From contig JBAZNV010000001.1 of assembly GCA_041649045.1 (NCBI GenBank), positions 286,728 through 350,727 of the forward strand: a stretch of 64,000 nucleotides of DNA, written 5' to 3'. Within the stretch, counting starts at the first letter, position 1. Every line of letters starts with the position of its first letter. Below the pieces are notes generated by a model. That model was not told the origin of the DNA. It made no database searches and saw only the letters and a list, made by a program, of their open reading frames with translations. Source of the DNA: Candidatus Pacearchaeota archaeon. Its GTDB lineage: Archaea > Nanobdellota > Nanobdellia > Pacearchaeales > GW2011-AR1. Positions 1 through 64,000 of the stretch are shown in pieces. The position numbers and the translations under genes were made by a program.

Positions 1-2
1 GC

Positions 3-788
3 CATTCTGTTTGTACTATCGGAGGAATGATTGCGACAGATTCAGTAGGGAGCCGTGCGATCAGATATGGAAAAACCTCGCAGTGGGTAAAATGGATCGA
101 CGTTATTGATGGCGCAGGCAATATTGGCAGAAAGGGAATAACGGAACTCTCTGATTACATTGGGATGGAAGGTATTACGGGAATAATTATAAAAGCATGC
201 TTAAAACTTTCGGAAAAGAAAACGAGAAGTGCAACTTTGGTAAAAGCGCAAACCGTAAATGAATTTATTGAGATAGTAAAAAATATGAAAAGGGATTCAA
301 GAGTATCGATGATAGAATTTCTTGATAAAAAAATTTCCGAAGGTGTGGGAATCGGCAGGTTCTATCATTTAATTATCGAATACGAAAACACTCTTGGAGT
401 TTTGAAAAATAATGAATACCAAAACATACTTGATTTGCGAGATAAAATTTATCCATTTTTGGCAAATAACGGTTTTAAAAGAATAGAAGATCCCAAGATT
501 TCAATAGATCGTTTCGAAAAATTGCTGACATGGCTTGAAGAAAAAAAGATTCCGGTGTTTGGACATATATCTGTTGGAATTTTTCATCCATGTTTCAACA
601 AAGAACAGGAAAAATATATTCCAGAAATGATGGAAATCGTAAAAAAAATGGGCGGGCAAATATCAGGAGAACATGGGATAGGTCTTCTAAAAAAAGAATT
701 TGTAGAAATGAATGATAAAAAAATTTTTACAAATATAAAAAAAAGAACTGATCCTCAAAATAAATTTAACACGGGGAAAATAATATGA
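3..788 (+). CDS. FAD-linked oxidase (GlcD / D-lactate dehydrogenase-like), C-terminal part; 5' end lies outside the window
   Basis: Reading frame is open to the window start. The sequence CTIGGMIATDSVGSRAIRYG resembles the end of the FAD-binding domain, followed by a C-terminal oxidase-domain region (GEHGIGLLK). Confidence 0.55.
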   Translation, partial: HSVCTIGGMIATDSVGSRAIRYGKTSQWVKWIDVIDGAGNIGRKGITELSDYIGMEGITGIIIKACLKLSEKKTRSATLVKAQTVNEFIEIVKNMKRDSRVSMIEFLDKKISEGVGIGRFYHLIIEYENTLGVLKNNEYQNILDLRDKIYPFLANNGFKRIEDPKISIDRFEKLLTWLEEKKIPVFGHISVGIFHPCFNKEQEKYIPEMMEIVKKMGGQISGEHGIGLLKKEFVEMNDKKIFTNIKKRTDPQNKFNTGKII

Positions 789-1651
789 AAGTAGTAACTC
801 ACGACGGCAAATTTCATGGTGACGAAATTTTCGCTTGCGCAGTTTTAAAACTAATTTATCCTGAAGTCGAAATAATCAGGACGCGTGATGAAAAATTTTT
901 TACAAAAGCAGATTTGCTTATTGATATCGGAACAAAGCTTGACAACGAAAAATTTTTTGATCATCATCAGTTAGATTTTAATAAAAAAAGAGAAAATGGA
1001 ATGCCCTTTGCGTCAGCGGGATTAATCTGGAAAAAATTTTATAGCAAGTTAACAACTAAAGATGTTTATGAATATTTGGATATAAAAATTTTTCAATTTA
1101 TTGACGCTGACGACAGCGGATTGAGAGTGTTTGAAGCCACCAAGTGTGAGCCTTATACAATCGGGAACGTAATAGAAGATTTAAATAATAACTCAGCGAA
1201 ATCGGACGAAAACTTTTTTTTCGTCTTGGACTTTATAACAAAATTACTAAAGAATGAAATTGTTCGAACAGAGGAACTTTTCAAAGCTAAGAAGATAATC
1301 GAAGAAAAATTAAAAAATAATAAAGAAGAATTTTTAGTTTTAGACAAGTATATACCATGGAAAGAATGGCTTGTCGGAAATGGAAAAATAAAATTTGTTA
1401 TATACAAGGGAAGCGATAGTTCTGACAGGTGGTGCTCTGTAGGAGTTCCCAAAAAAAAGATAGGCTACGAAAGAATTGCATATTTTCCTGAAAAGTGGGC
1501 GGGTTTATCTGACGACAAGCTGGTAAAAGCAACAGGTATTGAAGGAGCAAAATTCTGTCACAAACTTCGTTTTATCTGTGTTGCAAAAACCGAAGACGAT
1601 GCAATAAAACTTACTAAATTAGCGATAGAAAAAAATGGAAATAGAATTTAA
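785..1651 (+). CDS. MYG1/UPF0160 family metal-dependent hydrolase
   Basis: N-terminal THDGKFHGDE motif and overall length match the MYG1 family. The start overlaps the upstream stop. Confidence 0.65.
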   Translation: MKVVTHDGKFHGDEIFACAVLKLIYPEVEIIRTRDEKFFTKADLLIDIGTKLDNEKFFDHHQLDFNKKRENGMPFASAGLIWKKFYSKLTTKDVYEYLDIKIFQFIDADDSGLRVFEATKCEPYTIGNVIEDLNNNSAKSDENFFFVLDFITKLLKNEIVRTEELFKAKKIIEEKLKNNKEEFLVLDKYIPWKEWLVGNGKIKFVIYKGSDSSDRWCSVGVPKKKIGYERIAYFPEKWAGLSDDKLVKATGIEGAKFCHKLRFICVAKTEDDAIKLTKLAIEKNGNRI

Positions 1652-2021
1652 TGGGTTATATTTTGAAGCGAGTAAAAAACCAAGAAGACATTATGCTTGT
1701 GATGAATATGCCGAGATGCAGAGACTTGGATGGGGTTTTAGAGATGGGAAAGTAGAAAGAAAAATTAAGTTGCAACCAAATTCACATTGCGGGAAATATG
1801 AAGTTAGAGAGTATTCCCTTCAACAAGTTGCTGCAACATTGAGTGGCCCTCTTGTTTTCGGGAATAAAGCCCAAACCGATGCTATTTGTGCGGCAAGAAT
1901 TTTTCAAATAATTTTTAAATCAGAAGGTTGGCAACATTCTTCAATTCCAGAGCTAAAGGAAAGAGTGAGAGATGAAATACAATTAGCGGAGGATACTAAT
2001 TCGCAATGGACCTTAAAATAG
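1635..2021 (+). CDS. hypothetical protein
   Basis: 128-aa ORF overlapping the upstream stop. No motif recognised. Confidence 0.3.
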   Translation: MEIEFNGLYFEASKKPRRHYACDEYAEMQRLGWGFRDGKVERKIKLQPNSHCGKYEVREYSLQQVAATLSGPLVFGNKAQTDAICAARIFQIIFKSEGWQHSSIPELKERVRDEIQLAEDTNSQWTLK

Positions 2022-2069
2022 TAAAATTTAAATATAAGGGGGTGCTACTTTAAACATAACCTCCCCGGT

Positions 2070-2663
2070 ATGACGCAAGGAATGCCGGGAGTCTTTTTTA
2101 TGAACAACTCAAAAAAGAAAGCAATAGTTTTTATTGATGGTAACAACTGGTATCATAATGTAAAAACAGTGGTCGAAAAACCCAGATCTGTAGATTTCAA
2201 TAAACTTTCGGAAATGATAGCAAAACATTTTGATTTAAACATTGTCGAAATAAGATATTATAATTCAATCCCAGACATAGAGTTAGGGGAAGAAGTATAT
2301 TACAAACACATGATTTTTTTGGCCAATCTAAAAAGACGGGGAATTATTGTTAATACAGCAAAATTAAAAAAAGTAAAATTGAATAAAGAAATGATTAGAG
2401 TAGAAAAGGGGATAGATGTTTTGATTACTGTCGACATGATTAGAAAAACGCTTCTTGAAGGCGAGTGTGATTGCTGCGTTTTAATTTCCGGAGATTCGGA
2501 TTTTGTTCCGGTTATGAGGCTAATCAAAGTCGCGGGGAGGGAAATCTTGACGACTTCCGTTTTAAAGGGTTATGCAAGAGAACTTCTTCAGGGTGAATTT
2601 CGTTTCTGGATCTTAAAAAAGCAAGATATAAAAAAGTGTGTAAACGGGTATAAAAATGAATGA
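2070..2663 (+). CDS. NYN domain (LabA-like) protein
   Basis: AIVFIDGNNWYH and ISGDSDFVPV motifs are typical of the NYN/LabA RNase-like fold. Confidence 0.55.
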   Translation: MTQGMPGVFFMNNSKKKAIVFIDGNNWYHNVKTVVEKPRSVDFNKLSEMIAKHFDLNIVEIRYYNSIPDIELGEEVYYKHMIFLANLKRRGIIVNTAKLKKVKLNKEMIRVEKGIDVLITVDMIRKTLLEGECDCCVLISGDSDFVPVMRLIKVAGREILTTSVLKGYARELLQGEFRFWILKKQDIKKCVNGYKNE

Positions 2664-3294
2664 ACAATTTTATGAGAAGTTGAAAGAGAGAATTTTGCCG
2701 TATTATGAACAAAGTGTTTCCCACGGGTTCGATCATTCAGAAAGGGTCCTTAGAAATGCGATTAAAATTAGCGAAGGCGAGAATGTAGACATTGATATCG
2801 TAAAAACTTCAGCTATACTTCATGATATTGCCAGACACAAGGAAAAAGAGGGAACTAATGTTTGCCACGCCGAAGAAGGCGCGAAAATAGCAGAAGAAGT
2901 TTTGAGAGAATTAAATTTCCCTAATAATAAAATTCCTCAAGTTGTTCACGCAATAAAAGTTCATAGATACAGTAAGGGTTTGAAAGCAGAAACTCGGGAA
3001 GCAGAAATTTTGCAGGACGCCGACAGGCTTGACGCATTGGGCTCAATTATTCTGGTCAGAATGATTTCCGCCGCTTCTAAAAAAGGAATTCCTATTTACG
3101 ATCCAAAAATTCCTATCAAAAAAGAATATGATGGAAGTAAATCAACGGTAATAAATCATATATATGAAAAAATTTTAAAGATGAAACCGGAAACTTTCAG
3201 AACGAAAAAGGCTCAGGAGATGGCGATGAAAAAATATAAACTAATAGACGACTTTGTAGATAGTTATATTAAAGAAGTCACAGGAGAATTATAA
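2656..3294 (+). CDS. HD domain phosphohydrolase
   Basis: H...HD metal-binding motif (HSERV...LHDIARH) and a downstream D in QDADRLD. Confidence 0.65.
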   Translation: MNEQFYEKLKERILPYYEQSVSHGFDHSERVLRNAIKISEGENVDIDIVKTSAILHDIARHKEKEGTNVCHAEEGAKIAEEVLRELNFPNNKIPQVVHAIKVHRYSKGLKAETREAEILQDADRLDALGSIILVRMISAASKKGIPIYDPKIPIKKEYDGSKSTVINHIYEKILKMKPETFRTKKAQEMAMKKYKLIDDFVDSYIKEVTGEL

Positions 3295-3686
3295 TGACAA
3301 AACAATTAGATATAGAAACAAATAATTTAATAGAAGAAGTTAGGGAGGTCCTTTCTCCGTGTATAAAATGCGGCATGTGTAAATCATTATGCCCGGTATT
3401 CAAATCATTGCGTGAAGAAAGTGTTTCGCCGAGAGGAAAAGCAATTCTTTTGTCGGAAAAAACTTTGGATAAAATAGTGTTCCAGTGCAATTTATGCAAA
3501 GCCTGTGAAGAAAAATGCCCGTTAAATTTGAAAATTTGTGAAGCCATTAGGAAAGCGAGAGAGGCAATGGTTTTGAGTAAAAAAGAGTTAAAAGAAAATA
3601 AAGAAATGATCGAGAACATTAGGAATACAGGAAACCCATTTGGAAAAAATACAATCAAAGAAGACGGAAAGTTATATTGTTGTTAA
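3294..3686 (+). CDS. 2x[4Fe-4S] ferredoxin-like protein (GlcF-like N-terminal region)
   Basis: Two CxxCxxCxxxCP motifs (CIKCGMCKSLCP, CNLCKACEEKCP). Start overlaps the stop of the HD gene. Confidence 0.55.
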   Translation: MTKQLDIETNNLIEEVREVLSPCIKCGMCKSLCPVFKSLREESVSPRGKAILLSEKTLDKIVFQCNLCKACEEKCPLNLKICEAIRKAREAMVLSKKELKENKEMIENIRNTGNPFGKNTIKEDGKLYCC

Positions 3687-5368
3687 AAATGAGTAAACCA
3701 AAACTCCAATCTATCCTTGTCTTTTTTGTGCAATCTTACAAATCCAAACCTCTCAAACTGAATCACATCTCCCACTTTGAGTTTTTTTGTTTCAGGTTCA
3801 CTTAATCCTTTTGTCCAACTTCCGTCTGGCATGAAAATTTCAGTTTGTATATTTTCTTGATTTGAAGGAAGCCACTGTAAAAACTTAGTTTTCATATCGT
3901 TTATAGGTTCTTCTGAAATAAATGAATTTTCTCTTCTTTTCAGGGTTAAAATCCATTCTGATTTAAAAGTCAATAAATGCATCAGACGATAATTTCCATC
4001 CTGCATCATTTCAAGATCATTATTTGAAATTAAAAATTTTTGCGACGTCTTATATCTCCTAAATCCTTTTTCTTTGCTTGGGTGAAGTGGAATATTTGCT
4101 GTTAGTTCTGGGCATCCGCTTATTTTTATTTCTTGGGGATTTTCAACAAAAAAATATCTTGGAACATCTTCGAGAAATTTTCTATTCAAAGCGTATAAAA
4201 CTTCAATCGGGATTTTTACGTTTGATTTATTTATCCCTGCATTTACGATAAATTGCCTTATGGCTTCGGGCCTTATCCCTCTGTCTCTTAACGATTGAAT
4301 GCTCCATGTTCTTGGGTCATTCCATCCGATATATTCCCCTGAATGAACCTCCTTCGAGCTCTTGGATTTTGAAAGTTTCGTTCCTTCTATTCCAAGGTGT
4401 CCGTTGTAAATACTTTCAGGATTTTTCCATCCAAAAATATTTCTTATAAAATCCTGAATTCTCGTTGACATTTGATGTTCAATTCCTCTTAAAACATGTG
4501 TGGTCCCAAAAATAAAATCGTCAATCGCCCATGAAAATTCCATTGATGGATAAATTCTATATTTGTTTTTTGTTCGCGGATGAACCCTGTCCGAAATTTT
4601 CAACATAACTCTGTCTCTAAATGCAGGATCTGGGTCTTGCATTGAAGTTTTAATTCGAACGCTCATTGAACCTGCAGGGGCCTTGAACATTTTTTCCCAT
4701 CTTTCAATTTGTTCTTGCGGCGAAAATTGACGACAAGAACACTCGACGCCTTTTGCTCGCAATTCCTGCATTTCTTTTTGATTGCAATCACATACATACA
4801 TGTACCCCTTTTTTATAAGTTCTTTCGCATAATCATAATATTTTTCTATCCTATCAGATTTGTAAATAATTTTATCATAATTCACATTCAAAAATTTTAT
4901 TCCCTCTTCAATCAGTTTATAGGCTTCGGGCTCGATCGGTTTTTCAACGGATCCGATTGTATCATCCATCACGAGCAACAATTTCCCATCATACATTTTT
5001 ACATACTCGTCATTTAAAATCAAAGTTCTGGCATTGCCGATATGCAACGGTCCCGATGGAAATGGCGCCATTCTCATCACAACTTTTCCTTTTTCGGCAT
5101 TCGGGAGCTCGGGCAAACCTTCGCGAACCTCACGTTTGCTTATTTTATGAGTTGACTTTTCAAGTTGTTTTTTTTGTTCATCAATAGAAAGAGAATTTAT
5201 TTCCTTGATAATTTCATTTATTTTTGGCATATAATTTTTAATTTCTGACTTTTCAAGTCCTTCGGCAAAAAGTCCCGAAAGAACAGAAGAAGGATTGGCT
5301 TTGCCCTTATATCTCAAGGCATTCTCAAGAGCATAAACTTTTATTACTTCATTGGATATATCTACCAT
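3683..5368 (-). CDS. gltX: glutamyl-tRNA synthetase, archaeal/eukaryal type
   Basis: Class I HIGN motif (PSGPLHIGNARTLILNDEY), KLSKSK motif, and ~560 aa length typical of archaeal GluRS. Confidence 0.85.
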   Translation of the reverse strand: MVDISNEVIKVYALENALRYKGKANPSSVLSGLFAEGLEKSEIKNYMPKINEIIKEINSLSIDEQKKQLEKSTHKISKREVREGLPELPNAEKGKVVMRMAPFPSGPLHIGNARTLILNDEYVKMYDGKLLLVMDDTIGSVEKPIEPEAYKLIEEGIKFLNVNYDKIIYKSDRIEKYYDYAKELIKKGYMYVCDCNQKEMQELRAKGVECSCRQFSPQEQIERWEKMFKAPAGSMSVRIKTSMQDPDPAFRDRVMLKISDRVHPRTKNKYRIYPSMEFSWAIDDFIFGTTHVLRGIEHQMSTRIQDFIRNIFGWKNPESIYNGHLGIEGTKLSKSKSSKEVHSGEYIGWNDPRTWSIQSLRDRGIRPEAIRQFIVNAGINKSNVKIPIEVLYALNRKFLEDVPRYFFVENPQEIKISGCPELTANIPLHPSKEKGFRRYKTSQKFLISNNDLEMMQDGNYRLMHLLTFKSEWILTLKRRENSFISEEPINDMKTKFLQWLPSNQENIQTEIFMPDGSWTKGLSEPETKKLKVGDVIQFERFGFVRLHKKDKDRLEFWFTHF

Positions 5369-5458
5369 AAAAAATTAAAGAAGCCAGAGATTTTAAAGTT
5401 TACTTAACAACTCAGGACACATCGTCAATATTATCTAAAAGTCTACTCGTCCTTGTAT

Positions 5459-5827
5459 TTACCACCCAATCAGATTATTTTCAGGATAACTGGGTTGGTT
5501 GACTCCAGTCTTTTTTTCAAGAAGTTCTATTCTTTGTTCTAACTTATAAATTTTATTGTCAAGTTCTGTAATTTTTTCGTCAACTTCTCTTTTATTATAT
5601 CCTTCCAATTCAGTTGAAAATTGTTTCTTTTCTCCGAGAGTTTTTGCTCCGTAAAAAAAATCTGTTTTGCTTTGTCCTGTTTTTTTCGAGGCAATCGCGT
5701 TACTTCTTACATCAACAAATCCGTCGTCATTTGTCGGCACAACACTGTCATTTTTAGAGATTCTTACGATTCCTCTTTTCTGCAAATCCCTGACATCTAC
5801 CATCCCTTTTTTCTTTTTGAATAACAT
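5459..5827 (-). CDS. hypothetical coiled-coil protein
   Basis: 122-aa ORF with a C-terminal coiled-coil (ITELDNKIYKLEQRIELLEKK). Confidence 0.3.
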   Translation of the reverse strand: MLFKKKKGMVDVRDLQKRGIVRISKNDSVVPTNDDGFVDVRSNAIASKKTGQSKTDFFYGAKTLGEKKQFSTELEGYNKREVDEKITELDNKIYKLEQRIELLEKKTGVNQPSYPENNLIGW

Positions 5828-5907
5828 ATAAAAATAAAGAAGAAGCTTTATTTAAAGCTTAGGGGACCCTTACAAAAATTTATATATTCATTCTTACAAT
5901 TAGAAAG

Positions 5908-7470
5908 ATGGCAGATTTCAAGAGCGTGATTTCAAAAATAATGACTGATTCAAAATCTCCTGAGCAGTTGGATAAAATGGCAATGTGGGATATTGAGAAG
6001 AAAAAGTTCAAGCCCGCGACTTCTTATAAAATGACTTTTGATTCTCAGCAGGCGCAACTTGAACCAATTTATTTTTGGTTGCTTGATTTCATGCAGGATA
6101 CGGGATGGGAATCAAAAAAAATTACTGATAATTTCATGTCAAGTCCAGGTTCGGGACACTTTGCGGAAATGGGGCAAAGAGCAACACGAATGCAAGAAGA
6201 GGGAATGAAAATTTTAGGCGGATTAAATCAAGTTATAAAGTCTTCTTTGAATTTAATATACGACCTGAAAGAATTTGAATTGAGACTTGCGCATTACGAC
6301 GATGCTAACTCGAAAGACAAAGAAAAATTTGAAACCGGAATGCTCGCATTAAAACAAATCTGGCTGGACAATGTTGATTTGAAAAGAGGGCGGGGCTCGA
6401 TTCATCAGATGGCCGCAGAGCTCGGGTATACTACGATAAGAGAAGCTTTTATGATGGCGAATTCATTAGAAGATTTAAAAAAAATGAATAGCGATAAAGA
6501 TGGCGGACTTATAAACGACCAAGTCATGAGAATTTTGATTCCGCGCCTTGATGAATTTTTGAAGTGGAAAGTGTATTCTGAGAAAGAACTTAGAAAAAGA
6601 ATGAATATCGAGAAAAACTATTTAAGAAGCCAAATTGAGACGATAAAACTTTATTCAGCATGGATGAAGCCATATCTGAAAGCTGCAGAAGAGTTGACAC
6701 AAAAAGGTTTTGAAGGCAACGCGGCTCTTGTGAATGCATTTAGTACTTCAATGTTTGAACTCACTTTATATGGGAAAAAGGAAGAAAAAGTTCCGAAAAA
6801 TTTTTCTAATTATAATATGAAAAGAAAATATTATTCTTTTATTATAATAAGTTTGGTATATAGGGGACACGTTTCTCAGCGAGTCACGCAAAAAGGTGAC
6901 TACGCGTTTAGCATGGGTGGAAGAGTGGATATGACTTTTGATTCGTATTCTTTAAATGAAGAAGAACTGAAATTAATAGAAAAAGAGTATACTAAGGAAG
7001 AAGTTTCTGATAACATGAATTTTTCAATGAAGTTGGCCGAAGAATCATTAAAAGAATTAAAGGAAGATTTGGATCATTTTTTAAAAAGCGACGAAGAGAA
7101 AAAGAAAGAAGAAGAGAGAGTGTCTGAGAAGAAGAGAGAAGAAGAGAAAAAAAACAACGTCAATCCATTTTCGGCCCTGTTTGGAATTTTTAAAATAAAA
7201 AAAGAAGAGAAAAAAGATAAAGATGGGAAAAAAATTATCGAGTCGCCAAAGGATATTCAACCAGATAATTATATTGAAAATACGGTCAGAGCTAACGCAA
7301 TAAATTCAGGTGCTGCGGGGCTGTATTCTATTTATGATATATACAAAAAAGCTCACGGATTGGCCTCTGCCCCAAGTGTGGGATTTAAAAATCTTGATAG
7401 TGCGCCAAAACAATCGGAAGTTAAGCTTAAAGATGTTTTCAAAGGTGATTTCGGAAAAATAAAAGAATAA
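5908..7470 (+). CDS. hypothetical protein with K/E-rich low-complexity C-terminal region
   Basis: 520-aa ORF with clean flanks. No recognisable catalytic motif. Contains an EEKKKEEERVSEKKREEEKK stretch. Confidence 0.4.
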   Translation: MADFKSVISKIMTDSKSPEQLDKMAMWDIEKKKFKPATSYKMTFDSQQAQLEPIYFWLLDFMQDTGWESKKITDNFMSSPGSGHFAEMGQRATRMQEEGMKILGGLNQVIKSSLNLIYDLKEFELRLAHYDDANSKDKEKFETGMLALKQIWLDNVDLKRGRGSIHQMAAELGYTTIREAFMMANSLEDLKKMNSDKDGGLINDQVMRILIPRLDEFLKWKVYSEKELRKRMNIEKNYLRSQIETIKLYSAWMKPYLKAAEELTQKGFEGNAALVNAFSTSMFELTLYGKKEEKVPKNFSNYNMKRKYYSFIIISLVYRGHVSQRVTQKGDYAFSMGGRVDMTFDSYSLNEEELKLIEKEYTKEEVSDNMNFSMKLAEESLKELKEDLDHFLKSDEEKKKEEERVSEKKREEEKKNNVNPFSALFGIFKIKKEEKKDKDGKKIIESPKDIQPDNYIENTVRANAINSGAAGLYSIYDIYKKAHGLASAPSVGFKNLDSAPKQSEVKLKDVFKGDFGKIKE

Positions 7471-7658
7471 TACTAATTTCTTAAAAAAATTCCATTATTT
7501 TTCTTATTATATCTCCGGTAAAAAAAGTTTTTAAAAATCCCGGACTAACAGAAGTCGCCCCAACTCCTTCAGAATATTCATAGGCTCCGATATCCCAACC
7601 ATCTCCCTGAGGTCGAGGTTTTCCTTCTATATCTACACTAAGATTGACTCCAAACTCA

Positions 7659-8804
7659 TTATAATATCTGTCCATTATTTCCTGAACAGTCCCTGTCTAC
7701 TATCGAGTAAGTCCCGGCACAATCCGATGACAACTGGGCATCGACAAAAATAACATCGTCGCTGACTTCGGCGCATTCTCCGTCGCTGCAATAATATCCG
7801 CTCCCGCAACTCCCGCAACTCCCTCCGCATCCGTCGCTGCCGCAAATTTTTCCGGAACAGTTTGGCTCGCAAATTTCTGTCACGACACACTCTCCGTTCT
7901 CGCAGCTCCCATCGGTGCAACTCTCTCCGTCGCTGACATTAACATCCGTCGGGCAATCAATATTCCCATCAGTGCAAACTTCCGCTGCGTCGCATTCTCC
8001 TGAAGATGCCCTGCAAACTTCGCCGGCACTGTAATTCACCGAACAATTTCCCGACGTGGAATTGCAAAAGCCGGCACCGCAATCTCCTGTCAGATAACTG
8101 CAATCCGAATCATTCAAGCATGAAGGCAAAACAACACAAGCATTTCCCGAGCACGTTTCTCCGTCGCCGCAGCTCCCGCAGTTTAAAATATTCGAACATC
8201 CGTCGGATAGTCCGCTCCCGCACTGATTCAAACCATAATAATATTCACAGTTTCTCGTCGCTGAACACGAACCCCCTCCGGAGCCGCCTCCGCCTGATCC
8301 TCCCGAACTTCCGCCAGAACTTCCCCCACCGCTCTTCGGAGGAACGTAATCTTTCTCGTTTTCTCCCAGATCAACCTTCTTTACATTCTCGATTTTCAAC
8401 TCGCTGATAACATTCCCTCTCTTTCCGTTCCTGAAAACCGGCACAAGTTTTATGACTTCAAGCTCGCCCGAATTTTCGCTCAGATTAAGATAGTAAACTT
8501 TTTGCTCGTTCGTCTCCGGAGTGTCATTCACAAAATTTGTCACGCTCTCCTCGCTGAAAACAAAAATCAAGTCAAACCCGACGACATCAGCCTCGTCTTC
8601 CCCTCGTTTCACCTGCACCTCCGCGAGCTTGTGCTCCGCATCCCAAACCGTGTACCCGTCGACAATGCTCAAATCCACGATCTGATTTATCTGCGAATCC
8701 ATTATCATCGGCAAAACAAAAATCCACAAAACCGAAACCACGACGATAGTTATCAAAATAATCAGAACTGCCGCGACGACACTCGACACCCCATCTTTTC
8801 GCAT
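7659..8804 (-). CDS. membrane-anchored cysteine-rich surface protein with poly-Gly/Ser linker
   Basis: N-terminal charged residues followed by a ~25-residue hydrophobic segment (pilin/signal-anchor-like). Contains a GGGSSGGSSGGSGGGGSGGGS linker. About 40 Cys in repeated CxxGxC-type spacing. Local GC is elevated by Cys/Gly codons. Confidence 0.5.
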   Translation of the reverse strand: MRKDGVSSVVAAVLIILITIVVVSVLWIFVLPMIMDSQINQIVDLSIVDGYTVWDAEHKLAEVQVKRGEDEADVVGFDLIFVFSEESVTNFVNDTPETNEQKVYYLNLSENSGELEVIKLVPVFRNGKRGNVISELKIENVKKVDLGENEKDYVPPKSGGGSSGGSSGGSGGGGSGGGSCSATRNCEYYYGLNQCGSGLSDGCSNILNCGSCGDGETCSGNACVVLPSCLNDSDCSYLTGDCGAGFCNSTSGNCSVNYSAGEVCRASSGECDAAEVCTDGNIDCPTDVNVSDGESCTDGSCENGECVVTEICEPNCSGKICGSDGCGGSCGSCGSGYYCSDGECAEVSDDVIFVDAQLSSDCAGTYSIVDRDCSGNNGQIL

Positions 8805-8917
8805 TCCAAATCATAATCCAAAGAGATTAAATAGTTTTCTAATTAGATTTAGCTAATAAATACATTGAATTTTGATTATTCCAAAAAACTAATAAACCTT
8901 TTTATCATTATTTATTA

Positions 8918-9490
8918 ATGAAAATAAAAGAAATATCCTCGGGCAAAAAAAAAGTTAAGGAAATCAAAAAAGAAGAAAAAACAGAGCTTGAGCAGGAAGT
9001 TCAAAAAGAAGAAGTCCCAAAAAATTTTGCAGATTCAGAAAACGAAAATCCCGAAAATGATGAACAGCTAAACGGAAAAGAGATAGATGAAGAAAAAGAA
9101 TTTGCACTCAGAGATTTTATTTTAAAACCCGAGGACCCACCTATCACAAATCTTGAAGAAACCCTGTCTGAAATGCCAATTGAAAATAAAGAAGAAAGCA
9201 GAGGAAATTTGAGTTCTTCTGGAAATTTTTATTCGACGAATAAAGACTTTTATTCAAGTTTAAATGGGAGTAATTTGTATGGAGGAGCTTCTTCAAATAA
9301 TTTGTATGAGACAGGGAATGAGCAAGACGAAAATGAAAGTTTTTATAATATGTTAAAATCCGAAGAAAAAGTAGGGGAAATCAGGGGAGAAAGACGTTCG
9401 CAGCTTGAAATAGAAGGAATAAAGGGAAAGTTGGAAAATAATGACAACAGAAGGAAGGGTGAAGAAAAATATAAGACTAAAACTTATTAG
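8918..9490 (+). CDS. acidic low-complexity protein
   Basis: 190-aa ORF, K/E/N-rich, with an AT-rich promoter-like upstream region. Confidence 0.3.
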   Translation: MKIKEISSGKKKVKEIKKEEKTELEQEVQKEEVPKNFADSENENPENDEQLNGKEIDEEKEFALRDFILKPEDPPITNLEETLSEMPIENKEESRGNLSSSGNFYSTNKDFYSSLNGSNLYGGASSNNLYETGNEQDENESFYNMLKSEEKVGEIRGERRSQLEIEGIKGKLENNDNRRKGEEKYKTKTY

Positions 9491-9525
9491 GTAATTTTAT
9501 ATATTCCCATCATTTAATTTAATAG

Positions 9526-11454
9526 GTGAAAATGGCATACACGAATTATGAATCTTTTTATAATGGAAGCTATTCTGCTCTCAGCCCGGATTTTGGTGAA
9601 TATTTTTCTGGATATAGAATGAGCGCTGCGCAACTTGGTTTTCCGGGTTCACCCTCAACGGCTAATCAACTCGGCGAAACAGTTAACGCGTTAAAACAAG
9701 GTGTAAAAGCTTTCGAAGTTTCTCTTCTTGGAATTCAGGGCGACCCTGATCAAACAATACCAAAACAACATTTTAAAGAAATGCGAGCATTGATGAAATT
9801 ATCAGGAGTAAAGCCTTCTGTACATGGACCAATTGTAGACGCCGCAGGATTTGGTGAGCGAGGATGGGGTGGTGAAATTACAAGAGCAGATAATGAAAGA
9901 AGAATGTTTGATGCCTTGGAAAAAGCATACGAGCTTGACCCAACAGGTAAAATTCCTGTGGTTTTGCACTCAACAAACGGAATTCCAGGCAACGAATACC
10001 TTCCTGGTGAGAATGGCAAAATCGAAACCAACAAGGTTCATATTATAAATCTCGAAACAAATCAACTTGTCCCAATAGAAACAGAATATAAATACAGACC
10101 TGAGCAACCGAAATCACTCAAAGGCAAAGGGAAATTTTATAGCATAGACAGTCAAATTAGGTCGGCTAATCAAGGTGAATGGGAAAATAAATTAACAGAT
10201 CTTGCGACATTTAATAAACACGCTGATGAAGTTATTGGAGCGGCTCCTGTAGTTTTAAAAGAATATAGAAATGCAATAATTGACAGGGAAACTCATAAGG
10301 TTTACGAATTTGATTTTGAAAGAAATAAGAAGGGGCAGGAGCTCCCAAGTCTTGAGTCAGATCCGGGGAAACTTGAATATGCAGAAAAAATAAAAGATGC
10401 GGATATTTTTCTTGAAAATGTTCAACTTAATTTTGCAGGAGCATTCCATAAAGCCTACAAATACGGAAGTGATGAACAAAAAAAAAGGTTAGAAAAATTG
10501 TCAAATGATTACTCAAAAGGAATAAGGTCCTTAAGCTTTGGCGAAGGAAGATATTCGCCTGTTTGGTTACCAATAGAAAAAAGAAAAATTTTAGATAAAG
10601 CAATAACAGAATTGCAAGATATTACAGAAACAAAATATATAGAAAACTCTAAAGGCGGAATAGAAGAAGATCCAAATTATGGTGCGCCAAAACTTTTTCA
10701 GAAAGTTGAAGATTTTGCGATAAAGAAGGCAATAGAGACTTTTGGAAATTTAGCAATCAAGTCTTATGATAAATTCAAAGACAAGGCCCCAATAATTGCA
10801 GTTGAAAATATGTATCAAGGAATGGCATTTTCGCGAGCTGAAGATTTAAAAAAAATTATTGAGGATTCACGTGATCGTTTTGAGAATTATTTGATTGAAA
10901 AAGGAATGAAAAAAGATAAGGCTGAAAAATTGGCCGAAGAAAAAATTGGCGCTACTTGGGACGTGGGTCATTTAAATGTTATGAAAAAAAAAGGTTTTAC
11001 AGATAATGACATTATTGAAGAAACAAAAAAGATTAAAGATTATGTAAAACACATTCATTTGACAGATAATTTTGGTTACAGTGATTCGCATCTGCCACCC
11101 GGGATGGGAAATGTACCGATAAAAAAAATTCTTGAAGAGCTTGAAAAAAACGGGCGATTTGATGAAATGAGAAAAATAGTTGAAGCAGGAAACTTCGTCC
11201 AACACTTTAAAAAATCACCTCATCCTTTGACACTAAGCACTTTTGGTTCTCCAATTTATGGAATGGCTAACGCTCCGTATTGGAATCAGGGAATGGATAT
11301 GGTGGGTGGATATTTTGGAGGGTATGGGACGATAAACCCACAGCAACATCATTCATTATATGGGGCAGGTTTCACGTCAATGCCCGTAGAACTTGGCGGT
11401 GCAATGCCAGGAGCTCAAGGACAATCGAGATTTGGCGGAACGCCGATGGCATAG
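9526..11454 (+). CDS. hypothetical protein with xylose-isomerase-like TIM-barrel features and Gly/Tyr-rich C-terminal tail
   Basis: Motif VKHIHLTDNFGYSDSHLPPGMGNVPI resembles the metal-binding HxHxxD region of sugar-phosphate isomerase/epimerase TIM barrels. C-terminal GGYFGGYGT low-complexity tail. Confidence 0.4.
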   Translation: MKMAYTNYESFYNGSYSALSPDFGEYFSGYRMSAAQLGFPGSPSTANQLGETVNALKQGVKAFEVSLLGIQGDPDQTIPKQHFKEMRALMKLSGVKPSVHGPIVDAAGFGERGWGGEITRADNERRMFDALEKAYELDPTGKIPVVLHSTNGIPGNEYLPGENGKIETNKVHIINLETNQLVPIETEYKYRPEQPKSLKGKGKFYSIDSQIRSANQGEWENKLTDLATFNKHADEVIGAAPVVLKEYRNAIIDRETHKVYEFDFERNKKGQELPSLESDPGKLEYAEKIKDADIFLENVQLNFAGAFHKAYKYGSDEQKKRLEKLSNDYSKGIRSLSFGEGRYSPVWLPIEKRKILDKAITELQDITETKYIENSKGGIEEDPNYGAPKLFQKVEDFAIKKAIETFGNLAIKSYDKFKDKAPIIAVENMYQGMAFSRAEDLKKIIEDSRDRFENYLIEKGMKKDKAEKLAEEKIGATWDVGHLNVMKKKGFTDNDIIEETKKIKDYVKHIHLTDNFGYSDSHLPPGMGNVPIKKILEELEKNGRFDEMRKIVEAGNFVQHFKKSPHPLTLSTFGSPIYGMANAPYWNQGMDMVGGYFGGYGTINPQQHHSLYGAGFTSMPVELGGAMPGAQGQSRFGGTPMA

Positions 11455-11491
11455 TCATTAAACTTATAAATACCAGAATATTGTTTAAAAA

Positions 11492-11752
11492 ATGAACTTG
11501 ACGGGAAAGAGGTTAGATAGCCATAAAAAATTGGCTCAGGAAAGAACAATTTTATCCGTCGAAAGAAGCACTCTTTCTTACGTAAGGACCGGACTCGCTT
11601 TTTTTGTTTTGGGTGTAGCTCTAATTAGATTTTTTGAAGGAAACATAAAGTACATTTACGCTGGATATTCGACCCTTATTATAGGAATAATTTTAATTAT
11701 ATTGGGGATAATTTATTATCCTATAAGAAAGAAAAAAATATTAAAATATTAA
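11492..11752 (+). CDS. DUF202 (YidH-like) small membrane protein
   Basis: ERTILSVERSTLSYVRTGLAFFVLG motif followed by two TM segments. Confidence 0.5.
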   Translation: MNLTGKRLDSHKKLAQERTILSVERSTLSYVRTGLAFFVLGVALIRFFEGNIKYIYAGYSTLIIGIILIILGIIYYPIRKKKILKY

Positions 11753-11756
11753 TTTG

Positions 11757-12635
11757 TTACTTTCTTATTTTCCCCTCTTGCCAATCTCGAAGAATTGCCC
11801 TTGCCGTTCTATCAATATTTGTTTCTCCAGCTTTTTTCAAAAAACCCTTCTTCTTCCCAAGTTCTTCAATCAAGATTTGAGAATCGCCTTTTGCATCAAT
11901 CTCATAAAATTTTTCAATTTTCTTGGAATTTTTTTGCATCAAAAAATAAACGATATCTTCGGGATTTTTAACATCATTAAATGATCTGGCCCCAACCATT
12001 GCGTCGAATGAAAGATTTTCCTCTTTTGAATTTGAATATTTTTCATCGGGAATCACTCCAGGAGTGTCCAAAATTTGAATTTCGTCTGTCAGCCTGATTT
12101 TTTGCAATCCTTTCGTGAAACCCGCCTGTTTGGATATTTTCGCAGATCCTTTTCGTGTAATAAGGTTAATAAGAGAACTTTTTCCCGTATTCGGATATCC
12201 TATTATCCCAACTTGAATTCTTATTTTTTCTTCCATCTCGACTCTTTTCGCTTCAATTTTTATTCGATTTCTTAAATCCTTGGCGCCTTGCCCCGTCTTA
12301 GACGAAACAAAAACATATGGATACATTTTTCTATCAAGTTCTTTTTCTAATTTGCTGACATCAACCAAATCGCATTTATTCAAAACAAATATGATTTTCT
12401 TGCCTAAATCTTTAATTTTATTTTCAAGTTCAAAATTTCTTGTCTCTTCAATAAAACGCGCATCTAAAACTTCAAGTATAATGTCTGAAATATCGATCAC
12501 TTTTCTAACTACGTCCGGGTATTTTCCTCGTTGTTTCAAAATGTTTGCTATGTGCCCGGTATGCCGAGATCCAAAACTATAACGAACTCTCATGAAAATA
12601 AAAAGGACGGGGAGTTTAAAAATTAGAGTTTTCAC
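11757..12635 (-). CDS. circularly permuted ribosome-biogenesis GTPase (YlqF/RbgA/Nug1-like)
   Basis: Motif order is G4 (NKCDL), then G1 (GYPNTGKSS), then G3 (DTPG), which is the permuted arrangement. The true start is probably an internal Met (MRVRY). Confidence 0.7.
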   Translation of the reverse strand: MKTLIFKLPVLFIFMRVRYSFGSRHTGHIANILKQRGKYPDVVRKVIDISDIILEVLDARFIEETRNFELENKIKDLGKKIIFVLNKCDLVDVSKLEKELDRKMYPYVFVSSKTGQGAKDLRNRIKIEAKRVEMEEKIRIQVGIIGYPNTGKSSLINLITRKGSAKISKQAGFTKGLQKIRLTDEIQILDTPGVIPDEKYSNSKEENLSFDAMVGARSFNDVKNPEDIVYFLMQKNSKKIEKFYEIDAKGDSQILIEELGKKKGFLKKAGETNIDRTARAILRDWQEGKIRK

Positions 12636-12638
12636 AAA

Positions 12639-12836
12639 TTATTTGCTCATTGAACCTCTATCGCAATCTTTATTTGGGAAGTAGGGAGCGGGTACCCCAT
12701 AAAGAATCATCCTTCCATTTATATCATAAATAATTTTTCTCCCAAAATTATTTGATGGTTTTTTATCTGGTCTGGTATGGGGATGAAACGACATTCCTAC
12801 TCTTGCGACCAAATCACCTGAGTTTTCATCACCCAT
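12639..12836 (-). CDS. hypothetical small protein
   Basis: 65-aa ORF between the GTPase and the MutS-like gene. No motif recognised. Confidence 0.2.
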   Translation of the reverse strand: MGDENSGDLVARVGMSFHPHTRPDKKPSNNFGRKIIYDINGRMILYGVPAPYFPNKDCDRGSMSK

Positions 12837-12859
12837 AGCATTTTTTAATATTTTGCTCT

Positions 12860-14581
12860 TTATATATCTTTTTTCAAGCTTTTTTGCAAATGTCTAAAGT
12901 ATTCTTCATCAAAAAAGTTTGCCATTCTTTCTACGATTAATTCCGGCGTTGAATGAGCGAGTCTTCCCATCACGGGATTATGATCTACTATTAAATTAAA
13001 ATTTTCATCAAGGCCCTTCGCTTCTATCCCATCAATCCTGGTGAATTCCGGCAAAGTTTTTTTAATTTCCTGTCCCAGATGTGTCGCAATCACAAGAAAA
13101 CAATTTTTTTTCACGAAATAATCTATTGTTGCTGAAATAATCTTGCCAGCAACGCCCGGCTCTGTAACTGCTTCTATTTCGTCAGCTAAAATCAGTGTCT
13201 GATTACCGGGTTTAATTTTCGACATTTGTGAAAGCAGTGTCTCAAATGCCCCTTTCGAGGCCGAACCTTTATTTTTAGCAAAATAATATATTTCGGAAAA
13301 TATTGGCATATGGATTTCTCCATCAATAGGCAAGCCTAACTGGAACAAGCTTATATTTTGTAAAATATGTTCGAGCAAAGTTGTTTTCCCGCCAGAGTTC
13401 GCACCGGTCAAAACAGAACATTTATTGAATTTATCAAGCTGAAATGAAATGGGTGTTGCGTTTTTTAAGAAAATGTTTTTTGCATCCGAAAAGTATAAAT
13501 TTTCCGAATATATTGGGAATCTTTTTCCTTCATTGATCCATAAATAAATGCCATTGCAAAAATCTTCAACTAAAAGTAAGGCGGACAATTTCTCGAGAAT
13601 TTTTGGAATTTGTTTAAGTTCTTTTGAATTTTTCTTTATTCTTTCAGCCAAATTCGTGAATTCATTCGTGCTTTCTCTTTTTATTTGTGCGTCAAGTTCT
13701 TCGCGATCAATTGTAACTGGAATTTTTATATTGAATAAATGTTCCGGCAAACCGCTTTCCTCAACGCTTTTTCTGATAATTTCAACAATTTTTTGAGGCA
13801 TTTTCCCCTGACCAAGAATATTCAAAAGCCCCTCTCCTGTAATTGTCATCTGCTTGATCTCATGCGAAATTTTCCCATTAATATCTTCGAGCATTCTTTC
13901 AATTTCTGATTCGGAAATGATTTTTCCTTCCTGATTGTCAATTAAATCAAAAAGTTTGGATAAAAAATTTATCAAATCATTCATCTCGTCAGAGGTCTTT
14001 TCTTTCGACAAAACATCAAAATTTTCTTTCCATCCTGAAAGAATTTCAAGGTATCTTTCAAGATAAATATTTTCGATTGAATCAATAAAAATTGTTTGCG
14101 GCAGTCTTTCAAGGAGAATCTTGAAATCATTGCAATCAATCATTTGAATGATATCATATTTTTCTAAATCCAAAATATCATTTTCGCTAATCAATAAAAT
14201 CGCTGTGCATCCGAGCTTATCTAGTTGAACAAATGTCGCTTCGTCTTCGGTAACTGCCGCGATTTCATAACGTGGTTTCCATTTCTTTCTTGGTGCAATC
14301 ATTTTGTTTAAAAAAGTCTTGCCTGATTTTGGAAGTTCTCTGAAAAAATCCTGCCTTCTTTTTATTTCAGAAAAATTTTTTGTAAAATTAAAAAAATTCC
14401 AAAGATTAAATGTGTCTTCGAAAACAAAATTTGCTGAAATTTGGTTAATTAATTTTTGGTGAACCGACCTGGCGTCCCGTGTTTTAAAAATATTTTCTCC
14501 TGAGATTTTAATCAAACTTTTGTCTTCATTAAAAGGATTCAGATTATTTGTTATAGCAAAATCCATAAGTTCCTCTTTCAT
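12860..14581 (-). CDS. MutS-family ATPase (archaeal MutS2-like)
   Basis: MutS domain V Walker A (TGANSGGKTTLL), downstream DE Walker B, and ABC signature-like region. Confidence 0.7.
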   Translation of the reverse strand: MKEELMDFAITNNLNPFNEDKSLIKISGENIFKTRDARSVHQKLINQISANFVFEDTFNLWNFFNFTKNFSEIKRRQDFFRELPKSGKTFLNKMIAPRKKWKPRYEIAAVTEDEATFVQLDKLGCTAILLISENDILDLEKYDIIQMIDCNDFKILLERLPQTIFIDSIENIYLERYLEILSGWKENFDVLSKEKTSDEMNDLINFLSKLFDLIDNQEGKIISESEIERMLEDINGKISHEIKQMTITGEGLLNILGQGKMPQKIVEIIRKSVEESGLPEHLFNIKIPVTIDREELDAQIKRESTNEFTNLAERIKKNSKELKQIPKILEKLSALLLVEDFCNGIYLWINEGKRFPIYSENLYFSDAKNIFLKNATPISFQLDKFNKCSVLTGANSGGKTTLLEHILQNISLFQLGLPIDGEIHMPIFSEIYYFAKNKGSASKGAFETLLSQMSKIKPGNQTLILADEIEAVTEPGVAGKIISATIDYFVKKNCFLVIATHLGQEIKKTLPEFTRIDGIEAKGLDENFNLIVDHNPVMGRLAHSTPELIVERMANFFDEEYFRHLQKSLKKDI

Positions 14582-14636
14582 CTAAAAAAATACTTAAATT
14601 TGTTTATAAAAATTATTGTGACAAAAAGCTATTCGC

Positions 14637-15647
14637 TTACAAAGGATTTTTCTTGTCTCCTTCCGTGGTACCTGTTCTTCTCATATTATCAACAAACCCC
14701 TTCACTGCGGGAGAATTTCTTATATCATTTCTATCTTGATTATTTTTTAACTGGTCCATTTTATCTAAGCGATTATATAAGTCTTCTTTTTGAACTTCAG
14801 CCAAATTTCCTTCCTTTAATTCTTTTATTTTTCGCTCATCCTCTTCTAGTTTTCTTTGCGCCTCTTCAAGTCTTTTTCTTCTCATTCTCTCTTCGGGATT
14901 TAACTCTCTATAAATTTGTATTTGCTTTTCTTCGGAAGCCAGTTTTTTTTTCGCCTCTTCAATTTTTAATCTTCGCAGATTTATTTCCTTGATTTTTTTA
15001 AGCTCCTCTTCTTTTTCTTTCACTTGATGTTCTATTTTCTCAAGCTCTTTTTCTTCCGGATCTTTTTTTATTTTCATGTTTTTAAAAAATATAAAGTATA
15101 TTCCCAATAAAATCAAGATCAATATTATCATGCATATTGCAATAACCATATAATTTATTTTTCCTTCTTCCGTCGTAAAAATAGATTTCCCATTAAAAAT
15201 ATCATTAAAAACATTTTGTTTTTTTTCGGTGTCATTCAAACTTTCCGACTTATTTGATGAATTAATTGTTGAGTTTGTCGTTACGTTTAGAATAGCTTCT
15301 TCGGTGTAAACCGATATTATACAATCAATGGGAACACAGTCGATCAGGTATGGTACATCGGTTTCTTTGTTGTCAAATTTACTCTCTCTGATTTTATTTT
15401 TTCCGCTATCGGTAATAATGACTTGAAATTTGGCAGACGACTCCATTAAAGAAAAAAAGGTAACATTAAATAAGCCATTACTATCTGCAATTCCTTCCTT
15501 CATGACGATTAGCGGGCCAGACCCTGCAGTCCAAGCATAAACTTTGACCTGATTCCCGGGAGTTGTTTTAACAGTTATTGGATCATCCATAGCGACAACA
15601 TAACAAATTAAAAACACAGCCAACAAGATCACAATTTTTTTCTTCAT
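14637..15647 (-). CDS. membrane protein with signal/TM N-terminus and K/E-rich coiled-coil C-terminus
   Basis: N-terminal MKKKIVILLAVFLICYVVA hydrophobic segment, an internal TM segment, and a long EEK/KEL coiled-coil. Confidence 0.4.
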   Translation of the reverse strand: MKKKIVILLAVFLICYVVAMDDPITVKTTPGNQVKVYAWTAGSGPLIVMKEGIADSNGLFNVTFFSLMESSAKFQVIITDSGKNKIRESKFDNKETDVPYLIDCVPIDCIISVYTEEAILNVTTNSTINSSNKSESLNDTEKKQNVFNDIFNGKSIFTTEEGKINYMVIAICMIILILILLGIYFIFFKNMKIKKDPEEKELEKIEHQVKEKEEELKKIKEINLRRLKIEEAKKKLASEEKQIQIYRELNPEERMRRKRLEEAQRKLEEDERKIKELKEGNLAEVQKEDLYNRLDKMDQLKNNQDRNDIRNSPAVKGFVDNMRRTGTTEGDKKNPL

Positions 15648-15825
15648 AAAGAAATATATTTTATTAGTTTAAAAAGTTTTTTAATTTGGATTTTAAAGTT
15701 TTATTACTTTTTGTTAGTATAATAGTAATAAAAGTAGACTCGATTGAAAAGTTATATAATTTTTATTCCCAAAAGAAGTAATTAAAGTCTTTATAGGAAG
15801 GTCCTTGTTGCTTTTATAAGTTCAG

Positions 15826-16086
15826 GTGTTTGAAACAAAAAAGCCAGACATTGTTTTTAAGATAAATAACATTGAATATGCGATTGAAGTTGAAACTGGA
15901 AAAATACTTAAGCATAACACAAAACAGCTTTTAGAAAAAATAAGATTATTAAAAAAAGATTTTGGAGACAACTGGTTTTTTGTAGTTACTAATAGAAAAG
16001 ATTTCAAAAAATACAATCAATTAGGAAAAACACTTACAAAACTGACCTTGATAAATCAGTTAAACAAAATTTTAAAAAATAAATAG
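15826..16086 (+). CDS. hypothetical small protein (possible minimal nuclease-like fold)
   Basis: 86-aa ORF. The PDIVF...IEVETGK arrangement is loosely PD-(D/E)xK-like. Weak. Confidence 0.2.
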   Translation: MFETKKPDIVFKINNIEYAIEVETGKILKHNTKQLLEKIRLLKKDFGDNWFFVVTNRKDFKKYNQLGKTLTKLTLINQLNKILKNK

Positions 16087-16188
16087 GTGCACAAAACAAC
16101 GCAATAAGTTTTTTTAAGAATTCGGCAGATTTTAGCTATTTTGCCGAATATAAAATAATTTGGGAAATAAGAGAACGCACCAAATGCA

Positions 16189-17262
16189 TTAATTATTAAT
16201 TAATTTTCTTTTACATTTCGCCTGATAAATCATACTTGCTACTCTTTTTCTTATTTTATAGCAATTAGCCCATTTTGCATGCGCATTCCATCCCTGAAAC
16301 GATTCCATTAACTGATTATGACTTATCCAATCCTTTTCATACTTTTTAATTTTAGAAATTATCTTTTTATAATTTCTTTTCCTTAAAAGTTTAAAATAAA
16401 AAAAATTTCTAAAGCCAACGAAATCGATACCTTTTGAAAGAGGTTTTACTTTAGATTTATCCTGATGCAATTCAAGTTTGAGGTCTTGTTTTAGAAAATT
16501 ATTAATTCTAATTTTCCAAATCTCTAATTGAATTTTATTTTTATGAAATAATATGAAATCATCGACATATCTAATATAATATTTTGCTTTTAGGGTATGT
16601 TTTGCAAAATAATCGAGTTTGTTTAGATAAACATTAGCTAAAAATTGCGAGGTAAGGTTTCCCAAGGGCATTCCAATGCCATTATTAATTTCTCCATTTA
16701 CCAATATTTTTTTAATTAGATTGATGAATTTTTCATCTTTAATTTTTTCATCTAGAATTTTTAATAATATTTCATGGTTAATTTCCATAAAATAATGGCG
16801 GATGTCTGCCTTCAAACAATATCCTTTTACAAAATTATTATTCAATTTTTTAGAGGATAATTCTCCATTATTTGATACCTTTTTAAAACATAAATGGAAC
16901 CTTTTAAGTGCAAACAAAGTTCCTTTGCCTTTTCTGTTTGCGCAACAATCATATATGAATATTTTTTCATATATGGGTTCTAATAAATTTATAATTGCAT
17001 GGTGAACTATTCTATCTCTGAAATGTGCTTTAGAAATTTTTCTAGTTTTTGGGTCACGTAGTATAAAAGTCTTAAGGGGTCTTGGAGAATAGGTTTCATT
17101 TATCAATTCTTTCTGCAAATCATCAAGACTATTTATTAAATTTTCCTGAAATTCTAAAACATAAGGTTTTCTTGTTTTACCTTTTCTGGCTTTTTTCCAC
17201 GCTAAGACTAAATTATTATAATCACAAACTTTTTCATAAAGATTATTATATGTTTTCACCAT
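16189..17262 (-). CDS. diversity-generating retroelement (DGR) reverse transcriptase
   Basis: RT motif 2 region (ANRKGKG), motif 4 LGNLTSQ matching the DGR-specific [IL]GxxxSQ, and motif 5 YVDD. ~357 aa, the typical DGR RT size. Lies immediately downstream of the template repeat. Confidence 0.85.
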   Translation of the reverse strand: MVKTYNNLYEKVCDYNNLVLAWKKARKGKTRKPYVLEFQENLINSLDDLQKELINETYSPRPLKTFILRDPKTRKISKAHFRDRIVHHAIINLLEPIYEKIFIYDCCANRKGKGTLFALKRFHLCFKKVSNNGELSSKKLNNNFVKGYCLKADIRHYFMEINHEILLKILDEKIKDEKFINLIKKILVNGEINNGIGMPLGNLTSQFLANVYLNKLDYFAKHTLKAKYYIRYVDDFILFHKNKIQLEIWKIRINNFLKQDLKLELHQDKSKVKPLSKGIDFVGFRNFFYFKLLRKRNYKKIISKIKKYEKDWISHNQLMESFQGWNAHAKWANCYKIRKRVASMIYQAKCKRKLINN

Positions 17263-17303
17263 TTTAAAAACACCTCTTTTCCCCGTTGTAAATACTTTGG
17301 CTA

Positions 17304-17413
17304 TTCCGAGCGAAGAATTCTCGTCTAAAATTTTATTTTTAAATTTCGAGTTTGACGGATCCCTGTTGCAATTGAAATTAGCCCTGTCGGAGTCCGCGTT
17401 GAACCTCGCAACA
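17304..17413 (-). repeat. DGR template repeat (TR)
   Basis: Intergenic copy of the sequence at 17674..17756. Every mismatch between the two copies is an A in this copy (minus-strand sense). Contains a 27-nt A-rich segment absent from VR. Confidence 0.75.
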
Positions 17414-17632
17414 CACTAGCAGTTTCATCCAAATAGACACCACAACTTTAATATTCGCTCATTTTCAAGGAACTTTACTTTCTTGAAAGTATCTTTGTTA
17501 CTAACTATTGTTGTTGAATTTTATGCAGAAAGCGAAACTTTCTGACTAATGAATCTGCATGTAGCCAAAATATTGGATTTACAACATTCGGGCGAAATTA
17601 TTAAAAAATGATGCTTTTTAAAATTAACTTTG

Positions 17633-18373
17633 TTAACTTTTTTGCGCGCTGGCGCCTTCGGCGCATGCATATACCCCGAGCGAAGAATACGAGTCTGACG
17701 GATCCCCGTTGCAATAGAAATCAGCCCAGTCGGAGTCCGCGAAGAACCTCGCAACAGAACCAGAAACTGGCGCCCAATAATATAAATTTCCATCCAAAAT
17801 ATTTTGAGAAGGTAACCCATGAGAGTTATTTGAATCAAGCCAGCTATCAAGCGAAATTCCTGGAGTTTTGTTTTGTGTAAGATAATCGGTTACTTTTTGA
17901 GAAAGATTTTTCCTGATTCCTTTCTCGATAACTTTTTCGGAAATCATATAAAGTTCTTTCTTTCTTTCCTGAAATTTTACATTAATCCAGTTTGATCGCC
18001 AAGGGCTTCTCACCTCGGTAATTTCTTTATACAAAGGATTTTTAGAATCACGAAGATATTTAAGAAATTCTCTAAACTGGTAAGGTGTAGGCATAAAAAG
18101 ATTTTGTTTTTCTAATTCTACTTGAGTATCATTCCAATTTCTTCCTAAATGCATCCTTTCGGGCGAAAAAGAAAGATTTAATGATGGAACATAAATCCAA
18201 TCGCCAGATATTTCCGCTGGATTAACGAGCTCAACTTCAGTTTCAATTTTAGTTTCTTCTCTTGTTTCCTTTTTTTTAGGTTTTCCTCCTGAAGTTCTAA
18301 GTGGCGCACTCTCGGCTATCTCGATTAAACTTCTTTGTTTTGGCAAATATGGTTTTATAAAATTAGGATTCAT
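17633..18373 (-). CDS. DGR target (variable) protein with C-terminal variable region
   Basis: The 3' end contains the VR. The C-terminal GNLYYW...SVARFFADSDW...GVYACAEG region is loosely reminiscent of CLec/FGE-type VR scaffolds. Start overlaps the stop of the upstream ATPase. Confidence 0.65.
   Translation of the reverse strand: MNPNFIKPYLPKQRSLIEIAESAPLRTSGGKPKKKETREETKIETEVELVNPAEISGDWIYVPSLNLSFSPERMHLGRNWNDTQVELEKQNLFMPTPYQFREFLKYLRDSKNPLYKEITEVRSPWRSNWINVKFQERKKELYMISEKVIEKGIRKNLSQKVTDYLTQNKTPGISLDSWLDSNNSHGLPSQNILDGNLYYWAPVSGSVARFFADSDWADFYCNGDPSDSYSSLGVYACAEGASAQKS
17652..17664 (-). other. GC-rich hairpin immediately 3' of VR (gcgcc-gaa-ggcgc on the coding strand)
   Basis: 5-bp GC stem with a 3-nt loop about 10 nt downstream of the VR end. 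This is the position where DGR VR hairpin/cruciform elements occur. Confidence 0.5.
17674..17756 (-). repeat. DGR variable repeat (VR)
   Basis: Matches the TR except at positions where the TR has A. Substitutions fall in TR codons AAC, AAT and AGG, giving TTC, GAT, TAT, GAC, TGG and GGG in frame. Confidence 0.75.
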
Positions 18374-19778
18374 TTTTCACTGGGTTTTTTTTATAATATT
18401 TAGATAGAGAATCAATATAACCTTTAAGCCAATCAATTCTTATTCCCTTTTTTTCTCCAAAACTCTTATCAAATGGACTTACAACTTTATAAGAAAAATC
18501 TTTTTTTCCTTTCAGAACATCAAGGTTTCTCTTTTGATCCTCAGAATAAACTCTTACTTCTTTATCTCCTCCTTGTTGAATTTCAATAAATCTATCTTCA
18601 GCTTTTCCATCATAAACTGCCGACTGAATAGCCGTGTCGATATAAGATCTTATGGGCTCTATTTTTTCTCTTATTTTACTCACAACATCTCTCATTTGCT
18701 CTTGGTCCTCTCCGCTATAAGTTGAAAGGGTTTCAACGCCGTTAAGATTTCCATGATAAGTCGTAAACTTAAAAGATTCCAAAGCTAAATCAAAAGGGTC
18801 TAAACTGATTCCGGGATGCTTTAAGCCGATTATAAAGTTTACAGCATTAGCGAATCTTTTTAGAAGCTGGCTGGTCCCGGTATTTGACTGTTTTACAAGA
18901 GAGCATATATCTTTTCCCTGACGACTGCAACCGCCACACCTTGAAGGCCACATTTTCTTTTTTAATCCGTCTGAATCTTCTGCACAATAGTCAAGTCCCG
19001 AAGAAAACATACGAATGTAAGCTTCAAGCCATGGTTCTCTTTTCCTGGAAGCTTCACTAATCTTCTGATATGCTTCAATAATTTTGCCTGAAATATCTCT
19101 TACTTCTGCCTGTTCCCTTCCTGTCCTTTGTGCTAAAACCTCTTCATCATCATCTGTTTTTCTGAAGTAATCAAAATCAAAAGTTACCCCAAAACGATTT
19201 AAAAGTGCTCGGTTTATTTGAGAAGTTCCAGCGAAATCTCCATTAACTCGATTTAAATTACATGACGCCATAAATAAATGATAACCATCCTCACCCAATC
19301 TAACACCACGATGTTCTCCTTCGGCCATTCCAAAAAATTCTACTTGAACCTCAGGGATTGCAAGATTTATTTCATCTACTATGTTGCATAATGCCTTTAC
19401 CCTTTCCACAACAGGAACCTTCGACTCATAAAGCATACCCTTTCCCTCGCCTACTTTTGTCTGGTCAATTGTTGTAAAGTATGCGTCTGAACTAAAATCA
19501 TTTCTTGCAACATTCCAGTTTGATTTTCCTCCATTGTCCGCACTTCCGCCAAAATAGCACTTGTGAATATCTCTCATCAACTGGCTTTTCCCGCAACGCG
19601 TGTCTCCAATATTTAGAAAAGAAACTCCCGCTAACACTGCTGCTTTCGGAACATCATAAAAAGGCACTGCAATCAGCTTTTTTTCTCCATTTTTGTCATA
19701 TCCCTCAATCCGCATCGCTTCTCGAGAGCCGACAAATGTAGGCAAGTCCAAATCTTTATACTCTAATTCATTGCTCAT
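18363..19778 (-). CDS. MoxR-like AAA+ ATPase with C-terminal extension
   Basis: Walker A GDTRCGKSQL, Walker B IVDEINLA, and the MoxR-type sensor region ...NRALLNRFGVTFDFDY (like ALLDRF). The ORF track begins at a TTG (19784); the ATG at 19778 is the more likely start. Confidence 0.65.
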   Translation of the reverse strand: MSNELEYKDLDLPTFVGSREAMRIEGYDKNGEKKLIAVPFYDVPKAAVLAGVSFLNIGDTRCGKSQLMRDIHKCYFGGSADNGGKSNWNVARNDFSSDAYFTTIDQTKVGEGKGMLYESKVPVVERVKALCNIVDEINLAIPEVQVEFFGMAEGEHRGVRLGEDGYHLFMASCNLNRVNGDFAGTSQINRALLNRFGVTFDFDYFRKTDDDEEVLAQRTGREQAEVRDISGKIIEAYQKISEASRKREPWLEAYIRMFSSGLDYCAEDSDGLKKKMWPSRCGGCSRQGKDICSLVKQSNTGTSQLLKRFANAVNFIIGLKHPGISLDPFDLALESFKFTTYHGNLNGVETLSTYSGEDQEQMRDVVSKIREKIEPIRSYIDTAIQSAVYDGKAEDRFIEIQQGGDKEVRVYSEDQKRNLDVLKGKKDFSYKVVSPFDKSFGEKKGIRIDWLKGYIDSLSKYYKKNPVKNES

Positions 19779-19917
19779 TTCCAATTTCCTCCTTCAATAG
19801 CCTATTTAAGCTATATTCTAAAACATGAGATTTGCTTCTATATTTGCCTTCTTCTAAAAGTCTTTCTATCAGCTTAATCTTTTTTTCATCAATTGTTACA
19901 CTTAATTTTTGCTTCAT
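19768..19917 (-). CDS. ribbon-helix-helix (CopG/antitoxin-like) small DNA-binding protein
   Basis: 49-aa ORF not in the supplied track (MKQKLSVTIDEKKIKLIERLLEEGKYRSKSHVLEYSLNRLLKEE...). Beta-strand plus two helices pattern. Stop overlaps the ATPase start. Confidence 0.45.
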   Translation of the reverse strand: MKQKLSVTIDEKKIKLIERLLEEGKYRSKSHVLEYSLNRLLKEEIGNEQ

Positions 19918-19934
19918 TTTGAGTATGTTATATT

Positions 19935-19942
19935 AATTTATA
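19935..19942 (-). promoter_or_regulatory. candidate archaeal TATA box upstream of the RHH gene
   Basis: tataaatt on the minus strand about 20-25 nt upstream of the ATG at 19917. Confidence 0.3.
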
Positions 19943-20198
19943 CTACTTTAGAGTGTAAATAGAGCTATTTAAATCTTTTTATTTGCAATTACTATATAGT
20001 TACATAATTGTACTACAAGCAAATATCTTTATTTTATATTTGAAAATTATAATGGAGGTCACACTTACGAGGATTTGGTAAAAGAAATTCAAGAAATGGA
20101 AAAGAATTCTGGCGTAGTCCCGATATTAATGGATTATGCAAGAAAAAGTGTAAAGTAAGCTTTAAAAGCATTGGGCTTCTAATTAAAACATATATTTT

Positions 20199-20269
20199 GA
20201 CCCAGTAGGCTAATGGTAGACCCTCTCGTTTACACCGAGATGGCGGAGGTCCGATTCCTCCCTGGGTCA
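20199..20269 (+). tRNA. tRNA-Val (anticodon TAC)
   Basis: Cloverleaf by eye: acceptor GACCCAG/CTGGGTC, anticodon stem TCTCG/CGAGA with loop TTTACAC, T stem GGAGG/CCTCC, discriminator A. CCA not encoded. Confidence 0.65.
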
Positions 20270-20305
20270 TGATTAAACAACCAAAAATTGGCTAAAATTT
20301 AAAGA

Positions 20306-21832
20306 TTATTTTATTATATCTTTTTTTCTAAGTAGCTTTTGATAGCTGATGGCGAATCTATGCGCTTCATCTCTGATTGCTTGTACAAGTTGCAGCCCCT
20401 TGTTTTTTTTATCTACAATCAATGGGTTTTTTCTTCCTTCAATATAAATTTCCTCGAATTTTTTCGCAAGACTAATCACTGGAATTTTTATATTAAGTTT
20501 TGTAAGAGAAAATACGGCAGAATTAAGCTGCCCCAATCCTCCATCAACAACTATTAAATCTGGATATTTTAGTTTTTTAGACAAATTTCCTCCATATCTT
20601 CTCTCTATGACCTCTCTCATCGCCGCATAATCATCATTGGCATCAGATAAAATTTTGAACTTCCTGTAATATGATTTGTCCGGCATCCCATCAATAAAAG
20701 TTACCATCGACGCGACAGTATTCGTCCCGACAAGATGTGATATATCAAAACATTCTATCTGCCTTGGCAATTTATCCGCATGTAAAATCTTTTTGAGTTC
20801 CGAAATTCTCTCCTGCCCCGCAAAAAACGTGGCAATTATATTTTGTAAAACCAAATCAAGTAGTTCTTTTTTGTCTCCTTTCTTCGGAAAAAATATTTTT
20901 ACTTTTCTGCCTTTTTTCTTAAAAAAATATTCTTCCATGGATTTATCTATTTTTTTTGGAATAATAATTTCTTTTGGAATCGGCGCGGAATCGTAAAATT
21001 GGATTAAAAAATCCTCGAGAAAATTTTCGTAATAAGCAAAATTATATGATTGTTTTTCTTCTAAAACCCCCTTTCTTATTGAAAAAACTATCAGATAGAC
21101 TTCTCCTCCTGAAATCATGTAGTTTATAACGTTCAAATTTATCATTAAAGTCAATTCCATCAACTGTTTTTCCTTTAGAGTCTTTAAGGCCTCTATCTGA
21201 TTTCTTAAAGTCATCGCGTGTTCATAAAAAGTTTTTTTGGAAGATTCTTTCATTTTAACTTCAAGTTCACTTATTAATTCCTCGACTTTCCCGCTTAATA
21301 TTTTTCTTACCTGATTTATTCTTTCGTAATAAATCGCCTTGTTCATTACTTTTTTTAATTTTGATGAAGGTTTTCTCGTAATTATCCTGAAACTTCTTTG
21401 CAAAACCTCCATGATTAACTTTCTTATTTTACCCGAAACGAAAGGACCGTAATATTCTCCGCCGTCTTTTCTCTCTCTAACTATCTCCACCCAGGGGAAA
21501 TCTCCTTCATGAATTTGTAGGTATGCGTAACGATGAGAATCCTTCAGGTCTAAGTTATATTTGGGAACATTTTTTTTAATGATATTATTTTCCAGAAGCA
21601 AGGCTTCAACCTCGGTTGAAGTAGTAATTGTGTCTACGTCAGAAATTTCTGAAATTAAGGCGAAAGTTTTTGGGTCGTGTTCTTTTTTTTGAAAATAACT
21701 TGCGACTCTTTTCCTGATATTTTTTGCCTTGCCAATATAAATAATCTTGCCGTTGCTATCTTTGAAAAGATAACATCCCGGGCTTCGTGGTAAAAATTTG
21801 ATTTTTTCGACATCCATAATAATTAAGATCAA
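20306..21832 (-). CDS. uvrC: excinuclease ABC subunit C
   Basis: N-terminal GIY-YIG domain (YLFKDSNGKIIYIGKAKNIRKRVASY) and UvrC central/RNase H-like region. Confidence 0.85.
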   Translation of the reverse strand: MILIIMDVEKIKFLPRSPGCYLFKDSNGKIIYIGKAKNIRKRVASYFQKKEHDPKTFALISEISDVDTITTSTEVEALLLENNIIKKNVPKYNLDLKDSHRYAYLQIHEGDFPWVEIVRERKDGGEYYGPFVSGKIRKLIMEVLQRSFRIITRKPSSKLKKVMNKAIYYERINQVRKILSGKVEELISELEVKMKESSKKTFYEHAMTLRNQIEALKTLKEKQLMELTLMINLNVINYMISGGEVYLIVFSIRKGVLEEKQSYNFAYYENFLEDFLIQFYDSAPIPKEIIIPKKIDKSMEEYFFKKKGRKVKIFFPKKGDKKELLDLVLQNIIATFFAGQERISELKKILHADKLPRQIECFDISHLVGTNTVASMVTFIDGMPDKSYYRKFKILSDANDDYAAMREVIERRYGGNLSKKLKYPDLIVVDGGLGQLNSAVFSLTKLNIKIPVISLAKKFEEIYIEGRKNPLIVDKKNKGLQLVQAIRDEAHRFAISYQKLLRKKDIIK

Positions 21833-21871
21833 AGTAATAGTTTAAAAAATAACGAATTTTTATAAGTTTCG

Positions 21872-22249
21872 ATGAAAAAAGATTTTAGATGGATTTCGTT
21901 CGTTGTTACAATAGCCGTTGCGATTTTTATTTTTTATATGTCAAGTTTGCCTGCAGAAAAAACTGAAAATCTCGGGCCGACATTTCCATTCAAATCAGTA
22001 ATCTACCATTTTGCAATATTTTTCATATTAGGATTTTTTCTTCTTATTTTTTTAGTCAGAGGCAAAAAGATGGAATATGTTTTTCTCGGAATTTTTATTT
22101 CTCTATTGTATGCAATTTTCGACGAAGTTCATCAATTTTTTGTCCCGGGAAGATGTTGTTCTTTTGGCGACATTTTGACTGATTTCGCAGGAATTTTAGT
22201 AGCAGGCGGAATTTATTTTTGGGAAAGAACCTATGGGATTTGCAAATGA
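21872..22249 (+). CDS. VanZ-like membrane protein
   Basis: Four TM segments and the FDEVHQFFVPGR motif typical of the VanZ family. Confidence 0.55.
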   Translation: MKKDFRWISFVVTIAVAIFIFYMSSLPAEKTENLGPTFPFKSVIYHFAIFFILGFFLLIFLVRGKKMEYVFLGIFISLLYAIFDEVHQFFVPGRCCSFGDILTDFAGILVAGGIYFWERTYGICK

Positions 22250-22361
22250 TTGGCTTTTTGCTTCTATCGGAGATATCCAAGCAAGTCAGCTGATTGTTCA
22301 AGCCGTGCTTCATCCATTTTACGGATGCCCAAATGTTTTAGTTCGGGAAAAAAATTAGTCT

Positions 22362-25151
22362 TTATTTTAACACGTTTTTCAAAAACATTCCGGTGTAACT
22401 CTTCGGATTTTTGGCGACTTCTTCCGGTGTTCCTTCGGCGACGATTTCTCCGCCCGCATCCCCGCCTTCCGGTCCTAAATCTATGATGTGATCTGCAGAC
22501 TTGATGACATCGAGATTATGTTCAATTATTAAAATCGTATTCCCCTTGTTCACGAGATTTTGCAAAACTTCAAGCAATTTATTCACATCGTGGAAATGAA
22601 GTCCGGTAGTTGGTTCGTCCAAGAGATAGATCGTTTTACCTGTTGCTCGTTTCGAGAGTTCTTTTGTTAATTTTATTCTTTGTGCTTCTCCGCCCGAAAG
22701 CGTCGTTGCGCTCTGTCCAACTTTTATGTAGCCCAATCCAACTTCGACAAGAGTGGAAAGTTTTCTATGAATAGATGGGATTGCTTCAAAAATCGAAAGC
22801 GCTTCAAGCACCGTCATGTCCAAAACATCCGCGATAGATTTATTTCTATATTTTATCGAAAGAGTTTCTGCATTAAATCTTTTTCCCTTACATTCTTCGC
22901 ATTCTACATATACGTCAGGCAAAAAATTCATTTCGATTTTTATTGTTCCGTTTCCTTCGCATTTTTCGCATCTCCCGCTCGGAACATTAAAAGAAAATCT
23001 TCCGGCCGAGAAGCCTTTCATTTTTGCATCCTTTGTTGAAGCAAAAAGATTTCTTATGTCATCGAAAACTTTGATATAAGTTGCCGGATTACTTCTTGGA
23101 GTTCTTCCGATTGGGCTCTGGTCTATCACTATGACTTTATCTATTTCCCCATTTATTTCTATCCCTTTATGTTTTCCCGGAGTAACGAGAGACTTGTTTA
23201 TTTTTTTCATAAGCCCCTTGTAAATTATTTCTTCAAGAAGCGTCGACTTTCCAGAACCCGAAACTCCAGTAATGCAAGTTAACACTCCCGTGGGTATTGA
23301 TATGTCAATATTTTTCAAATTATTTTCCTGACATCCTTTGAACACAATTTCTCCTTTCCCGTTTCTTCTTTTTTTAGGAACTGATATTGATAAATTTCCT
23401 GAAAGATATTTTCCTGTCAAAGAATTTTTATTTTTTACAATTTCTTCAGGTGTTCCTTCGGCGACGATTTCTCCGCCTTCAACTCCGGCGCCCGGTCCCA
23501 TATCAACAACATAATCTGCCTTTCTGATTGTATCTTCATCGTGTTCTACCACAACCAAAGTATTGCCCAAATCTCTTAAATGATGCAAAGTCTCTATTAA
23601 TTTTATGTTATCTCTTTGATGCAAACCAATAGACGGTTCATCCAAAATATAAAGTACTCCCATAAGATTTGAACCTATTTGTGTAGCCAACCTAATTCTT
23701 TGTGCTTCTCCGCCCGAAAGCGTCCCTGAATGACGTGAAAGCGTTAAATACCCGAGCCCGACATCAATCAAAAATTTTAATCTTGATTTTATCTCTTTAA
23801 TTATCAAAGCAGCAATTTCGTTTTCTTTTTTTGTAAGATTCAAGTTTTCAAAAAATTCGTAACCTCTCAAAATCGAAAAATCCGACGCATCCGCAATTGA
23901 CTTACCATTTATCATAACAGACAAAATTTTTTTCTTTAATCTTTTGCCCTTGCAAGTCGGACACAAAATCGATTTCATGAACTTTTGCAACTCATCTTTT
24001 CGCCATTGTGATTCCGTCTGTCTGTAAAGTCGATCGGATTGCGGGATTAATCCTTCCCACCCATCCGTTAAATTCATTTTAGCGCCATTTGACCATCTAC
24101 CGGTTATGGATTCAGAAGAACCATAGAGAAGAATATTAAGCTGCTTGGATGTAAATTTTTCAATCGGAGTAAATAAGTCAAATCCGTGTTTCTTCCCAAC
24201 TGTTTGCAATTGTTGTCCTCTCCAACTTAAATCCATTTTGCCATAAAGGGCGATAGCACCATCCATAATGCTTTTCTTTTTGTCTGGAATAACCAAATCG
24301 GGATCAAATTCTATTTTCACCCCTAATCCCTTACATTCTTCGCAAGCTCCAAACGGGCTATTAAAAGAAAACATTCTTGGCTGAAGCTCTTCAAATGTAA
24401 CTCCGCAAATTGGACAGGACATTGCTGAAGAATAAAATTCTTCTCTTTCTTTGCTTTGGACTATAATAAGCCCACCACTTTTTTTTAATCCATTTTCAAC
24501 AGCCTCATTCAACCGAGATTTGTCCGAAATTTCAAAACGATCAATCACAACTTCTATGTCATGTTTTTTGTATCTTTCAAGCACAATTTTTTCATCGGTT
24601 CTGTAAATTTTACCATTTACTCTCACGCGAGAATAACCTTCTTTCCCCAAATCTTTTATCAACTGTTCATAGGTTCCCTTTTTTTGTCTAACTATTGGGG
24701 CATAGATATTCACTTCTCCCGAAATTTTTTTTAAAATGTTTGTTGTAATTTGTTCCGCCGACTGTGCTTCTATTTTTATATTGTGATCCGGGCAATAAGG
24801 AACGCCGATTCTCGCGAATAAAAGTCTTAAATAATCATAAATTTCCGTAACTGTTCCTACTGTGCTCCTTGGATTATTTGAAGTTGTTTTTTGTTCTATA
24901 GAAATCGCGGGGGAAAGTCCTTCAATTGAATCTACATCGGGCTTGCTCATTAGCCCAAGGAACTGTCTTGCATAAGCACTTAAAGATTCTACATACCTTC
25001 GTTGACCTTCTGCATAAAGAGTATCAAAGGCAAGTGTCGACTTTCCAGAACCTGACAATCCTGTTATCACTATGAATTTATCCCTTGGCAAATCAACATT
25101 AATATTTTTAAGATTGTGTTCCCGCGCTCCTCGAATTTTTATATCTTTCAT
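22362..25151 (-). CDS. uvrA: excinuclease ABC subunit A
   Basis: Two ABC ATPase modules ([22 protein letters not shown]), two LSGGEAQR signature motifs, and zinc-finger cysteines. 929 aa. Confidence 0.9.
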
Positions 25152-25254
25152 GAATAGAATATCAGTAAAAATATCATCAACTTATAAATATTTCCAGTCA
25201 TTAAAGTGTTGTACGAAAGCATACAACATTAGTTGTTATTGTCCAATAACAAAC

Positions 25255-25264
25255 TTTATATATT
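25255..25264 (+). promoter_or_regulatory. candidate TATA box for the downstream gene
   Basis: tttatatatt about 50 nt upstream of the ATG at 25312. Confidence 0.25.
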
Positions 25265-25311
25265 CATTCATTCTTAATATTATAATAATCTGTAGTATTT
25301 TAAAAGACAAA

Positions 25312-26763
25312 ATGAAATTACCAAGTATAAAATTTGCAAAAACTATCGGCTCGCATATAGAAAAACAAATAAAAGATAGCTTTGGAAGTGTCCCTTGCGA
25401 ATTCAATCATATTCCGAATGGTCATCTAAACGCACCAAAATCACCTTCGGCTATTTTCGTTGATGGGAAAAATTTGGATATGATGGCCAATATAAGAAAA
25501 CAATCTCCAGATACTCAACTTATTGCAGTCTATGAAAATGCTCCATATGAATCCTTGGTTGAAGCATATGAAAAAGGATTAATTAATCAAAGTGTTAGAA
25601 AGCAGAACGGACAATTGGATGAATCACAGCTGGCAAAAGTAGTTGACCATATCAGGGCCTCTTCGTCTTTTTACTCTGATTTAAGCATAGGGATTATCGG
25701 GTACAAAACTCTTGGTCCAAGCACGGCTCAGAGAATTATCGGGAATCCACATATTGAAAATGTGCGTATATATTCAGATTTTCATAGAAGAGGAAAAGTA
25801 GAAGGTTACGACGAGTTAAGGGCTATTGATCTTGACGTTAAAGGGGAACCTGTATATTGTCATTCTATAGAAGATGTTCTCGAACCTTCAGATATAGTAA
25901 TTGTAAGCAGGGGTGACCCTCGTGTCGATTATAATGCACATAAAAGAAATGGCAGAAATCATCCTGAAACAGTCAAAGATGAATTTGATAATGTAGCACC
26001 AATAGTCATGCCTGTTATTGAAATTGCAAAAAGTGTGAAATTTAATGGCGCTTTTATGGTTGAAACTAACCCCGGGGCAATTTTAGATTTATTCTATTAC
26101 TCAGGATTCCCCCGAACATCAATTTTACAGGTTCAAAATGACACGTTGCGATTTAAAAATTATCTGGCTCAAGAAGTAAAAGAATTAAGAAACTCGATGG
26201 TCCGGGAAATATTCGGGGGAAGAAGGTTGCGTCCTCATTCTTCAGATTTTGAAAATGTTTTCATAATTGGTCCTCATGAAAATCCAAGTGGTGTGCTTTT
26301 TGATCAAATAACCTTGTATAACCAACCCCTTCTGGAATTAATTCCTGCGCTAAAAGATTCTGATTTGCAAACTATAATTATGGAAAATTTTAGAAGAATA
26401 CCTCCACGGATAATGGCTTCAAGCCAAACCATTGGTTTCCCATATCCCGGGACTCCATCCCAGATAGCCGATACGATATATAGAATTGCGCATTTTCAAG
26501 AATTGCCAAATGCTTTAACTGTTTTTGTAGACAGATATGGAACTTTTTTAGATTGGCAAGGAGAAATCAGATATGAACAAAAAGGAGAGAAGCATGTAAT
26601 AAGAGCTAATACGTCAACAAATTTTAGACCGAGAATTCCTAAAAATATTAATGAACAACTCGCAACCGAAGCCGAGCAAAGAAAAGAGTTAATTTTATCT
26701 TCTCAGAAAGTGCCACGAAGAATTAAACAAAAAATTAGAAAAGACTGTGAGGTATGCTCATGA
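25312..26763 (+). CDS. hypothetical protein with receiver-like N-terminal region and Rossmann-type dinucleotide-binding segment
   Basis: The track ORF starts at 25072 but overlaps uvrA. The ATG at 25312 (MKLPSIKF) lies after a TATA-like box. [17 protein letters not shown] is a GxGxxG-like motif. Confidence 0.4.
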
Positions 26764-27551
26764 CAGCAGACAAACTAACTGAAGTATTAGAAAGCGTCGG
26801 CATGAACAAAAGTGAAATAAAAATTTATGTCGATTTGGTAAAAAATAAAAAATCTTCTGCTCTTGATATCTCAAAAAGAACAACAATACATCGTTCAAAC
26901 ACATATGATATTTTAAGAAACTTAATCGAGAAAGGGTTTGTGAAAGAATCTACTCAGAACAATAGAAAACTTTTTATCCCAATGGAACCTGAAAAAATAA
27001 AAGACTATCTCCGTCAAAAAGAAAAAGAAATCGACTTGATTATTGAACACCTAAACCAATTCTCTGAACAAAATAACGAAGAAGAAACTGTCACTATCAC
27101 AAGAGGCCAATTTGCAGCCCGAGAAGCTTTAGTGGATTTGATGAAAAAAAATTGTACAATAAATATATACGGAGCATCTAATGAAGCGGTCCAAACTTTT
27201 GGCGAAGGATTTATGGAAGAATACCATAAAAAAAGAGCGAGAAAAAAAATTTTGATGAGACACATATACAACATGGATGCGGTAGCAAGAATAGAATATC
27301 TTAATAAATTAAAATTTACGGAAGCAAGGGCACTTTCTAAAAAATATGACACGCATGTTTCCACGGTAATTTGCGGCGATTTGGTATATATAATAATTTT
27401 TGTAAATCCCATCTCGATAATCACCATAAAAAATAAAGAAATCGCTGACACTTATAATAAATACTTTGAACTTCTATGGGCAAAGGCCATTATTCCTTCA
27501 GCCAAAAAAACTCTTGGAAAACCAGCAGAAGAAATCAGTGAAATGATTTAA
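26754..27551 (+). CDS. TrmB-family transcriptional regulator
   Basis: N-terminal wHTH ([42 protein letters not shown]) plus a TrmB-like C-terminal domain. Paralog of the gene at 54458..55180. Confidence 0.6.
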
Positions 27552-27650
27552 TAGTCTAAATTTGTGTTTTCTCGTCGGAAAAATAAAAAATCCTAAGTTG
27601 TCTGTGCCGCTACTACATTTCCTTTTATAAGATATTTTGTATAACTTAAT

Positions 27651-28004
27651 ATGAAAGAAAAAAGTTTATGCATAAGCTGTTTTGAACCAATTACCAATCC
27701 GATTTGCGAATGGTGTTATCTAAAACAAATTTCAAGATGGTTTGAATACAAAGGTCTAAATGATATAAAAAAAAATTTGATAATATCAAACCTAAAAAAA
27801 GCTTTTTCCAAAGAAATTTCTGCAGATGACACTTGTGTACTTTGCCAGAAAGAAGAAGTGAAAATTTGTTCTTATTGTTTTTTTGTGAAGATTGTGAAAG
27901 TAATGAAAAAAATTAAATTATCCAACGAATTAATCCAGTCTTTTCTGGCTGATTTTAATTATCACGTCGGGAGAGAAGAGGAATTTATGTCTTTAATTAA
28001 ATAA
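27651..28004 (+). CDS. cysteine-rich zinc-ribbon-like small protein
   Basis: CxxC pairs (CISC...CEWC, CVLC...CSYC). Confidence 0.3.
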   Translation: MKEKSLCISCFEPITNPICEWCYLKQISRWFEYKGLNDIKKNLIISNLKKAFSKEISADDTCVLCQKEEVKICSYCFFVKIVKVMKKIKLSNELIQSFLADFNYHVGREEEFMSLIK

Positions 28005-28497
28005 GGAGGTAAAAATGAAAGATGATATTTTATTCCAGGGATCATATGTCATTTTAGAAGAAGATGACTTTTGGGTAGATGAAGTGGATGATGATAATTA
28101 ATGATTCCAATGTGATTATCTTAAAACTATTTTCTTTATTTTTTCTTTAATAATATATATTTTAATCAAAAACATTATTTCTATAGAAATGCTAAAAATA
28201 ATCAAGAAATCTCCGATTGAAAAAATAAAACTTGATAACTGAAATATATCTGCAAGATAGCAATATTTTACCTCACTACATTCGCTAAAACTAAAATGTC
28301 TTTCATATTCAAATTCAAAATTTTGGAATAAAACAGGCATCTTGCCCCCATTCTCCGACACGACTACAAAATTTAAACACATGCCAAGTATGAAAAAAAT
28401 TAGTATAAAAATAAAAATTGATAAATTTTTTATTTGTTTGCTCAAAAGCTGGAATTCATGATTTTTCATAAAAATAAAAAATAAAAAATTCTGATTT

Positions 28498-30750
28498 TTA
28501 GATATTACTGGCATTCCCGCTAATAAATTCTTCGCCAACCGAGATATCCGGCCTTTGTTCAATTAAATAACGAGCGGCATCTAAGGTATCTTCTCTATTA
28601 TAACCAGCGACTAATGTGGCAATCATCCCTTCATTAAATGGAGATTGGAAAGTTTTTATTACATATTCTCCGCTGCCGACTCCCGTTTCTTCTTCCCATT
28701 CATCGCCACACAAAGGAAAATTTACGTTTAATAAAACTGCGGATAAATTATTCACGCACGTCCCTCCTACGACAATCAAATTTCTGTTCTCAATGCCATC
28801 CTCTCTCAAATCTCTATAGAAAATAATGTCAACATCATTTTCAGAAAAATTACCATTACCTGACGTTAATAATACTTTCCCGTAAGATTCTTCTCCGTGA
28901 TAAATTATTCTGGCGCTTGTCTGGCCATTTGAATCGATAAAAATTTGCGAAGCTAATGGTGACTCTATCCATCCGGTTCGAACATCTGAATTATCATTAA
29001 GAGAATCAAGGATTCCTCCTGCAAGAACGTCCGTACTTTCAATTGATCCAACTTCAACTTCGTCATTCGCAGTGTCAACTCTAATTGTCACGCCAAAACT
29101 TTGCCCTTGTCCGATATCCCCGTCTTCATTTTCTTCAGTCAAACTCAATATCCACTCTGAATCCGAACCTAACGATATCAAGCCAACGCCGGTTCCATCC
29201 GATACAGGCAAAAATATTTTCAGCCCTTCCTGTGTGTACAAAGTATTGAAACTTCCGCCTTCATTTATGGAGATTGTGGCTGAATTATTATCGTTATCTA
29301 TACTGACTACTGTTAACTCTATATCGCCAAAAGTAGCAGAATCTCCTGCTCTGACGCTGCTCTCTTCCTCGTCCCCTGTTACATGATTAAAAAAATCCAC
29401 CACATCATTATTCCCGTCTGTTGTTACATCCAACCGAAGAATAAAAGATTCTGCTGAATTTTCATCGTCCCAAGAAGCAACCAAATATTCATCCGTATCG
29501 TCATTCCATTCTATGGTATCTGTAGATGAAGTAACAAGCAAGTTATCTTCACCGTCCCCAATGGCAGAAAAAGTGTTTCCATCAGAAAAAAGAATGGGTA
29601 ATTCAAATGGATCGTCCGAGCCCTCAACTATCGCATTAAGAACAATCACGTCTTCCCCATTTGAATCGATAAGCAACTCTTCTTCTGTAGGTATAAAAAA
29701 TTCCTCCATTACAAATCTTAAATTTTCGAATAATGGCATTGCCGTCATCTCTTCAGCGTCTTCTGCAATAAACATATCTTCTTCCGCATTCCATTCAAAT
29801 GTAATGCTTCGAAGTTCATACTGATCTCCCGTCACTTCACTGTCTATATGAGCGATAAGCCCTTCGATATTATCATCTGCTATTTCGACTTCACCGCCAT
29901 CCGTCAAAGTAACACTTTTGGCTCCGATAAGAAATTGTACTCTTTGTACTCCCCCTGAGAAATCCTGATAATCAATTTCCGTGACAGCCACAGTTGTTCC
30001 CCGAATCGTTGCAGTATCTCCTTCCTGAAGCGACCTTGTTAATTCACCATTTACCCTAAGTCTTGCCTGATTTTGATTTATAAAAACAGCTTCAATAGTA
30101 AAAGAGTTGTCATCCTCAACAAACGTTTTGGTCTCTCCTAAATTCAAGCTGCTCTCAATCGCACCGGACAACATTTCGATTCTATCGTTTGAGTTCGCAG
30201 AAATTATTGTATATTCTCTTCCGAAAAGTTCTATTTGGGTGTTCTCGAAATCTGTCAAGTCGCCATTTGATATATCTGATTCGACAACGTCTGTAAAATC
30301 AACTGTATAATTTAAGATATGATCGCCATCTTCTATAAAAATCCCTATTGACGGATCGTCATCCCTATAATCATTATCCTGAAAAACAGTCAGTACCAAA
30401 TTTTCACTTAACGAAATTTCCTGATCATAATCGAAAAGGTCTCCCTTATTTGTCTCATACTCACCCTGAGATAAAAGAGAAGGAAGGTCATCTTCGTCTA
30501 TTGCTCCCCTCTGAATCTGCGACAAACTATCGCCAAGATTTAACCTGTCGTTTGATCTTTCAAAGGATAAAGATTCTTCTGAATTATTTTCGCCAAGCAA
30601 ATTATTTCTTATAATCTGAGCTGCAGAACGATCTTCATCACTCCCAATTACGACATAGACGTCACCTTCATCAAAAGTAGATGGGAACATTTGGGCTGAT
30701 GCCAAAACTAAAAAAGTGGTCATTGCCAATATTGCAATTACTTTTTTCAT
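28498..30750 (-). CDS. large secreted acidic protein (candidate S-layer/surface protein)
   Basis: N-terminal signal peptide MKKVIAILAMTTFLVLASA. 750 aa, strongly D/E-rich with beta-rich repeats. Confidence 0.5.
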   Translation of the reverse strand: MKKVIAILAMTTFLVLASAQMFPSTFDEGDVYVVIGSDEDRSAAQIIRNNLLGENNSEESLSFERSNDRLNLGDSLSQIQRGAIDEDDLPSLLSQGEYETNKGDLFDYDQEISLSENLVLTVFQDNDYRDDDPSIGIFIEDGDHILNYTVDFTDVVESDISNGDLTDFENTQIELFGREYTIISANSNDRIEMLSGAIESSLNLGETKTFVEDDNSFTIEAVFINQNQARLRVNGELTRSLQEGDTATIRGTTVAVTEIDYQDFSGGVQRVQFLIGAKSVTLTDGGEVEIADDNIEGLIAHIDSEVTGDQYELRSITFEWNAEEDMFIAEDAEEMTAMPLFENLRFVMEEFFIPTEEELLIDSNGEDVIVLNAIVEGSDDPFELPILFSDGNTFSAIGDGEDNLLVTSSTDTIEWNDDTDEYLVASWDDENSAESFILRLDVTTDGNNDVVDFFNHVTGDEEESSVRAGDSATFGDIELTVVSIDNDNNSATISINEGGSFNTLYTQEGLKIFLPVSDGTGVGLISLGSDSEWILSLTEENEDGDIGQGQSFGVTIRVDTANDEVEVGSIESTDVLAGGILDSLNDNSDVRTGWIESPLASQIFIDSNGQTSARIIYHGEESYGKVLLTSGNGNFSENDVDIIFYRDLREDGIENRNLIVVGGTCVNNLSAVLLNVNFPLCGDEWEEETGVGSGEYVIKTFQSPFNEGMIATLVAGYNREDTLDAARYLIEQRPDISVGEEFISGNASNI

Positions 30751-30905
30751 AACTCAATACCTCCTTTCAAATCTTGAATTATATCTAAAATACTTTCACT
30801 GGGAACTTTTTTTGTTTCCATAAAATATAAATATCGAATTAATTCATAAAAAGAAGCGGTATAGGAAAATACAGCTATGGCAAACTATACTTCAGGCACA
30901 ATCGA

Positions 30906-31340
30906 CTATTCCTTGTTTTTTTCAAAATACCCGGTTATTATTTGATTCTCAATAATATGCCCTGACATTGCCCTATTTATTTCCTCTTTTTTCCTGTTGT
31001 TTATGAACAAAATTGAATCAAGAATATAAAATGAAAAAATATATCTGTGTTTTCCAGAAGGAGGACATGGGCCAAAATATCCCGCTTTTCCCAAGCTATT
31101 TTCGCCCTGCATGCCCAAATTAGTATTTTCTTCTATTGTAATATCTTTACCCGAAAGAGGAATATTATAAATCACCCAATGAATAAAATTATTGGCATCA
31201 GGATCAATAACGATAATTGCCATGCTTTTCGCATTTTCGGGAATTTCCGATATTTTAAACGGTGGGCTTGTATTCTTGCCTTTACAGGTGTGTTTCACGG
31301 GGATGTCTTCATTGTCTTTGAAATTTGTTTCTATTATCAT
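30906..31340 (-). CDS. PEBP family protein (YbhB/YbcL-like)
   Basis: GKHRYIFSFYILD motif, characteristic of phosphatidylethanolamine-binding proteins. Confidence 0.7.
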   Translation of the reverse strand: MIIETNFKDNEDIPVKHTCKGKNTSPPFKISEIPENAKSMAIIVIDPDANNFIHWVIYNIPLSGKDITIEENTNLGMQGENSLGKAGYFGPCPPSGKHRYIFSFYILDSILFINNRKKEEINRAMSGHIIENQIITGYFEKNKE

Positions 31341-31399
31341 ATAAAATAAATTAAATTCAAGACTTAAGTAGTTGTTGTATTAGAACAAACATCTGATGT

Positions 31400-31840
31400 A
31401 TGATTATTTACAGCAAAATTTTTTATTCAAATTATATATTTAATTATATGAGACGCTTTAAACCTTTCATGCGACGAATAAGTGATTGGGCGAACGAGTT
31501 TCCCGACGAAGATTTCTCAAGCCCTGATGTAGATATTGTCGACAAAGAAGAAGAGTTAATGATAAAAATTGACTTACCTGGCGTGAAAAAAGAAGATATA
31601 AAATTGAATATAAATTCCGACTCAATTGAAATAAAATGCGAAAAAACAGAAGAAAGAAAAGATGAAGAAGAAGGTGATTATTATTTATCAGAGAGATATT
31701 ATCGAGGATTTTACAGAAAGATTTCATTGCCCAGATCGATAATACCAGAGGATGCGAAGGCAAGATTTCGCAACGGTGTTCTCGAAATTACTGCTCCAAA
31801 ATTCGAAGACGAATCTTCTAATGTGGAAATAGAAGATTAA
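31400..31840 (+). CDS. Hsp20/alpha-crystallin small heat-shock protein
   Basis: Alpha-crystallin domain (DIVDKEEELMIKIDLPGVKKEDIKL...GVLEITAPK). Confidence 0.75.
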   Translation: MIIYSKIFYSNYIFNYMRRFKPFMRRISDWANEFPDEDFSSPDVDIVDKEEELMIKIDLPGVKKEDIKLNINSDSIEIKCEKTEERKDEEEGDYYLSERYYRGFYRKISLPRSIIPEDAKARFRNGVLEITAPKFEDESSNVEIED

Positions 31841-31871
31841 TTTCCCGAAACCTTTATAACTGCTCTTTTAT

Positions 31872-33170
31872 TTGATTTATGTAAGAAACTGGAAAATTAA
31901 GTTAAATTATCAGTTCTTGAAAAAAATGAATGAGTTTGGAAAATTATCATTAAGTGAAAATTTATTAAAAATTCTTCGCGAAGAAGGTTTTGAAAAACCA
32001 CTTGAAATTCAGGAGAAAGTCTTGCCTTTAGCTATTGCTGAAAAAGATATCATCGGAAAATCAGAAACAGGCAGCGGGAAGACTCTTGCATTCGCTTTGC
32101 CAATTTTGCAAAATCTTAAACCAAATGGAAATGTCCAAGCCTTGATTCTTACTCCAACCCGTGAGCTCGCAGAACAGATCACGAGAACTTTCGAAAAATT
32201 TTCTAAAAATTCAAAAATTGAAATTACGTCGGTATACGGTGGTGTAAATATAAATACCCAAATAAAAAAAATTCCTTACAGTGACATAATTGTAGCAACT
32301 CCCGGCAGAATTCTTGATCATCTTCAGAGAAATACGCTTGAGCTAAGGCATATAAAATTTTTAGTTTTGGACGAAGTTGACAGAATGTTTGATATGGGAT
32401 TTTATCCTGACGTTGAAAAAATAATCTCGAAGTGCCCGAAGGAAAGACAAACCCTGCTCTTTTCAGCAACAATTTCTCATGAAATTGATTACCTTGCGAA
32501 AAAACATACTAATGAAGCAATCCGTGTTTCTACAAATTCTTATGTTGATCCGACAAAGCTTGAGCAAGTTTATTATGATACGCCTGGCAATCTCAAGTTT
32601 TCTCTTTTGGTGCACCTGCTTAAAGAAGAAAAATCAAATCTGGTAATGGTTTTTTGCAACACAAAAAGAAACACCGATCTTGTTTCAAAATTATTGAGAA
32701 AAGTTGGATTGAACGCAAGCGCGATTCACGGAGATCTGACTCAAAATCAAAGACAAAGAACGTTGGATAATTTTCACAAACAGCATGTCAATATTCTCGT
32801 TTGCACCGATGTAGCCGCAAGGGGATTGGATATAAAAGGAGTAAGCCATGTTTATAATTACGATCTCCCATCAAAAAGCGATGATTACATTCACAGAGTT
32901 GGAAGAACCGCGAGAGCGAAAAAAGAAGGAAAGGCTATAGCCCTACTTTCTGATAGAGATTATGAAAACTTCGACAGAATTCTTAAATCAAATCCCAAAT
33001 TAAAAATCGAACGAAAAGAAATGCCGAAAATTGAAGTCATAAAAATCGAAAAAGACTTTAACAACCGTGAAAGATTTGGCGACAGAAGAACTTGGAATAA
33101 AAGTCCAAGAAGAAGAAGCAATCAAAGAAATTCAAACAGAAGATTTGGGAACAGAGATAGCAGACGCTAA
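31872..33170 (+). CDS. DEAD-box ATP-dependent RNA helicase
   Basis: Q motif, motif I SETGSGKT, DEVD, SAT, HRVGRTAR, and an R/S/N-rich C-terminal tail. Likely start at MNEF (31926). Confidence 0.85.
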   Translation: MIYVRNWKIKLNYQFLKKMNEFGKLSLSENLLKILREEGFEKPLEIQEKVLPLAIAEKDIIGKSETGSGKTLAFALPILQNLKPNGNVQALILTPTRELAEQITRTFEKFSKNSKIEITSVYGGVNINTQIKKIPYSDIIVATPGRILDHLQRNTLELRHIKFLVLDEVDRMFDMGFYPDVEKIISKCPKERQTLLFSATISHEIDYLAKKHTNEAIRVSTNSYVDPTKLEQVYYDTPGNLKFSLLVHLLKEEKSNLVMVFCNTKRNTDLVSKLLRKVGLNASAIHGDLTQNQRQRTLDNFHKQHVNILVCTDVAARGLDIKGVSHVYNYDLPSKSDDYIHRVGRTARAKKEGKAIALLSDRDYENFDRILKSNPKLKIERKEMPKIEVIKIEKDFNNRERFGDRRTWNKSPRRRSNQRNSNRRFGNRDSRR

Positions 33171-33412
33171 TCCTGATCCAAGCCTACATTATCGTAAGTA
33201 TAAATTGTTGGCTCTTCTTTTTTGACTTCGGAATTCTGATTGGGTTCGGAACTTTCAGCTTCTTGTTTTAGAGAAATTATATCCGGATTTTCGAATGTTT
33301 CTTTTTTTTTCATTGAACTAACCGCCCAATGATAAAGAAGCACGAGCACTAAAAGTATAAAACAAATTACAATTATCCCGATAAAAATCCAGTCAACTGA
33401 ATCCAGCACCAT
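33167..33412 (-). CDS. small membrane protein
   Basis: Single TM segment (IFIGIIVICFILLVLVLLY). Confidence 0.3.
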   Translation of the reverse strand: MVLDSVDWIFIGIIVICFILLVLVLLYHWAVSSMKKKETFENPDIISLKQEAESSEPNQNSEVKKEEPTIYTYDNVGLDQD

Positions 33413-33628
33413 GAATATAATTTAATTTTAAACTATATAAAACTGTCCCCTTAATATTTTTAAAAACATTAAAAGAAAACCTTTTTTGTTCAAATACTTT
33501 ATTAAATTTCTGTAAAATGTATCTTGAATCTTTTCACTGCTTCAGCTATCTATTTTTTGTATTGTCTGGGACAATAATTTATGTTTATAAAATAAACAAA
33601 TATTATATTATAAGAATTTGTTTTAAAA

Positions 33629-34621
33629 TCATTTCCATTTTACTTCTACATCATCGGTTCTTTCTCGCGGAGAGATATCAATTTCATCAAACTCTTGAAC
33701 ATTTTTGGAAATTCCTGCTTTTAACATTTTGAGTCCGAGATATCCGATCATCCCGGCATTATCTACAAGCAAACTTTTTTCAGGGCAAAAAAATTTCACG
33801 TTTCTTTCCTCGCACATAATTTTGCACATTTCCTGTAAACGTGAATTACAGGCAACTCCTCCCCCGAGCAAAAGTTCTTTTTTCCCGGTGTGAGCCAGCG
33901 CCCTTTCAGCAGCCTCGACAAGCATCGCAAAAACAGTTTCTTGCATCGAAAAAGACAAATCTTCAATTGGGATACCTTTACTTAGAAGATTCCTTAATTT
34001 TGTTTGAATCCCTGAAAACGAAACATCCATTCCTTTTATTGAGTATGGAAGTTCTATATAATTTTTCGATTGTTCGGCTAATTTTTGGATTTTCGGCCCG
34101 CCCGGGAAACCAATTCCTGCAAAACGTGCAAACGTGTCAATAAAATTTCCGACGCCAAGATCCAGTGTTTCGCCAAAAACCCTGAATTTTCCAGCTTCGT
34201 ATGCAATTACCTGAGTATTGGCTCCAGAGGCGTAAAGAAGAACAGGGTCTTTTGCTCCGGTCGTTTCTCCAATCTCAAGATGAGCAATACAATGATTCAC
34301 TGGAATGATGGGTATACCAAATTTTTTAGCAATCTTTTTACTAAACTCCATCCCCTCTAATAAGCACGGAGCAAGTCCGGGAGCGTTTGAAAAGGAAATA
34401 GCAATAATATCTTTCTCGCTAATTTTAGCTTCATCAATCGCTTTCCAATATAAACCTTCGGCAACTTTCTTGTGATGCTTTCTAACTTCTAACGGAATCA
34501 TCCCGCCTTGCTCCGTTGTGTAGACGTCTTTTAGGTTTGACAATATTTTTCCTTCAAAATCTAAAATTGCAACTCCGAATGTATGCGCTGTTGATTCAAT
34601 ACCAAGGATATATTTTTTCAT
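33629..34621 (-). CDS. kae1: tRNA N6-threonylcarbamoyladenosine synthase Kae1
   Basis: Kae1/TsaD fold with metal-binding histidines (NHCIAHLE) and a GGVACN segment. No Bud32 fusion. Confidence 0.85.
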   Translation of the reverse strand: MKKYILGIESTAHTFGVAILDFEGKILSNLKDVYTTEQGGMIPLEVRKHHKKVAEGLYWKAIDEAKISEKDIIAISFSNAPGLAPCLLEGMEFSKKIAKKFGIPIIPVNHCIAHLEIGETTGAKDPVLLYASGANTQVIAYEAGKFRVFGETLDLGVGNFIDTFARFAGIGFPGGPKIQKLAEQSKNYIELPYSIKGMDVSFSGIQTKLRNLLSKGIPIEDLSFSMQETVFAMLVEAAERALAHTGKKELLLGGGVACNSRLQEMCKIMCEERNVKFFCPEKSLLVDNAGMIGYLGLKMLKAGISKNVQEFDEIDISPRERTDDVEVKWK

Positions 34622-34732
34622 TAATTAATTTAAAATAAATTAGTTTATAAATTTTTGATTAGCCCCAAACTCTCTTCTGATTCTTTTTATATATTGCGAG
34701 ATGCTTTCGCTGCCGCCGGAACAATAGAGGGA

Positions 34733-34936
34733 TTATCTGAATGAAGAAGGACTACTCCCATATAAAGGGTCTTGATAGCGTTGTTGCGAATTATTATAAG
34801 CGTCTTGGATTTTCTTTTTTTGTCTTTCTGCTTCTCTGTTAAGATTGGCTGCTATTTCAGTGGCTTTACTAAATCTTTCATATCTATTATTATGTGTATG
34901 TTCTTGGGTTTTCTTTTTATGCCCATGTTTGCTCAT
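34733..34936 (-). CDS. small basic hypothetical protein
   Basis: 67-aa K/R/H-rich ORF. Confidence 0.25.
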   Translation of the reverse strand: MSKHGHKKKTQEHTHNNRYERFSKATEIAANLNREAERQKKKIQDAYNNSQQRYQDPLYGSSPSSFR

Positions 34937-35057
34937 TTTATTTTTTAAAGTTTTAAATTTTTAAATTTAATTGTGATATAGTAGTCTAATTTTATCTTCA
35001 AAAATTTTAAATATGTTGGGCATAAAATTATAAATAGTAGAAAATCTCATTTTTAAT

Positions 35058-36101
35058 ATGGTGATTGAAAAAGAAAAAAGTTTCTTTGATTTTATAAAAT
35101 TAGTGTCACCAGGGATGCCATTAAGAACGGTTGTCAACGATCTTGTTGAATCGGGACTGGGCGCAATAATTGTTTTTGATTCTCCAGAACTTCATGAACA
35201 AAATCTTTTTGAAGGTGGATTTAGAATTAATTGCAGGTTTACTCAACAAAAACTGTTTGAACTCTGTAAAATGGATGGGGGGATTATTGTTTCTACGGAT
35301 TTGAGCAGGATACTTTATGCAAATGTCTTGATGACGCCCGATAATTCACTTCATACCCACGAAACCGGGACCAGGCACAAGGCAGCCGAAAGGATTGCGA
35401 AACAAGCAAAAACTTTTGTGATAGCTGTTTCGGAAAGAAAAAGAAAAACTACATTGTATTACTCAAAAACAAGATACTATCTAAAAACCGTCGATGAATT
35501 AATTAGAGGAATTAGTTCCATACTTCAGGTGCTTGAAAAACAAAGAGAAATTTTCGATGATCTTCTGAATAATCTTAACATACTTGAAATGTCAGAACTC
35601 GTTTCTGTAAGCGATGTTTGCAAGGTCATACAAAGAGCCGAAATGATCCTGAAAATTTCCGACACAATAAAAAAGAATTTTACAGAACTTGGGAAAGAAG
35701 GAAGTATTATGCAGATGAGGTACCGTGAACTCGTTCGGGGAATTGAAAAAATTGAGAACGAAGTTTTAAGAGATTATTCTATAATTTCCCTAAAAAAATC
35801 GACGACACTTTTATCGAACCTTACTTATGACGGGCTGCTGGATATCGAATCAATTTCAAGATTAATCATAGAAAAGCCTTTGGAAGAAAGCATTTCGCCG
35901 AAAGGTTTTAGGTTTTTGTCGCACTTGACTCTTGCAGAAAAAGAAATTTCTCAAATCGTAAAACAATTCGGAAACTTAAGAAATATCTTGATAAGCGACT
36001 CCTCGAATTTCGAAAATATTCTTAAAGGTCGTGCAAGCAAAATGAAAGAAGAAATTTTGAATTTGAAAGAACAAGTTTTGAGTGGGAAGGTGGTTTGCTA
36101 A
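35058..36101 (+). CDS. dacZ: diadenylate cyclase (DAC domain; archaeal DacZ-like)
   Basis: DAC motifs DGGIIV (DGA-like) and HETGTRHKAAERIAKQAKTFVIAVSE (the GTRHRAA..vSEE signature). Confidence 0.75.
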   Translation: MVIEKEKSFFDFIKLVSPGMPLRTVVNDLVESGLGAIIVFDSPELHEQNLFEGGFRINCRFTQQKLFELCKMDGGIIVSTDLSRILYANVLMTPDNSLHTHETGTRHKAAERIAKQAKTFVIAVSERKRKTTLYYSKTRYYLKTVDELIRGISSILQVLEKQREIFDDLLNNLNILEMSELVSVSDVCKVIQRAEMILKISDTIKKNFTELGKEGSIMQMRYRELVRGIEKIENEVLRDYSIISLKKSTTLLSNLTYDGLLDIESISRLIIEKPLEESISPKGFRFLSHLTLAEKEISQIVKQFGNLRNILISDSSNFENILKGRASKMKEEILNLKEQVLSGKVVC

Positions 36102-36273
36102 CAATTACTTCGAGAAAATGTTTTTAATTTATAGTTTGTGATAGTCTAAATTAAATGATTTGGGGGACATTTTTAGAAAGATTAGAAACCATGTTCTTAG
36201 AACAATTAAATTTAATTTCAATTTTCCGTTTGATTATCACAAACTATAAAACCTTTCAATTATTATCACAAAT

Positions 36274-37320
36274 ATGCTATCACAAAAACAACTTGATGAA
36301 ATTAGAAAACATCTTGAAAATTCGCAAAATCCACTTTTCTTTTTCGATAATGACGTGGATGGACTTTGTTCGTTTTTAATTCTAAGACGAGCGATTGACA
36401 GGGGCCGTGGTATACCAATAAAATCATTCCCAGATTTAAAAGAACAATATTTAAAAAAAGTAGAAGAAATCCTGCCAGATTCAATTTTTATTTTGGACAA
36501 AGCCGAAGTCAGCGCAGAATTTATTTTTGGCGTGAAAGAAAAGGGTCTTCCGATTATTTGGATTGACCACCATGAATCAAAAACACCAAAAGAAATAATA
36601 AAGAATACTTTTTATTTTAATTCGATGCCGACGGCAGAACCAACAACTTTTATTGCACAAAATATTTTTAAAAGGAAAGAAGATTTATGGCTCGCCCTAA
36701 TCGGATGTATTGGGGATGTTTATATGCCGAAATTCGCTGAAAGTTTTGAAAAAGATTCGCCGGAACTTTTTAATTCTAAGCTTTCAGCCTTCGAAGCACT
36801 TTATTTAACAGAAATCGGGAAAATGGCAAGAATGCTAAACTTCGGGCTGATGGACACGACGACGAATGTTGTGAATATGATAAAATATCTTTTCAGGGCA
36901 AAAAATAGCTACGATCTTTTTGAAGAAAATACTTTCACAAAAAATTTACATAATAAATATAGGAAACTTAATGAGTTTTATTTTAAACAAATAAGCAAAG
37001 CTGAAGCAAATTTTAAAGAAGATTCTAAGGCAATTTTTTTTTCATACGCCGGGACAAGCATGTCATCCGAAATTGCAAACGGATTATATTTCAAACATAA
37101 AGACAAGCTGATCGTCGTCGCATTTAAAAGACCCGATAAAATAAATATTTCCATAAGAGGCAAAAATGCGCTCGAAATAACAAAAAAGGTTATACAAAAA
37201 ATTGATGGCGCAACTGGCGGCGGGCACAAAGAAGCAACGGGAGCCATGATTCCTGTTGATAAATATGAAAACTTCAAAAAAGAAATATTAAAAATACTTG
37301 ACGAATCTTCGTCCTTATAA
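36274..37320 (+). CDS. DHH/DHHA1 family phosphoesterase (NrnA-like)
   Basis: DHH motif (IWIDHHESK), N-terminal FDNDVDG aspartates, and C-terminal DHHA1 GGGH motif (GGGHKEATGA). Confidence 0.7.
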   Translation: MLSQKQLDEIRKHLENSQNPLFFFDNDVDGLCSFLILRRAIDRGRGIPIKSFPDLKEQYLKKVEEILPDSIFILDKAEVSAEFIFGVKEKGLPIIWIDHHESKTPKEIIKNTFYFNSMPTAEPTTFIAQNIFKRKEDLWLALIGCIGDVYMPKFAESFEKDSPELFNSKLSAFEALYLTEIGKMARMLNFGLMDTTTNVVNMIKYLFRAKNSYDLFEENTFTKNLHNKYRKLNEFYFKQISKAEANFKEDSKAIFFSYAGTSMSSEIANGLYFKHKDKLIVVAFKRPDKINISIRGKNALEITKKVIQKIDGATGGGHKEATGAMIPVDKYENFKKEILKILDESSSL

Positions 37321-37368
37321 ATGTTAATAGAGTAAATTTTAAAAGCTTCCTTATTCTTTGTGTTTTAT

Positions 37369-37521
37369 GCTCTCGTAGTCTAGAGGCCAAGGATACCACC
37401 CTCTCAGTCGGGGAAGTTTAAATCGTTGAGATGATAACTTCGGTTCGCTTGAACAACCCAAAATCTCTATAGATTTCTAAGGAGAACGGTGGCGACCCGA
37501 GTTCAAATCTCGGCGAGAGCA
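37369..37521 (+). tRNA. tRNA-Glu (anticodon CTC) with 80-nt intron at the canonical 37/38 position
   Basis: Acceptor GCTCTCG/CGAGAGC, AGAGGCCAA D-loop typical of tRNA-Glu, anticodon stem CCACC/GGTGG, loop CTCTCA|intron|C, T arm CCGAG-TTCAAAT-CTCGG, discriminator A. Confidence 0.65.
37407..37486 (+). other. tRNA-Glu intron
   Basis: Segment between the anticodon-loop halves. Partial helix between exon tctc and intron gaga is consistent with a relaxed bulge-helix-bulge. Confidence 0.5.
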
Positions 37522-37527
37522 TAATAC
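37506..37527 (+). repeat. direct repeat copy 1 (tRNA-Glu 3' end, aatctcggcgagagcataatac)
   Basis: 22-nt exact repeat, found again at 38000..38021. Confidence 0.7.
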
Positions 37528-37589
37528 GTTTATGATTTTTGAGTAATAACAACGGAAAAGTTTAAATATGAAATTTTTGTACATAAGAT

Positions 37590-37979
37590 ATGAATTCGCC
37601 TAATCCATTACCTTATGTACATGTAAAAATTCAAAAAGTTTTAGAATTAGAAGGAGCAATAAGAAAAGATTTCAATTGTAGAACTTCGGTTTGCGCGCAT
37701 GTTTCTACGCCATGCGAAAAAGAAGGAAGAGATGTTCAGTATGTTATGATGGATCTTTTTCCTCGAAATGGAATTATGTACTTGGGAAATATCAATCCTG
37801 AAACCAAAATATTTGAATGTTTTGATATGAGCAAGATTGCGTTATATGAAAGAGCGAACAACCATGTAGTAAAAAAAGTTATGGTGCCAATAAGTCAATT
37901 TTCAAAATTAAAAACATTAGAAGAAGTTTTATCAATTGAAGGCATTTCGGTTAAAAGAGAATTAATTCCGAGCGACTAG
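37590..37979 (+). CDS. hypothetical protein inside the repeat-flanked segment
   Basis: 129-aa ORF with no motif recognised. Confidence 0.3.
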   Translation: MNSPNPLPYVHVKIQKVLELEGAIRKDFNCRTSVCAHVSTPCEKEGRDVQYVMMDLFPRNGIMYLGNINPETKIFECFDMSKIALYERANNHVVKKVMVPISQFSKLKTLEEVLSIEGISVKRELIPSD

Positions 37980-37999
37980 TCATATTCAATGCTTTGGGT

Positions 38000-38021
38000 A
38001 ATCTCGGCGAGAGCATAATAC
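38000..38021 (+). repeat. direct repeat copy 2 (duplicate of tRNA-Glu 3' end)
   Basis: Identical 22-mer about 494 bp downstream of copy 1. Confidence 0.7.
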
Positions 38022-38033
38022 AAAACATATTCT

Positions 38034-38519
38034 CTAAATTTTATTTTTTAAATCCTCAATTTGAGAAATTATTTCTTTGTTCTCTAATTCTTTTCGTTCA
38101 ATTTCTTCATTTGTTAAATTATCGTACAAAATATTTTTTTTATTTTGAATTGAATCTATCGTCAACGAAATAATATGAAGTTTTACCAACATAATTTCAC
38201 ACTTTTTTCTTATAGTTTCACTTTTTTCTTCAACATATAATCTCCCAACTTTCCCCATTAAATTATTAATTTTCATTCTACAATCTTCAATTGTTTCATT
38301 TTGTTCATTATTTAGGTAGAGCTCAATTTCAGATTGGCAATTTTCAATTTCTAAATACTCGTTTTCTAATTTTTCAATGGATAAATTTGACATTTTTTGA
38401 TCAAAATTAAACTTAAAGTTGCCAGAAAAAGAATTGACTATTAAAATCAAAACAACTAACAGCCCGGCGACACTCAAAATCCAATATTTTTTGTGTTTCG
38501 TCATGAAATATACAAACAA
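38034..38519 (-). CDS. membrane-anchored coiled-coil protein
   Basis: N-terminal TM (YWILSVAGLLVVLILIV) followed by coiled-coil. Confidence 0.35.
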   Translation of the reverse strand: MFVYFMTKHKKYWILSVAGLLVVLILIVNSFSGNFKFNFDQKMSNLSIEKLENEYLEIENCQSEIELYLNNEQNETIEDCRMKINNLMGKVGRLYVEEKSETIRKKCEIMLVKLHIISLTIDSIQNKKNILYDNLTNEEIERKELENKEIISQIEDLKNKI

Positions 38520-38601
38520 ATTAAATATTTAAAGCTTCCATCCAAAATCTTTTGTATATTGTGCAACAAAAACAATTTAAATTGCATTTCTATCTCAAAC
38601 C

Positions 38602-40035
38602 ATGAGAAAACAAAATATAAAATTTGAATATTTGATTTTAACAATAATATTTATTTTCGCTTTTTTTCTGAGAACTTACGCATTGGGAACCCCACCGCTA
38701 TGGATTGATGAATCGATTTCTGCTGTCGCCAGTCTAAATATTTTAGAAAAAGGGCTTCCTATTTTTGATTCAAATTTGCTATACGATAGAGGATATTTTT
38801 TTCACTATTCTCAGTCTTTTTTCCTCCTTTTCGGACAAACAGATTTTTTTCTGAGATTCGTTTCGGTAATTTTCGGCATGCTCACAATTTTACTTGCTTA
38901 TTTAATAGGGAAAGAATATTCTAAATATGGAGGAATTATTTCTGCTTTATGTATGTCAATTTTCTATCTTGAAGTTTTTTATTCGAGACAGGCAAGATTT
39001 TATCAACTTTTTCAGCTCGCCTTTTTCGTTTCTTTGTATTTTCTTTACAAATCGAGAGAAAACCCCAAATGGCTTTATCTTTCTTTAATAACTTTATTCA
39101 TAACAATCGACAGCCAAATCGCGGGACTTGTGCTCTGCCCGTTTTTTATTGTTCATATTTTAATCTATAATCAAAAATGGCTTTCAATTATTCCATCAAT
39201 CCCCTTAATTAAATATTTTGTAACTTTAATCAATCTACCGTCTGGAACAAAACAAACTGCTATTAGCTATGCAAGCAAATATTTTTCTTTCACGTCCAAT
39301 ATGATTTATATGCTTATTCTCTTCGTTCCCGGAATTATTTGGGCTTTTATTAAAAAGAAAAGATTAACCTTCCTTATTGTCGCTCCATCAATAGTTCTCT
39401 TGATTAGCATTCTCAGCCTAAAAACTTTCGCCTTGAGATACGTTTATTTTTTCGCATTCCCTCTTGTTTTATATACTTCTCTTTTCTTTTCTTTTTTGTA
39501 TGAACGTTATGGAAAATACGTGCTTATCGCAATTGTTTTCGTTTTAATTTTTCCATCAAATTTAATTTTCCCTCACACCGGCATCAATATAATAAAACCA
39601 ATAGACTATAATTTTTATGATTACACTGCCCCGGAAATAAATTTGAAAAACATCCAACCGACGCTTAAAATTGACATAGAAAAAAACATTTTAATAAGTT
39701 ATTTTTCATCGGGGGTTGAATGGTATATAAAAAAACCCGATTTTGTTCTACCATTTTCAATGGATGGCCGCGGAAGTGACCAAATCTCGTATAATAATTC
39801 CGACGGAAATACCGTAGATATTTACAGTGGCTCTCCCATCCTTCAAAGCAGGCCTCTTGAGTCATATTATTTGATCGCTGATATTTTTTCTACAAGTAAA
39901 TTAAGACCAAGTCAAAGAGAAATGCTAAATCTTTTAATAAAAAATTGTTCAATATCTTATGAAAATCAAGACCTAAAAATATACAACTGTAGTAAAAAAT
40001 ATAATCATTCAACAACAATAAAGTTTTTAAACTAA
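38602..40035 (+). CDS. GT-C fold membrane glycosyltransferase (ArnT/PMT family 39-like)
   Basis: About 12 TM segments. N-terminal PLWIDESIS motif resembles the DE loop of ArnT/PMT_2 glycosyltransferases. Confidence 0.5.
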   Translation: MRKQNIKFEYLILTIIFIFAFFLRTYALGTPPLWIDESISAVASLNILEKGLPIFDSNLLYDRGYFFHYSQSFFLLFGQTDFFLRFVSVIFGMLTILLAYLIGKEYSKYGGIISALCMSIFYLEVFYSRQARFYQLFQLAFFVSLYFLYKSRENPKWLYLSLITLFITIDSQIAGLVLCPFFIVHILIYNQKWLSIIPSIPLIKYFVTLINLPSGTKQTAISYASKYFSFTSNMIYMLILFVPGIIWAFIKKKRLTFLIVAPSIVLLISILSLKTFALRYVYFFAFPLVLYTSLFFSFLYERYGKYVLIAIVFVLIFPSNLIFPHTGINIIKPIDYNFYDYTAPEINLKNIQPTLKIDIEKNILISYFSSGVEWYIKKPDFVLPFSMDGRGSDQISYNNSDGNTVDIYSGSPILQSRPLESYYLIADIFSTSKLRPSQREMLNLLIKNCSISYENQDLKIYNCSKKYNHSTTIKFLN

Positions 40036-40052
40036 TTAGTTCATAAATTGAC

Positions 40053-40481
40053 ATGAAAAAAGTTTTAATCGTACCAATTCTGGCTTTACTTATTTTGCCT
40101 GGTTTTGTTCTTGCAGAGCTTGACGACAAACCAACGGTTGTCAGTGGAATAATTTATAATCAAGATAACACTGGGGTTGTCTCTGGGGCAACTATATACA
40201 TTACCTGCAATTCTGTTACTCGTTCAGCAATTAGTGACTCTGATGGTGCGTACGCCGTAGTATTTGCAACTTCTGATAATTGTGATGATGGTGATAATGT
40301 TATAGTAACTGCCTTAAAAGATGATTTATCGGGTACAGATAATGGTAGAGTACACGATTTCGGACTTGTTGTAAATGTTGCTGTTGTTGATGTTTTTATG
40401 ACACCGGAATTTGGGCTTGTTATGGGTTTGCTTACGTTAGTAGGTGCAGTTGGAATTTTCTTTGTGGTTAAAAGAAATTAA
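40053..40481 (+). CDS. secreted protein with PEF-CTERM-type sorting signal
   Basis: Signal peptide. C-terminus TPEFGLVMGLLTLVGAVGIFFVVKRN, i.e. PEF tripeptide, then TM, then a basic tail (archaeosortase-type signal). Confidence 0.5.
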   Translation: MKKVLIVPILALLILPGFVLAELDDKPTVVSGIIYNQDNTGVVSGATIYITCNSVTRSAISDSDGAYAVVFATSDNCDDGDNVIVTALKDDLSGTDNGRVHDFGLVVNVAVVDVFMTPEFGLVMGLLTLVGAVGIFFVVKRN

Positions 40482-40530
40482 TTTTGTTTAATTCAATAAC
40501 ATTTTTATATCCTTTCTATTTATTTATTTT

Positions 40531-41910
40531 ATGGCAGAAAAATCATACCCAATAAAAATAGGACTGGAAATTCACGGTTATCTTAATACTGCTGAAAAAC
40601 TTTTTTGTAAATGCGCCGTAAGTGAAGATGGCTCGCCGAACACACATATCTGCCCAATCTGTATCGGGCAACCCGGTTCAAAACCCATGGCTCCAAATCA
40701 ATCAGCTGTTGAAAAATTAATTCAGATAGCTTCAATTCTTGATTCCAAGATAAATGGAAAATTAATGTGGCAAAGAAAACATTATAATTGGGCAGACTTG
40801 CCAAAAGGATATCAAAATACAATTTCGGGATCTCACGTGACTCCTTGCGCCATTGGGGGCAGTTTTAAGGGAATAAAAATAACTGAAAGTCATCTCGAAG
40901 AGGATCCTGCACAATGGAATCCAGAAACCGGTGGAATAAATTACAACCGAAGCGGGCTGCCTCTTATTGAAATTGTAACGGAACCAGAATTTTTTTCGGC
41001 AGAACAAGTTACTCAATGGCTGAAAGAATTAATTTTATCATTGTCTTACATTAAAGCGATTCGAAAAAATGCCGGAATCAAAGTCGACGTGAATGTCTCA
41101 ACTTATGGCGAAAGAGTAGAAATGAAAAACCTGAATTCTTTAGAAAAAATAAGAAAAGCCATAGAGTATGAAGTAGAAAGGCAGATAGAAAACTATTCGC
41201 AGGGAATTATCCAAAAAAGGGAAACCTTGGCATTTGACGAGAAACTTGGGAAAACAATTAAAATGAGAGAAAAAGAAGGTGCCGCAGATTATCGTTTTAT
41301 TCCAGATCCAGATTTACCTATTTTGAAAATTGATAAAAAATTAGTGAATAGGATAAAAAGAGAACTACCTGAAATGCCTGAAGAGAAACTCGAAAAACTT
41401 CTTTCGAAATTTAAAATTGAGAAGAAAGACGCAGAAATTCTTACTAAAAACTTAGAACTTGTCGAATTTTTTGAAGAACTTGCGGAAGAAGGAATTGATG
41501 TAAAAAAGAATTTATCTTGGATAACAATTGAATTACTCCGAGTTTTAAATTACAATAAAAAAACCTTGGAAGATGAAGATGTTGAAATAAAATCAAAACA
41601 TGTTGCCGAGTTGATAAGAATGGTAAGTGAAGGAAAAATAACGGTTCTCAAGGGAAAGCAAATAATGAACGATTTTGTCCCGAAAAGTTTTTCTATAAGC
41701 GAGAAAGGCGATGTTGAAAAAATTGCCGACGATGCTATCGAAAATTTATGCAAACAGGTAATCGATGAAAATCAAAACGTTGTTGACGAATATAAATCAG
41801 GCAAAGAAGCAAGTTTGAATTTCTTGATTGGACAGGTTATGCGACTTTCAGAAAGACGAGCTGATTTTAGGACGACGAAGGAAAAATTAGTAGGGCTGAT
41901 AGGGAAATAA
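40531..41910 (+). CDS. gatB: Asp/Glu-tRNA amidotransferase subunit B
   Basis: N-terminal IKIGLEIHGYLNT...CKCA...CPICIGQPGSKP matches GatB/GatE. 459 aa fits GatB. Confidence 0.8.
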   Translation: MAEKSYPIKIGLEIHGYLNTAEKLFCKCAVSEDGSPNTHICPICIGQPGSKPMAPNQSAVEKLIQIASILDSKINGKLMWQRKHYNWADLPKGYQNTISGSHVTPCAIGGSFKGIKITESHLEEDPAQWNPETGGINYNRSGLPLIEIVTEPEFFSAEQVTQWLKELILSLSYIKAIRKNAGIKVDVNVSTYGERVEMKNLNSLEKIRKAIEYEVERQIENYSQGIIQKRETLAFDEKLGKTIKMREKEGAADYRFIPDPDLPILKIDKKLVNRIKRELPEMPEEKLEKLLSKFKIEKKDAEILTKNLELVEFFEELAEEGIDVKKNLSWITIELLRVLNYNKKTLEDEDVEIKSKHVAELIRMVSEGKITVLKGKQIMNDFVPKSFSISEKGDVEKIADDAIENLCKQVIDENQNVVDEYKSGKEASLNFLIGQVMRLSERRADFRTTKEKLVGLIGK

Positions 41911-41974
41911 GCCCGATGTCATATATTTTTTACAAAAACGAAAAGTTTAAATAGTAATATATTTTTTACATTGT

Positions 41975-42355
41975 ATGGAATACAGAAAATTCATGATTTA
42001 TCGCGTATTGATTGTTGTTATTCTGGCAATGATAGTTTCGACTTTTGTTTCTATAGGAAATTATATTATTCCTCTGGTTGTTTTTATCTTGGCAATAATT
42101 ACTATGTTTACACTCAAGAAAAAAATTATTGAAAAATTAACCGATGAAAGAATTGACAAAATTGCCGGGAAGGCGTCAAGAATAACGATGACTGTTTCGG
42201 TGTTAGCAATGGTACTTATTGGGATAGTTTTGATTGCGTTACGAGAAAGTTATCCGGAGTATTTAATTGTCGGAAATGTACTTGCTTATTTTGCTTGTGG
42301 CATACTTATTTTTTATTCAATTTTATTTAAGATTTTTTTAAAGATGAAAATATGA
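41975..42355 (+). CDS. small membrane protein
   Basis: Four hydrophobic segments. Stop overlaps the start of the XRE regulator. Confidence 0.4.
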
Positions 42356-42546
42356 AAACAAAAATTAAAGAGTTAAGAAAAAAACTCGGGATTACTCAGG
42401 AAGATTTGGCGAATGTCGTTGAAGTTACGAGGCAGACGATAATTTCACTTGAAGCAGGAAAATACAACCCATCGCTTGAACTTGCATTTAAAATAACAAA
42501 AGCCTTAAAGAAAAAAAGAGTTGAAGAAGTGTTTGAGATGAGTTAA
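42352..42546 (+). CDS. XRE-family helix-turn-helix transcriptional regulator
   Basis: [35 protein letters not shown], a Cro/C1-type HTH. Confidence 0.7.
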
Positions 42547-42875
42547 TGGAAAAGAATAAAGTCAACCAAACTTTCTATAATTGCGGGTCTTGTTTCTCTT
42601 ACTGCTTCTTGATAAACCTTGCCATCATACTCAATTCTATAAGTTTCAACTGAAGTCCAATCAAAATCCTTAGAGCCATCGTGTTTTTTAGCTCGGTTTA
42701 TATCTTTATTATTTACCAAGAAATCTTTCCCGAACAGCTGTTGTCTAGAATATTTTTTATCTGGCCCAATTTCATTCACTGAAATTTTATTCACATCTTC
42801 TGATTTTCGTTTCCCAGTTACATATCCTGTTTTCATATGATATTCTGGTATTGTGGGTTTTACTTTCTTGCTCAT
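42543..42875 (-). CDS. hypothetical protein
   Basis: 110-aa ORF. Confidence 0.3.
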
Positions 42876-42938
42876 TGTAATTTAGGAAAATATAATTTTT
42901 AATATATATCTTACGATGGTTATTCTTTAATATCTAAA

Positions 42939-43400
42939 TTAAATGCCACCTCTCCCCGTTCTGGCTTGAGTCCATGGCTTATTGGTTTTTTGTTTAACAG
43001 TTTGTTCTAATTGTGAAAATTGATTCCTTTCTTTTATTTCTTCTTTTGTTTTTTTATACAATTCATAACCTGCAGAGGCAAGGTTGGTTGTGACAGGAAT
43101 TAATAATGATTCGGGATGATCATGAGTTATTAGATATGAGTATAAATATATTTCTCCAAAAGTAGTAAGAACTCCTGCAATAAATCCAAAAGAATAACCA
43201 AAAAGCATTTCGTCGCTTGGAACTTTTTCGACTCTTTTTATTTTTTCGATACATTCTTTAACTACTCTTCTTGTTGTAGGCGTGACGTATGGCGCTAAAA
43301 ATAATCCGACTTCCGCTTTACAAAATCCATTTAAAAAAGCTCCAGTTTGGCGACCCATTTCGTTCACTATTGCTCTATAATTATTATTATTTTCTGCCAT
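42939..43400 (-). CDS. hypothetical protein
   Basis: 153-aa ORF with a central hydrophobic segment. Confidence 0.3.
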   Translation of the reverse strand: MAENNNNYRAIVNEMGRQTGAFLNGFCKAEVGLFLAPYVTPTTRRVVKECIEKIKRVEKVPSDEMLFGYSFGFIAGVLTTFGEIYLYSYLITHDHPESLLIPVTTNLASAGYELYKKTKEEIKERNQFSQLEQTVKQKTNKPWTQARTGRGGI

Positions 43401-43523
43401 AATTTTTCATTCTTTTGTTCTTTAAAAACTTTATCTTCAAAAGTTACTACTAATAATTGATATTTTCGCCTTTTTTCTTATATAAAAATAAAAAAATTAA
43501 ATTAATATTCTGCTTAACAGAAT

Positions 43524-43871
43524 TTAGTATCTGCCTCGACCGCCACCAAATCCGCCGCCTCTGTTACCGCCACCAAATCCGCCTCGGTTTCCACCGAAAC
43601 TTCGTCTTGGTCTGTCGTCACTCGAACGAGCTTCCATTGGTTTTGCTTCAGAAACTTTAAGTTTTCGACCATCGACTTCTTTATCATTAAACTCTGAAAT
43701 AGCTTTTTGAGCTTCATTGTCATCTGAAATTGTTACGAAACCGAAACCTTTTGATCTGCCAGAAAATTTGTCTTTGATAAGACTAACTTCATCAACTGTA
43801 AATGAAGAAAACAAATCTTTCAATCCATTCTCATCAATACTCCAAGGCAAGTTACCTACGTATATCTTCAT
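43524..43871 (-). CDS. RRM-domain RNA-binding protein with RGG-rich C-terminal tail
   Basis: RNP2 IYVGNL and RNP1 KGFGFVT motifs. C-terminal GGNRGGFGGGNRGGGFGGGRGRY. Confidence 0.7.
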   Translation of the reverse strand: MKIYVGNLPWSIDENGLKDLFSSFTVDEVSLIKDKFSGRSKGFGFVTISDDNEAQKAISEFNDKEVDGRKLKVSEAKPMEARSSDDRPRRSFGGNRGGFGGGNRGGGFGGGRGRY

Positions 43872-44010
43872 TTTTCCTCCTGAACCTTTAGCTAAGAATA
43901 CCAGTAATTTTGGGTATTTAAGGCTAATGGTAATTGGTTCTGCAAATTATACAAAATACGAAACAAATCAAATAACAAACACTTTTAAACAATAATTTCT
44001 TTTCTAAAAG

Positions 44011-44775
44011 ATGAAAAAGAGGGGTCCCATTATAGCTTTAGCACAAATAAAATACTATGAGAAATCAAATAACAACCTGGCAAAGATAAAAAAATATATT
44101 CGACTGGCCAAGAAAAAAAACGCCGACATAATTTGCTTTCCTGAATCATGTGTTCATAAAAACGAGGTATTGCATTTTGGTCATCATTTAATTTTGGAAA
44201 TACGAGAAGAATGCAAAAAAAATTCCATTTGGGCAATTATCAGTGAAGATTTTATGGTCAAAGGAAAACATTACAACGCAGCAATCTTGATTGACAGAAA
44301 AGGGGAGATTGTTGGTTTTTATAAGAAAATTCATCTTTATGACGAAGAGGGATTATCATCCGGGAAAAGAATCGGCGTTTTTAAAACTGATTTTGCGAAA
44401 ATTGGGATTGCAATTTGTTGGGATTTAAAATTCGGGAAACTATTCAGAAGAATGCAAAAAAAAGGTGCACAAATTATTTTCTGCCCGGCACAATGGATGT
44501 ATGAACTTCACGCTCATCATGCAAGAAAATATTCTGAAAAACTCAAGAAAAAAGAAATAGAATTGCTAAAGTCGCTCATTTCTGCACGAGCTTTTGAAAA
44601 TTTAAATTTTGTAGGACTCTGCAATCCTGTCCTAGATTCAGAAGATCAGGTTTCTTACACGGCAATAGCATCTCCACACAAAATACTCAAAGAAATAACA
44701 AATAAAGAGGGGCTGATTGTTTCTGAAATAAATCTTGACGAAATAAAAAAATTAAAAAAACTCTATCCGAACTAA
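44011..44775 (+). CDS. carbon-nitrogen hydrolase (nitrilase superfamily)
   Basis: Catalytic E (FPE), K, and C (IAICWD) triad pattern. Confidence 0.65.
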   Translation: MKKRGPIIALAQIKYYEKSNNNLAKIKKYIRLAKKKNADIICFPESCVHKNEVLHFGHHLILEIREECKKNSIWAIISEDFMVKGKHYNAAILIDRKGEIVGFYKKIHLYDEEGLSSGKRIGVFKTDFAKIGIAICWDLKFGKLFRRMQKKGAQIIFCPAQWMYELHAHHARKYSEKLKKKEIELLKSLISARAFENLNFVGLCNPVLDSEDQVSYTAIASPHKILKEITNKEGLIVSEINLDEIKKLKKLYPN

Positions 44776-44776
44776 A

Positions 44777-45670
44777 TTATCTCATGGATATTTTTGGAAA
44801 AACTTCCTGAGGTTTTTTATGAGACTTTTTTATTTCTTTTTTCAAAAAATCTAAGATTTTCCCGATCAACTTTTCTCTTTCATTTTCAAAAAAATCCAGT
44901 CCCGGCTGAGAATTTATTTCTAACACTACCCATTCATCTCCTTTTTTAAGCAAATCGATTCCGCAAATTTTTATTTTTGAAATTTCATGAATTTTTTTTA
45001 GAATTTTTTTTAATTTTTTATCAACTTTAAATTTTTTAAAATTTTTTTCATAAACTCCAGTTGATTTCCATCCGTTATTTTTTTTAATTACCGTCTGGAC
45101 AACCTTACCGTCGATTAAAGTAACCCTGTAACTTGGCGAACGAATTAATTCCTGGGCTATTATTGGCAATTTTTCTTTTCCATTTTCCCAAAATCTTATT
45201 ATAATTTTTTCTGCCTCGTTGACATTTTCTGCTTTTTCAACATATTCTCCGCAACTTCCTTCAATCCTTTTAATAACTAATGGCCAGCAGTCCATTTCTT
45301 TTAATTCTTTTTTCGCTACACTTAAATTTTCAGACAAAAGAATTGTTTTCGGAACAGGTATTTTATTTTTTTCGCATTGTACAAAAAAAAGCCATTTGTC
45401 CTCTTCAAAATAAAAATTTCTCGGATCATCTATGACTTTTCCTCCGAGAGCATCAATTGTCTTGGCAATCTCAAGAGAAAATTGTTCCGCACTATTATTT
45501 AAAAAAATATCACACTGCTCGATTTTTTCTTGAAGAGAGTTCTCTCCCAAATCCTTGGAAGTATTGATCATTAATAACTTTATTTTCTTTTTTTTTGCAA
45601 CCTTCTGAAAAATTAACTCATCTTTTCTCAAATATGGCTCATTAAAAATATAGCCTATCACCTCATTCAT
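44777..45670 (-). CDS. ATP-grasp ligase (RimK/LysX-like)
   Basis: C-terminal ATP-grasp signature (GDEWVVLEINSQPGL). Confidence 0.55.
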   Translation of the reverse strand: MNEVIGYIFNEPYLRKDELIFQKVAKKKKIKLLMINTSKDLGENSLQEKIEQCDIFLNNSAEQFSLEIAKTIDALGGKVIDDPRNFYFEEDKWLFFVQCEKNKIPVPKTILLSENLSVAKKELKEMDCWPLVIKRIEGSCGEYVEKAENVNEAEKIIIRFWENGKEKLPIIAQELIRSPSYRVTLIDGKVVQTVIKKNNGWKSTGVYEKNFKKFKVDKKLKKILKKIHEISKIKICGIDLLKKGDEWVVLEINSQPGLDFFENEREKLIGKILDFLKKEIKKSHKKPQEVFPKISMR

Positions 45671-45743
45671 ATAATTGCAGACTTTTTTGATATATAAACA
45701 TTTTTAAAATTTTTTTCACAATAATTCATAGAATTTAAATGAT

Positions 45744-48700
45744 TTACTCCCAATAAATTCCTGCTTTTCCCGGCTTGGCTCTTTTTGAATGATTTTCAGG
45801 GTCGTGTTTTTCTGAATCATTTACTGCGTATACCTTGACATTTTTTCCAAGCTCTTTTGAAATTTTTTTTGCGTCCACTTGAGCTATTTCGAATGGCATT
45901 ATGTAAACAAAAACCTCCCTTGGGGTTTCATTCGTTTTTCCAAGCTGATACCTTATATCTTCAATTATTTTTTTATTTAAATCTTCTTTGGATTCTTTTT
46001 GTTTAATTTTTATTTCAGCTGGTTTTGGCCATTCGCTATTTGAAATGAAATTTTTATTTCCGAGTTTTGACCAAAGTTCTTCGGTGATGTGAGGGCAGAT
46101 TGGATTTAGAATTTCTAAAAACTTCTCAAGCGAATCTTTAGATGCCCCATTCTTCTCAATCAAATCAAAAAGCTCGCGGATTTCTATTGTCGCTTTTCTG
46201 TATTCAAAATTTTCATAGTATATCGTTATGTTTTTTATTGTTTTGTTTAATTTTATTTTTAATTCATTTGAATCTTCTATGAATTTTAAATTTTCAAAAT
46301 AACCGAACAATCTTTTTACAAATCTCATACTTCCATTAATACCATTTTCATCCCAGTCTATATCTTTATCAGGCGAAGCAAGTCCTGACATGAAAAACCT
46401 CGCAGTATCAATACCATATTTGTCAGAAACAACTTCGGGCAACACGACATTTCCCTTAGATTTTGACATTTTTTCTCCGCCTTCTGCTCTTAACATTCCC
46501 TGATGGAAAAGTCTTTTCGCGGGTTCTCTGAAATCTATCAATCCCAAATCAGCGAGGAATTTTGTATAAAATCTTACATAAATTAAATGCATGCAAGCGT
46601 GTTCCGCGCCGCCGATGTAAGTATCAATTGGACACCAGTATTTTACTTTGTCGCTGTCAAATATTTTTTTATTATTTTTCGGGTCGCAATATCTCATAAA
46701 ATACCACGACGAATTTACGAAGGTATCCATCGTATCAGTCTCTCTCTTTGCATCGCCGCCACATTTAGGACATTTTGCATTTACCCATTTTTCATTTGTT
46801 TCAAGCGGGTTTCCTTTGCCGAATTTTACATCTTTTGGAAGTTCAATTGGCAAATCTTTTTCTGGGACAGGAACGACACCACACTTTTCGCAATGAATAA
46901 CAGGAATCGGAGTTCCCCAATATCTCTGACGAGAAATAAGCCAATCACGAAGACGGAAATTCACAACTTTTCGGGCAACACCTTTGGAAATAAGCCAATC
47001 AGGAATTTTTACTAAGGCTTCTTCGGTTGGTATACCATTAAAAGAAATTTCATTAGTTTCGCTATCGACTAACTCTCCTGCACCAGTATAGGCTTCTTTT
47101 TTATTGTAAATTTGGTCCGCGACTAATTCATCTTTTGGGGCAGGTGGTGCAATCACCTGATTTATAGGTATACCATACTTTTTAGCAAACTCGAAATCTC
47201 TCTGATCGTGAGCAGGAACCGCCATGACCATTCCACTACCATAATCTGCTACAACAAAATTTCCTGCATAGACCGGAACCTTCTCTCCCGTCGCTGGATT
47301 GATCGCATACGAACCTGTAAAAACGCCTTCCTTATCCAAATCCTCAACTTCTTTCATCGTCTTCTGCGAAACGCCGCCAATCTTTTTCAAAAAAGCATCA
47401 ACATCTTTCTTCTGTTCTTTTGTCACAAGTTCGTTTAATCTTGTATGCTGCGCCGACACAACCACAAAAGTCACACCAAAAATCGTGTCCGGTCTTGTCG
47501 TAAAGATCGACCAAGGTTTTTTCGACAAACAAGCTTGTAAAATTTCGGGTTCTTCAATCGAATTAAAATGAGGAGATTTTGCAATAGTTGTAATAAGCTT
47601 TGCAGAAAGTTTATCGGCGATCTCTCTTCCCATTTCAACTCTTAGAAGGTGATCTTTTTCGTCTATCAAAACTATAATTTCCTCTGCATGTTTTTTAACT
47701 TCTTCAAAATTAAATTTCCAATCACAACAGTTATCAATTGCAGGTCTACTTTTTCCATCTTTTGCTTTGCTCATAGAAGGAGTTGCAACTAAGATTAATT
47801 TCTTTATTTTCGTTTTTAGTTTAGACAATAATTTAAGGGCAAGGACTCCGCCTAAAGAGTGAGTTACTATTATGGATCTTTCATTAAAGTTATATTTTTT
47901 TATAACAAATTCAACTTGTTCTTCAATATTCGGTTCAGAAGGATTGGGAAGATCAGGTGCAAAGCAAACCTTACCTCCGTTTTCTTCTATTTTTTTTGTA
48001 AGCCATGGCCAAAAAACACTTTTTGAGTTATCCTTATATGCATGAAAAAAAACAAATTCTGAATTTTTTATCTCTTCAGGGTTAACAATTTCAAACTCAA
48101 TTTCCGTTCCGTGACTTTTTCCAATCCAGTTTTTTTGCATAGCTTTCGTTCGTGCGGGCCAGTTCAAATTATCAATTTCTTCGTAAAGCTCGTCGGCGTA
48201 ATCTGTGATTTTCAAATACCACTGTTTGAGGTGTTTTATTTCAACGTCTGTCTTGTCGTGAATCCAGCATTTCCCATTAACGACTTGTTCATTGGCGAGC
48301 ACGCTTTCGCATTTTGGACACCAATTTACAGCCGAAGTTTTTTGATAAGCCAAACCCTTTTCAAACATTTTCAAAAAAATCCACTGGTCCCATCTATAAA
48401 AAAATGGATCCGCTGAAGAAAGTGTTCTGGACCAATCATAAGAAAGTCCGATTGCCTTTTGTTGTTTAACGAAATTAGTGATTGATTTGTCGGTATAATC
48501 TTTTGGATGAATACCAACCTTTATTGCCGCATTTTCTGCCGGCAGACCCAATGCGTCATATCCCATCGGATGAAGAACGTTGTAGCCGTTCATGATTTTG
48601 AATCTTGCGATAATGTCGCCAATCGTATAATTCCATGCGTGCCCCATGTGAAGCCCGGACCCCGACGGATAAGGGAACATCTCAAGAACGTAATATTTCG

Positions 48701-48794
48701 GTTTCTTACTTTTTTCGCTTACCTCAAAAATTTTCTCTCTTTCCCATGCATCCTGCCATTTCTTTTCGATCTCTTTGAAGTTTATTTCGGTCAT
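45744..48794 (-). CDS. leuS: leucyl-tRNA synthetase, bacterial type, with an inserted alpha/beta serine-hydrolase domain
   Basis: HMGH (PYPSGSGLHMGHAWNYTIGD), KMSKS (KMSKSKGN), and CP1 editing domain (TTRPDTIFG). 1016 aa, about 180 aa longer than typical. Confidence 0.9.
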   Translation of the reverse strand: MTEINFKEIEKKWQDAWEREKIFEVSEKSKKPKYYVLEMFPYPSGSGLHMGHAWNYTIGDIIARFKIMNGYNVLHPMGYDALGLPAENAAIKVGIHPKDYTDKSITNFVKQQKAIGLSYDWSRTLSSADPFFYRWDQWIFLKMFEKGLAYQKTSAVNWCPKCESVLANEQVVNGKCWIHDKTDVEIKHLKQWYLKITDYADELYEEIDNLNWPARTKAMQKNWIGKSHGTEIEFEIVNPEEIKNSEFVFFHAYKDNSKSVFWPWLTKKIEENGGKVCFAPDLPNPSEPNIEEQVEFVIKKYNFNERSIIVTHSLGGVLALKLLSKLKTKIKKLILVATPSMSKAKDGKSRPAIDNCCDWKFNFEEVKKHAEEIIVLIDEKDHLLRVEMGREIADKLSAKLITTIAKSPHFNSIEEPEILQACLSKKPWSIFTTRPDTIFGVTFVVVSAQHTRLNELVTKEQKKDVDAFLKKIGGVSQKTMKEVEDLDKEGVFTGSYAINPATGEKVPVYAGNFVVADYGSGMVMAVPAHDQRDFEFAKKYGIPINQVIAPPAPKDELVADQIYNKKEAYTGAGELVDSETNEISFNGIPTEEALVKIPDWLISKGVARKVVNFRLRDWLISRQRYWGTPIPVIHCEKCGVVPVPEKDLPIELPKDVKFGKGNPLETNEKWVNAKCPKCGGDAKRETDTMDTFVNSSWYFMRYCDPKNNKKIFDSDKVKYWCPIDTYIGGAEHACMHLIYVRFYTKFLADLGLIDFREPAKRLFHQGMLRAEGGEKMSKSKGNVVLPEVVSDKYGIDTARFFMSGLASPDKDIDWDENGINGSMRFVKRLFGYFENLKFIEDSNELKIKLNKTIKNITIYYENFEYRKATIEIRELFDLIEKNGASKDSLEKFLEILNPICPHITEELWSKLGNKNFISNSEWPKPAEIKIKQKESKEDLNKKIIEDIRYQLGKTNETPREVFVYIMPFEIAQVDAKKISKELGKNVKVYAVNDSEKHDPENHSKRAKPGKAGIYWE

Positions 48795-49447
48795 ACTCCT
48801 TGTTCCTCGATTTTTTTTCTTAGAAAATCTAATTCATCATATTGTTCTTTAAATGGAACGAATACGCCAATTTGATATTCTATTATCGGGGAACCTTGCG
48901 GAAAATTTCTAAATCCAATCGCATGAGGGTTCCCAAAATTTATAGAATTATCAAATGTAAAATCAAATCTTCTATGGGGTAAACTTTTATCGCCTCTTTC
49001 TAATCTACGCAAATATTCCTGTTGAGAAAGAGTCAATCTTTTGTAGCCATGAGTTATAATCGGGTTTTCCCCTATGCTCACAGCTTCTAAACTTGTCAAT
49101 CCTGGGAACCATTCTCCATCTACATTCGAACCAATTGCTACATATAATTCTGCTTCTCCAACCTTTTTTCTCGGCGTCCACTTAGAATCAATTTCACTAA
49201 TAACATAATCATCGTTGTTTCCAGTAGCATCATCTGGACTAAAAAGAATAGCAACAGCTTCTCCTGCTCCCTGAGTTCTTTTGGAGCAAAATAACCTAAA
49301 ATCCATTCTGGCAGTATAACCCTTTTCGGGAGTTTCTTGAAATATTCCTAAAGAGGCGATTGACCAAAGATAATCCAACTCCCTAGATAAATTATTAAAT
49401 CTTTCAACGACTCTTCTGCTTGCCTGTTCATAATCTATTTCTTCCAT
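48791..49447 (-). CDS. hypothetical protein
   Basis: 218-aa ORF whose stop overlaps the leuS start. Confidence 0.35.
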   Translation of the reverse strand: MEEIDYEQASRRVVERFNNLSRELDYLWSIASLGIFQETPEKGYTARMDFRLFCSKRTQGAGEAVAILFSPDDATGNNDDYVISEIDSKWTPRKKVGEAELYVAIGSNVDGEWFPGLTSLEAVSIGENPIITHGYKRLTLSQQEYLRRLERGDKSLPHRRFDFTFDNSINFGNPHAIGFRNFPQGSPIIEYQIGVFVPFKEQYDELDFLRKKIEEQGV

Positions 49448-49450
49448 ATT

Positions 49451-49792
49451 TTATCCAATTGCCTCGACTTTTAAAATATTGTCATTATGACTATAAAATA
49501 CAACTTCACCATATTCAATGTGAGTGACATGCCTTCCTCGCTCGCCGTGGACATCAAATCCGTGGAATTTAAAGTAATTTGTCTCTACAGGGATCTCGAT
49601 ACTTCGACTAAACCCGTTAGAATTAAACTGCAAGCATTTCCCTGATATGTATCTTAAATACTTCGCTTCTGGATGTCGAGCAATCAGCTCTTTATTATTA
49701 ATTACACCCGAAGCTAACAATTCTAATTTTATTCCCACCTCCATAGAATTTAGTTCATCCCGAAGCGCTGTAAAAATGTTTATTGATTTCAT
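49451..49792 (-). CDS. hypothetical protein
   Basis: 113-aa ORF, 3 nt from the downstream gene. Confidence 0.3.
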   Translation of the reverse strand: MKSINIFTALRDELNSMEVGIKLELLASGVINNKELIARHPEAKYLRYISGKCLQFNSNGFSRSIEIPVETNYFKFHGFDVHGERGRHVTHIEYGEVVFYSHNDNILKVEAIG

Positions 49793-49908
49793 TTTAGAAA
49801 AAATTGGTGCTAAGATTTTGCACTTACAAAAGCACGGCTAAAACGACGTTCTCCATAGAGAAATTTTCGTTAGCCATCCAATTTTATAATTTTAAGGTTT
49901 AAATATTT

Positions 49909-50328
49909 TTACTTTGCACGACCGAATTCTATTGATTCTTCTCTTCCTTTGTCGGTTAGAAAATATTCTAACTTTCCTTCTATTTTTTTGTATTTCATAA
50001 TAGATATCAATTTATCTCTATAAACTTCGAGCATCTTTTGGGTCACCAGTTTTGCATCTGGTAAAGATAATTGAAGTTTTTCTCTCGCAAGGTGAATCAT
50101 TGATAGGGAAGACCCTGGTGCCTCGCCATTCATATAGGCATCTTCTACCTTTCGATATAAATCGTTAACTATTTGGTCATTGACATCAAATTGCGGATTG
50201 GTTTCTTCTTTTCTTTTTTTCAAGACCCACGGGCTATCTACTACTGTCCCCATTTCAAGTCCTCCGCTTTGGAATCGAATTCTTTCAGCACATTTTGCTT
50301 GTTGGCCTGGGGTAAATCTTCTTGACAT
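49909..50328 (-). CDS. hypothetical protein with possible C-terminal winged-helix
   Basis: The ISIMKYKKIEGKLEYFLTDKGRE pattern is wHTH-like. Weak. Confidence 0.3.
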   Translation of the reverse strand: MSRRFTPGQQAKCAERIRFQSGGLEMGTVVDSPWVLKKRKEETNPQFDVNDQIVNDLYRKVEDAYMNGEAPGSSLSMIHLAREKLQLSLPDAKLVTQKMLEVYRDKLISIMKYKKIEGKLEYFLTDKGREESIEFGRAK

Positions 50329-50383
50329 AATTTATGGTTAATTTTCCCATTTTTATTTTTTATTGTTATCAAGTATACTAGAA

Positions 50384-52771
50384 TTATCTTAATTTCTTTT
50401 CTGTCTCTGCAATCTTAATTTTGGTTTTAATAACTGTGTCCGGATTTAAAGAGATACTATCGATTCCGCATTCAACAAGGAATTGTGCAAAGTCCGGAAA
50501 GTCAGATGGAGCCTGGCCGCAAATTCCAATTTTTCTTTTATTCTTTTTTGCTTTTTGGATTGCCTCGCGAATAAAATTTTTCACAGCGTCGTTTCGCTCG
50601 TCATAAATATCAGAAACGATGGATGAGTCACGATCAAGGCCAAGAGTTAATTGAGTTAGATCATTGCTGCCGATCGAAAATCCATCGAAAATTTTTGAAA
50701 ACTCATCCGCCAAAATGACATTCGCCGGAATCTCGCACATTACGTAAATTTCCAATCCGTCTTTGCCTTTTTTTAATCCCTGTTCTTCCATTATTTTTTG
50801 GACCTTTTTGCCTTCATCGACTGTTCTGCAAAACGGAATCATTATTTTTACATTCTTAAGCCCGAACTCCTCACGAACTTTTTTAAAAGCCTGACACTCT
50901 AACTCGAAAGCTTGCTTGTAGCCTGGCTTGTAATATCTTGAAGCACCGCGCCAGCCAATCATGGGATTATCTTCCGATGGTTCATATTCTTTTCCTCCAA
51001 TCAAGTTTGCATACTCGTTTGTCTTAAAATCACTTGTCCTAACAATCACATCTTTGGGATAGAACGCAGCAGCGATCATTGCAACACCGTGAGCAAGCCT
51101 ATCAACAAAAAATTCCTTTTTGTCTTTATATCCATAAGTTAAATCTTCGATTTGTTTTTTTAGTTTCTGGTCTTTTAGTTTGTCGAAGTTTATCAATGCG
51201 TTTGGATGAATTTTTATGTAAGAATTGATAATAAATTCTTCTCGCGCAAGACCACATCCGTCATTTGGAATAAAGGAGAACTCAAATGCTGAAGTTGGGG
51301 AACCAACATTCATCATTATTTTAGTTTTTGTCTTAGGAATTTTAGAAATGTCGGTTTTTTTAATTTCAAATTTTAAATTTCCAGTATAGACTTTCCCGGT
51401 TTCTCCGTCGGCACACGAAACAGTAATATTTTTTCCTTGTTTTATTTTTTTGGTACAATTATTTGTCCCAACAACACATGGTATACCAAGTTCCCTTGAA
51501 ACAATCGCCGCATGACAAGTTCTTCCACCTCGATCTGTTACAATTGCTGAAGCAATTTTCATTATTGGCTCCCAATCCGGGTCTGTCATATCCGTAACCA
51601 AAACATCACCTTTCTTAAAACCATGAATATCTTTCACATTGAGAATTATATTTGCTTTTCCAGAGCCAATTTTGCTTCCGACGCTCGCACCTTCGCATAT
51701 AACTTCACCATTTTCTTTTAAAACATATTCCTCAATTTCATTTCTATTTTTTTGACTCTGAACTGTTTCGGGTCTTGCCTGAACAATGAATAACTCGCCG
51801 GTCAAACCATCTTTAGCCCATTCCATATCCATCGGTTTTTTGTAATGATCCTCGATGATGCACGCCCATTTTGCCAATTGCAATACTTCTCTGTCGTTAA
51901 TAGAAAATTTTTTTCTTTCATTTTCTTCAACACTTATATTTTTCACGGGCCTGACTCCTCCATTATTATAAATCATTTTTATCGTTTTTTCTCCGATGTT
52001 TTTTGATATAATTGATTTATAACCCTGCTTCAAAGTTGGTTTGTGAATATAAAATTCGTCGGGATTAACTGCGCCCTGAACGATATTTTCTCCCAGCCCG
52101 TAAGAAGATGTTAAAAAAACAACGTCTTTAAATCCGGATTCTGTGTCGATAGAAAACATTACTCCCGACGACGCTTTGTCGCTTCTTATCATTTTTTGGA
52201 CTCCGATACTTAATGCTATAGAAAAGTGATCGAAACCTTTGTCAACTCTGTAAGAAATTGCCCGATTTGTGAACAGTGATGCGAAACATTTTTTACATGC
52301 AATTAAAAGCGCCTCTTCGCCTCGGATATTCAAGTAAGTTTCCTGTTGCCCCGCAAAACTGGCGTCGGGCAAATCTTCTGCTGTTGCCGAACTCCTTACA
52401 GCAACGTCAATTTCATGCCCATACTCTCTGCACAATTTTTTATAACTTTTTCCAATTTCAAGTTTTATTTCATCAGGAATGTTTGCTTTCAAAATCAAGT
52501 TTCGTATCTGCTCGCCTCGTTTCATCAAATCTCTCGTATTGTGAGTATCCAAACCTTTCAGTGTCGATTTAATTCTCTCCTTCAAATTTTCTTTCTCGAT
52601 AAAATATCTATATGCATAAGCTGTCACGGCAAAACCGTTCGGAACTTTCACGCCCTTGGTTTTCAGTTCCCGATACATTTCCCCCAGAGAAGCGTTTTTC
52701 CCGCCGACGATAGGAACGTCCCGAATAGACAACTCGTCAAACTCAAGAACAAATTTTTCTTTATTGTTCAT
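50384..52771 (-). CDS. ppsA: phosphoenolpyruvate synthase (pyruvate, water dikinase)
   Basis: N-terminal ATP-grasp-like domain, phospho-His domain (GGRTCHAAIVSRELGIPCVVG), and C-terminal PEP-utilising TIM barrel. Confidence 0.9.
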   Translation of the reverse strand: MNNKEKFVLEFDELSIRDVPIVGGKNASLGEMYRELKTKGVKVPNGFAVTAYAYRYFIEKENLKERIKSTLKGLDTHNTRDLMKRGEQIRNLILKANIPDEIKLEIGKSYKKLCREYGHEIDVAVRSSATAEDLPDASFAGQQETYLNIRGEEALLIACKKCFASLFTNRAISYRVDKGFDHFSIALSIGVQKMIRSDKASSGVMFSIDTESGFKDVVFLTSSYGLGENIVQGAVNPDEFYIHKPTLKQGYKSIISKNIGEKTIKMIYNNGGVRPVKNISVEENERKKFSINDREVLQLAKWACIIEDHYKKPMDMEWAKDGLTGELFIVQARPETVQSQKNRNEIEEYVLKENGEVICEGASVGSKIGSGKANIILNVKDIHGFKKGDVLVTDMTDPDWEPIMKIASAIVTDRGGRTCHAAIVSRELGIPCVVGTNNCTKKIKQGKNITVSCADGETGKVYTGNLKFEIKKTDISKIPKTKTKIMMNVGSPTSAFEFSFIPNDGCGLAREEFIINSYIKIHPNALINFDKLKDQKLKKQIEDLTYGYKDKKEFFVDRLAHGVAMIAAAFYPKDVIVRTSDFKTNEYANLIGGKEYEPSEDNPMIGWRGASRYYKPGYKQAFELECQAFKKVREEFGLKNVKIMIPFCRTVDEGKKVQKIMEEQGLKKGKDGLEIYVMCEIPANVILADEFSKIFDGFSIGSNDLTQLTLGLDRDSSIVSDIYDERNDAVKNFIREAIQKAKKNKRKIGICGQAPSDFPDFAQFLVECGIDSISLNPDTVIKTKIKIAETEKKLR

Positions 52772-52858
52772 TTCATCCTCTTTATTTTTTATAGAGAAAG
52801 AGGTTTATAAACTTTAAGTGAAAATTTAATTTATTTAATCTCAGAAGATATTTATTTA

Positions 52859-53176
52859 TTAAGATATCTTATTGATTATTTCTGTCAAATCTCCACTAAG
52901 CGAAAATCCTGCCTCCCTGGCTTCCTTGTCAAATGAGTCAGAACAACCACATTGTGCAAAATATTTTCTATCCGATTTTACTCTCTCAAGGATGTGCGAA
53001 ATTCCACCACGACGATTGCAATGAATGATGACTAAATCTGCTTCTAATTCTGTTGACGATGAAACAATTTCATATGGAATAATTTTTACGTCATACCCAT
53101 TGGCTTTTAAAAAATTTTCACTTGCTGGGTAACTTTCTCTTCCCGGGCCTAAAATCAATGCTTTTTTATTTGACAT
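52859..53176 (-). CDS. hypothetical protein
   Basis: 105-aa ORF, last gene of a tight 4-gene minus-strand cluster. Confidence 0.3.
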   Translation of the reverse strand: MSNKKALILGPGRESYPASENFLKANGYDVKIIPYEIVSSSTELEADLVIIHCNRRGGISHILERVKSDRKYFAQCGCSDSFDKEAREAGFSLSGDLTEIINKIS

Positions 53177-53188
53177 TTTATCCTTCAG

Positions 53189-53704
53189 TTATTTATCTCT
53201 TTTTGTAACTTTTTTATAATTTTCAGAAAATCTTTTCGCAGATTCTTCATGGGTTTTGCAATCTTTTATATCAGGAAAATATTTATCAAAATCTTCAGGA
53301 GATTTTGTGATCAGAGGAAACCCAAACCTTTTCGCGATTTCCCGATCTTCTGGAGAAATGTGACAGGTGCAAGCAATTAAATGAGAAGACATTCCTCTTC
53401 TCTTTAAAAATTGATAAAGATCTAACGCCATATTTCTATAAACTGTTTTGAATTCACCACAGCGATCTTCAATAACCCCAGCAATACGATCCTGATTCAT
53501 ATCCAGAATGTCTGACAAATACACGAAAGGCAATTTTCTTCCATTGCATAATCTTCTGGTGACTTCTTCTATTGCTTGGAATGAATTTGTGAGCGAAAAT
53601 GGGTTATAACCTTTATATTTCAAGTCTGCTTCAATATCATTGCGCCAATCTACTTCATCATCTACAACCATGATTTCTAAAGCTGGTGAAATAATTTGAG
53701 TCAT
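53189..53704 (-). CDS. CheY-like receiver domain protein
   Basis: IMVVDDE acidic pocket at the N-terminus. No obvious output domain. Confidence 0.45.
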   Translation of the reverse strand: MTQIISPALEIMVVDDEVDWRNDIEADLKYKGYNPFSLTNSFQAIEEVTRRLCNGRKLPFVYLSDILDMNQDRIAGVIEDRCGEFKTVYRNMALDLYQFLKRRGMSSHLIACTCHISPEDREIAKRFGFPLITKSPEDFDKYFPDIKDCKTHEESAKRFSENYKKVTKRDK

Positions 53705-54024
53705 TTTACATCCTCAGAATTAGCTGATTGTTCTAATTGAGATAGTTCGGATTGTCTTTGTTTCACCAAAATTTTTTTTCCGTATTCAAAACCAATTAAT
53801 CGTAACCCTTCATAAAGAAGCCCTCCCAAAACAAAATATAAAGCAAATTTTCCTTCGTCCCTATTGCCATAATATAATCTTGTTCCAAAATCATATAGCA
53901 TTGCAGTTCCAATGGCATAATGAATATTAAGCATCATTTTCATTGCTTTTTGAGTAATGCAACTTTGTTTCTGATTATATCTTTCATTAATTTCTCTTAT
54001 TTGTTGTTCTAATTCATTTGTCAT
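53701..54024 (-). CDS. small membrane protein
   Basis: Two hydrophobic segments. Overlaps the downstream gene start. Confidence 0.3.
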   Translation of the reverse strand: MTNELEQQIREINERYNQKQSCITQKAMKMMLNIHYAIGTAMLYDFGTRLYYGNRDEGKFALYFVLGGLLYEGLRLIGFEYGKKILVKQRQSELSQLEQSANSEDVK

Positions 54025-54025
54025 T

Positions 54026-54403
54026 TTACTTTTTGTCTCCTTTCCCGAATCTCAAACATAATTCTAACGAATCTGCTAACTTACCCGCGGCCTCATAAAC
54101 GCAAAATATATCTTGTCTTTCCATTTCAGACGTATAACCATCACCCAAATTTTGCTTAGTAACAAAACTTTCCCAATAGAAAAAAAGATCGTTACGTAAA
54201 AATCTAATTCTTCCCGCCCCCAAATATTCTTTGTCCAATGTTTTTGTTTCAATAAAAAGCTTACTCCAATATCTTCTAAATTCGTCTGTATCGGGTCTTT
54301 GCCCTCTTGTTCCTCCAGTAAATTTTTCTGAAAAATTATATATAGCTCGTGCTGATTCTATTGCTTCTTCAATTGCACTTCTCTTCTCTGATTTCTCTGT
54401 CAT
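54026..54403 (-). CDS. hypothetical protein
   Basis: 125-aa ORF, first gene of the cluster. Confidence 0.3.
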   Translation of the reverse strand: MTEKSEKRSAIEEAIESARAIYNFSEKFTGGTRGQRPDTDEFRRYWSKLFIETKTLDKEYLGAGRIRFLRNDLFFYWESFVTKQNLGDGYTSEMERQDIFCVYEAAGKLADSLELCLRFGKGDKK

Positions 54404-54457
54404 TTTATAATTTAGACAGAAAAGGTTTTAAATGGTAGTCCTCCTTAATAGGATTAC

Positions 54458-55180
54458 ATGGAAATAAATGATTTTGAAAAGATAGGGCTGACAAAGAACC
54501 AGGCAAAGATTTATCTTTCATTGTTAAAGTTAGGTGAAGCGACGGCACAGCAAATCATGAATGAAAGCGAGTTACATAGATCGAGAGTTTATGACGGACT
54601 TGAGAAACTTCAGGAACTCGGACTTGTTAGTTACGTTGTAAAAGATTTCAAGAAATATTTTCAGGCGGCCGAACCTGAAAAACTAAGAAATTATATTGAC
54701 GAACAAAAAGAATTTGTTGAAAAAATAATTCCTGAAATTAAATTGATTCAGGGCGCGAAAAAAGAAGAGATAAATGGGACTGTGTACAAAGGAAAGGAGG
54801 GACTAAAGACGATTCATTCACAAATGCTTAAAGAAGGAAAAACGGTATACGTTCTGGGCGCCAAAGGATACATATTTTCTGAACTCGATTTTTTTATTCC
54901 AAATTTTGAACGTGAAAGATTGAAGAAAAAAATTAAATTTGTTTGCCTTTGGGACGACGAAGCCGCAAAAGAAAGATCGAAAGATCAAAAACTTATGGAA
55001 GGGAAGGTTTTGCCAAATGGTTATTCATCAGACGGAGTTGTAAATATTTTCGGGAACAAAGTCGTGATAGTTTTATGGAAAGAACGGCATCCTTCGGGAT
55101 TTGTAATTGAAAACAAAGAGATAGCTGATTCTTATAGGAAATGGTTTGAATTATTGTGGAAAGTTAATAGTAATCACTAA
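54458..55180 (+). CDS. TrmB-family transcriptional regulator
   Basis: wHTH (AKIYLSLLKLGEATAQQIMNESELHRSRVYDGLEKLQELGLV). C-terminal EIADSYRKWFELLW parallels the regulator at 26754..27551. Confidence 0.6.
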   Translation: MEINDFEKIGLTKNQAKIYLSLLKLGEATAQQIMNESELHRSRVYDGLEKLQELGLVSYVVKDFKKYFQAAEPEKLRNYIDEQKEFVEKIIPEIKLIQGAKKEEINGTVYKGKEGLKTIHSQMLKEGKTVYVLGAKGYIFSELDFFIPNFERERLKKKIKFVCLWDDEAAKERSKDQKLMEGKVLPNGYSSDGVVNIFGNKVVIVLWKERHPSGFVIENKEIADSYRKWFELLWKVNSNH

Positions 55181-55231
55181 AAAATTACGACTCAAGGAAA
55201 AATTTAAATAATCTTTTTTTGTATAAATTAT

Positions 55232-56041
55232 ATGGTCGAAAAATTAGAAGATTCGATTAAAATCCAAGGATGCTTAAAAACGTCAGAAAATCAATTATTT
55301 ACAAATAGAAGTGATAAAGATTTGGATTTAGTTTTCGATGTTCCCGGAGAATTTTGTTCTATGGACGGATATCTATTCAGTGATATGACTTTTAGAGAAA
55401 CTGGGACTGATTCCGTAAGACTTTTTGGGCTTTCTCCAGAATTGACTTTATGGATTTCGGCTACGGGAAATATTAGATATAATAGTAAAGAACTGGGAAG
55501 ACATGAAATTTTTGGGGGATTAGCACAGTTTTTAGGTCCAACGTTTAATGATAAACTGAAAAAATTTCTGAAAAAAGAAGGCTTATCTTCGAAGCCAATT
55601 GATACATGTTCTGATAACGCGATCTGGAATTCAATGATAGAATGGGGAAATTTAAGAAGAAACTTAAATAGAGATAGACAAGGAATACCTTACGATGTTT
55701 TTGTAGAAGGAGTGTCTGATAATGTTCCAAGAATGGGATTTAGAAGTCCAGCATATTTGGGTTTAGGTAGAGACGATCTGGTTTTTGCTACGCCTTATTT
55801 GGAATTTATGACATCAAATTATTATAATAGACTGGGATGTGCACTAAAACTGCTTTTTGGAGGAAATAATCAAATAGGAAGGTCAAAAAAAATAACAAGA
55901 ATTTTTGACAGAGCAGACGTTGCAAAATGGAAGGTTCCAAGTGGATTTAATGTTGATGGAATAGATTCCGAACTAATTGAGAATTCATATAAAAAATTAA
56001 GAAATTATCTTTTAACAAAACCCTTAGTAAAAAGAGATTAA
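55232..56041 (+). CDS. hypothetical protein
   Basis: 269-aa ORF with no motif recognised. Confidence 0.35.
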   Translation: MVEKLEDSIKIQGCLKTSENQLFTNRSDKDLDLVFDVPGEFCSMDGYLFSDMTFRETGTDSVRLFGLSPELTLWISATGNIRYNSKELGRHEIFGGLAQFLGPTFNDKLKKFLKKEGLSSKPIDTCSDNAIWNSMIEWGNLRRNLNRDRQGIPYDVFVEGVSDNVPRMGFRSPAYLGLGRDDLVFATPYLEFMTSNYYNRLGCALKLLFGGNNQIGRSKKITRIFDRADVAKWKVPSGFNVDGIDSELIENSYKKLRNYLLTKPLVKRD

Positions 56042-56090
56042 TTTATTTTTCAATCAAAACCAATAAAAACCCTGATTTTCTTATTAAATT

Positions 56091-57062
56091 ATGTCATACG
56101 AATCCGAATCCCGTAAAAACATCCTTCGAGAAAGCGACGAAGCTAATGGAGTTTCCGTCAAAGGTTACGATTTTGATGATGGAGTTGACTGGGAAAAAAT
56201 AATTGATTCTTACGCAACAGTTGGTGCGCAGGCTACAAATTTATCTAAGGCGATCGAAATCATAAAAGAAATGAGAAAAGCAAAAGCAAAAATTTACCTT
56301 GGGTATACCTCAAACATGGTTTCGTCCGGGCTAAGAGATATTTTCAGATATTTAGTTGAACATAAATTTGTCGATGTGATTGTGACAACCGCGGGCGGAA
56401 TCGAAGAGGATTTTATCAAATGTCTCGGAGATTTCAAGATTGGCGATTTTAATTTAAGCGGAAAAGAATTAAGGAAAGAAGGAATTAACAGGATTGGAAA
56501 TATACTCGTGCCGAATTCGAGATATTGTCGATTCGAAGAATTTTTAATTCCAATTTTAGAAAAACATAAAAATGAAACTCTTACTCCTTCTGAACTCATT
56601 AAAATTCTTGGAAAGGAGATAAACAATAAAGAATCAATTTATTACTGGGCTCAAAAAAATGGTATACCTGTTTTTTGTCCCGCAATTACCGACGGAAGTT
56701 TAGGTGACATGGTTTATTTTTTCAAATTCAAAAATCAACAATTCAAAATTGATGTTTCTGATGATATTGTTAAAATGAATGAAAGTGTTTTTGAAAAAGA
56801 AAAAACTGGATTAATAATTCTTGGTGGCGGAGTGATCAAGCACCATATCTGCAACGCAAATATGTTTCGAAACGGCGCCGATTATGCTGTTTACATAAAT
56901 AACGCACAAGAGTTTGATGCATCTGATGCGGGTGCTCGACCTGATGAAGCTGTGTCTTGGGGAAAAATTGCGCCTAATGCAAAAATGGTGAAGGTTTTCG
57001 GAGATGCAACAATTTTATTCCCAATTATCGTTGGAAAATGTTTTGGGAATAAACAAAATTAA
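56091..57062 (+). CDS. dys: deoxyhypusine synthase
   Basis: Long collinear matches to DHS (VTTAGGIEEDFIKCLG, YYWAQKNGIPVFCPAITDGSLGDM, ILGGGVIKHHICNANMFRNGADYAVYINNAQEFDASDAGARPDEAVSWGKI). Confidence 0.85.
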   Translation: MSYESESRKNILRESDEANGVSVKGYDFDDGVDWEKIIDSYATVGAQATNLSKAIEIIKEMRKAKAKIYLGYTSNMVSSGLRDIFRYLVEHKFVDVIVTTAGGIEEDFIKCLGDFKIGDFNLSGKELRKEGINRIGNILVPNSRYCRFEEFLIPILEKHKNETLTPSELIKILGKEINNKESIYYWAQKNGIPVFCPAITDGSLGDMVYFFKFKNQQFKIDVSDDIVKMNESVFEKEKTGLIILGGGVIKHHICNANMFRNGADYAVYINNAQEFDASDAGARPDEAVSWGKIAPNAKMVKVFGDATILFPIIVGKCFGNKQN

Positions 57063-57117
57063 AATGTTCAACTAATTTTTATTTTTAATTATTTCTGATT
57101 TGAATTATATAAAAATA

Positions 57118-57372
57118 TTATATCCTTGCCCATTTCTGCAATGTTTTTATATTTTCTCTTTTCAAATCTTTTATTTTTGAAAGTTCGTCAAAATTTTTGA
57201 ATTGCCCGTTTTGCTCGCGGTGTTTTATGATTGACGCTGCGATTCTTTCGTTAATGCCGGGAATCGTCATTAATTCTTCTTTTGTTGCTATGTTTAAATC
57301 TGTTTTGTCTTCATCTTGTGATGCTTCTTCTTCCGTGCCCTCAATGCTCATATCCTCATTTATATCATCCAT
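57118..57372 (-). CDS. ComEA-like helix-hairpin-helix DNA-binding protein
   Basis: EELMTIPGINERIAASIIKHREQNGQFKNFDEL HhH motif, with an acidic N-terminus. Confidence 0.55.
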   Translation of the reverse strand: MDDINEDMSIEGTEEEASQDEDKTDLNIATKEELMTIPGINERIAASIIKHREQNGQFKNFDELSKIKDLKRENIKTLQKWARI

Positions 57373-57432
57373 ATAAACTATTAATTTGAATTTTATAAAA
57401 AGAATCGCTGTATAAAAAAATACTTCATTACC

Positions 57433-57708
57433 TTACCATGAAATACTCGTGGGTTCTCTTTTGACATATTGAAAATCATTCAAAAGTTCGTAAACTTCTA
57501 TGCTTGTCTCAACTTGATCATCAAAATATCTGACCTGATATTCTCTTTCGTTATCCGGATTGTAGCACTCTATGATCATTTCTTTCGTCGTTTTATGATC
57601 CATAAAAAGAAAATGTGAATCTATTATCATTATTTTCCCTTGAATCCAAATTTTATCACCTTCTTTCAACTGAAAAATTGGCTTTGATTGTTTTTCAATT
57701 GGTATCAT
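57433..57708 (-). CDS. hypothetical protein
   Basis: 91-aa ORF. Confidence 0.3.
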   Translation of the reverse strand: MIPIEKQSKPIFQLKEGDKIWIQGKIMIIDSHFLFMDHKTTKEMIIECYNPDNEREYQVRYFDDQVETSIEVYELLNDFQYVKREPTSISW

Positions 57709-57808
57709 AAAAAAATATAATTAAGTCAATTTATAAAGATTAGGATACGAAAGTAATTGTTCGAAATAAGACATCGATAATTTAAAGGTAAAAAAGCTTT
57801 TATTTTAT

Positions 57809-58024
57809 ATGGAAATTAATATATTGGAAATGAAGCGGTACATTCCGTTTTACTCCAGGGTTTTGTTTAGCGGGCTTGATTTAAGAGACGCAGCTGTCGA
57901 GGACATCCCAGAAAAGACTGAAATTTTTAACACTGCCCTTAAAGAGTATGAGGAGAACGTCCCAGAAAACCTTCGGGCACTTATTCAAGAAGAAATCGAT
58001 GATTTAAAAAATATGAGAAAATGA
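57809..58024 (+). CDS. hypothetical small acidic protein
   Basis: 71-aa ORF. Confidence 0.25.
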   Translation: MEINILEMKRYIPFYSRVLFSGLDLRDAAVEDIPEKTEIFNTALKEYEENVPENLRALIQEEIDDLKNMRK

Positions 58025-58072
58025 GATAATATTAGTTTAATGTGAAAATTAATTATATTTATAATTTAATTT

Positions 58073-59527
58073 TTAATAACTTTTTCCTGCGTATACCACT
58101 ACTTGAGCTTCCTTCCCGCAAAAGGCACATTTCCCTTTTGCTTTTTCTTTTTTTTCAGCACGAGTTCCCATTACTCTTGCTGCAAGTTCTTTTTCAATAA
58201 ATTCTGCACAATCCTTGCCTTCTTTTTCAGTGGAACAAAAATTAAACCTTGCGATTTTTCCAGAGTCTAAAGCAGATTTTATTTCGTCTTTGTTTTTACA
58301 ATCTAAAATTTTATCCTTGAAAAATTCGTCTGCTTTTGTTTTCAACCTAACATCAAATTCGGCTCCGAGATTTTTTATATCTTCGACCAAATTTTCTACT
58401 TTTATTTTTATTTTTTCTTTAGTGTCTCTTATGAAAACGGTTAATTCACCTAACTCAAGTTCTTTGTCTCCAATTTCTATTCTAAAAGGAACGCCCTTCA
58501 TCTCCCAAAAGAAAAATTTCTCTCCTGGCCTTTTATCTGAATCATCAATTTCACATTCTATATTGTTTTCAAAAAAAAGTTCTCTTATGGCTTCAACTCT
58601 GGCTTCGATTGCCTTTTTGTTTTTTTCGCTATAGTGAGGAACAACTATGACTTGAACGGGAGCAATTGAAAAAGGAATTATAAGTCCGCTATCGTCGCCA
58701 TGCATAGAAATTACTGATGCAAGAATTCTTGAAATGGCTGGACCATAGCAAGTCTGCCAAACGAATTTTTCTTTTTCATCTTTATCTATAAATTTTATAT
58801 CAAACGCTTTTGAAAAATGTTGTCCAAGCAAATGAGTAGACGGTTGTTGAATAAGTTTCCCGTCTGGCAAAAGAGAGTCGCTTCCGATTGTGTATTCAGC
58901 GCCGTGGAATTTATCCCATTCTGGTCTTTTCATTGGCAAAAAAGGAATGCCAAAAATTTGATGCATTACTGATTCTGTCATTGCGATATCTTCCTGAACC
59001 TGTTCTTCTGCTTCTTTTTTTGTTTCGAATACATCGTGAGCCTCAAGCCAATAGAATTCTCTTGATCGTATTAATGGTCTTGTTGAGCCTGTTTTCTCAT
59101 TTCTAAAAACATTTGCTCTCTGATAAATTTTCAACGGTAAATCTTTGTAGCTTCTGATCCATAATTTATACATCTCATAAAAAGCGGTTTCGCTAGTTGG
59201 CCTTAAGGCGACTTTTTCTTCTCCGCGAAATTGTTCAAGCCAAAATACAGCTGGTGAAAATCCTTCAACATGACTTGCTTCTTTTTTAAAATTTCCTTCG
59301 GGAATTACAGCAGGAAATATGGCTGGTTGATGTCCTGTTCTTTTTAGTGCTGATTCGTAAATTTTATACATTTTTTCAATCATTCTTGCCCCCCACGGTC
59401 TGATGACAATGAATCCTTTCACTCCATAACGCAAATCTGTTACCTCGGCTTTCGATAGAATCTCCGAATACCACTCGGAAAAATTTTCACTTTTAGAAAT
59501 ATTAAAAGTTACTTTATTCTTAACCAT
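58073..59527 (-). CDS. proS: prolyl-tRNA synthetase, archaeal/eukaryal type
   Basis: Class II motifs, C-terminal zinc-binding CAFCGKEA, and ~480 aa archaeal-type architecture. Confidence 0.85.
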   Translation of the reverse strand: MVKNKVTFNISKSENFSEWYSEILSKAEVTDLRYGVKGFIVIRPWGARMIEKMYKIYESALKRTGHQPAIFPAVIPEGNFKKEASHVEGFSPAVFWLEQFRGEEKVALRPTSETAFYEMYKLWIRSYKDLPLKIYQRANVFRNEKTGSTRPLIRSREFYWLEAHDVFETKKEAEEQVQEDIAMTESVMHQIFGIPFLPMKRPEWDKFHGAEYTIGSDSLLPDGKLIQQPSTHLLGQHFSKAFDIKFIDKDEKEKFVWQTCYGPAISRILASVISMHGDDSGLIIPFSIAPVQVIVVPHYSEKNKKAIEARVEAIRELFFENNIECEIDDSDKRPGEKFFFWEMKGVPFRIEIGDKELELGELTVFIRDTKEKIKIKVENLVEDIKNLGAEFDVRLKTKADEFFKDKILDCKNKDEIKSALDSGKIARFNFCSTEKEGKDCAEFIEKELAARVMGTRAEKKEKAKGKCAFCGKEAQVVVYAGKSY

Positions 59528-59682
59528 ACTCGATAATAGAAAGGGGTGTATATAAAATTAATGAATCATTTAGCCGTTTCTTCCATTAAATTTATAAACT
59601 AATATTTGCAGATTATCTTACCAGTGATTAACCGTTGGTTATGAGGACTCTGTTCTCGCTGGAAACTAAATAAGGGAAAAAA

Positions 59683-59979
59683 ATGGCATCAATATATGAC
59701 GTTGTTGAGAAAGCAAAAAAAACCGGAAAGGTAAACAAAGGTATAAATGAGGTCACAAAAGCTATTGAAAGAGGGATTGCAAAAGCAGTTGTTGTGGCAA
59801 GCGATGTTTCACCTAAAGAACTTACCCAGCATTTGCCGATTTTATGCAAGGAAAAAAACATAAAGTTTTTTTTGGCAGATTCGAAGGAAAAACTCGGAAT
59901 TTCTGTAGGCATTAACAGACCAGCTACAGCTATAGCAATTATAGAAACCGGCGAAGCAAAGCTTGATTCAATCAAATAG
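59683..59979 (+). CDS. rpl7ae: ribosomal protein L7Ae
   Basis: L7Ae/L30e fold (KVNKGINEVTKAIERGIAKAVVVASDVSP). First gene of the L7Ae-S28e-L24e operon. Confidence 0.85.
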   Translation: MASIYDVVEKAKKTGKVNKGINEVTKAIERGIAKAVVVASDVSPKELTQHLPILCKEKNIKFFLADSKEKLGISVGINRPATAIAIIETGEAKLDSIK

Positions 59980-60014
59980 TTTTAAAAGACTATCGTTAGA
60001 GAATTATAATTAAT

Positions 60015-60320
60015 ATGGCAAAAGAAAAACAGCAAGAAAAAAAACAACAGGAAAAAAAACAGGGCGGTTCTAAAGGTTCCGAAAAGCTTACAGACGAAGG
60101 TGCTGTACCTGCAATTGTCGAAGCAACGCTGGGAAGAAGCGGAGCAAAAGGAGAAATAACCCAGGTAAAATGCAAAATCCTTCAGGGGAAAAACAGGGGA
60201 AAATCAATCAGGCGAAACGTTCGTGGGCCTGTCAGGAAAAGAGATATTTTAATGCTTAGAGAAACCGAGATTGAAGCAAGAAGAATTATGAAAAAAATAA
60301 ACAAGGGGGTACAGAGCTGA
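60015..60320 (+). CDS. rps28e: ribosomal protein S28e
   Basis: AIVEATLGRSGAKGEITQVKCKIL...RNVRGPVRKRDILMLRETE matches S28e. Carries a K/Q-rich N-terminal extension. Confidence 0.8.
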   Translation: MAKEKQQEKKQQEKKQGGSKGSEKLTDEGAVPAIVEATLGRSGAKGEITQVKCKILQGKNRGKSIRRNVRGPVRKRDILMLRETEIEARRIMKKINKGVQS

Positions 60321-60494
60321 TGATAGTAGTTAATAGTTCTGATAGAGAATGTCCATATAAACGATTATGTGTAGATAAAGAAAATGAGTCTTCGAGATGC
60401 AAAAAAGATTATGAAAATTGTAGTGTATACCAAAGAATATTAGATAGTGATTTAATGTTTGATACTTGCCAATTGCTGGAGGCAATAATTTAAA

Positions 60495-60686
60495 ATGCCA
60501 GTCTGTTCATTTTGCAAAACCCAATACGAAATTCCAAGAGGAATTACCGTCGTCCAAAAAGATGGCTCCATAAAATTCTTTTGTTCTTCCAAATGCAGAA
60601 AAAATTCCGAAATGGGAAGACAGTCAAAAAAAGTTAAGTGGGTGAAAAAAGCCAAAAAGGGCGAAAAGAAAGAAGAAAAAGAGTAA
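60495..60686 (+). CDS. rpl24e: ribosomal protein L24e
   Basis: CSFC...CSSKC zinc-ribbon and KFFCSSKCRKN, typical of L24e. Confidence 0.8.
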   Translation: MPVCSFCKTQYEIPRGITVVQKDGSIKFFCSSKCRKNSEMGRQSKKVKWVKKAKKGEKKEEKE

Positions 60687-60815
60687 GATTATTATTGGTT
60701 TATATAAGCAAATAGTCACAACGAGTATCCATAATGTTATTGTAAAAAATTTATTGTAACTATATAGTGTTAACAAAATAGAAAAATTTAAAAACCGCAT
60801 TTCTGTAAATTTTAC

Positions 60816-61640
60816 ATGAGGAATAAAACTTCATGGCTTGAAAGAATAATTGTAGGTATTGGGTCTATCTTGGGGTCTTCAAACGCGCTCGCAGAAGAAA
60901 TAGCTTATGTCGCAAATCCAACTCAAAGTTCTACAAAGACTATAGAAGTTGAGCCAAAAAGTGGAACTTCTTTTTATATTGAACAAACTTTAGGAACAAA
61001 TTATGTTTTTTCTGGCTCAGGGGCGATCGTAGCAAAAAAAGATCCAAGAAATCATAGTGGCGTAAGTCAGACTTATTTTGGCGTTACAAGAAATAATATA
61101 ACCGGGTGGATATGGGGAAATTATGATTTTGAGGATGCCAAATCCGGGAATGGATTCCACGAGTTAGATGCTGGCATAGAATACACTCAAGCAATTAATG
61201 ACTTTATTTCTGTTACCGGTGGAGGGGCTGTATGGATGTATCCTTCTGAATTCTTAGGTGAAAATTCAGAGTATATAGTTTATGGGAAAACCTCATTAAA
61301 AACTATGGGTATTAATTTTGATATTGCAGCGACAAACTTGTTTGCTCACGATAAAGTCAGTTCCGGGCAATGTTACACCATGAGAGCTTCAAAAAATTTT
61401 GATCTATGTAAAATTGCAGGATTTAATGTAGTTATTTCTCCGAGAATTGAGGGTGGATTCACAGATACTTTTTATGATGGTCAGTCATTTGGATTGAGAG
61501 CAATAAATACTGGAGCAGATTTAACTTTGTCAAAAAAAGATAGTCCATTATCCGTGAAATTTTCTTACACGCATCAAGATGGGAAAAATGGCACAGACGA
61601 TTTTGATTACGCAAGTGTTTCATTTGGGGCTATGTTTTAA
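60816..61640 (+). CDS. secreted beta-rich hypothetical protein
   Basis: Signal-peptide-like N-terminus (IIVGIGSILGSSNALA). Alternating polar/hydrophobic beta-like segments. C-terminal ...SFGAMF. Confidence 0.4.
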   Translation: MRNKTSWLERIIVGIGSILGSSNALAEEIAYVANPTQSSTKTIEVEPKSGTSFYIEQTLGTNYVFSGSGAIVAKKDPRNHSGVSQTYFGVTRNNITGWIWGNYDFEDAKSGNGFHELDAGIEYTQAINDFISVTGGGAVWMYPSEFLGENSEYIVYGKTSLKTMGINFDIAATNLFAHDKVSSGQCYTMRASKNFDLCKIAGFNVVISPRIEGGFTDTFYDGQSFGLRAINTGADLTLSKKDSPLSVKFSYTHQDGKNGTDDFDYASVSFGAMF

Positions 61641-61997
61641 TTTTCTTAACTCTTCAAATTCGCCATAATTCTGGGTGATTTCTTTATTTTTCCTTATGTC
61701 TCTTACTGCTATTAATTTATTGTCTTCTATTGTTATATTCCCATTAACGCTATGATTGCAAAATCTAATATCATCAAAAGACAAATGCCATATTTTCCTG
61801 TTTTTATCGAAATATCCATAATGTTTTATCGTGCATTTTTCATCATCCAGTAATTTTAAAAAATTTTTTTCAGTTAATAATAAATCAAGTTTTTCATTTA
61901 TCGAGTAAACAATTTTGCCTTTAGAGATGTCTTCATTAGCAAACAAACCAATACCATGAATTTTACTTTCGCTGAGTTTTATTTTGACATGAAACAT
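61620..61997 (-). CDS. SET-domain protein (putative lysine methyltransferase)
   Basis: GIGLFA, RFCNHS (the NHS pseudoknot motif), and EITQNYG post-SET-like motifs in 125 aa. Confidence 0.6.
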   Translation of the reverse strand: MFHVKIKLSESKIHGIGLFANEDISKGKIVYSINEKLDLLLTEKNFLKLLDDEKCTIKHYGYFDKNRKIWHLSFDDIRFCNHSVNGNITIEDNKLIAVRDIRKNKEITQNYGEFEELRKLKHSPK

Positions 61998-63059
61998 TTA
62001 ACTAAAGCTCTCCACCTTTTTCAATAATTCTTTCGCTTTTTTATCTTCTTTAAAATGTTTCCTGACGGGCTCTAAAAATTCATTTATATATTTAGCCGTT
62101 GCTTTTTTCAAATCTAATGGGTGAATTTTTTTATCAACAAACGCATTTTTTAATTCTTCATAAGAATCAAAAGAAATGTTCCCGCCAAATTTTTCTGGCC
62201 TTTCTATTTCAAATTTAGAAATTTTTTCAAAAACAATATATTTGCAATATTCGAAAATAGGGTTATCTGTTATTTGGCCTTCGGGACAATATGCTTTTTT
62301 TATTTTTCTTTCGACTTCCTCGACGCTATCCGTCATGAAGATCGCAGAGTCGGGATTAGATTTAGACATTTTTTTTGCAATGGCAGCTTCTACCCCTGTC
62401 AAATCGGTTTTAGGTTCAGTCAAACCCATAAGCATGTGATGATGAACTGCGATAGGTTTTGGCAAATTTAATTTTGGCGCTACTTCTCTCGCGAGAACGT
62501 TTATTTTTCTCTGATCCATCCCCAATTGAGCAACGTTAGCATTCAGCTGAAAAATATCACTGGCTTGCATGCAAGGGTAAAAAATTTGCGCAGCAGAAAG
62601 ATTGTCTTTCTCGCCTCTGCCCATTATCTGCGAGCATCTTGTTATTCTATCAACAGAATTCAATCTTGCAATCTTAACAACTCTAAGCCAATAATCTGAA
62701 TCCATGTTTTCTGAAGCCCACAAAAATTCAACGTTTTTCAAATCCATCCCGCAAGTTTTCCAAACTTCAATAAAATATTCTCCTACGATTTTTATTTTTT
62801 CTAAGTCTCCACCCATTTTGTTATTCATTAAAGCAAACCAATCTGCTACCCAAAATTTAAAATGAACTCCGGCTTTGGTTAATTTATTGACAGTAATTGC
62901 CCGCAAAAGTCCCTGAGCGATGTGTATTTTCCCTGAAGGTTCAAAACCATCGTAAGCAATAAGTTTTTTCTTTGTCTTAAGAAGTTCGATAAGTTCATCT
63001 TCGCCGATTATCTCTTCACCCACTTCTTTTATTAACTTCAATCTTTCCTCAACGTCCAT
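61998..63059 (-). CDS. tyrS: tyrosyl-tRNA synthetase, archaeal type
   Basis: HIAQG-type HIGH motif (GKIHIAQG) and KMSKS (KKMSKSNP) in ~350 aa. Confidence 0.85.
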   Translation of the reverse strand: MDVEERLKLIKEVGEEIIGEDELIELLKTKKKLIAYDGFEPSGKIHIAQGLLRAITVNKLTKAGVHFKFWVADWFALMNNKMGGDLEKIKIVGEYFIEVWKTCGMDLKNVEFLWASENMDSDYWLRVVKIARLNSVDRITRCSQIMGRGEKDNLSAAQIFYPCMQASDIFQLNANVAQLGMDQRKINVLAREVAPKLNLPKPIAVHHHMLMGLTEPKTDLTGVEAAIAKKMSKSNPDSAIFMTDSVEEVERKIKKAYCPEGQITDNPIFEYCKYIVFEKISKFEIERPEKFGGNISFDSYEELKNAFVDKKIHPLDLKKATAKYINEFLEPVRKHFKEDKKAKELLKKVESFS

Positions 63060-63102
63060 TAAAAAAACAAGATTAGAAGTTATTTAAAGTTTATTCTCTT
63101 TT

Positions 63103-64000
63103 TTATTTTTTTAATTTGCTTATTCCCTTTCTTGCAATTTCAGTTAAAATAGATTTTCTTTTTCTTTCATTTGAACACATAACGTCTCTGATTGATATTG
63201 GTTCTCCAAAATCAAGATAGCATTTTCCCCTATTTTGCCTCGCCATAATTCCTTCGACAAAACGATAACCATACGATAATACATCTGTAGCAAAGTAAGC
63301 ATAATCAAAAAATTGCTTTCTAAATTCTGATTTTGACATGTCTCTTCTACTTTTTAGCCACCACGCAGCATCCAGAAAACGCAAATCAGGATTATGTTCA
63401 TAAGCAATATGCATCGGAACAAGCTGTATGTCTCTTTTTGATTCAGATTCTATCGTTCTGATTACCTGTCCAAAAACTCCAGATCGAAACCTCCCTTCTT
63501 CCTCGCGAGGATTTCTTCCTCCATCGGGATAGACCAAAGTACTTTTCCCTTGTCCCAAAAGATACAAAACAAAATTATTGAAACCACGAAGATACTGCAT
63601 ACTCTTGTTATTTCTGTCAATTGGCACTGCCCCTGCCTTTTCCCAGAGTTTTTTAAATGGCCATTTGAATAAATTAGAACCAGCAATAAATCTTGGAAAT
63701 TCCTCGGGGCCTTTTATTACTCTTCTCCATATTATATATGCTTCCACCAAAAAATCGGACATACTAACGTGATTCGAAACATAAAGTTTTTGGGCATCTC
63801 CAATTTTGCGCACATTTTCTATTCCCGTAACAACAAAATCAGAATAAAGAAAATTAAATAAATGGGCCTCTTCCGCTTTTTCGATTGCTCGTTCTAATTC
63901 TTCAGGATTGAACGTATCTCTTCTCCCATTATAATGTTGTTCAAGCGAAACTACTCCTTCTCTTAAAGCCTTGTCTAAAGAAATAATTCTTCCTTCTTCT
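63103..64000 (-). CDS. lysophospholipid/glycerol-3-phosphate acyltransferase-like protein (PlsC family); 5' end lies outside the window
   Basis: Frame is open to the window end. NHVSMSD (HxxxxD acyltransferase motif) and PDGGRNPR (second LPLAT motif). Confidence 0.55.
   Translation of the reverse strand, partial: EEGRIISLDKALREGVVSLEQHYNGRRDTFNPEELERAIEKAEEAHLFNFLYSDFVVTGIENVRKIGDAQKLYVSNHVSMSDFLVEAYIIWRRVIKGPEEFPRFIAGSNLFKWPFKKLWEKAGAVPIDRNNKSMQYLRGFNNFVLYLLGQGKSTLVYPDGGRNPREEEGRFRSGVFGQVIRTIESESKRDIQLVPMHIAYEHNPDLRFLDAAWWLKSRRDMSKSEFRKQFFDYAYFATDVLSYGYRFVEGIMARQNRGKCYLDFGEPISIRDVMCSNERKRKSILTEIARKGISKLKK

Follow-up and report, generated by a model that had tools for sequence, protein, structure and literature searches.

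The template repeat (TR) of a diversity-generating retroelement (DGR) in a Pacearchaeota genome is split by 27 nt that are precisely missing from the gene it diversifies, which suggests splicing of the template RNA ahead of reverse transcription. The relation between the TR and the variable repeat (VR), the adenine-only changes flanking the segment, its exact and recurrent absence from VRs, the geometry of the motif around it and the homologies of the reverse transcriptase (RT) and of the target are shown. That the segment is removed at the RNA level, and by the host tRNA-splicing machinery (EndA and RtcB) before mutagenic reverse transcription, is inferred from DNA without transcript data, and we favour this reading by a modest margin. 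The bolder form of it, in which a clade of DPANN DGRs keeps a bulge-helix-bulge (BHB) intron of 16-27 nt in the TR that the host endonuclease and ligase must excise before mutagenic reverse transcription, is likewise the one we would choose, without great assurance.

A complete DGR in a Pacearchaeota genome

The element lies within the window, by which we mean the whole 64-kb stretch of DNA that was analysed (64,000 nt). All cassette coordinates are on the minus strand:

16189..17262, minus strand: DGR RT gene, 357 amino acids, with the motifs LGNLTSQ and YVDD and a match to Pfam RVT_1 (7e-19)
17302..17413, minus strand: TR, intergenic, 112 nt in DNA and 85 nt without its internal 27-nt segment
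17411..17592, minus strand: structured RT-16 RNA (Rfam RF03019), next to the TR on its 5' side, scoring 81.9 bits (gathering score 50)
17633..18373, minus strand: DGR target gene, 246 amino acids, whose C-type-lectin-fold C-terminal domain carries the VR
17652..17664, minus strand: GC hairpin GCGCC-GAA-GGCGC, 7 nt 3' of the VR and within the target ORF
17672..17756, minus strand: VR, 85 nt, inside ORF 17633..18373, ending in the initiation of mutagenic homing site (IMH) GGGGTA (17672..17677)

This is a real and complete DGR, chromosomal, in a MAG of Pacearchaeota (DPANN). Pairwise alignment of TR and VR gives 10 substitutions over 85 aligned nucleotides, each of them an A in the TR (P=2e-7 by chance, A making up 22 of the 85 nt). 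In the reading frame of the target, the TR codons AAC, AGG, AAT, AAT, AGG, AAC and AAT correspond to TTC, TGG, GAT, TAT, GGG, GAC and TAT in the VR, and these seven pairs are followed by GGA ATA in the TR against GGG GTA in the VR. The adenine-degenerate pattern of the TR has only two copies in the window, the TR and the VR themselves (0 expected by chance), and the same search of the 64 kb detected no second VR for this TR. As in other DGRs, the repeats differ at their 3' ends, with IMH GGGGTA in the VR and its counterpart IMH* GGAATA in the TR, and the VR forms the 3' part of a coding gene whose product has the typical C-type lectin fold. A single copy of the DGR protein sequence of the window was found in the database. 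One candidate component was rejected, a 473-aa ORF overlapping the start of the target, which has only one weak homologue (L003) and is not a conserved partner.

The RT belongs to the DGR clade with motif 4 [I/L]GxxxSQ, as shown by its closest solved relative and by the motif rather than by a formal phylogeny of all RT classes. The best PDB relative is 8ub7_A (328 aa; E=6e-42), aligned end to end over residues 2-337, in which IGSLTSQ aligns with LGNLTSQ of the window RT; the deposit is named only 'Reverse transcriptase', and we take it to be the DGR RT of a Bordetella phage. Matches to group II intron RTs (1e-19) and to a retron-type RT (7e-19) are weaker. Neither the ORF list nor Pfam revealed an Avd-like ORF between or beside the parts of the cassette, and the sole nearby small ORF (15826..16086) has no Avd match in Pfam. 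The absence of Avd does not exclude membership of the DGRs, because Avd is not universal.

An earlier note on this DNA, made from sequence alone, had called a complete DGR without avd, and the call held: the adenine-only mismatches (10/10), all seven codon pairs, the two RT motifs, the GC hairpin and the lack of an avd gene were confirmed. It had named mismatches spread over all TR bases, or an RT grouping with group II intron or retron RTs, as grounds for refutation; the mismatch spectrum and the RT affinity both favour a DGR, and the group II intron or retron affinity was not borne out. Its interpretation was incomplete rather than wrong. The two copies are near-identical, as it said, but they are not collinear, the TR copy being 27 nt longer, and the last pair, AAT to TAT, exists only once 27 nt are removed from the TR, which went unremarked. 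Both this TR-only segment and the conserved RT-16 RNA between VR and TR were missed.

Taken as a DGR, the element falls within a known archaeal group and has nothing unusual about it except the intron-bearing template. With the DGRs of Nanoarchaeota (DUSEL4; Paul et al. 2015, PMC4372165) it shares a DPANN host, the order target/VR, TR, RT without a clear Avd, a GC hairpin within the target gene whose triloop is GRA, and GGGGT in the IMH where the IMH* has GGAAT (IMH TGGGGT and IMH* TGGAAT in the nanoarchaeal elements). It differs from them in a TR split by a 27-nt BHB-like segment and preceded by RT-16; the searchable text of that paper describes neither a TR-internal segment nor a 5' structured RNA. 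From the DGR of Bordetella phage BPP-1 (bRT, Avd and TR-Sp RNA) it differs in having no detected Avd gene, a structured RNA 5' of the TR (RT-16) instead of 3' of it (Sp, Rfam RT-10), only 39 nt between the end of the TR and the RT start codon (17262), and a TR with a natural intron-like segment.

A TR-only segment that recurs at one position

The break in collinearity is evident from the repeat search, in which the spacing between TR and VR is 343 over the first 67 nt and 370 over the last 21 nt. Junction mapping divides the TR as follows:

17345..17413, minus strand: TR 5' exon, ending in ...AACTCGAA
17318..17344, minus strand: TR-only 27-nt segment ATTTAAAAATAAAATTTTAGACGAGAA, absent from the VR, proposed to be a BHB-type intron
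17302..17317, minus strand: TR 3' exon, ending in the IMH* GGAATA (17302..17307)

In the window alone the junction is ambiguous and could lie 0 to 4 nt after CTCG; the 2-nt offset also fits all related loci. Related loci were gathered with the RT protein, the alignment of target proteins having no stretch conserved enough for a search, and 14 distinct related DPANN DGR loci carry a TR-only segment of 16-27 nt at the same position of the TR. The ends of the segment follow one pattern in these 14 loci (CTCGAA^A...CG(A/G)GAN^, carets marking the boundaries) despite differing TR sequences and target proteins, and the interiors have diverged. The TR 3' exons, at 16-19 nt, are too short for BLAST, and direct offset scanning was used instead. 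When 2 nt are retained after CTCG and the alignment restarts 2 nt after CGAG, the TR aligns without gaps to 11 VRs from 9 loci; adenines are changed 5' as well as 3' of the junction, and the window, L007, L010, L069, L020 and L058 have no mismatch outside adenines. This 2/2 pair and the less parsimonious 3/3 are the sole offsets under which every locus has mismatches at adenines alone. All 11 VRs have the same junction, with nucleotides neither added nor lost. The segment lengths (16, 18, 20, 22, 23, 24 and 27) are mostly not multiples of three, and the VRs of segment-bearing loci are in frame and of the length typical of their family.

The first alternative to be considered is an event at the DNA level, either a recent insertion into the TR (or deletion from the VR) of an element that no longer cycles, or, as a variant, selection that keeps only rare deleted products of cDNAs carrying the segment. 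One locus alone could not rule out an insertion after the last homing. Against it, the same site is occupied in 14 diverged loci with diverged interiors, so the segment is old; TR and VR are still identical at non-A positions; and one exact junction in 11 VRs is not expected of random deletions. A further point against it comes from two near-identical relatives, L010 and L069, which have 3957 bp in common and an identical TR and differ at only four positions, all of them adenine sites of the VR, flanking the junction on either side and including the bulge A that the VR keeps. This pair records homing that took place recently, through the junction and while the TR carried the segment. Adenine variation confined to the VR, which the earlier note proposed to look for, is shown by these relatives (4/4 differences) and not for the window itself. 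The DNA-level explanation, its selection variant included, is all but excluded.

All named hosts of segment-bearing loci are DPANN archaea, and a relative from Patescibacteria has a contiguous TR. Hainich groundwater and SDB* metagenomes are among the sources of the related loci (L027-L106). No second copy of the segment motif was detected in the 64-kb window. Two matches to the motif in viral contigs were judged to be chance, with no RT nearby.

Geometry of the motif

The RNA around the segment can be described by three parts:

17347..17350, minus strand: 5' strand CUCG of the central helix, pairing with CGAG at 17320..17323
17344..17346, minus strand: AAA bulge, directly after the CUCG strand
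17324..17343, minus strand: inner hairpin h', UUUAAAA / loop AUAAAA / UUUUAGA

All 14 loci have a central helix of exactly 4 bp, CUCG/CGAG with a CGGG variant in one lineage, closed by an A/A mismatch that never varies; the 3-nt bulge at the 5' splice site is AAA in all 14. The length of h' ranges over 3-7 bp with compensatory changes among loci, the second stem pair being CG in eight, UA in five and UG in one, and the inner stem is paired in 95.5% overall against 32-55% in slid controls. Folding the entire 330-nt RNA recovers the motif in both the MFE and the centroid structure, and 12/15 local folds contain it too. The cut sites inferred from the VRs are symmetry-related, 2 nt 3' of each helix strand. 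The canonical place of the cut within the bulge is that of introns at position 37/38. The geometry agrees with the BHB motif as defined in the literature, relaxed forms included (PMC5829648).

The 3' side is less regular. Every locus has A-N-N following CGAG, and these three nucleotides fold as a bulge of 1-3 nt or as a 3x3 internal loop; the second splice site lacks a clear-cut bulge of 3 nt. Only a subset of loci (L007, L014, L029/L037, L011) shows a distinct outer helix h, which is nearly canonical in L029 and L037; in many others it is weak or inconsistent. A strict canonical hBHBh' motif was therefore rejected for most loci, outer helix and second bulge being irregular, and the motif is at best of the relaxed HBh' class. 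The hairpins are A/U-rich with unexceptional stability (z-scores +0.8 to -1.9), and the central helix, being invariant in sequence, lacks support from covariation. It is possible that the strong conservation (AACUCGAAAU...ACGAGA) instead means sequence-specific recognition, for example by the RT itself.

The second alternative is discontinuous reverse transcription, in which the TR RNA is never spliced and the RT, perhaps guided by the conserved hairpin or by the RT-16 domain, leaves the template 2 nt 3' of CGAG and resumes at the AA that follows CUCG, skipping the hairpin. On the one hand, the segment does fold into a hairpin, its motif is conserved far beyond the need of a nuclease that recognises structure alone, and RT slippage has been invoked for TRs and VRs of unequal length elsewhere among DGRs (PMC5758913). 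On the other hand, the removal is offset between the two strands: the VR keeps the helix's 5' strand with 2 nt of the bulge and loses the 3' strand with 2 nt. This is what marks BHB cleavage, not a jump over the foot of a hairpin. Donor and acceptor share no microhomology (the 3' exon starts with U/C... and the segment with AU...), the stems are weak, and the junction is the same in 11 VRs without gain or loss of a nucleotide. The RT slippage of Wu et al. adjoins AAC repeats and alters the length of the VR, which is constant here. We regard RT skipping as unlikely.

A third alternative is some other RNA processing, by a different nuclease and ligase, or by EndA cleavage followed by template switching of the RT between unligated exons. 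The same DNA evidence fits any precise removal at the RNA level, and RTs related to those of group II introns do switch templates end to end. Against it stand the junction without extra or missing nucleotides in 11 VRs, the specifically BHB-like geometry, and a sensitive scan of 17000..18000 in which no ribozyme family and only RT-16 was found. A ribozyme was rejected, the segment being too small and without a match in Rfam. Other RNA processing is very unlikely.

Proposed splicing of the template RNA

In the model that we prefer, splicing by the host tRNA machinery, the minus-strand transcript would begin at RT-16 and extend through the TR. Its 27-nt intron would be held in the relaxed HBh' motif formed by the CUCG/CGAG helix, the AAA bulge and the hairpin; EndA would cut after the second nucleotide of each bulge, the second splice site lying at the symmetry-related position 2 nt 3' of CGAG, and RtcB would ligate the exons. 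This cleavage is inferred and has not been demonstrated. The DGR RT would then copy the spliced 85-nt template, misincorporating opposite adenines, and the cDNA is predicted to replace the VR at the 3' end of the target, guided by the IMH GGGGTA and the GAA-triloop hairpin, recoding up to ~12 target codons.

Several observations bear on the presence of the machinery. EndA variants of broad specificity have been reported in DPANN lineages (PMC5829648), and a related Woesearchaeota contig has an intron-split tRNA-Leu according to Rfam; ARAGORN in bacterial mode did not report this intron-containing tRNA-Leu. No EndA or RtcB gene was present among 48 ORFs of at least 140 aa in the 64-kb window, which is weak evidence because the contig is at least 415 kb long. 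The precedent is experimental. When the td group I intron was engineered into the Bordetella TR, it was spliced and the spliced RNA was the template of the adenine-mutagenic cDNA (Naorem et al. 2017, PMC5703328). The engineered intron, at ~400 nt, splices itself, whereas the segments described here are natural, 16-27 nt long and presumably spliced by an enzyme; they would be the natural counterpart of this classic experiment. With archaeal BHB introns, known from pre-tRNA, pre-rRNA and a few pre-mRNAs, they share the 4-bp central helix, the 3-nt bulge followed by a second helix, symmetry-related inferred cuts after the second bulge nucleotide, a short length (16-27 nt) and an archaeal host. 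They differ from them in having a retroelement's template RNA as substrate, a relaxed (HBh'-like) context at the 3' site and a motif unusually conserved in sequence.

If the model is true, two firsts follow: a natural intron in the template of a DGR, and a BHB intron in the RNA of a retroelement. The searchable literature contains no description of a natural intron-bearing DGR template, with the reservation that the main survey of DPANN DGRs (Paul 2017, PMC5436926) was not covered. DGR activity would be tied to the tRNA-splicing machinery of the host, and archaeal BHB splicing would gain a new class of substrate. Each VR would preserve, as cDNA in the genome, the outcome of archaeal splicing, and a VR without the intron would be evidence at the DNA level for passage through a processed RNA in uncultivated archaea that lack genetics. 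The split may also stop the TR DNA from serving as a target of homing or recombination. A defined substrate of only ~60 nt becomes available for tests of the specificity of DPANN EndA. Finally, programs that look for TR and VR as collinear repeats would truncate such TRs at 67-68 nt or log a slippage indel, and owing to this assumption of collinearity archaeal DGR surveys may under-call or mis-describe them.

RT-16 RNA as the inferred 5' domain of the template RNA

Three further elements surround the TR and RT-16:

17281..17293, minus strand: AUUUACAACGGGG, just 3' of the TR, complementary to the 5' end of RT-16
17577..17592, minus strand: 5' end of RT-16, CCCGAAUGUUGUAAAU, pairing with the 3' flank of the TR in the full-length fold
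17615..17623, minus strand: TATA-like box TTTTAAAAA, centred ~27 nt upstream of the 5' end of RT-16

The RT-16 match spans the full model (positions 1-158) and has no second copy in the Rfam search of the 64-kb window. RT-16 was published as an orphan motif (Weinberg et al. 2017, PMC5737381), and in the searchable text of that paper only RT-10 is tied to DGRs, RT-16 being assigned to no element. Here it lies directly 5' of the TR in 16 related loci, which with the window makes 17 archaeal DGR loci, a position that makes it the inferred 5' domain of the template RNA in this clade of DGRs. The TATA-like box is possibly the archaeal promoter of the TR RNA, an assignment inferred from sequence only; related loci have similar A/T boxes, such as AAAGTTTATTAAG, at equal distance from RT-16. 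Another difference from the published RT-16 is that its 5' end can pair with the 3' flank of the TR, and an equivalent complementarity, formed by different sequences, is present in at least eight related loci.

Template repeat, variable repeat and reverse transcriptase

The diversity-generating retroelement (DGR) of the window includes the following features:

17633..18373, minus strand: target ORF
17756..17672, minus strand: variable repeat (VR), inside the target ORF
17413..17302, minus strand: template repeat (TR), intergenic, matching the repeat inside the target ORF
17318..17344, minus strand: 27-nt segment present in the TR only
16189..17262, minus strand: reverse transcriptase (RT) ORF, matching Pfam RVT_1

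In pairwise alignment, TR and VR differ by 10 substitutions over 85 aligned positions, and all 10 have A in the TR; as the TR has 22 A in 85 nt, the probability of this by chance is 2e-7. The adenine-degenerate pattern of the TR, searched in the whole window, has two copies only, TR and VR. The earlier note had claimed adenine-only mismatches and listed TR/VR codon pairs, all of which are correct in frame. Its claim of two near-identical copies held only in part: the repeats are real, but the TR is 27 nt longer and the repeats are not collinear. These extra nucleotides split the repeat into two families, one spaced by 343 and the other by 370.

The closest solved relative of the RT is the 328-aa chain 8ub7_A (E=6e-42, residues 2-337 aligned), which we take to be the Bordetella phage DGR RT. 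Its IGSLTSQ and YMDD are located opposite LGNLTSQ and YVDD of the window RT, the two motifs on which the note had relied. The refuting case of the note, an RT grouping with group II intron or retron RTs, is not borne out by these comparisons: group II intron RTs match at 1e-19 and a retron-type RT at 7e-19, and NCBIfam group II and retron models scored far under their cut-offs on this RT.

A segment confined to the template repeat

Scans with the RT protein gave 26 genome loci and 80 metagenome loci (L-numbers below). Most have a VR, a TR, an RT and adenine-only differences, with repeats that stay collinear as far as the GGAAT/GGGGT boundary. A segment of 16-27 nt that the VR lacks is present in the TR of 14 distinct loci. 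It is located at the same site in all 14, 16-17 nt before IMH* (the TR counterpart of IMH, the initiation of mutagenic homing site), and has conserved ends, AACTCGAA^AT...(A/G)ACG(A/G)GAN^ (^, inferred junction). The segment-bearing loci are the window, L007, L010=L069, L011=L067, L014=L078, L020, L029, L030, L037, L042, L045, L052, L058, L061 and L073=L074, where = joins records of the same DGR. Most segment lengths are not divisible by three, yet the VRs are in frame. In a neighbour-joining tree all 14 loci fall into one of two major RT clades, among segment-free relatives; the nearest relative of the window RT (63% identity) is without the segment. At least two unrelated target families are served by segment-bearing TRs.

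Separately, two or three VRs per TR are present in L003, L009, L012, L013, L031, L054, L065, L073 and L080. Some of these DGRs have the order TR, RT, targets, with VRs downstream of the RT, and in L073 the segment is absent from both VRs.

Every junction offset was tested against the VRs. Under the rule that 2 nt are kept after CTCG and the sequence resumes 2 nt after CGAG, 8 of 10 loci show no mismatch outside TR adenines, and for L007, L010, L014, L020 and L058 no other offset is as parsimonious. TRs spliced by this rule match 11 VRs, from 9 loci, over ~85 nt without gaps, with adenine substitutions on either side of the junction and on both retained bulge adenines.

Mismatches between spliced TR and VR (total/non-A)
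L007: 11/0
L010: 12/0
L069: 12/0
L020: 14/0
L058: 11/0
Window (core): 10/0

The only VR found for the L014 TR (L014/L078 7..93) is degenerate, with 11 non-A mismatches; it could have decayed, or may not be the partner of this TR. The L042 VR (1980..2059) is longer than the spliced TR by a single T, either a frameshift or an assembly error.

L010 and L069, which come from different assemblies, are identical over 3957 bp, TR and segment included, except for four positions (L010 5441, 5442, 5448 and 5453). All four are VR adenine sites and lie in the 3' part of that repeat; the junction codon holds one of them, two lie 5' of the junction and the fourth lies 3' of it. Since the two differ at VR adenine sites alone, homing runs from the segment-bearing TR to the segment-free VR, and the difference is probably the trace of a recent, partial, 3'-biased homing event. 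An insertion at the DNA level, or a dead element, is all but excluded, being contradicted by these differences, by the conserved segment and by the gapless adenine-only VR alignments.

Resemblance to bulge-helix-bulge introns

CUCG pairs with CGAG in every segment-bearing locus (CGGG once), and invariant A residues on its outer side limit this central helix to exactly 4 bp. CUCG is followed by AAA and then by a 3-7 bp stem of varying sequence with compensation (UCU/AGA, UUU/AAA, UUUUC/GAAAA, UUUAUU/AAUAAA, UUUAAAA/UUUUAGA); inner pair 2 is CG in 8 cases, UA in 5 and UG in 1. In the loop-trimmed alignment 95.5% of cells pair, versus 32-55% with slid partners. Folding of the whole 330-nt RT-16-TR RNA recovers the motif in the MFE structure and in the centroid.

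The archaeal bulge-helix-bulge (BHB) splicing motif has two 3-nt bulges with a 4-bp helix between them (PMC5829648). The inferred junctions, one following the second A of the AAA bulge and the other lying two nt beyond CGAG, have this arrangement, as they occupy symmetry-related positions on opposite strands of the 4-bp helix. The cut position within a BHB bulge is known from the intron at position 37/38. In contrast to a strict BHB, the 3' site is irregular, as the three nt after CGAG fold into either a 3x3 loop or a small bulge; broad-specificity variants of the tRNA-splicing endonuclease EndA process relaxed forms of the motif, namely HBh', hBH and BHL (PMC5829648). The outer helix is convincing in some loci only (e.g. 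GCAGAA/UUCUGC in L029/L037, CCCUC/GAGGG in L007), no covariation was seen in the central helix across the aligned segment-bearing loci, the stems are weak and so is the thermodynamic signal of the motif.

In DPANN lineages loop-bearing EndA variants are linked to disrupted tRNA genes (PMC5829648). L018 is a Woesearchaeota contig with a related DGR of its own. In its tRNA-Leu(UAA) gene (11846..11979, minus strand) 49 nt are inserted in the anticodon loop, and therefore that lineage splices such introns. This gene was detected with Rfam and missed by ARAGORN in bacterial mode.

Our preferred reading, held with moderate confidence, is that the TR RNA would be spliced by EndA and the RNA ligase RtcB before mutagenic reverse transcription; splicing is inferred from DNA, without RNA data. 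The EndA and RtcB genes were not located in the 64-kb window. DGRs can use spliced templates: in Bordetella, a TR with an engineered td intron was spliced and the spliced RNA was then copied (PMC5703328). Alternatively, the RT could skip the segment during cDNA synthesis, which is unlikely given the staggered and invariable junction, the lack of microhomology and the weak stems. Other routes of removal at the RNA level are more doubtful still, but cannot be excluded. TR/VR length differences in 7% of DGRs have been ascribed to slippage at AAC repeats (Wu et al. 2018, PMC5758913); the present case is unlike those, as the VR keeps a constant length here and the surplus in the TR is a structured element that is conserved.

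In the searchable literature no paper was found that joins DGRs with BHB, and those pairing DGRs with splicing endonuclease or archaeal splicing do not concern TR splicing; a prior description is not fully excluded.

Cis elements and the RT-16 RNA

Further features surround the repeats:

Minus strand, 7 nt beyond the VR end, within the target ORF: GCGCC-GAA-GGCGC hairpin
17411..17592, minus strand: Rfam RT-16 RNA, full-length match (81.9 bits versus 50), filling the gap between target stop codon and TR
17615..17623, minus strand: TATA-like box, ~27 nt upstream of the RT-16 5' end

The 3' ends of VR and TR read GGGGTA and GGAATA, respectively. For nanoarchaeal DGRs, Paul et al. 2015 (PMC4372165) gave TGGGGT as the IMH and TGGAAT as the IMH*, and placed hairpins with a GRA triloop inside the target gene; the window DGR has exactly these features. 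No Avd-like ORF was found near the DGR parts by ORF listing and Pfam, as the note had stated.

The RT-16 motif was discovered near RT genes and assigned to no element by its discoverers; in the searchable text of that paper RT-10 alone is tied to a DGR (PMC5737381). RT-16 ends at the first TR base, an arrangement shared by 16 related archaeal DGR loci. Relatives have similar A/T boxes, AAAGTTTATTAAG for instance, at the same distance upstream of its 5' end. This position, together with the TATA-like box, suggests that the TR RNA could start at the RT-16 5' end, an inference from sequence alone.

The RT-16 5' end (17577..17592) is complementary to 13 nt after the TR (17281..17293, minus strand). 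Differing yet complementary sequences occur at both positions in at least 8 other loci (L073, L011, L018, L025, L014, L058, L007, L015), the duplexes involving 10-25 nt just 3' of the TR (-11 to -24 kcal/mol). The inferred long-range closing helix, which may enclose RT-16 and TR, competes with the local 5' hairpin of the Rfam RT-16 model.

Genomic context

The DGR is surrounded by housekeeping genes: UvrA, UvrC, GluRS/GlnRS-type, ProRS, LeuRS and TyrRS/TrpRS-type synthetases, GatB/E, Kae1, deoxyhypusine synthase and PEP synthase/PPDK. It is therefore chromosomal, and a viral origin is ruled out by these surroundings. A fragment of archaeal SSU rRNA is present at one of the related loci.

Several other genes in the window are of separate interest. 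A 473-aa ORF (18363..19784, minus strand) with a P-loop-like GDTRCGKS motif overlaps the start of the target gene by 11 nt and matched no Pfam, NCBIfam or PADLOC family; its sole homologue among the fetched loci (L003, 1173..2207; 26% identity) is located upstream of the first VR of that locus (2917..3048). The leucyl-tRNA synthetase (45744..48794, minus strand, 1016 aa) has an unusual hydrolase-like insert between catalytic core and editing domain, with Pfam Ser_hydrolase and alpha/beta-hydrolase matches at residues ~265-412. A DisA-type diadenylate cyclase (35058..36101, plus strand; DAC and DisA-linker) adjoins a DHH/DHHA1 phosphoesterase (36274..37320, plus strand), and the two may serve this DPANN archaeon for c-di-AMP synthesis and degradation. 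A divergent MutS-like ATPase could be encoded by a 573-aa ORF (12860..14581, minus strand) near uvrC and uvrA, two genes away from the DGR; its matches, to MutS domain V and AAA_14, are all weak and below threshold.

Follow-up and report, generated by a model that had tools for sequence, protein, structure and literature searches.

A serine hydrolase nested in the CP1 editing domain of a bacterial-type leucyl-tRNA synthetase from a DPANN archaeon

The window, a 64,000-nucleotide stretch of DNA, originates from a metagenome-assembled genome (MAG) of Candidatus Pacearchaeota, a member of the DPANN archaea. Its reverse strand carries a leuS gene encoding a leucyl-tRNA synthetase (LeuRS) of the bacterial type, which corresponds to the NCBI protein MFA4960425.1 from a 415-kb contig. 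The features of the gene and its product are as follows.

45744..48794, (-) strand: leuS open reading frame, a bacterial-type LeuRS of 1016 aa with a nested hydrolase (ORF call and TIGR00396)
48639..48650, (-) strand: HIGH signature of the synthetic site (HMGH, aa 49-52; motif position)
48087..48110, (-) strand: GTEIEFEI, aa 229-236, beta-strand 1 of the CP1 hairpin, anchoring the insert on its N side (model and alignment)
47517..48059, (-) strand: nested RBBP9/YdeN-type serine hydrolase, aa 246-426 (PF06821, AlphaFold, Foldseek)
48042..48044, (-) strand: His251, following strand 1 of the hydrolase (FFHAY), kept in 48/48 hydrolase domains
47856..47858, (-) strand: Ser313, the nucleophile in the elbow THSLGG, aa 311-316 (alignment)
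47712..47762, (-) strand: clade-specific conserved loop KDGKSRPAIDNCCDWKF, aa 345-361 (clade alignment)
47652..47654, (-) strand: Asp381, the triad acid (IDEKDH, aa 377-382), aligned with the DD motif of YdeN/RBBP9
47568..47570, (-) strand: His409, the triad histidine (SPHF, aa 407-410), aligned with the GHF of YdeN/RBBP9
46992..47516, (-) strand: rest of the CP1 editing domain, aa 427-601 (best PF13603 stretch, profile positions 22-184)
47484..47501, (-) strand: TTRPDT, aa 432-437, the Thr-rich editing motif carried by the returning strand of the hairpin (motif position)
47196..47213, (-) strand: editing-site motif AHDQRD with the conserved Asp, aa 528-533 (motif position)
46458..46472, (-) strand: KMSKS signature, aa 775-779 (motif position; conserved in the homolog alignment)

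The host enzyme is a complete synthetase. The protein scores 883.5 bits against TIGR00396, the profile for bacterial-type LeuRS, where the curated equivalog cutoff is 548.4, and the AlphaFold model of the full-length chain (pLDDT 87.4, pTM 0.73) finds the LeuRS enzymes of Thermus thermophilus, Neisseria gonorrhoeae and Escherichia coli as its best matches in Foldseek (1h3n, 6q8b and 4aq7; E 1e-67 to 1e-75; TM 0.72-0.81 on the target). The HIGH signature is invariant among 50 aligned homologs, and the CP1 domain is recognised by PF13603 with 188 bits. Amongst the homologs that were scored, TTRPDT is found in 32/33 of the LeuRS sequences that bear the insert and in 64/72 of the plain ones, and the AHDQRD motif is the same in both groups. 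A degenerate CP1 domain for which the hydrolase has been substituted is thus ruled out, as both editing motifs are preserved irrespective of the insert.

The tip of CP1's first beta-hairpin, whose second strand bears TTRPDT, is where the hydrolase is inserted. In the full-length model the N-side anchor strand extends over residues 226-237, and alignment with insert-free relatives reveals that their 4-residue hairpin turn has been exchanged for about 185 residues. The junctions read FEI|VNPEE on the N-terminal side and LSKKP|WSIF on the C-terminal side, and TTRPDT begins 5 residues past Lys426, the given end of the insert, and 8 past the last hydrolase helix. An earlier reading of the DNA, made from the sequence only, had located the insert just before CP1 and had proposed an alignment with other LeuRS sequences; that alignment upholds the site itself, but in Pfam terms the insert lies inside CP1, at about position 21 of the PF13603 profile. 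Around the insert there are no terminal repeats or target-site duplications beyond short matches at chance level, and no endonuclease is present within it. The GC content of the insert is 0.315, compared with 0.379 for the remainder of leuS.

The nested segment is an independently folding serine hydrolase of the RBBP9/YdeN family with an intact Ser-Asp-His triad. Against PF06821 (Ser_hydrolase, gathering score 22) the insert alone scores 36.3 bits (E 6.9e-9) and the whole protein 31.8 bits, with a further match of the insert alone to Abhydrolase_1 at 34.1 bits. Comparison with PDB sequences retrieves YdeN (1uxo, E 2.8e-10) and RBBP9 (2qs9, E 1.3e-7). The AlphaFold model of the insert is highly confident (pLDDT 95.2, pTM 0.92) and displays the compact lid-less alpha/beta hydrolase fold of roughly 190 residues; its best Foldseek matches are 7oex, 2qs9 and 1uxo (E about 1e-12, TM 0.80-0.84), with the remaining hydrolases far behind at E about 1e-6. 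The sequence-only reading had assigned residues 246-426 to this family, quoting the motifs THSLGG, IDEKDH and SPHF, and had put forward a profile search and a structure prediction as checks. Its coordinates are exact, profile, sequence and structure matches agree on the family, and the three motifs are present and fall on the catalytic Ser, Asp and His when aligned with YdeN and RBBP9.

Conservation of the triad was assessed across 48 hydrolase domains, with identities to the window's domain reaching down to 22%. The position of Ser313, which aligns with the serine of the YdeN HSLG motif and with Ser75 of RBBP9, is occupied by Ser in 47/48 domains and by Cys in the other. At the Asp381 position the residue is Asp in 39/48, Glu in 8/48 and Ser in 1/48, and His409 is a histidine in all 48. 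His251 probably represents the 'HG'-type position of the oxyanion hole. Within the window's clade the D, RP and CCDW of the loop KDGKSRPAIDNCCDWKF are invariant, and the loop aligns to RBBP9 residues 99-120, a substrate-binding region in that enzyme; any role of the loop in the hydrolase is putative. The counterparts in the insert of amine-binding Glu108, Tyr99 and Ser76 of RBBP9 are ambiguous where sequence alignment is the only guide. With the HIGH and KMSKS signatures and the CP1 editing motifs retained alongside the hydrolase triad, the protein has three potential catalytic centres.

The probability that the architecture is an artefact, be it a chimeric assembly, two genes joined through a frameshift or an intein, is virtually negligible. 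Nothing beyond the unusual length of the reading frame and the lower GC content of the insert would favour such an origin. The identical ORF, with the same neighbours, is found on a second public contig (ENA k141_1048273, 164 kb), and dozens of diverged homologs from independent samples share the single open frame, so that a chimera or merger is ruled out; the confident fold prediction for the full-length protein also argues against an artefact. An intein is rejected as well, since the Pfam search of the LeuRS protein gave no Hint or intein match at E<=0.1, the junctions lack splicing residues and the fold is that of an alpha/beta hydrolase. The continuous frame and the absence of intein features, both remarked upon in the earlier reading, therefore hold. 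Lacking a Hint fold and the residues needed for splicing, the insert is retained in the mature protein. Searches for other identities were also negative: the insert matches solely alpha/beta-hydrolase families in Pfam and NCBIfam, with no homology to YbaK/ProX (PF04073), AlaX/tRNA_SAD or DTD, and the PADLOC defence models match neither the insert, the whole LeuRS nor the upstream ORF.

A survey of related genomes, also proposed in that reading, establishes that the arrangement is not a one-off. Of the 120 best LeuRS relatives, 46 have the same architecture at the same hairpin, with identities of 56-70%, and the insert is common in LeuRS of Pacearchaeota, Woesearchaeota and Nanoarchaeota. All 17 metagenome loci of the window's clade are linked to LeuRS, with the hydrolase embedded in 15 and encoded directly upstream in 2. 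An unbiased scan of GTDB genomes, in which free-standing hydrolases served as the query (sub-clade alignments), covered 29 DPANN loci and 51 loci from CPR or other bacteria. Here the hydrolase lies in or touches leuS at 20/29 DPANN loci (embedded at the position termed site A in 14 and at site B in 2, and adjacent only in 4) and is free and unlinked at the other 9; linkage is seen at 0/51 of the CPR or other bacterial loci, and the unlinked form is common in CPR bacteria. No recurrent non-LeuRS neighbour emerges across the 80 loci.

The nesting position is also variable, with at least four sites in LeuRS, including sites after CP1 and before the anticodon domain. Split forms place the hydrolase gene directly upstream or downstream of leuS, and in three loci (L010, L059 and L101) it directly precedes a LeuRS of the archaeal type. 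The operon at L010 combines the hydrolase with Ham1 and a homolog of the YbaK-like deacylases, the latter a weak match of 44 bits against a cutoff of 153. Other hosts are rare and comprise ValRS and AlaRS, which are likewise editing synthetases, together with UvrB, EngA and SecA. As judged from these gene arrangements, it is well supported that in DPANN archaea the hydrolase is a partner dedicated to LeuRS, including where leuS is of the archaeal type, although adjacency may in part be a relic of gene displacement and not independent evidence.

Nesting of enzyme domains in LeuRS is a broader phenomenon, of which the hydrolase is one instance. NUDIX, Ham1, GNAT and nucleotidyltransferase domains occur at the same LeuRS sites, and site A of one homolog (P0265) holds an in-frame Y1 transposase domain of the IS200 type. 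The distribution of inserts on the LeuRS tree is extremely patchy and the identities of hosts and inserts are discordant. Alleles of leuS that are 84-91% identical nonetheless differ in the presence or type of insert, and in the syntenic pair L093 and L094 neither site A nor site B is the same, with flanks that are 87-93% identical at the nucleotide level. Such related alleles with different cargo mean that, in evolutionary terms, the insert behaves like a cassette that is shuffled and exchanged between copies of leuS. It is a less secure proposition, and on balance an unlikely one, that DPANN archaea and some CPR bacteria run a general system of exchangeable in-frame enzyme cassettes at LeuRS hairpin tips and, rarely, in ValRS, AlaRS, UvrB, EngA and SecA. 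Such a system may represent a modular quality-control or detoxification toolbox carried on the synthetase, or the cassettes may form a novel class of mobile insertions, intein-like but non-splicing, that carry active enzymes.

With regard to function, we give an even chance to the proposal that the hydrolase is a LeuRS-dedicated alpha-aminoacyl hydrolase. The tethered domain would act on esters or amides to clear aminoacyl species that are made by LeuRS or aimed at it. Its likeliest targets would be aminoacyl esters missed by CP1, for instance unusual mis-acylated tRNA(Leu) 3' ends, with aminoacyl-nucleoside compounds as another example; the embedded hydrolase would work in cis and its operon-encoded counterpart in trans. 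RBBP9 cleaves aminoacyl-AMC substrates and N-terminal residues with a strict requirement for a free alpha-amine (PMC8866121), and it has been reported to hydrolyse valacyclovir, the valyl ester of a nucleoside analogue (Shenoy 2020, as cited in PMC7730578). A role as an extra deacylase is strengthened by the recurrent linkage to LeuRS and weakened by the rare insertions of the same hydrolase into UvrB, EngA and SecA. Also counting against it are the unrelated enzymes at the same sites and the frequency with which the hydrolase is free and unlinked to leuS. Moreover, the intact CP1 editing motifs would make a second deacylase for the same substrates redundant, and the multiplicity of positions within LeuRS argues against a precise active-site-to-active-site geometry.

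It is possible, if somewhat unlikely, that the insert is instead a small, ordinary esterase or aminopeptidase with a job unrelated to LeuRS, parked in permissive loops at the surface of an essential protein. In a streamlined DPANN genome, a large and constitutively expressed host would provide co-expression and stability. The presence of several unrelated 'house-cleaning' enzymes in the same LeuRS loops would fit such an arrangement, as would the further hosts UvrB, EngA and SecA, the richness of CPR bacteria in free-standing copies unlinked to leuS and the several nesting positions, which suggest that geometry is irrelevant. LeuRS is, however, overwhelmingly the main host, accounting for 16/16 embedded cases in the GTDB sample, and linkage to it is complete within the window's clade. 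Where the gene is not embedded it remains beside leuS, on either side, even next to the archaeal-type enzyme, and the non-LeuRS hosts are themselves mostly editing synthetases. The patchy distribution and the discordant identities of host and insert bring to mind a selfish or semi-selfish in-frame cassette, mobile but non-splicing, that spreads between alleles by recombination and for which any enzymatic activity is incidental. Such an element would colonise the hairpin tips of essential proteins in the manner of inteins or Rickettsia palindromic elements, and the essential nature of the hosts, the alleles that differ in cargo (L093 and L094 amongst them), the in-frame transposase domain and the lower GC of the insert are all in keeping with it. 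We nevertheless consider this distinctly improbable. The window's insert is devoid of intein or Hint motifs, terminal repeats, target duplications and an endonuclease; homologous recombination between leuS alleles accounts for the patchiness without any element-encoded mobility; and the triad is strictly kept in a clade that seems confined to the inside or vicinity of LeuRS, which implies host-level selection on catalysis.

The same LeuRS linkage would also serve a different chemistry, in which the hydrolase serves as an aminopeptidase for the release of leucine or as an enzyme for the repair or detoxification of aminoacyl-adenylate by-products. In the former case leucine would be recovered from scavenged peptides for an amino-acid-auxotrophic symbiont, and in the latter the substrates would be N-epsilon-aminoacyl-lysine adducts or homocysteine thiolactone. 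RBBP9 is indeed an aminopeptidase that needs a free alpha-amine, and the variable tether positions suit a requirement for proximity and nothing more. LeuRS, IleRS and MetRS edit homocysteine to its thiolactone, which is hydrolysed by the valacyclovirase BPHL. Tethering would be of little use for supply, though, because small molecules diffuse freely, and homocysteine editing is chiefly a problem of MetRS, which is not represented among the hosts examined. Overall this function appears very improbable.

LeuRS is among the best-studied of proofreading enzymes, and CP1 has so far been seen as an inserted guest module and nothing else. A 2026 survey of domain insertions lists the LeuRS editing domain solely as a guest and never as a host (PMC13114784). 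Here CP1 is the host of another hydrolase whose mechanism, with its covalent serine nucleophile, is unrelated to that of CP1. The pairing is kept throughout an archaeal radiation, whether as a fusion, as split genes or as an operon, and it persists where the synthetase type has been swapped. Literature searches found no published description of a hydrolase-LeuRS fusion. The suggestion that the fusion is undescribed is thus sound as far as papers are concerned, but proteins with both Pfam domains precomputed are present in public databases. Should the hydrolase, as proposed, act on aminoacyl esters, it would constitute a new class of cis/trans editing or detoxifying factor and give a physiological role to the widespread but functionally obscure YdeN/RBBP9 family. 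If it does not, the turnover of enzyme-domain cassettes inside an essential gene would still be an unusual mode of protein evolution, and would offer natural examples of permissive insertion sites for synthetase engineering.

With free-standing members of the RBBP9/YdeN family (PF06821; 2qs9, 7oex, 1uxo) the insert shares its fold, its size and the order and spacing of the Ser-Asp-His triad. It is only about 20% identical to them, however, and is nested within another enzyme. The substrate loop (KDG..RP..CCDWKF) is clade-specific when compared with that of RBBP9, whose Glu108 is without a clear counterpart. Alpha-aminoacyl activity on substrates with a free amine is known only for human RBBP9, whereas the insert is placed in the family by sequence and fold. 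Two other serine hydrolases, BPHL and MccF (a peptidase of microcin C resistance), release alpha-amino acids from leaving groups that are nucleosides or resemble nucleotides. Their chemistry resembles that proposed for the insert, a likeness that is meant as a functional analogy and not as a sequence relationship.

Inteins and the Rickettsia palindromic elements are likewise in-frame insertions in essential proteins. Like these, the insert is patchily present or absent from allele to allele, at sites that are conserved in such proteins, but it is without terminal repeats and encodes a conserved enzyme, not a peptide spacer or a homing endonuclease. The NCBIfam family NF040702 (isoleucine--tRNA ligase, N-acetyltransferase domain-containing) likewise joins a class Ia synthetase to an extra enzyme domain, although both the synthetase and the guest are different and the window's protein reaches 95.8 bits where the cutoff of that model is 1999. 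Functional parallels would be CP1 itself and the trans-editing deacylases (YbaK/ProXp of PF04073, AlaX and DTD), as the insert would similarly add a hydrolytic site, either in cis or from a neighbouring gene. In its fold and mechanism, an alpha/beta hydrolase with a covalent serine nucleophile, it is unrelated to any of these, and yet the cis/trans duality of the INS/YbaK and AlaRS-editing/AlaX pairs is mirrored by the embedded and free-standing forms of the hydrolase.

The leucyl-tRNA synthetase (LeuRS) encoded in the window is a bacterial-type enzyme within which a serine hydrolase is nested:

45744-48794, minus strand: leuS, bacterial-type LeuRS, 1016-aa ORF (TIGR00396, 883.5 bits against a cutoff of 548.4)
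47517-48059, minus strand: nested hydrolase domain, translating exactly to aa 246-426

Pfam assigns tRNA-synt_1, the editing domain CP1 (PF13603) and Anticodon_1 to this protein, and aa ~246-426 also match PF06821 (Ser_hydrolase) and Abhydrolase_1. The insert alone scores 36.3 bits against PF06821, above the gathering score of 22, and among PDB sequences it matches B. subtilis YdeN (1uxo, E 2.8e-10) and human RBBP9 (E 1.3e-7), whose catalytic Ser, Asp and His align with THSLGG, IDEKDH and SPHF. An AlphaFold model of the insert, with 45 homologous domains as input, has a pLDDT of 95.2 and a pTM of 0.92, and its top PDB matches are RBBP9 (7oex, 2qs9, 9fcr) and YdeN (1uxo) at E ~1e-12 and TM 0.80-0.84, whereas generic esterases are much weaker structural matches (E ~1e-6). 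The sequence-only reading had placed the segment at these coordinates, assigned it to the RBBP9/YdeN family and picked out the same three motifs, all of which is upheld. The host retains HIGH, KMSKS, TTRPDT and AHDQRD, the last two equally conserved in insert-bearing and plain homologues, and its full-length model (pLDDT 87.4, pTM 0.73; insert region 85-95) superposes on the LeuRS of T. thermophilus, N. gonorrhoeae and E. coli. These data show that the LeuRS is intact and that its guest is a folded hydrolase whose triad is both complete and conserved.

At the insertion point, relatives that lack the insert have the sequence [29 protein letters not shown], where a 4-residue turn joins two strands, the second of which leads into the Thr-rich editing motif. 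In the window enzyme VNPEEIKNSE, the hydrolase and SKKP stand in place of this turn, and the NWIG-to-TTR distance, 23 residues in plain enzymes, is 198-238 in insert-bearing ones, so that alignment with other LeuRS sequences confirms insertion at the hairpin turn (site A). The guest had been thought to lie just before CP1; it does precede the TTR motif, but the PF13603 model begins ahead of the insertion point and the hydrolase is therefore nested inside CP1, a domain that in turn is inserted into the Rossmann fold.

A 415-kb contig carries the window protein under NCBI accession MFA4960425.1 ('MAG: leucine--tRNA ligase [Candidatus Pacearchaeota archaeon]'). An artefact is in practice ruled out by the identical protein with the same neighbours on a separate, 164-kb ENA contig and by the related genomes in which the sequence-only reading had proposed to look for the insertion: of the 120 best LeuRS relatives, 46 have a hydrolase in this hairpin. 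Across these 46 embedded domains and two free homologues (n=48), the nucleophile is Ser in 47 and Cys in one, the acid position is Asp or Glu in 47, and both the triad His and His251 are invariant (48/48). Such retention of the triad in nearly all domains, despite identities to the window insert down to 22%, amounts to purifying selection on catalysis.

The association with leuS extends beyond fusion. The insert alone has only two close matches, free proteins of 196 and 198 aa (70% identity), which are encoded ~80 bp upstream of an insert-free LeuRS, itself 50% identical to that of the window, and which a neighbour-joining tree places among the embedded domains, as the sister group of the window insert. 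Free hydrolase genes abut the leuS stop codon at four further loci (L011, L013, L020, L072) and lie directly upstream of an archaeal-type LeuRS at two (L059, L101). In Pacearchaeota GCA_020049755.1 (locus L010, 3456-8337) a tight operon encodes two hydrolases, a YbaK-like protein (TIGR00011, weak, 44 bits), a Ham1-like protein and an archaeal-type LeuRS (TIGR00395, 784 bits). In an unbiased scan of GTDB species representatives, queried with free-standing hydrolases, the best 80 of at least 568 relatives were analysed as loci: the hydrolase is inside or touching leuS in 20 of 29 DPANN loci and LeuRS-linked in 0 of 51 from CPR and other bacteria, and no other recurrent neighbour gene was found in the 80. 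All 17 metagenome loci of the window clade are LeuRS-linked (15 embedded, 2 upstream). A recurrent physical or genomic partnership of LeuRS and hydrolase in DPANN is thereby shown. At locus L056 (4224-6126) the open frame of LeuRS is interrupted a few codons downstream of the hydrolase insert and continues in a different frame, which is due either to a frameshift introduced by sequencing or to a LeuRS that is split in nature.

Other genes around the window leuS are the following, the last two from precomputed Pfam on the identical ENA contig:

48791-49447, minus strand: small ORF directly upstream of leuS, overlapping its start by 4 nt
49451-49792, minus strand: second small upstream ORF
49909-50328, minus strand: third small upstream ORF
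35058-36101, plus strand: DisA-type diadenylate cyclase (DAC and DisA-linker)
~43524-43871: RRM_1 protein, 115 aa

The three small ORFs have no significant Pfam or PADLOC match; the cyclase and the RRM_1 protein are, to our knowledge, both unusual in an archaeon.

LeuRS is the dominant host of the hydrolase family but not the sole one, since members are also nested in ValRS (P0317, P0347), AlaRS between its catalytic and editing parts (P0333), UvrB (P0336), EngA (P0272) and SecA (P0296), and others are free. Host domains lie on both sides of the hydrolase in all of these except the 535-aa P0296, where the SecA match is only downstream. Free copies have HIT or YjbQ genes as neighbours or form fusions with NUDIX. 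Within LeuRS the hydrolase also occurs at site B (after PF13603 position ~150), directly after CP1, and just ahead of the anticodon-binding domain. When 1.84 billion representatives were searched by phmmer with a query spanning the junction, a count of the matches listed gave ~27 clusters (50% identity) matching across the entire site-A junction, ~17 contig-edge fragments, and ~27 clusters with LeuRS flanks and the hydrolase at another place in the protein. Further guests of the LeuRS family are NUDIX at site B, Ham1 at the site-A hairpin, a nucleotidyltransferase at the CP1 end, GNAT together with the hydrolase at site A, and inserts without a recognised domain.

Several individual loci deserve mention. 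One 1341-aa LeuRS frame (L022, 4263-8288, GTDB Woesearchaeota contig CAZETU010000005.1) carries two tandem hydrolases at the hairpin and NUDIX at site B, and a free-standing 316-aa protein (P0229; L009, 1771-2721) is a Ser_hydrolase-NUDIX fusion, its partners being the two commonest LeuRS guests. At locus L008 (3573-4567 and 5123-7930) a free hydrolase and a weak HIT-family gene share 4 nt, and a CDC48 ATPase contains a genuine intein, so that classical inteins and the non-splicing inserts occur side by side. In the partial LeuRS P0265 (MCX6741383.1, annotated Candidatus Parcubacteria), site A holds an in-frame Y1 transposase domain of the IS200-like type (PF01797, aa 269-374), and a hydrolase follows further downstream; this may be a clue to the route of guest entry.

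The histories of host and guest, as read from sequence identities, disagree. Over its N-terminal and C-terminal parts the LeuRS of P0010 shares 77% and 68% identity with the window LeuRS, but the two inserts only 33%; for P0065 the values are 60% and 53%, with an insert at 69%. Insert states are interleaved on the LeuRS-core tree, and leuS alleles 84-91% identical differ in guest presence or type. Between two syntenic loci, L093 and L094, the flanks are 87-93% identical at the nucleotide level, yet the place of the turn NKET in one is taken by a 184-aa hydrolase in the other, and their site-B guests are only 28-40% identical. Nucleotide identity between these two leuS genes is mosaic, 0.77-1.00 across 40-codon blocks (LeuRS codons 865-905 flagged), which suggests frequent recombination within the gene. 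In the window no repeats flanking the insert were found; its GC content is 0.315, against 0.379 for the rest of leuS. Recombination between leuS alleles would be the simplest mechanism of guest exchange.

LeuRS makes and edits an aminoacyl ester on ribose. Some seven residues separate the insert anchor from the Thr-rich motif. Estimated from sequence, at ~3.4 Å per residue and for a domain ~40 Å across, this corresponds to ~25 Å along the strand, a distance at which the hydrolase would be able to reach the region around the editing site. In RBBP9, the family member that has been characterised, cleavage of aminoacyl-AMC and of N-terminal residues depends on a free alpha-amine (PMC8866121). Valacyclovir, in which an amino acid is esterified to a nucleoside analogue, is reported as a further RBBP9 substrate (Shenoy 2020, as cited in PMC7730578). 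This chemistry, the esters of LeuRS and the estimated reach together favour a tethered, LeuRS-dedicated hydrolase with putative alpha-aminoacyl substrates, which would clear aminoacyl species left by CP1. That the hydrolase has any function together with LeuRS is fairly probable; the full explanation, a dedicated enzyme for species that CP1 does not handle, has about even chances, and aminoacyl-tRNA as the substrate is a tentative and rather doubtful proposal.

The variable nesting sites, the unrelated co-guests and the non-synthetase hosts leave room for two other explanations. The hydrolase may simply be an unrelated housekeeping enzyme parked in LeuRS loops, which is considered unlikely, or the insert may be a mobile, non-splicing in-frame element, which is considered quite improbable.

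A literature search found no description of a hydrolase nested in LeuRS, bearing out the original impression of an undescribed fusion, and several such proteins are named by NCBI only as 'class I tRNA ligase family protein' or 'alpha/beta fold hydrolase'. The components themselves are known; what appears to be undescribed is their nesting, how widely it occurs and the dynamics of the cassettes. In a domain-insertion survey of 2026, PF13603 figures as a guest in 213 events and is credited with 'zero instances of host function' (PMC13114784). The C-terminal third of the window LeuRS (45744-46646, aa ~716-1016) matches the archaeal-type models NF008957 and TIGR00395 in stretches over 716-1000 and shares 38% identity with the archaeal-type enzyme encoded at L010. 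In this respect it recalls the haloarchaea, for which bacterial-type LeuRS with archaeal tRNA-binding C-termini have been published (PMC4005665).
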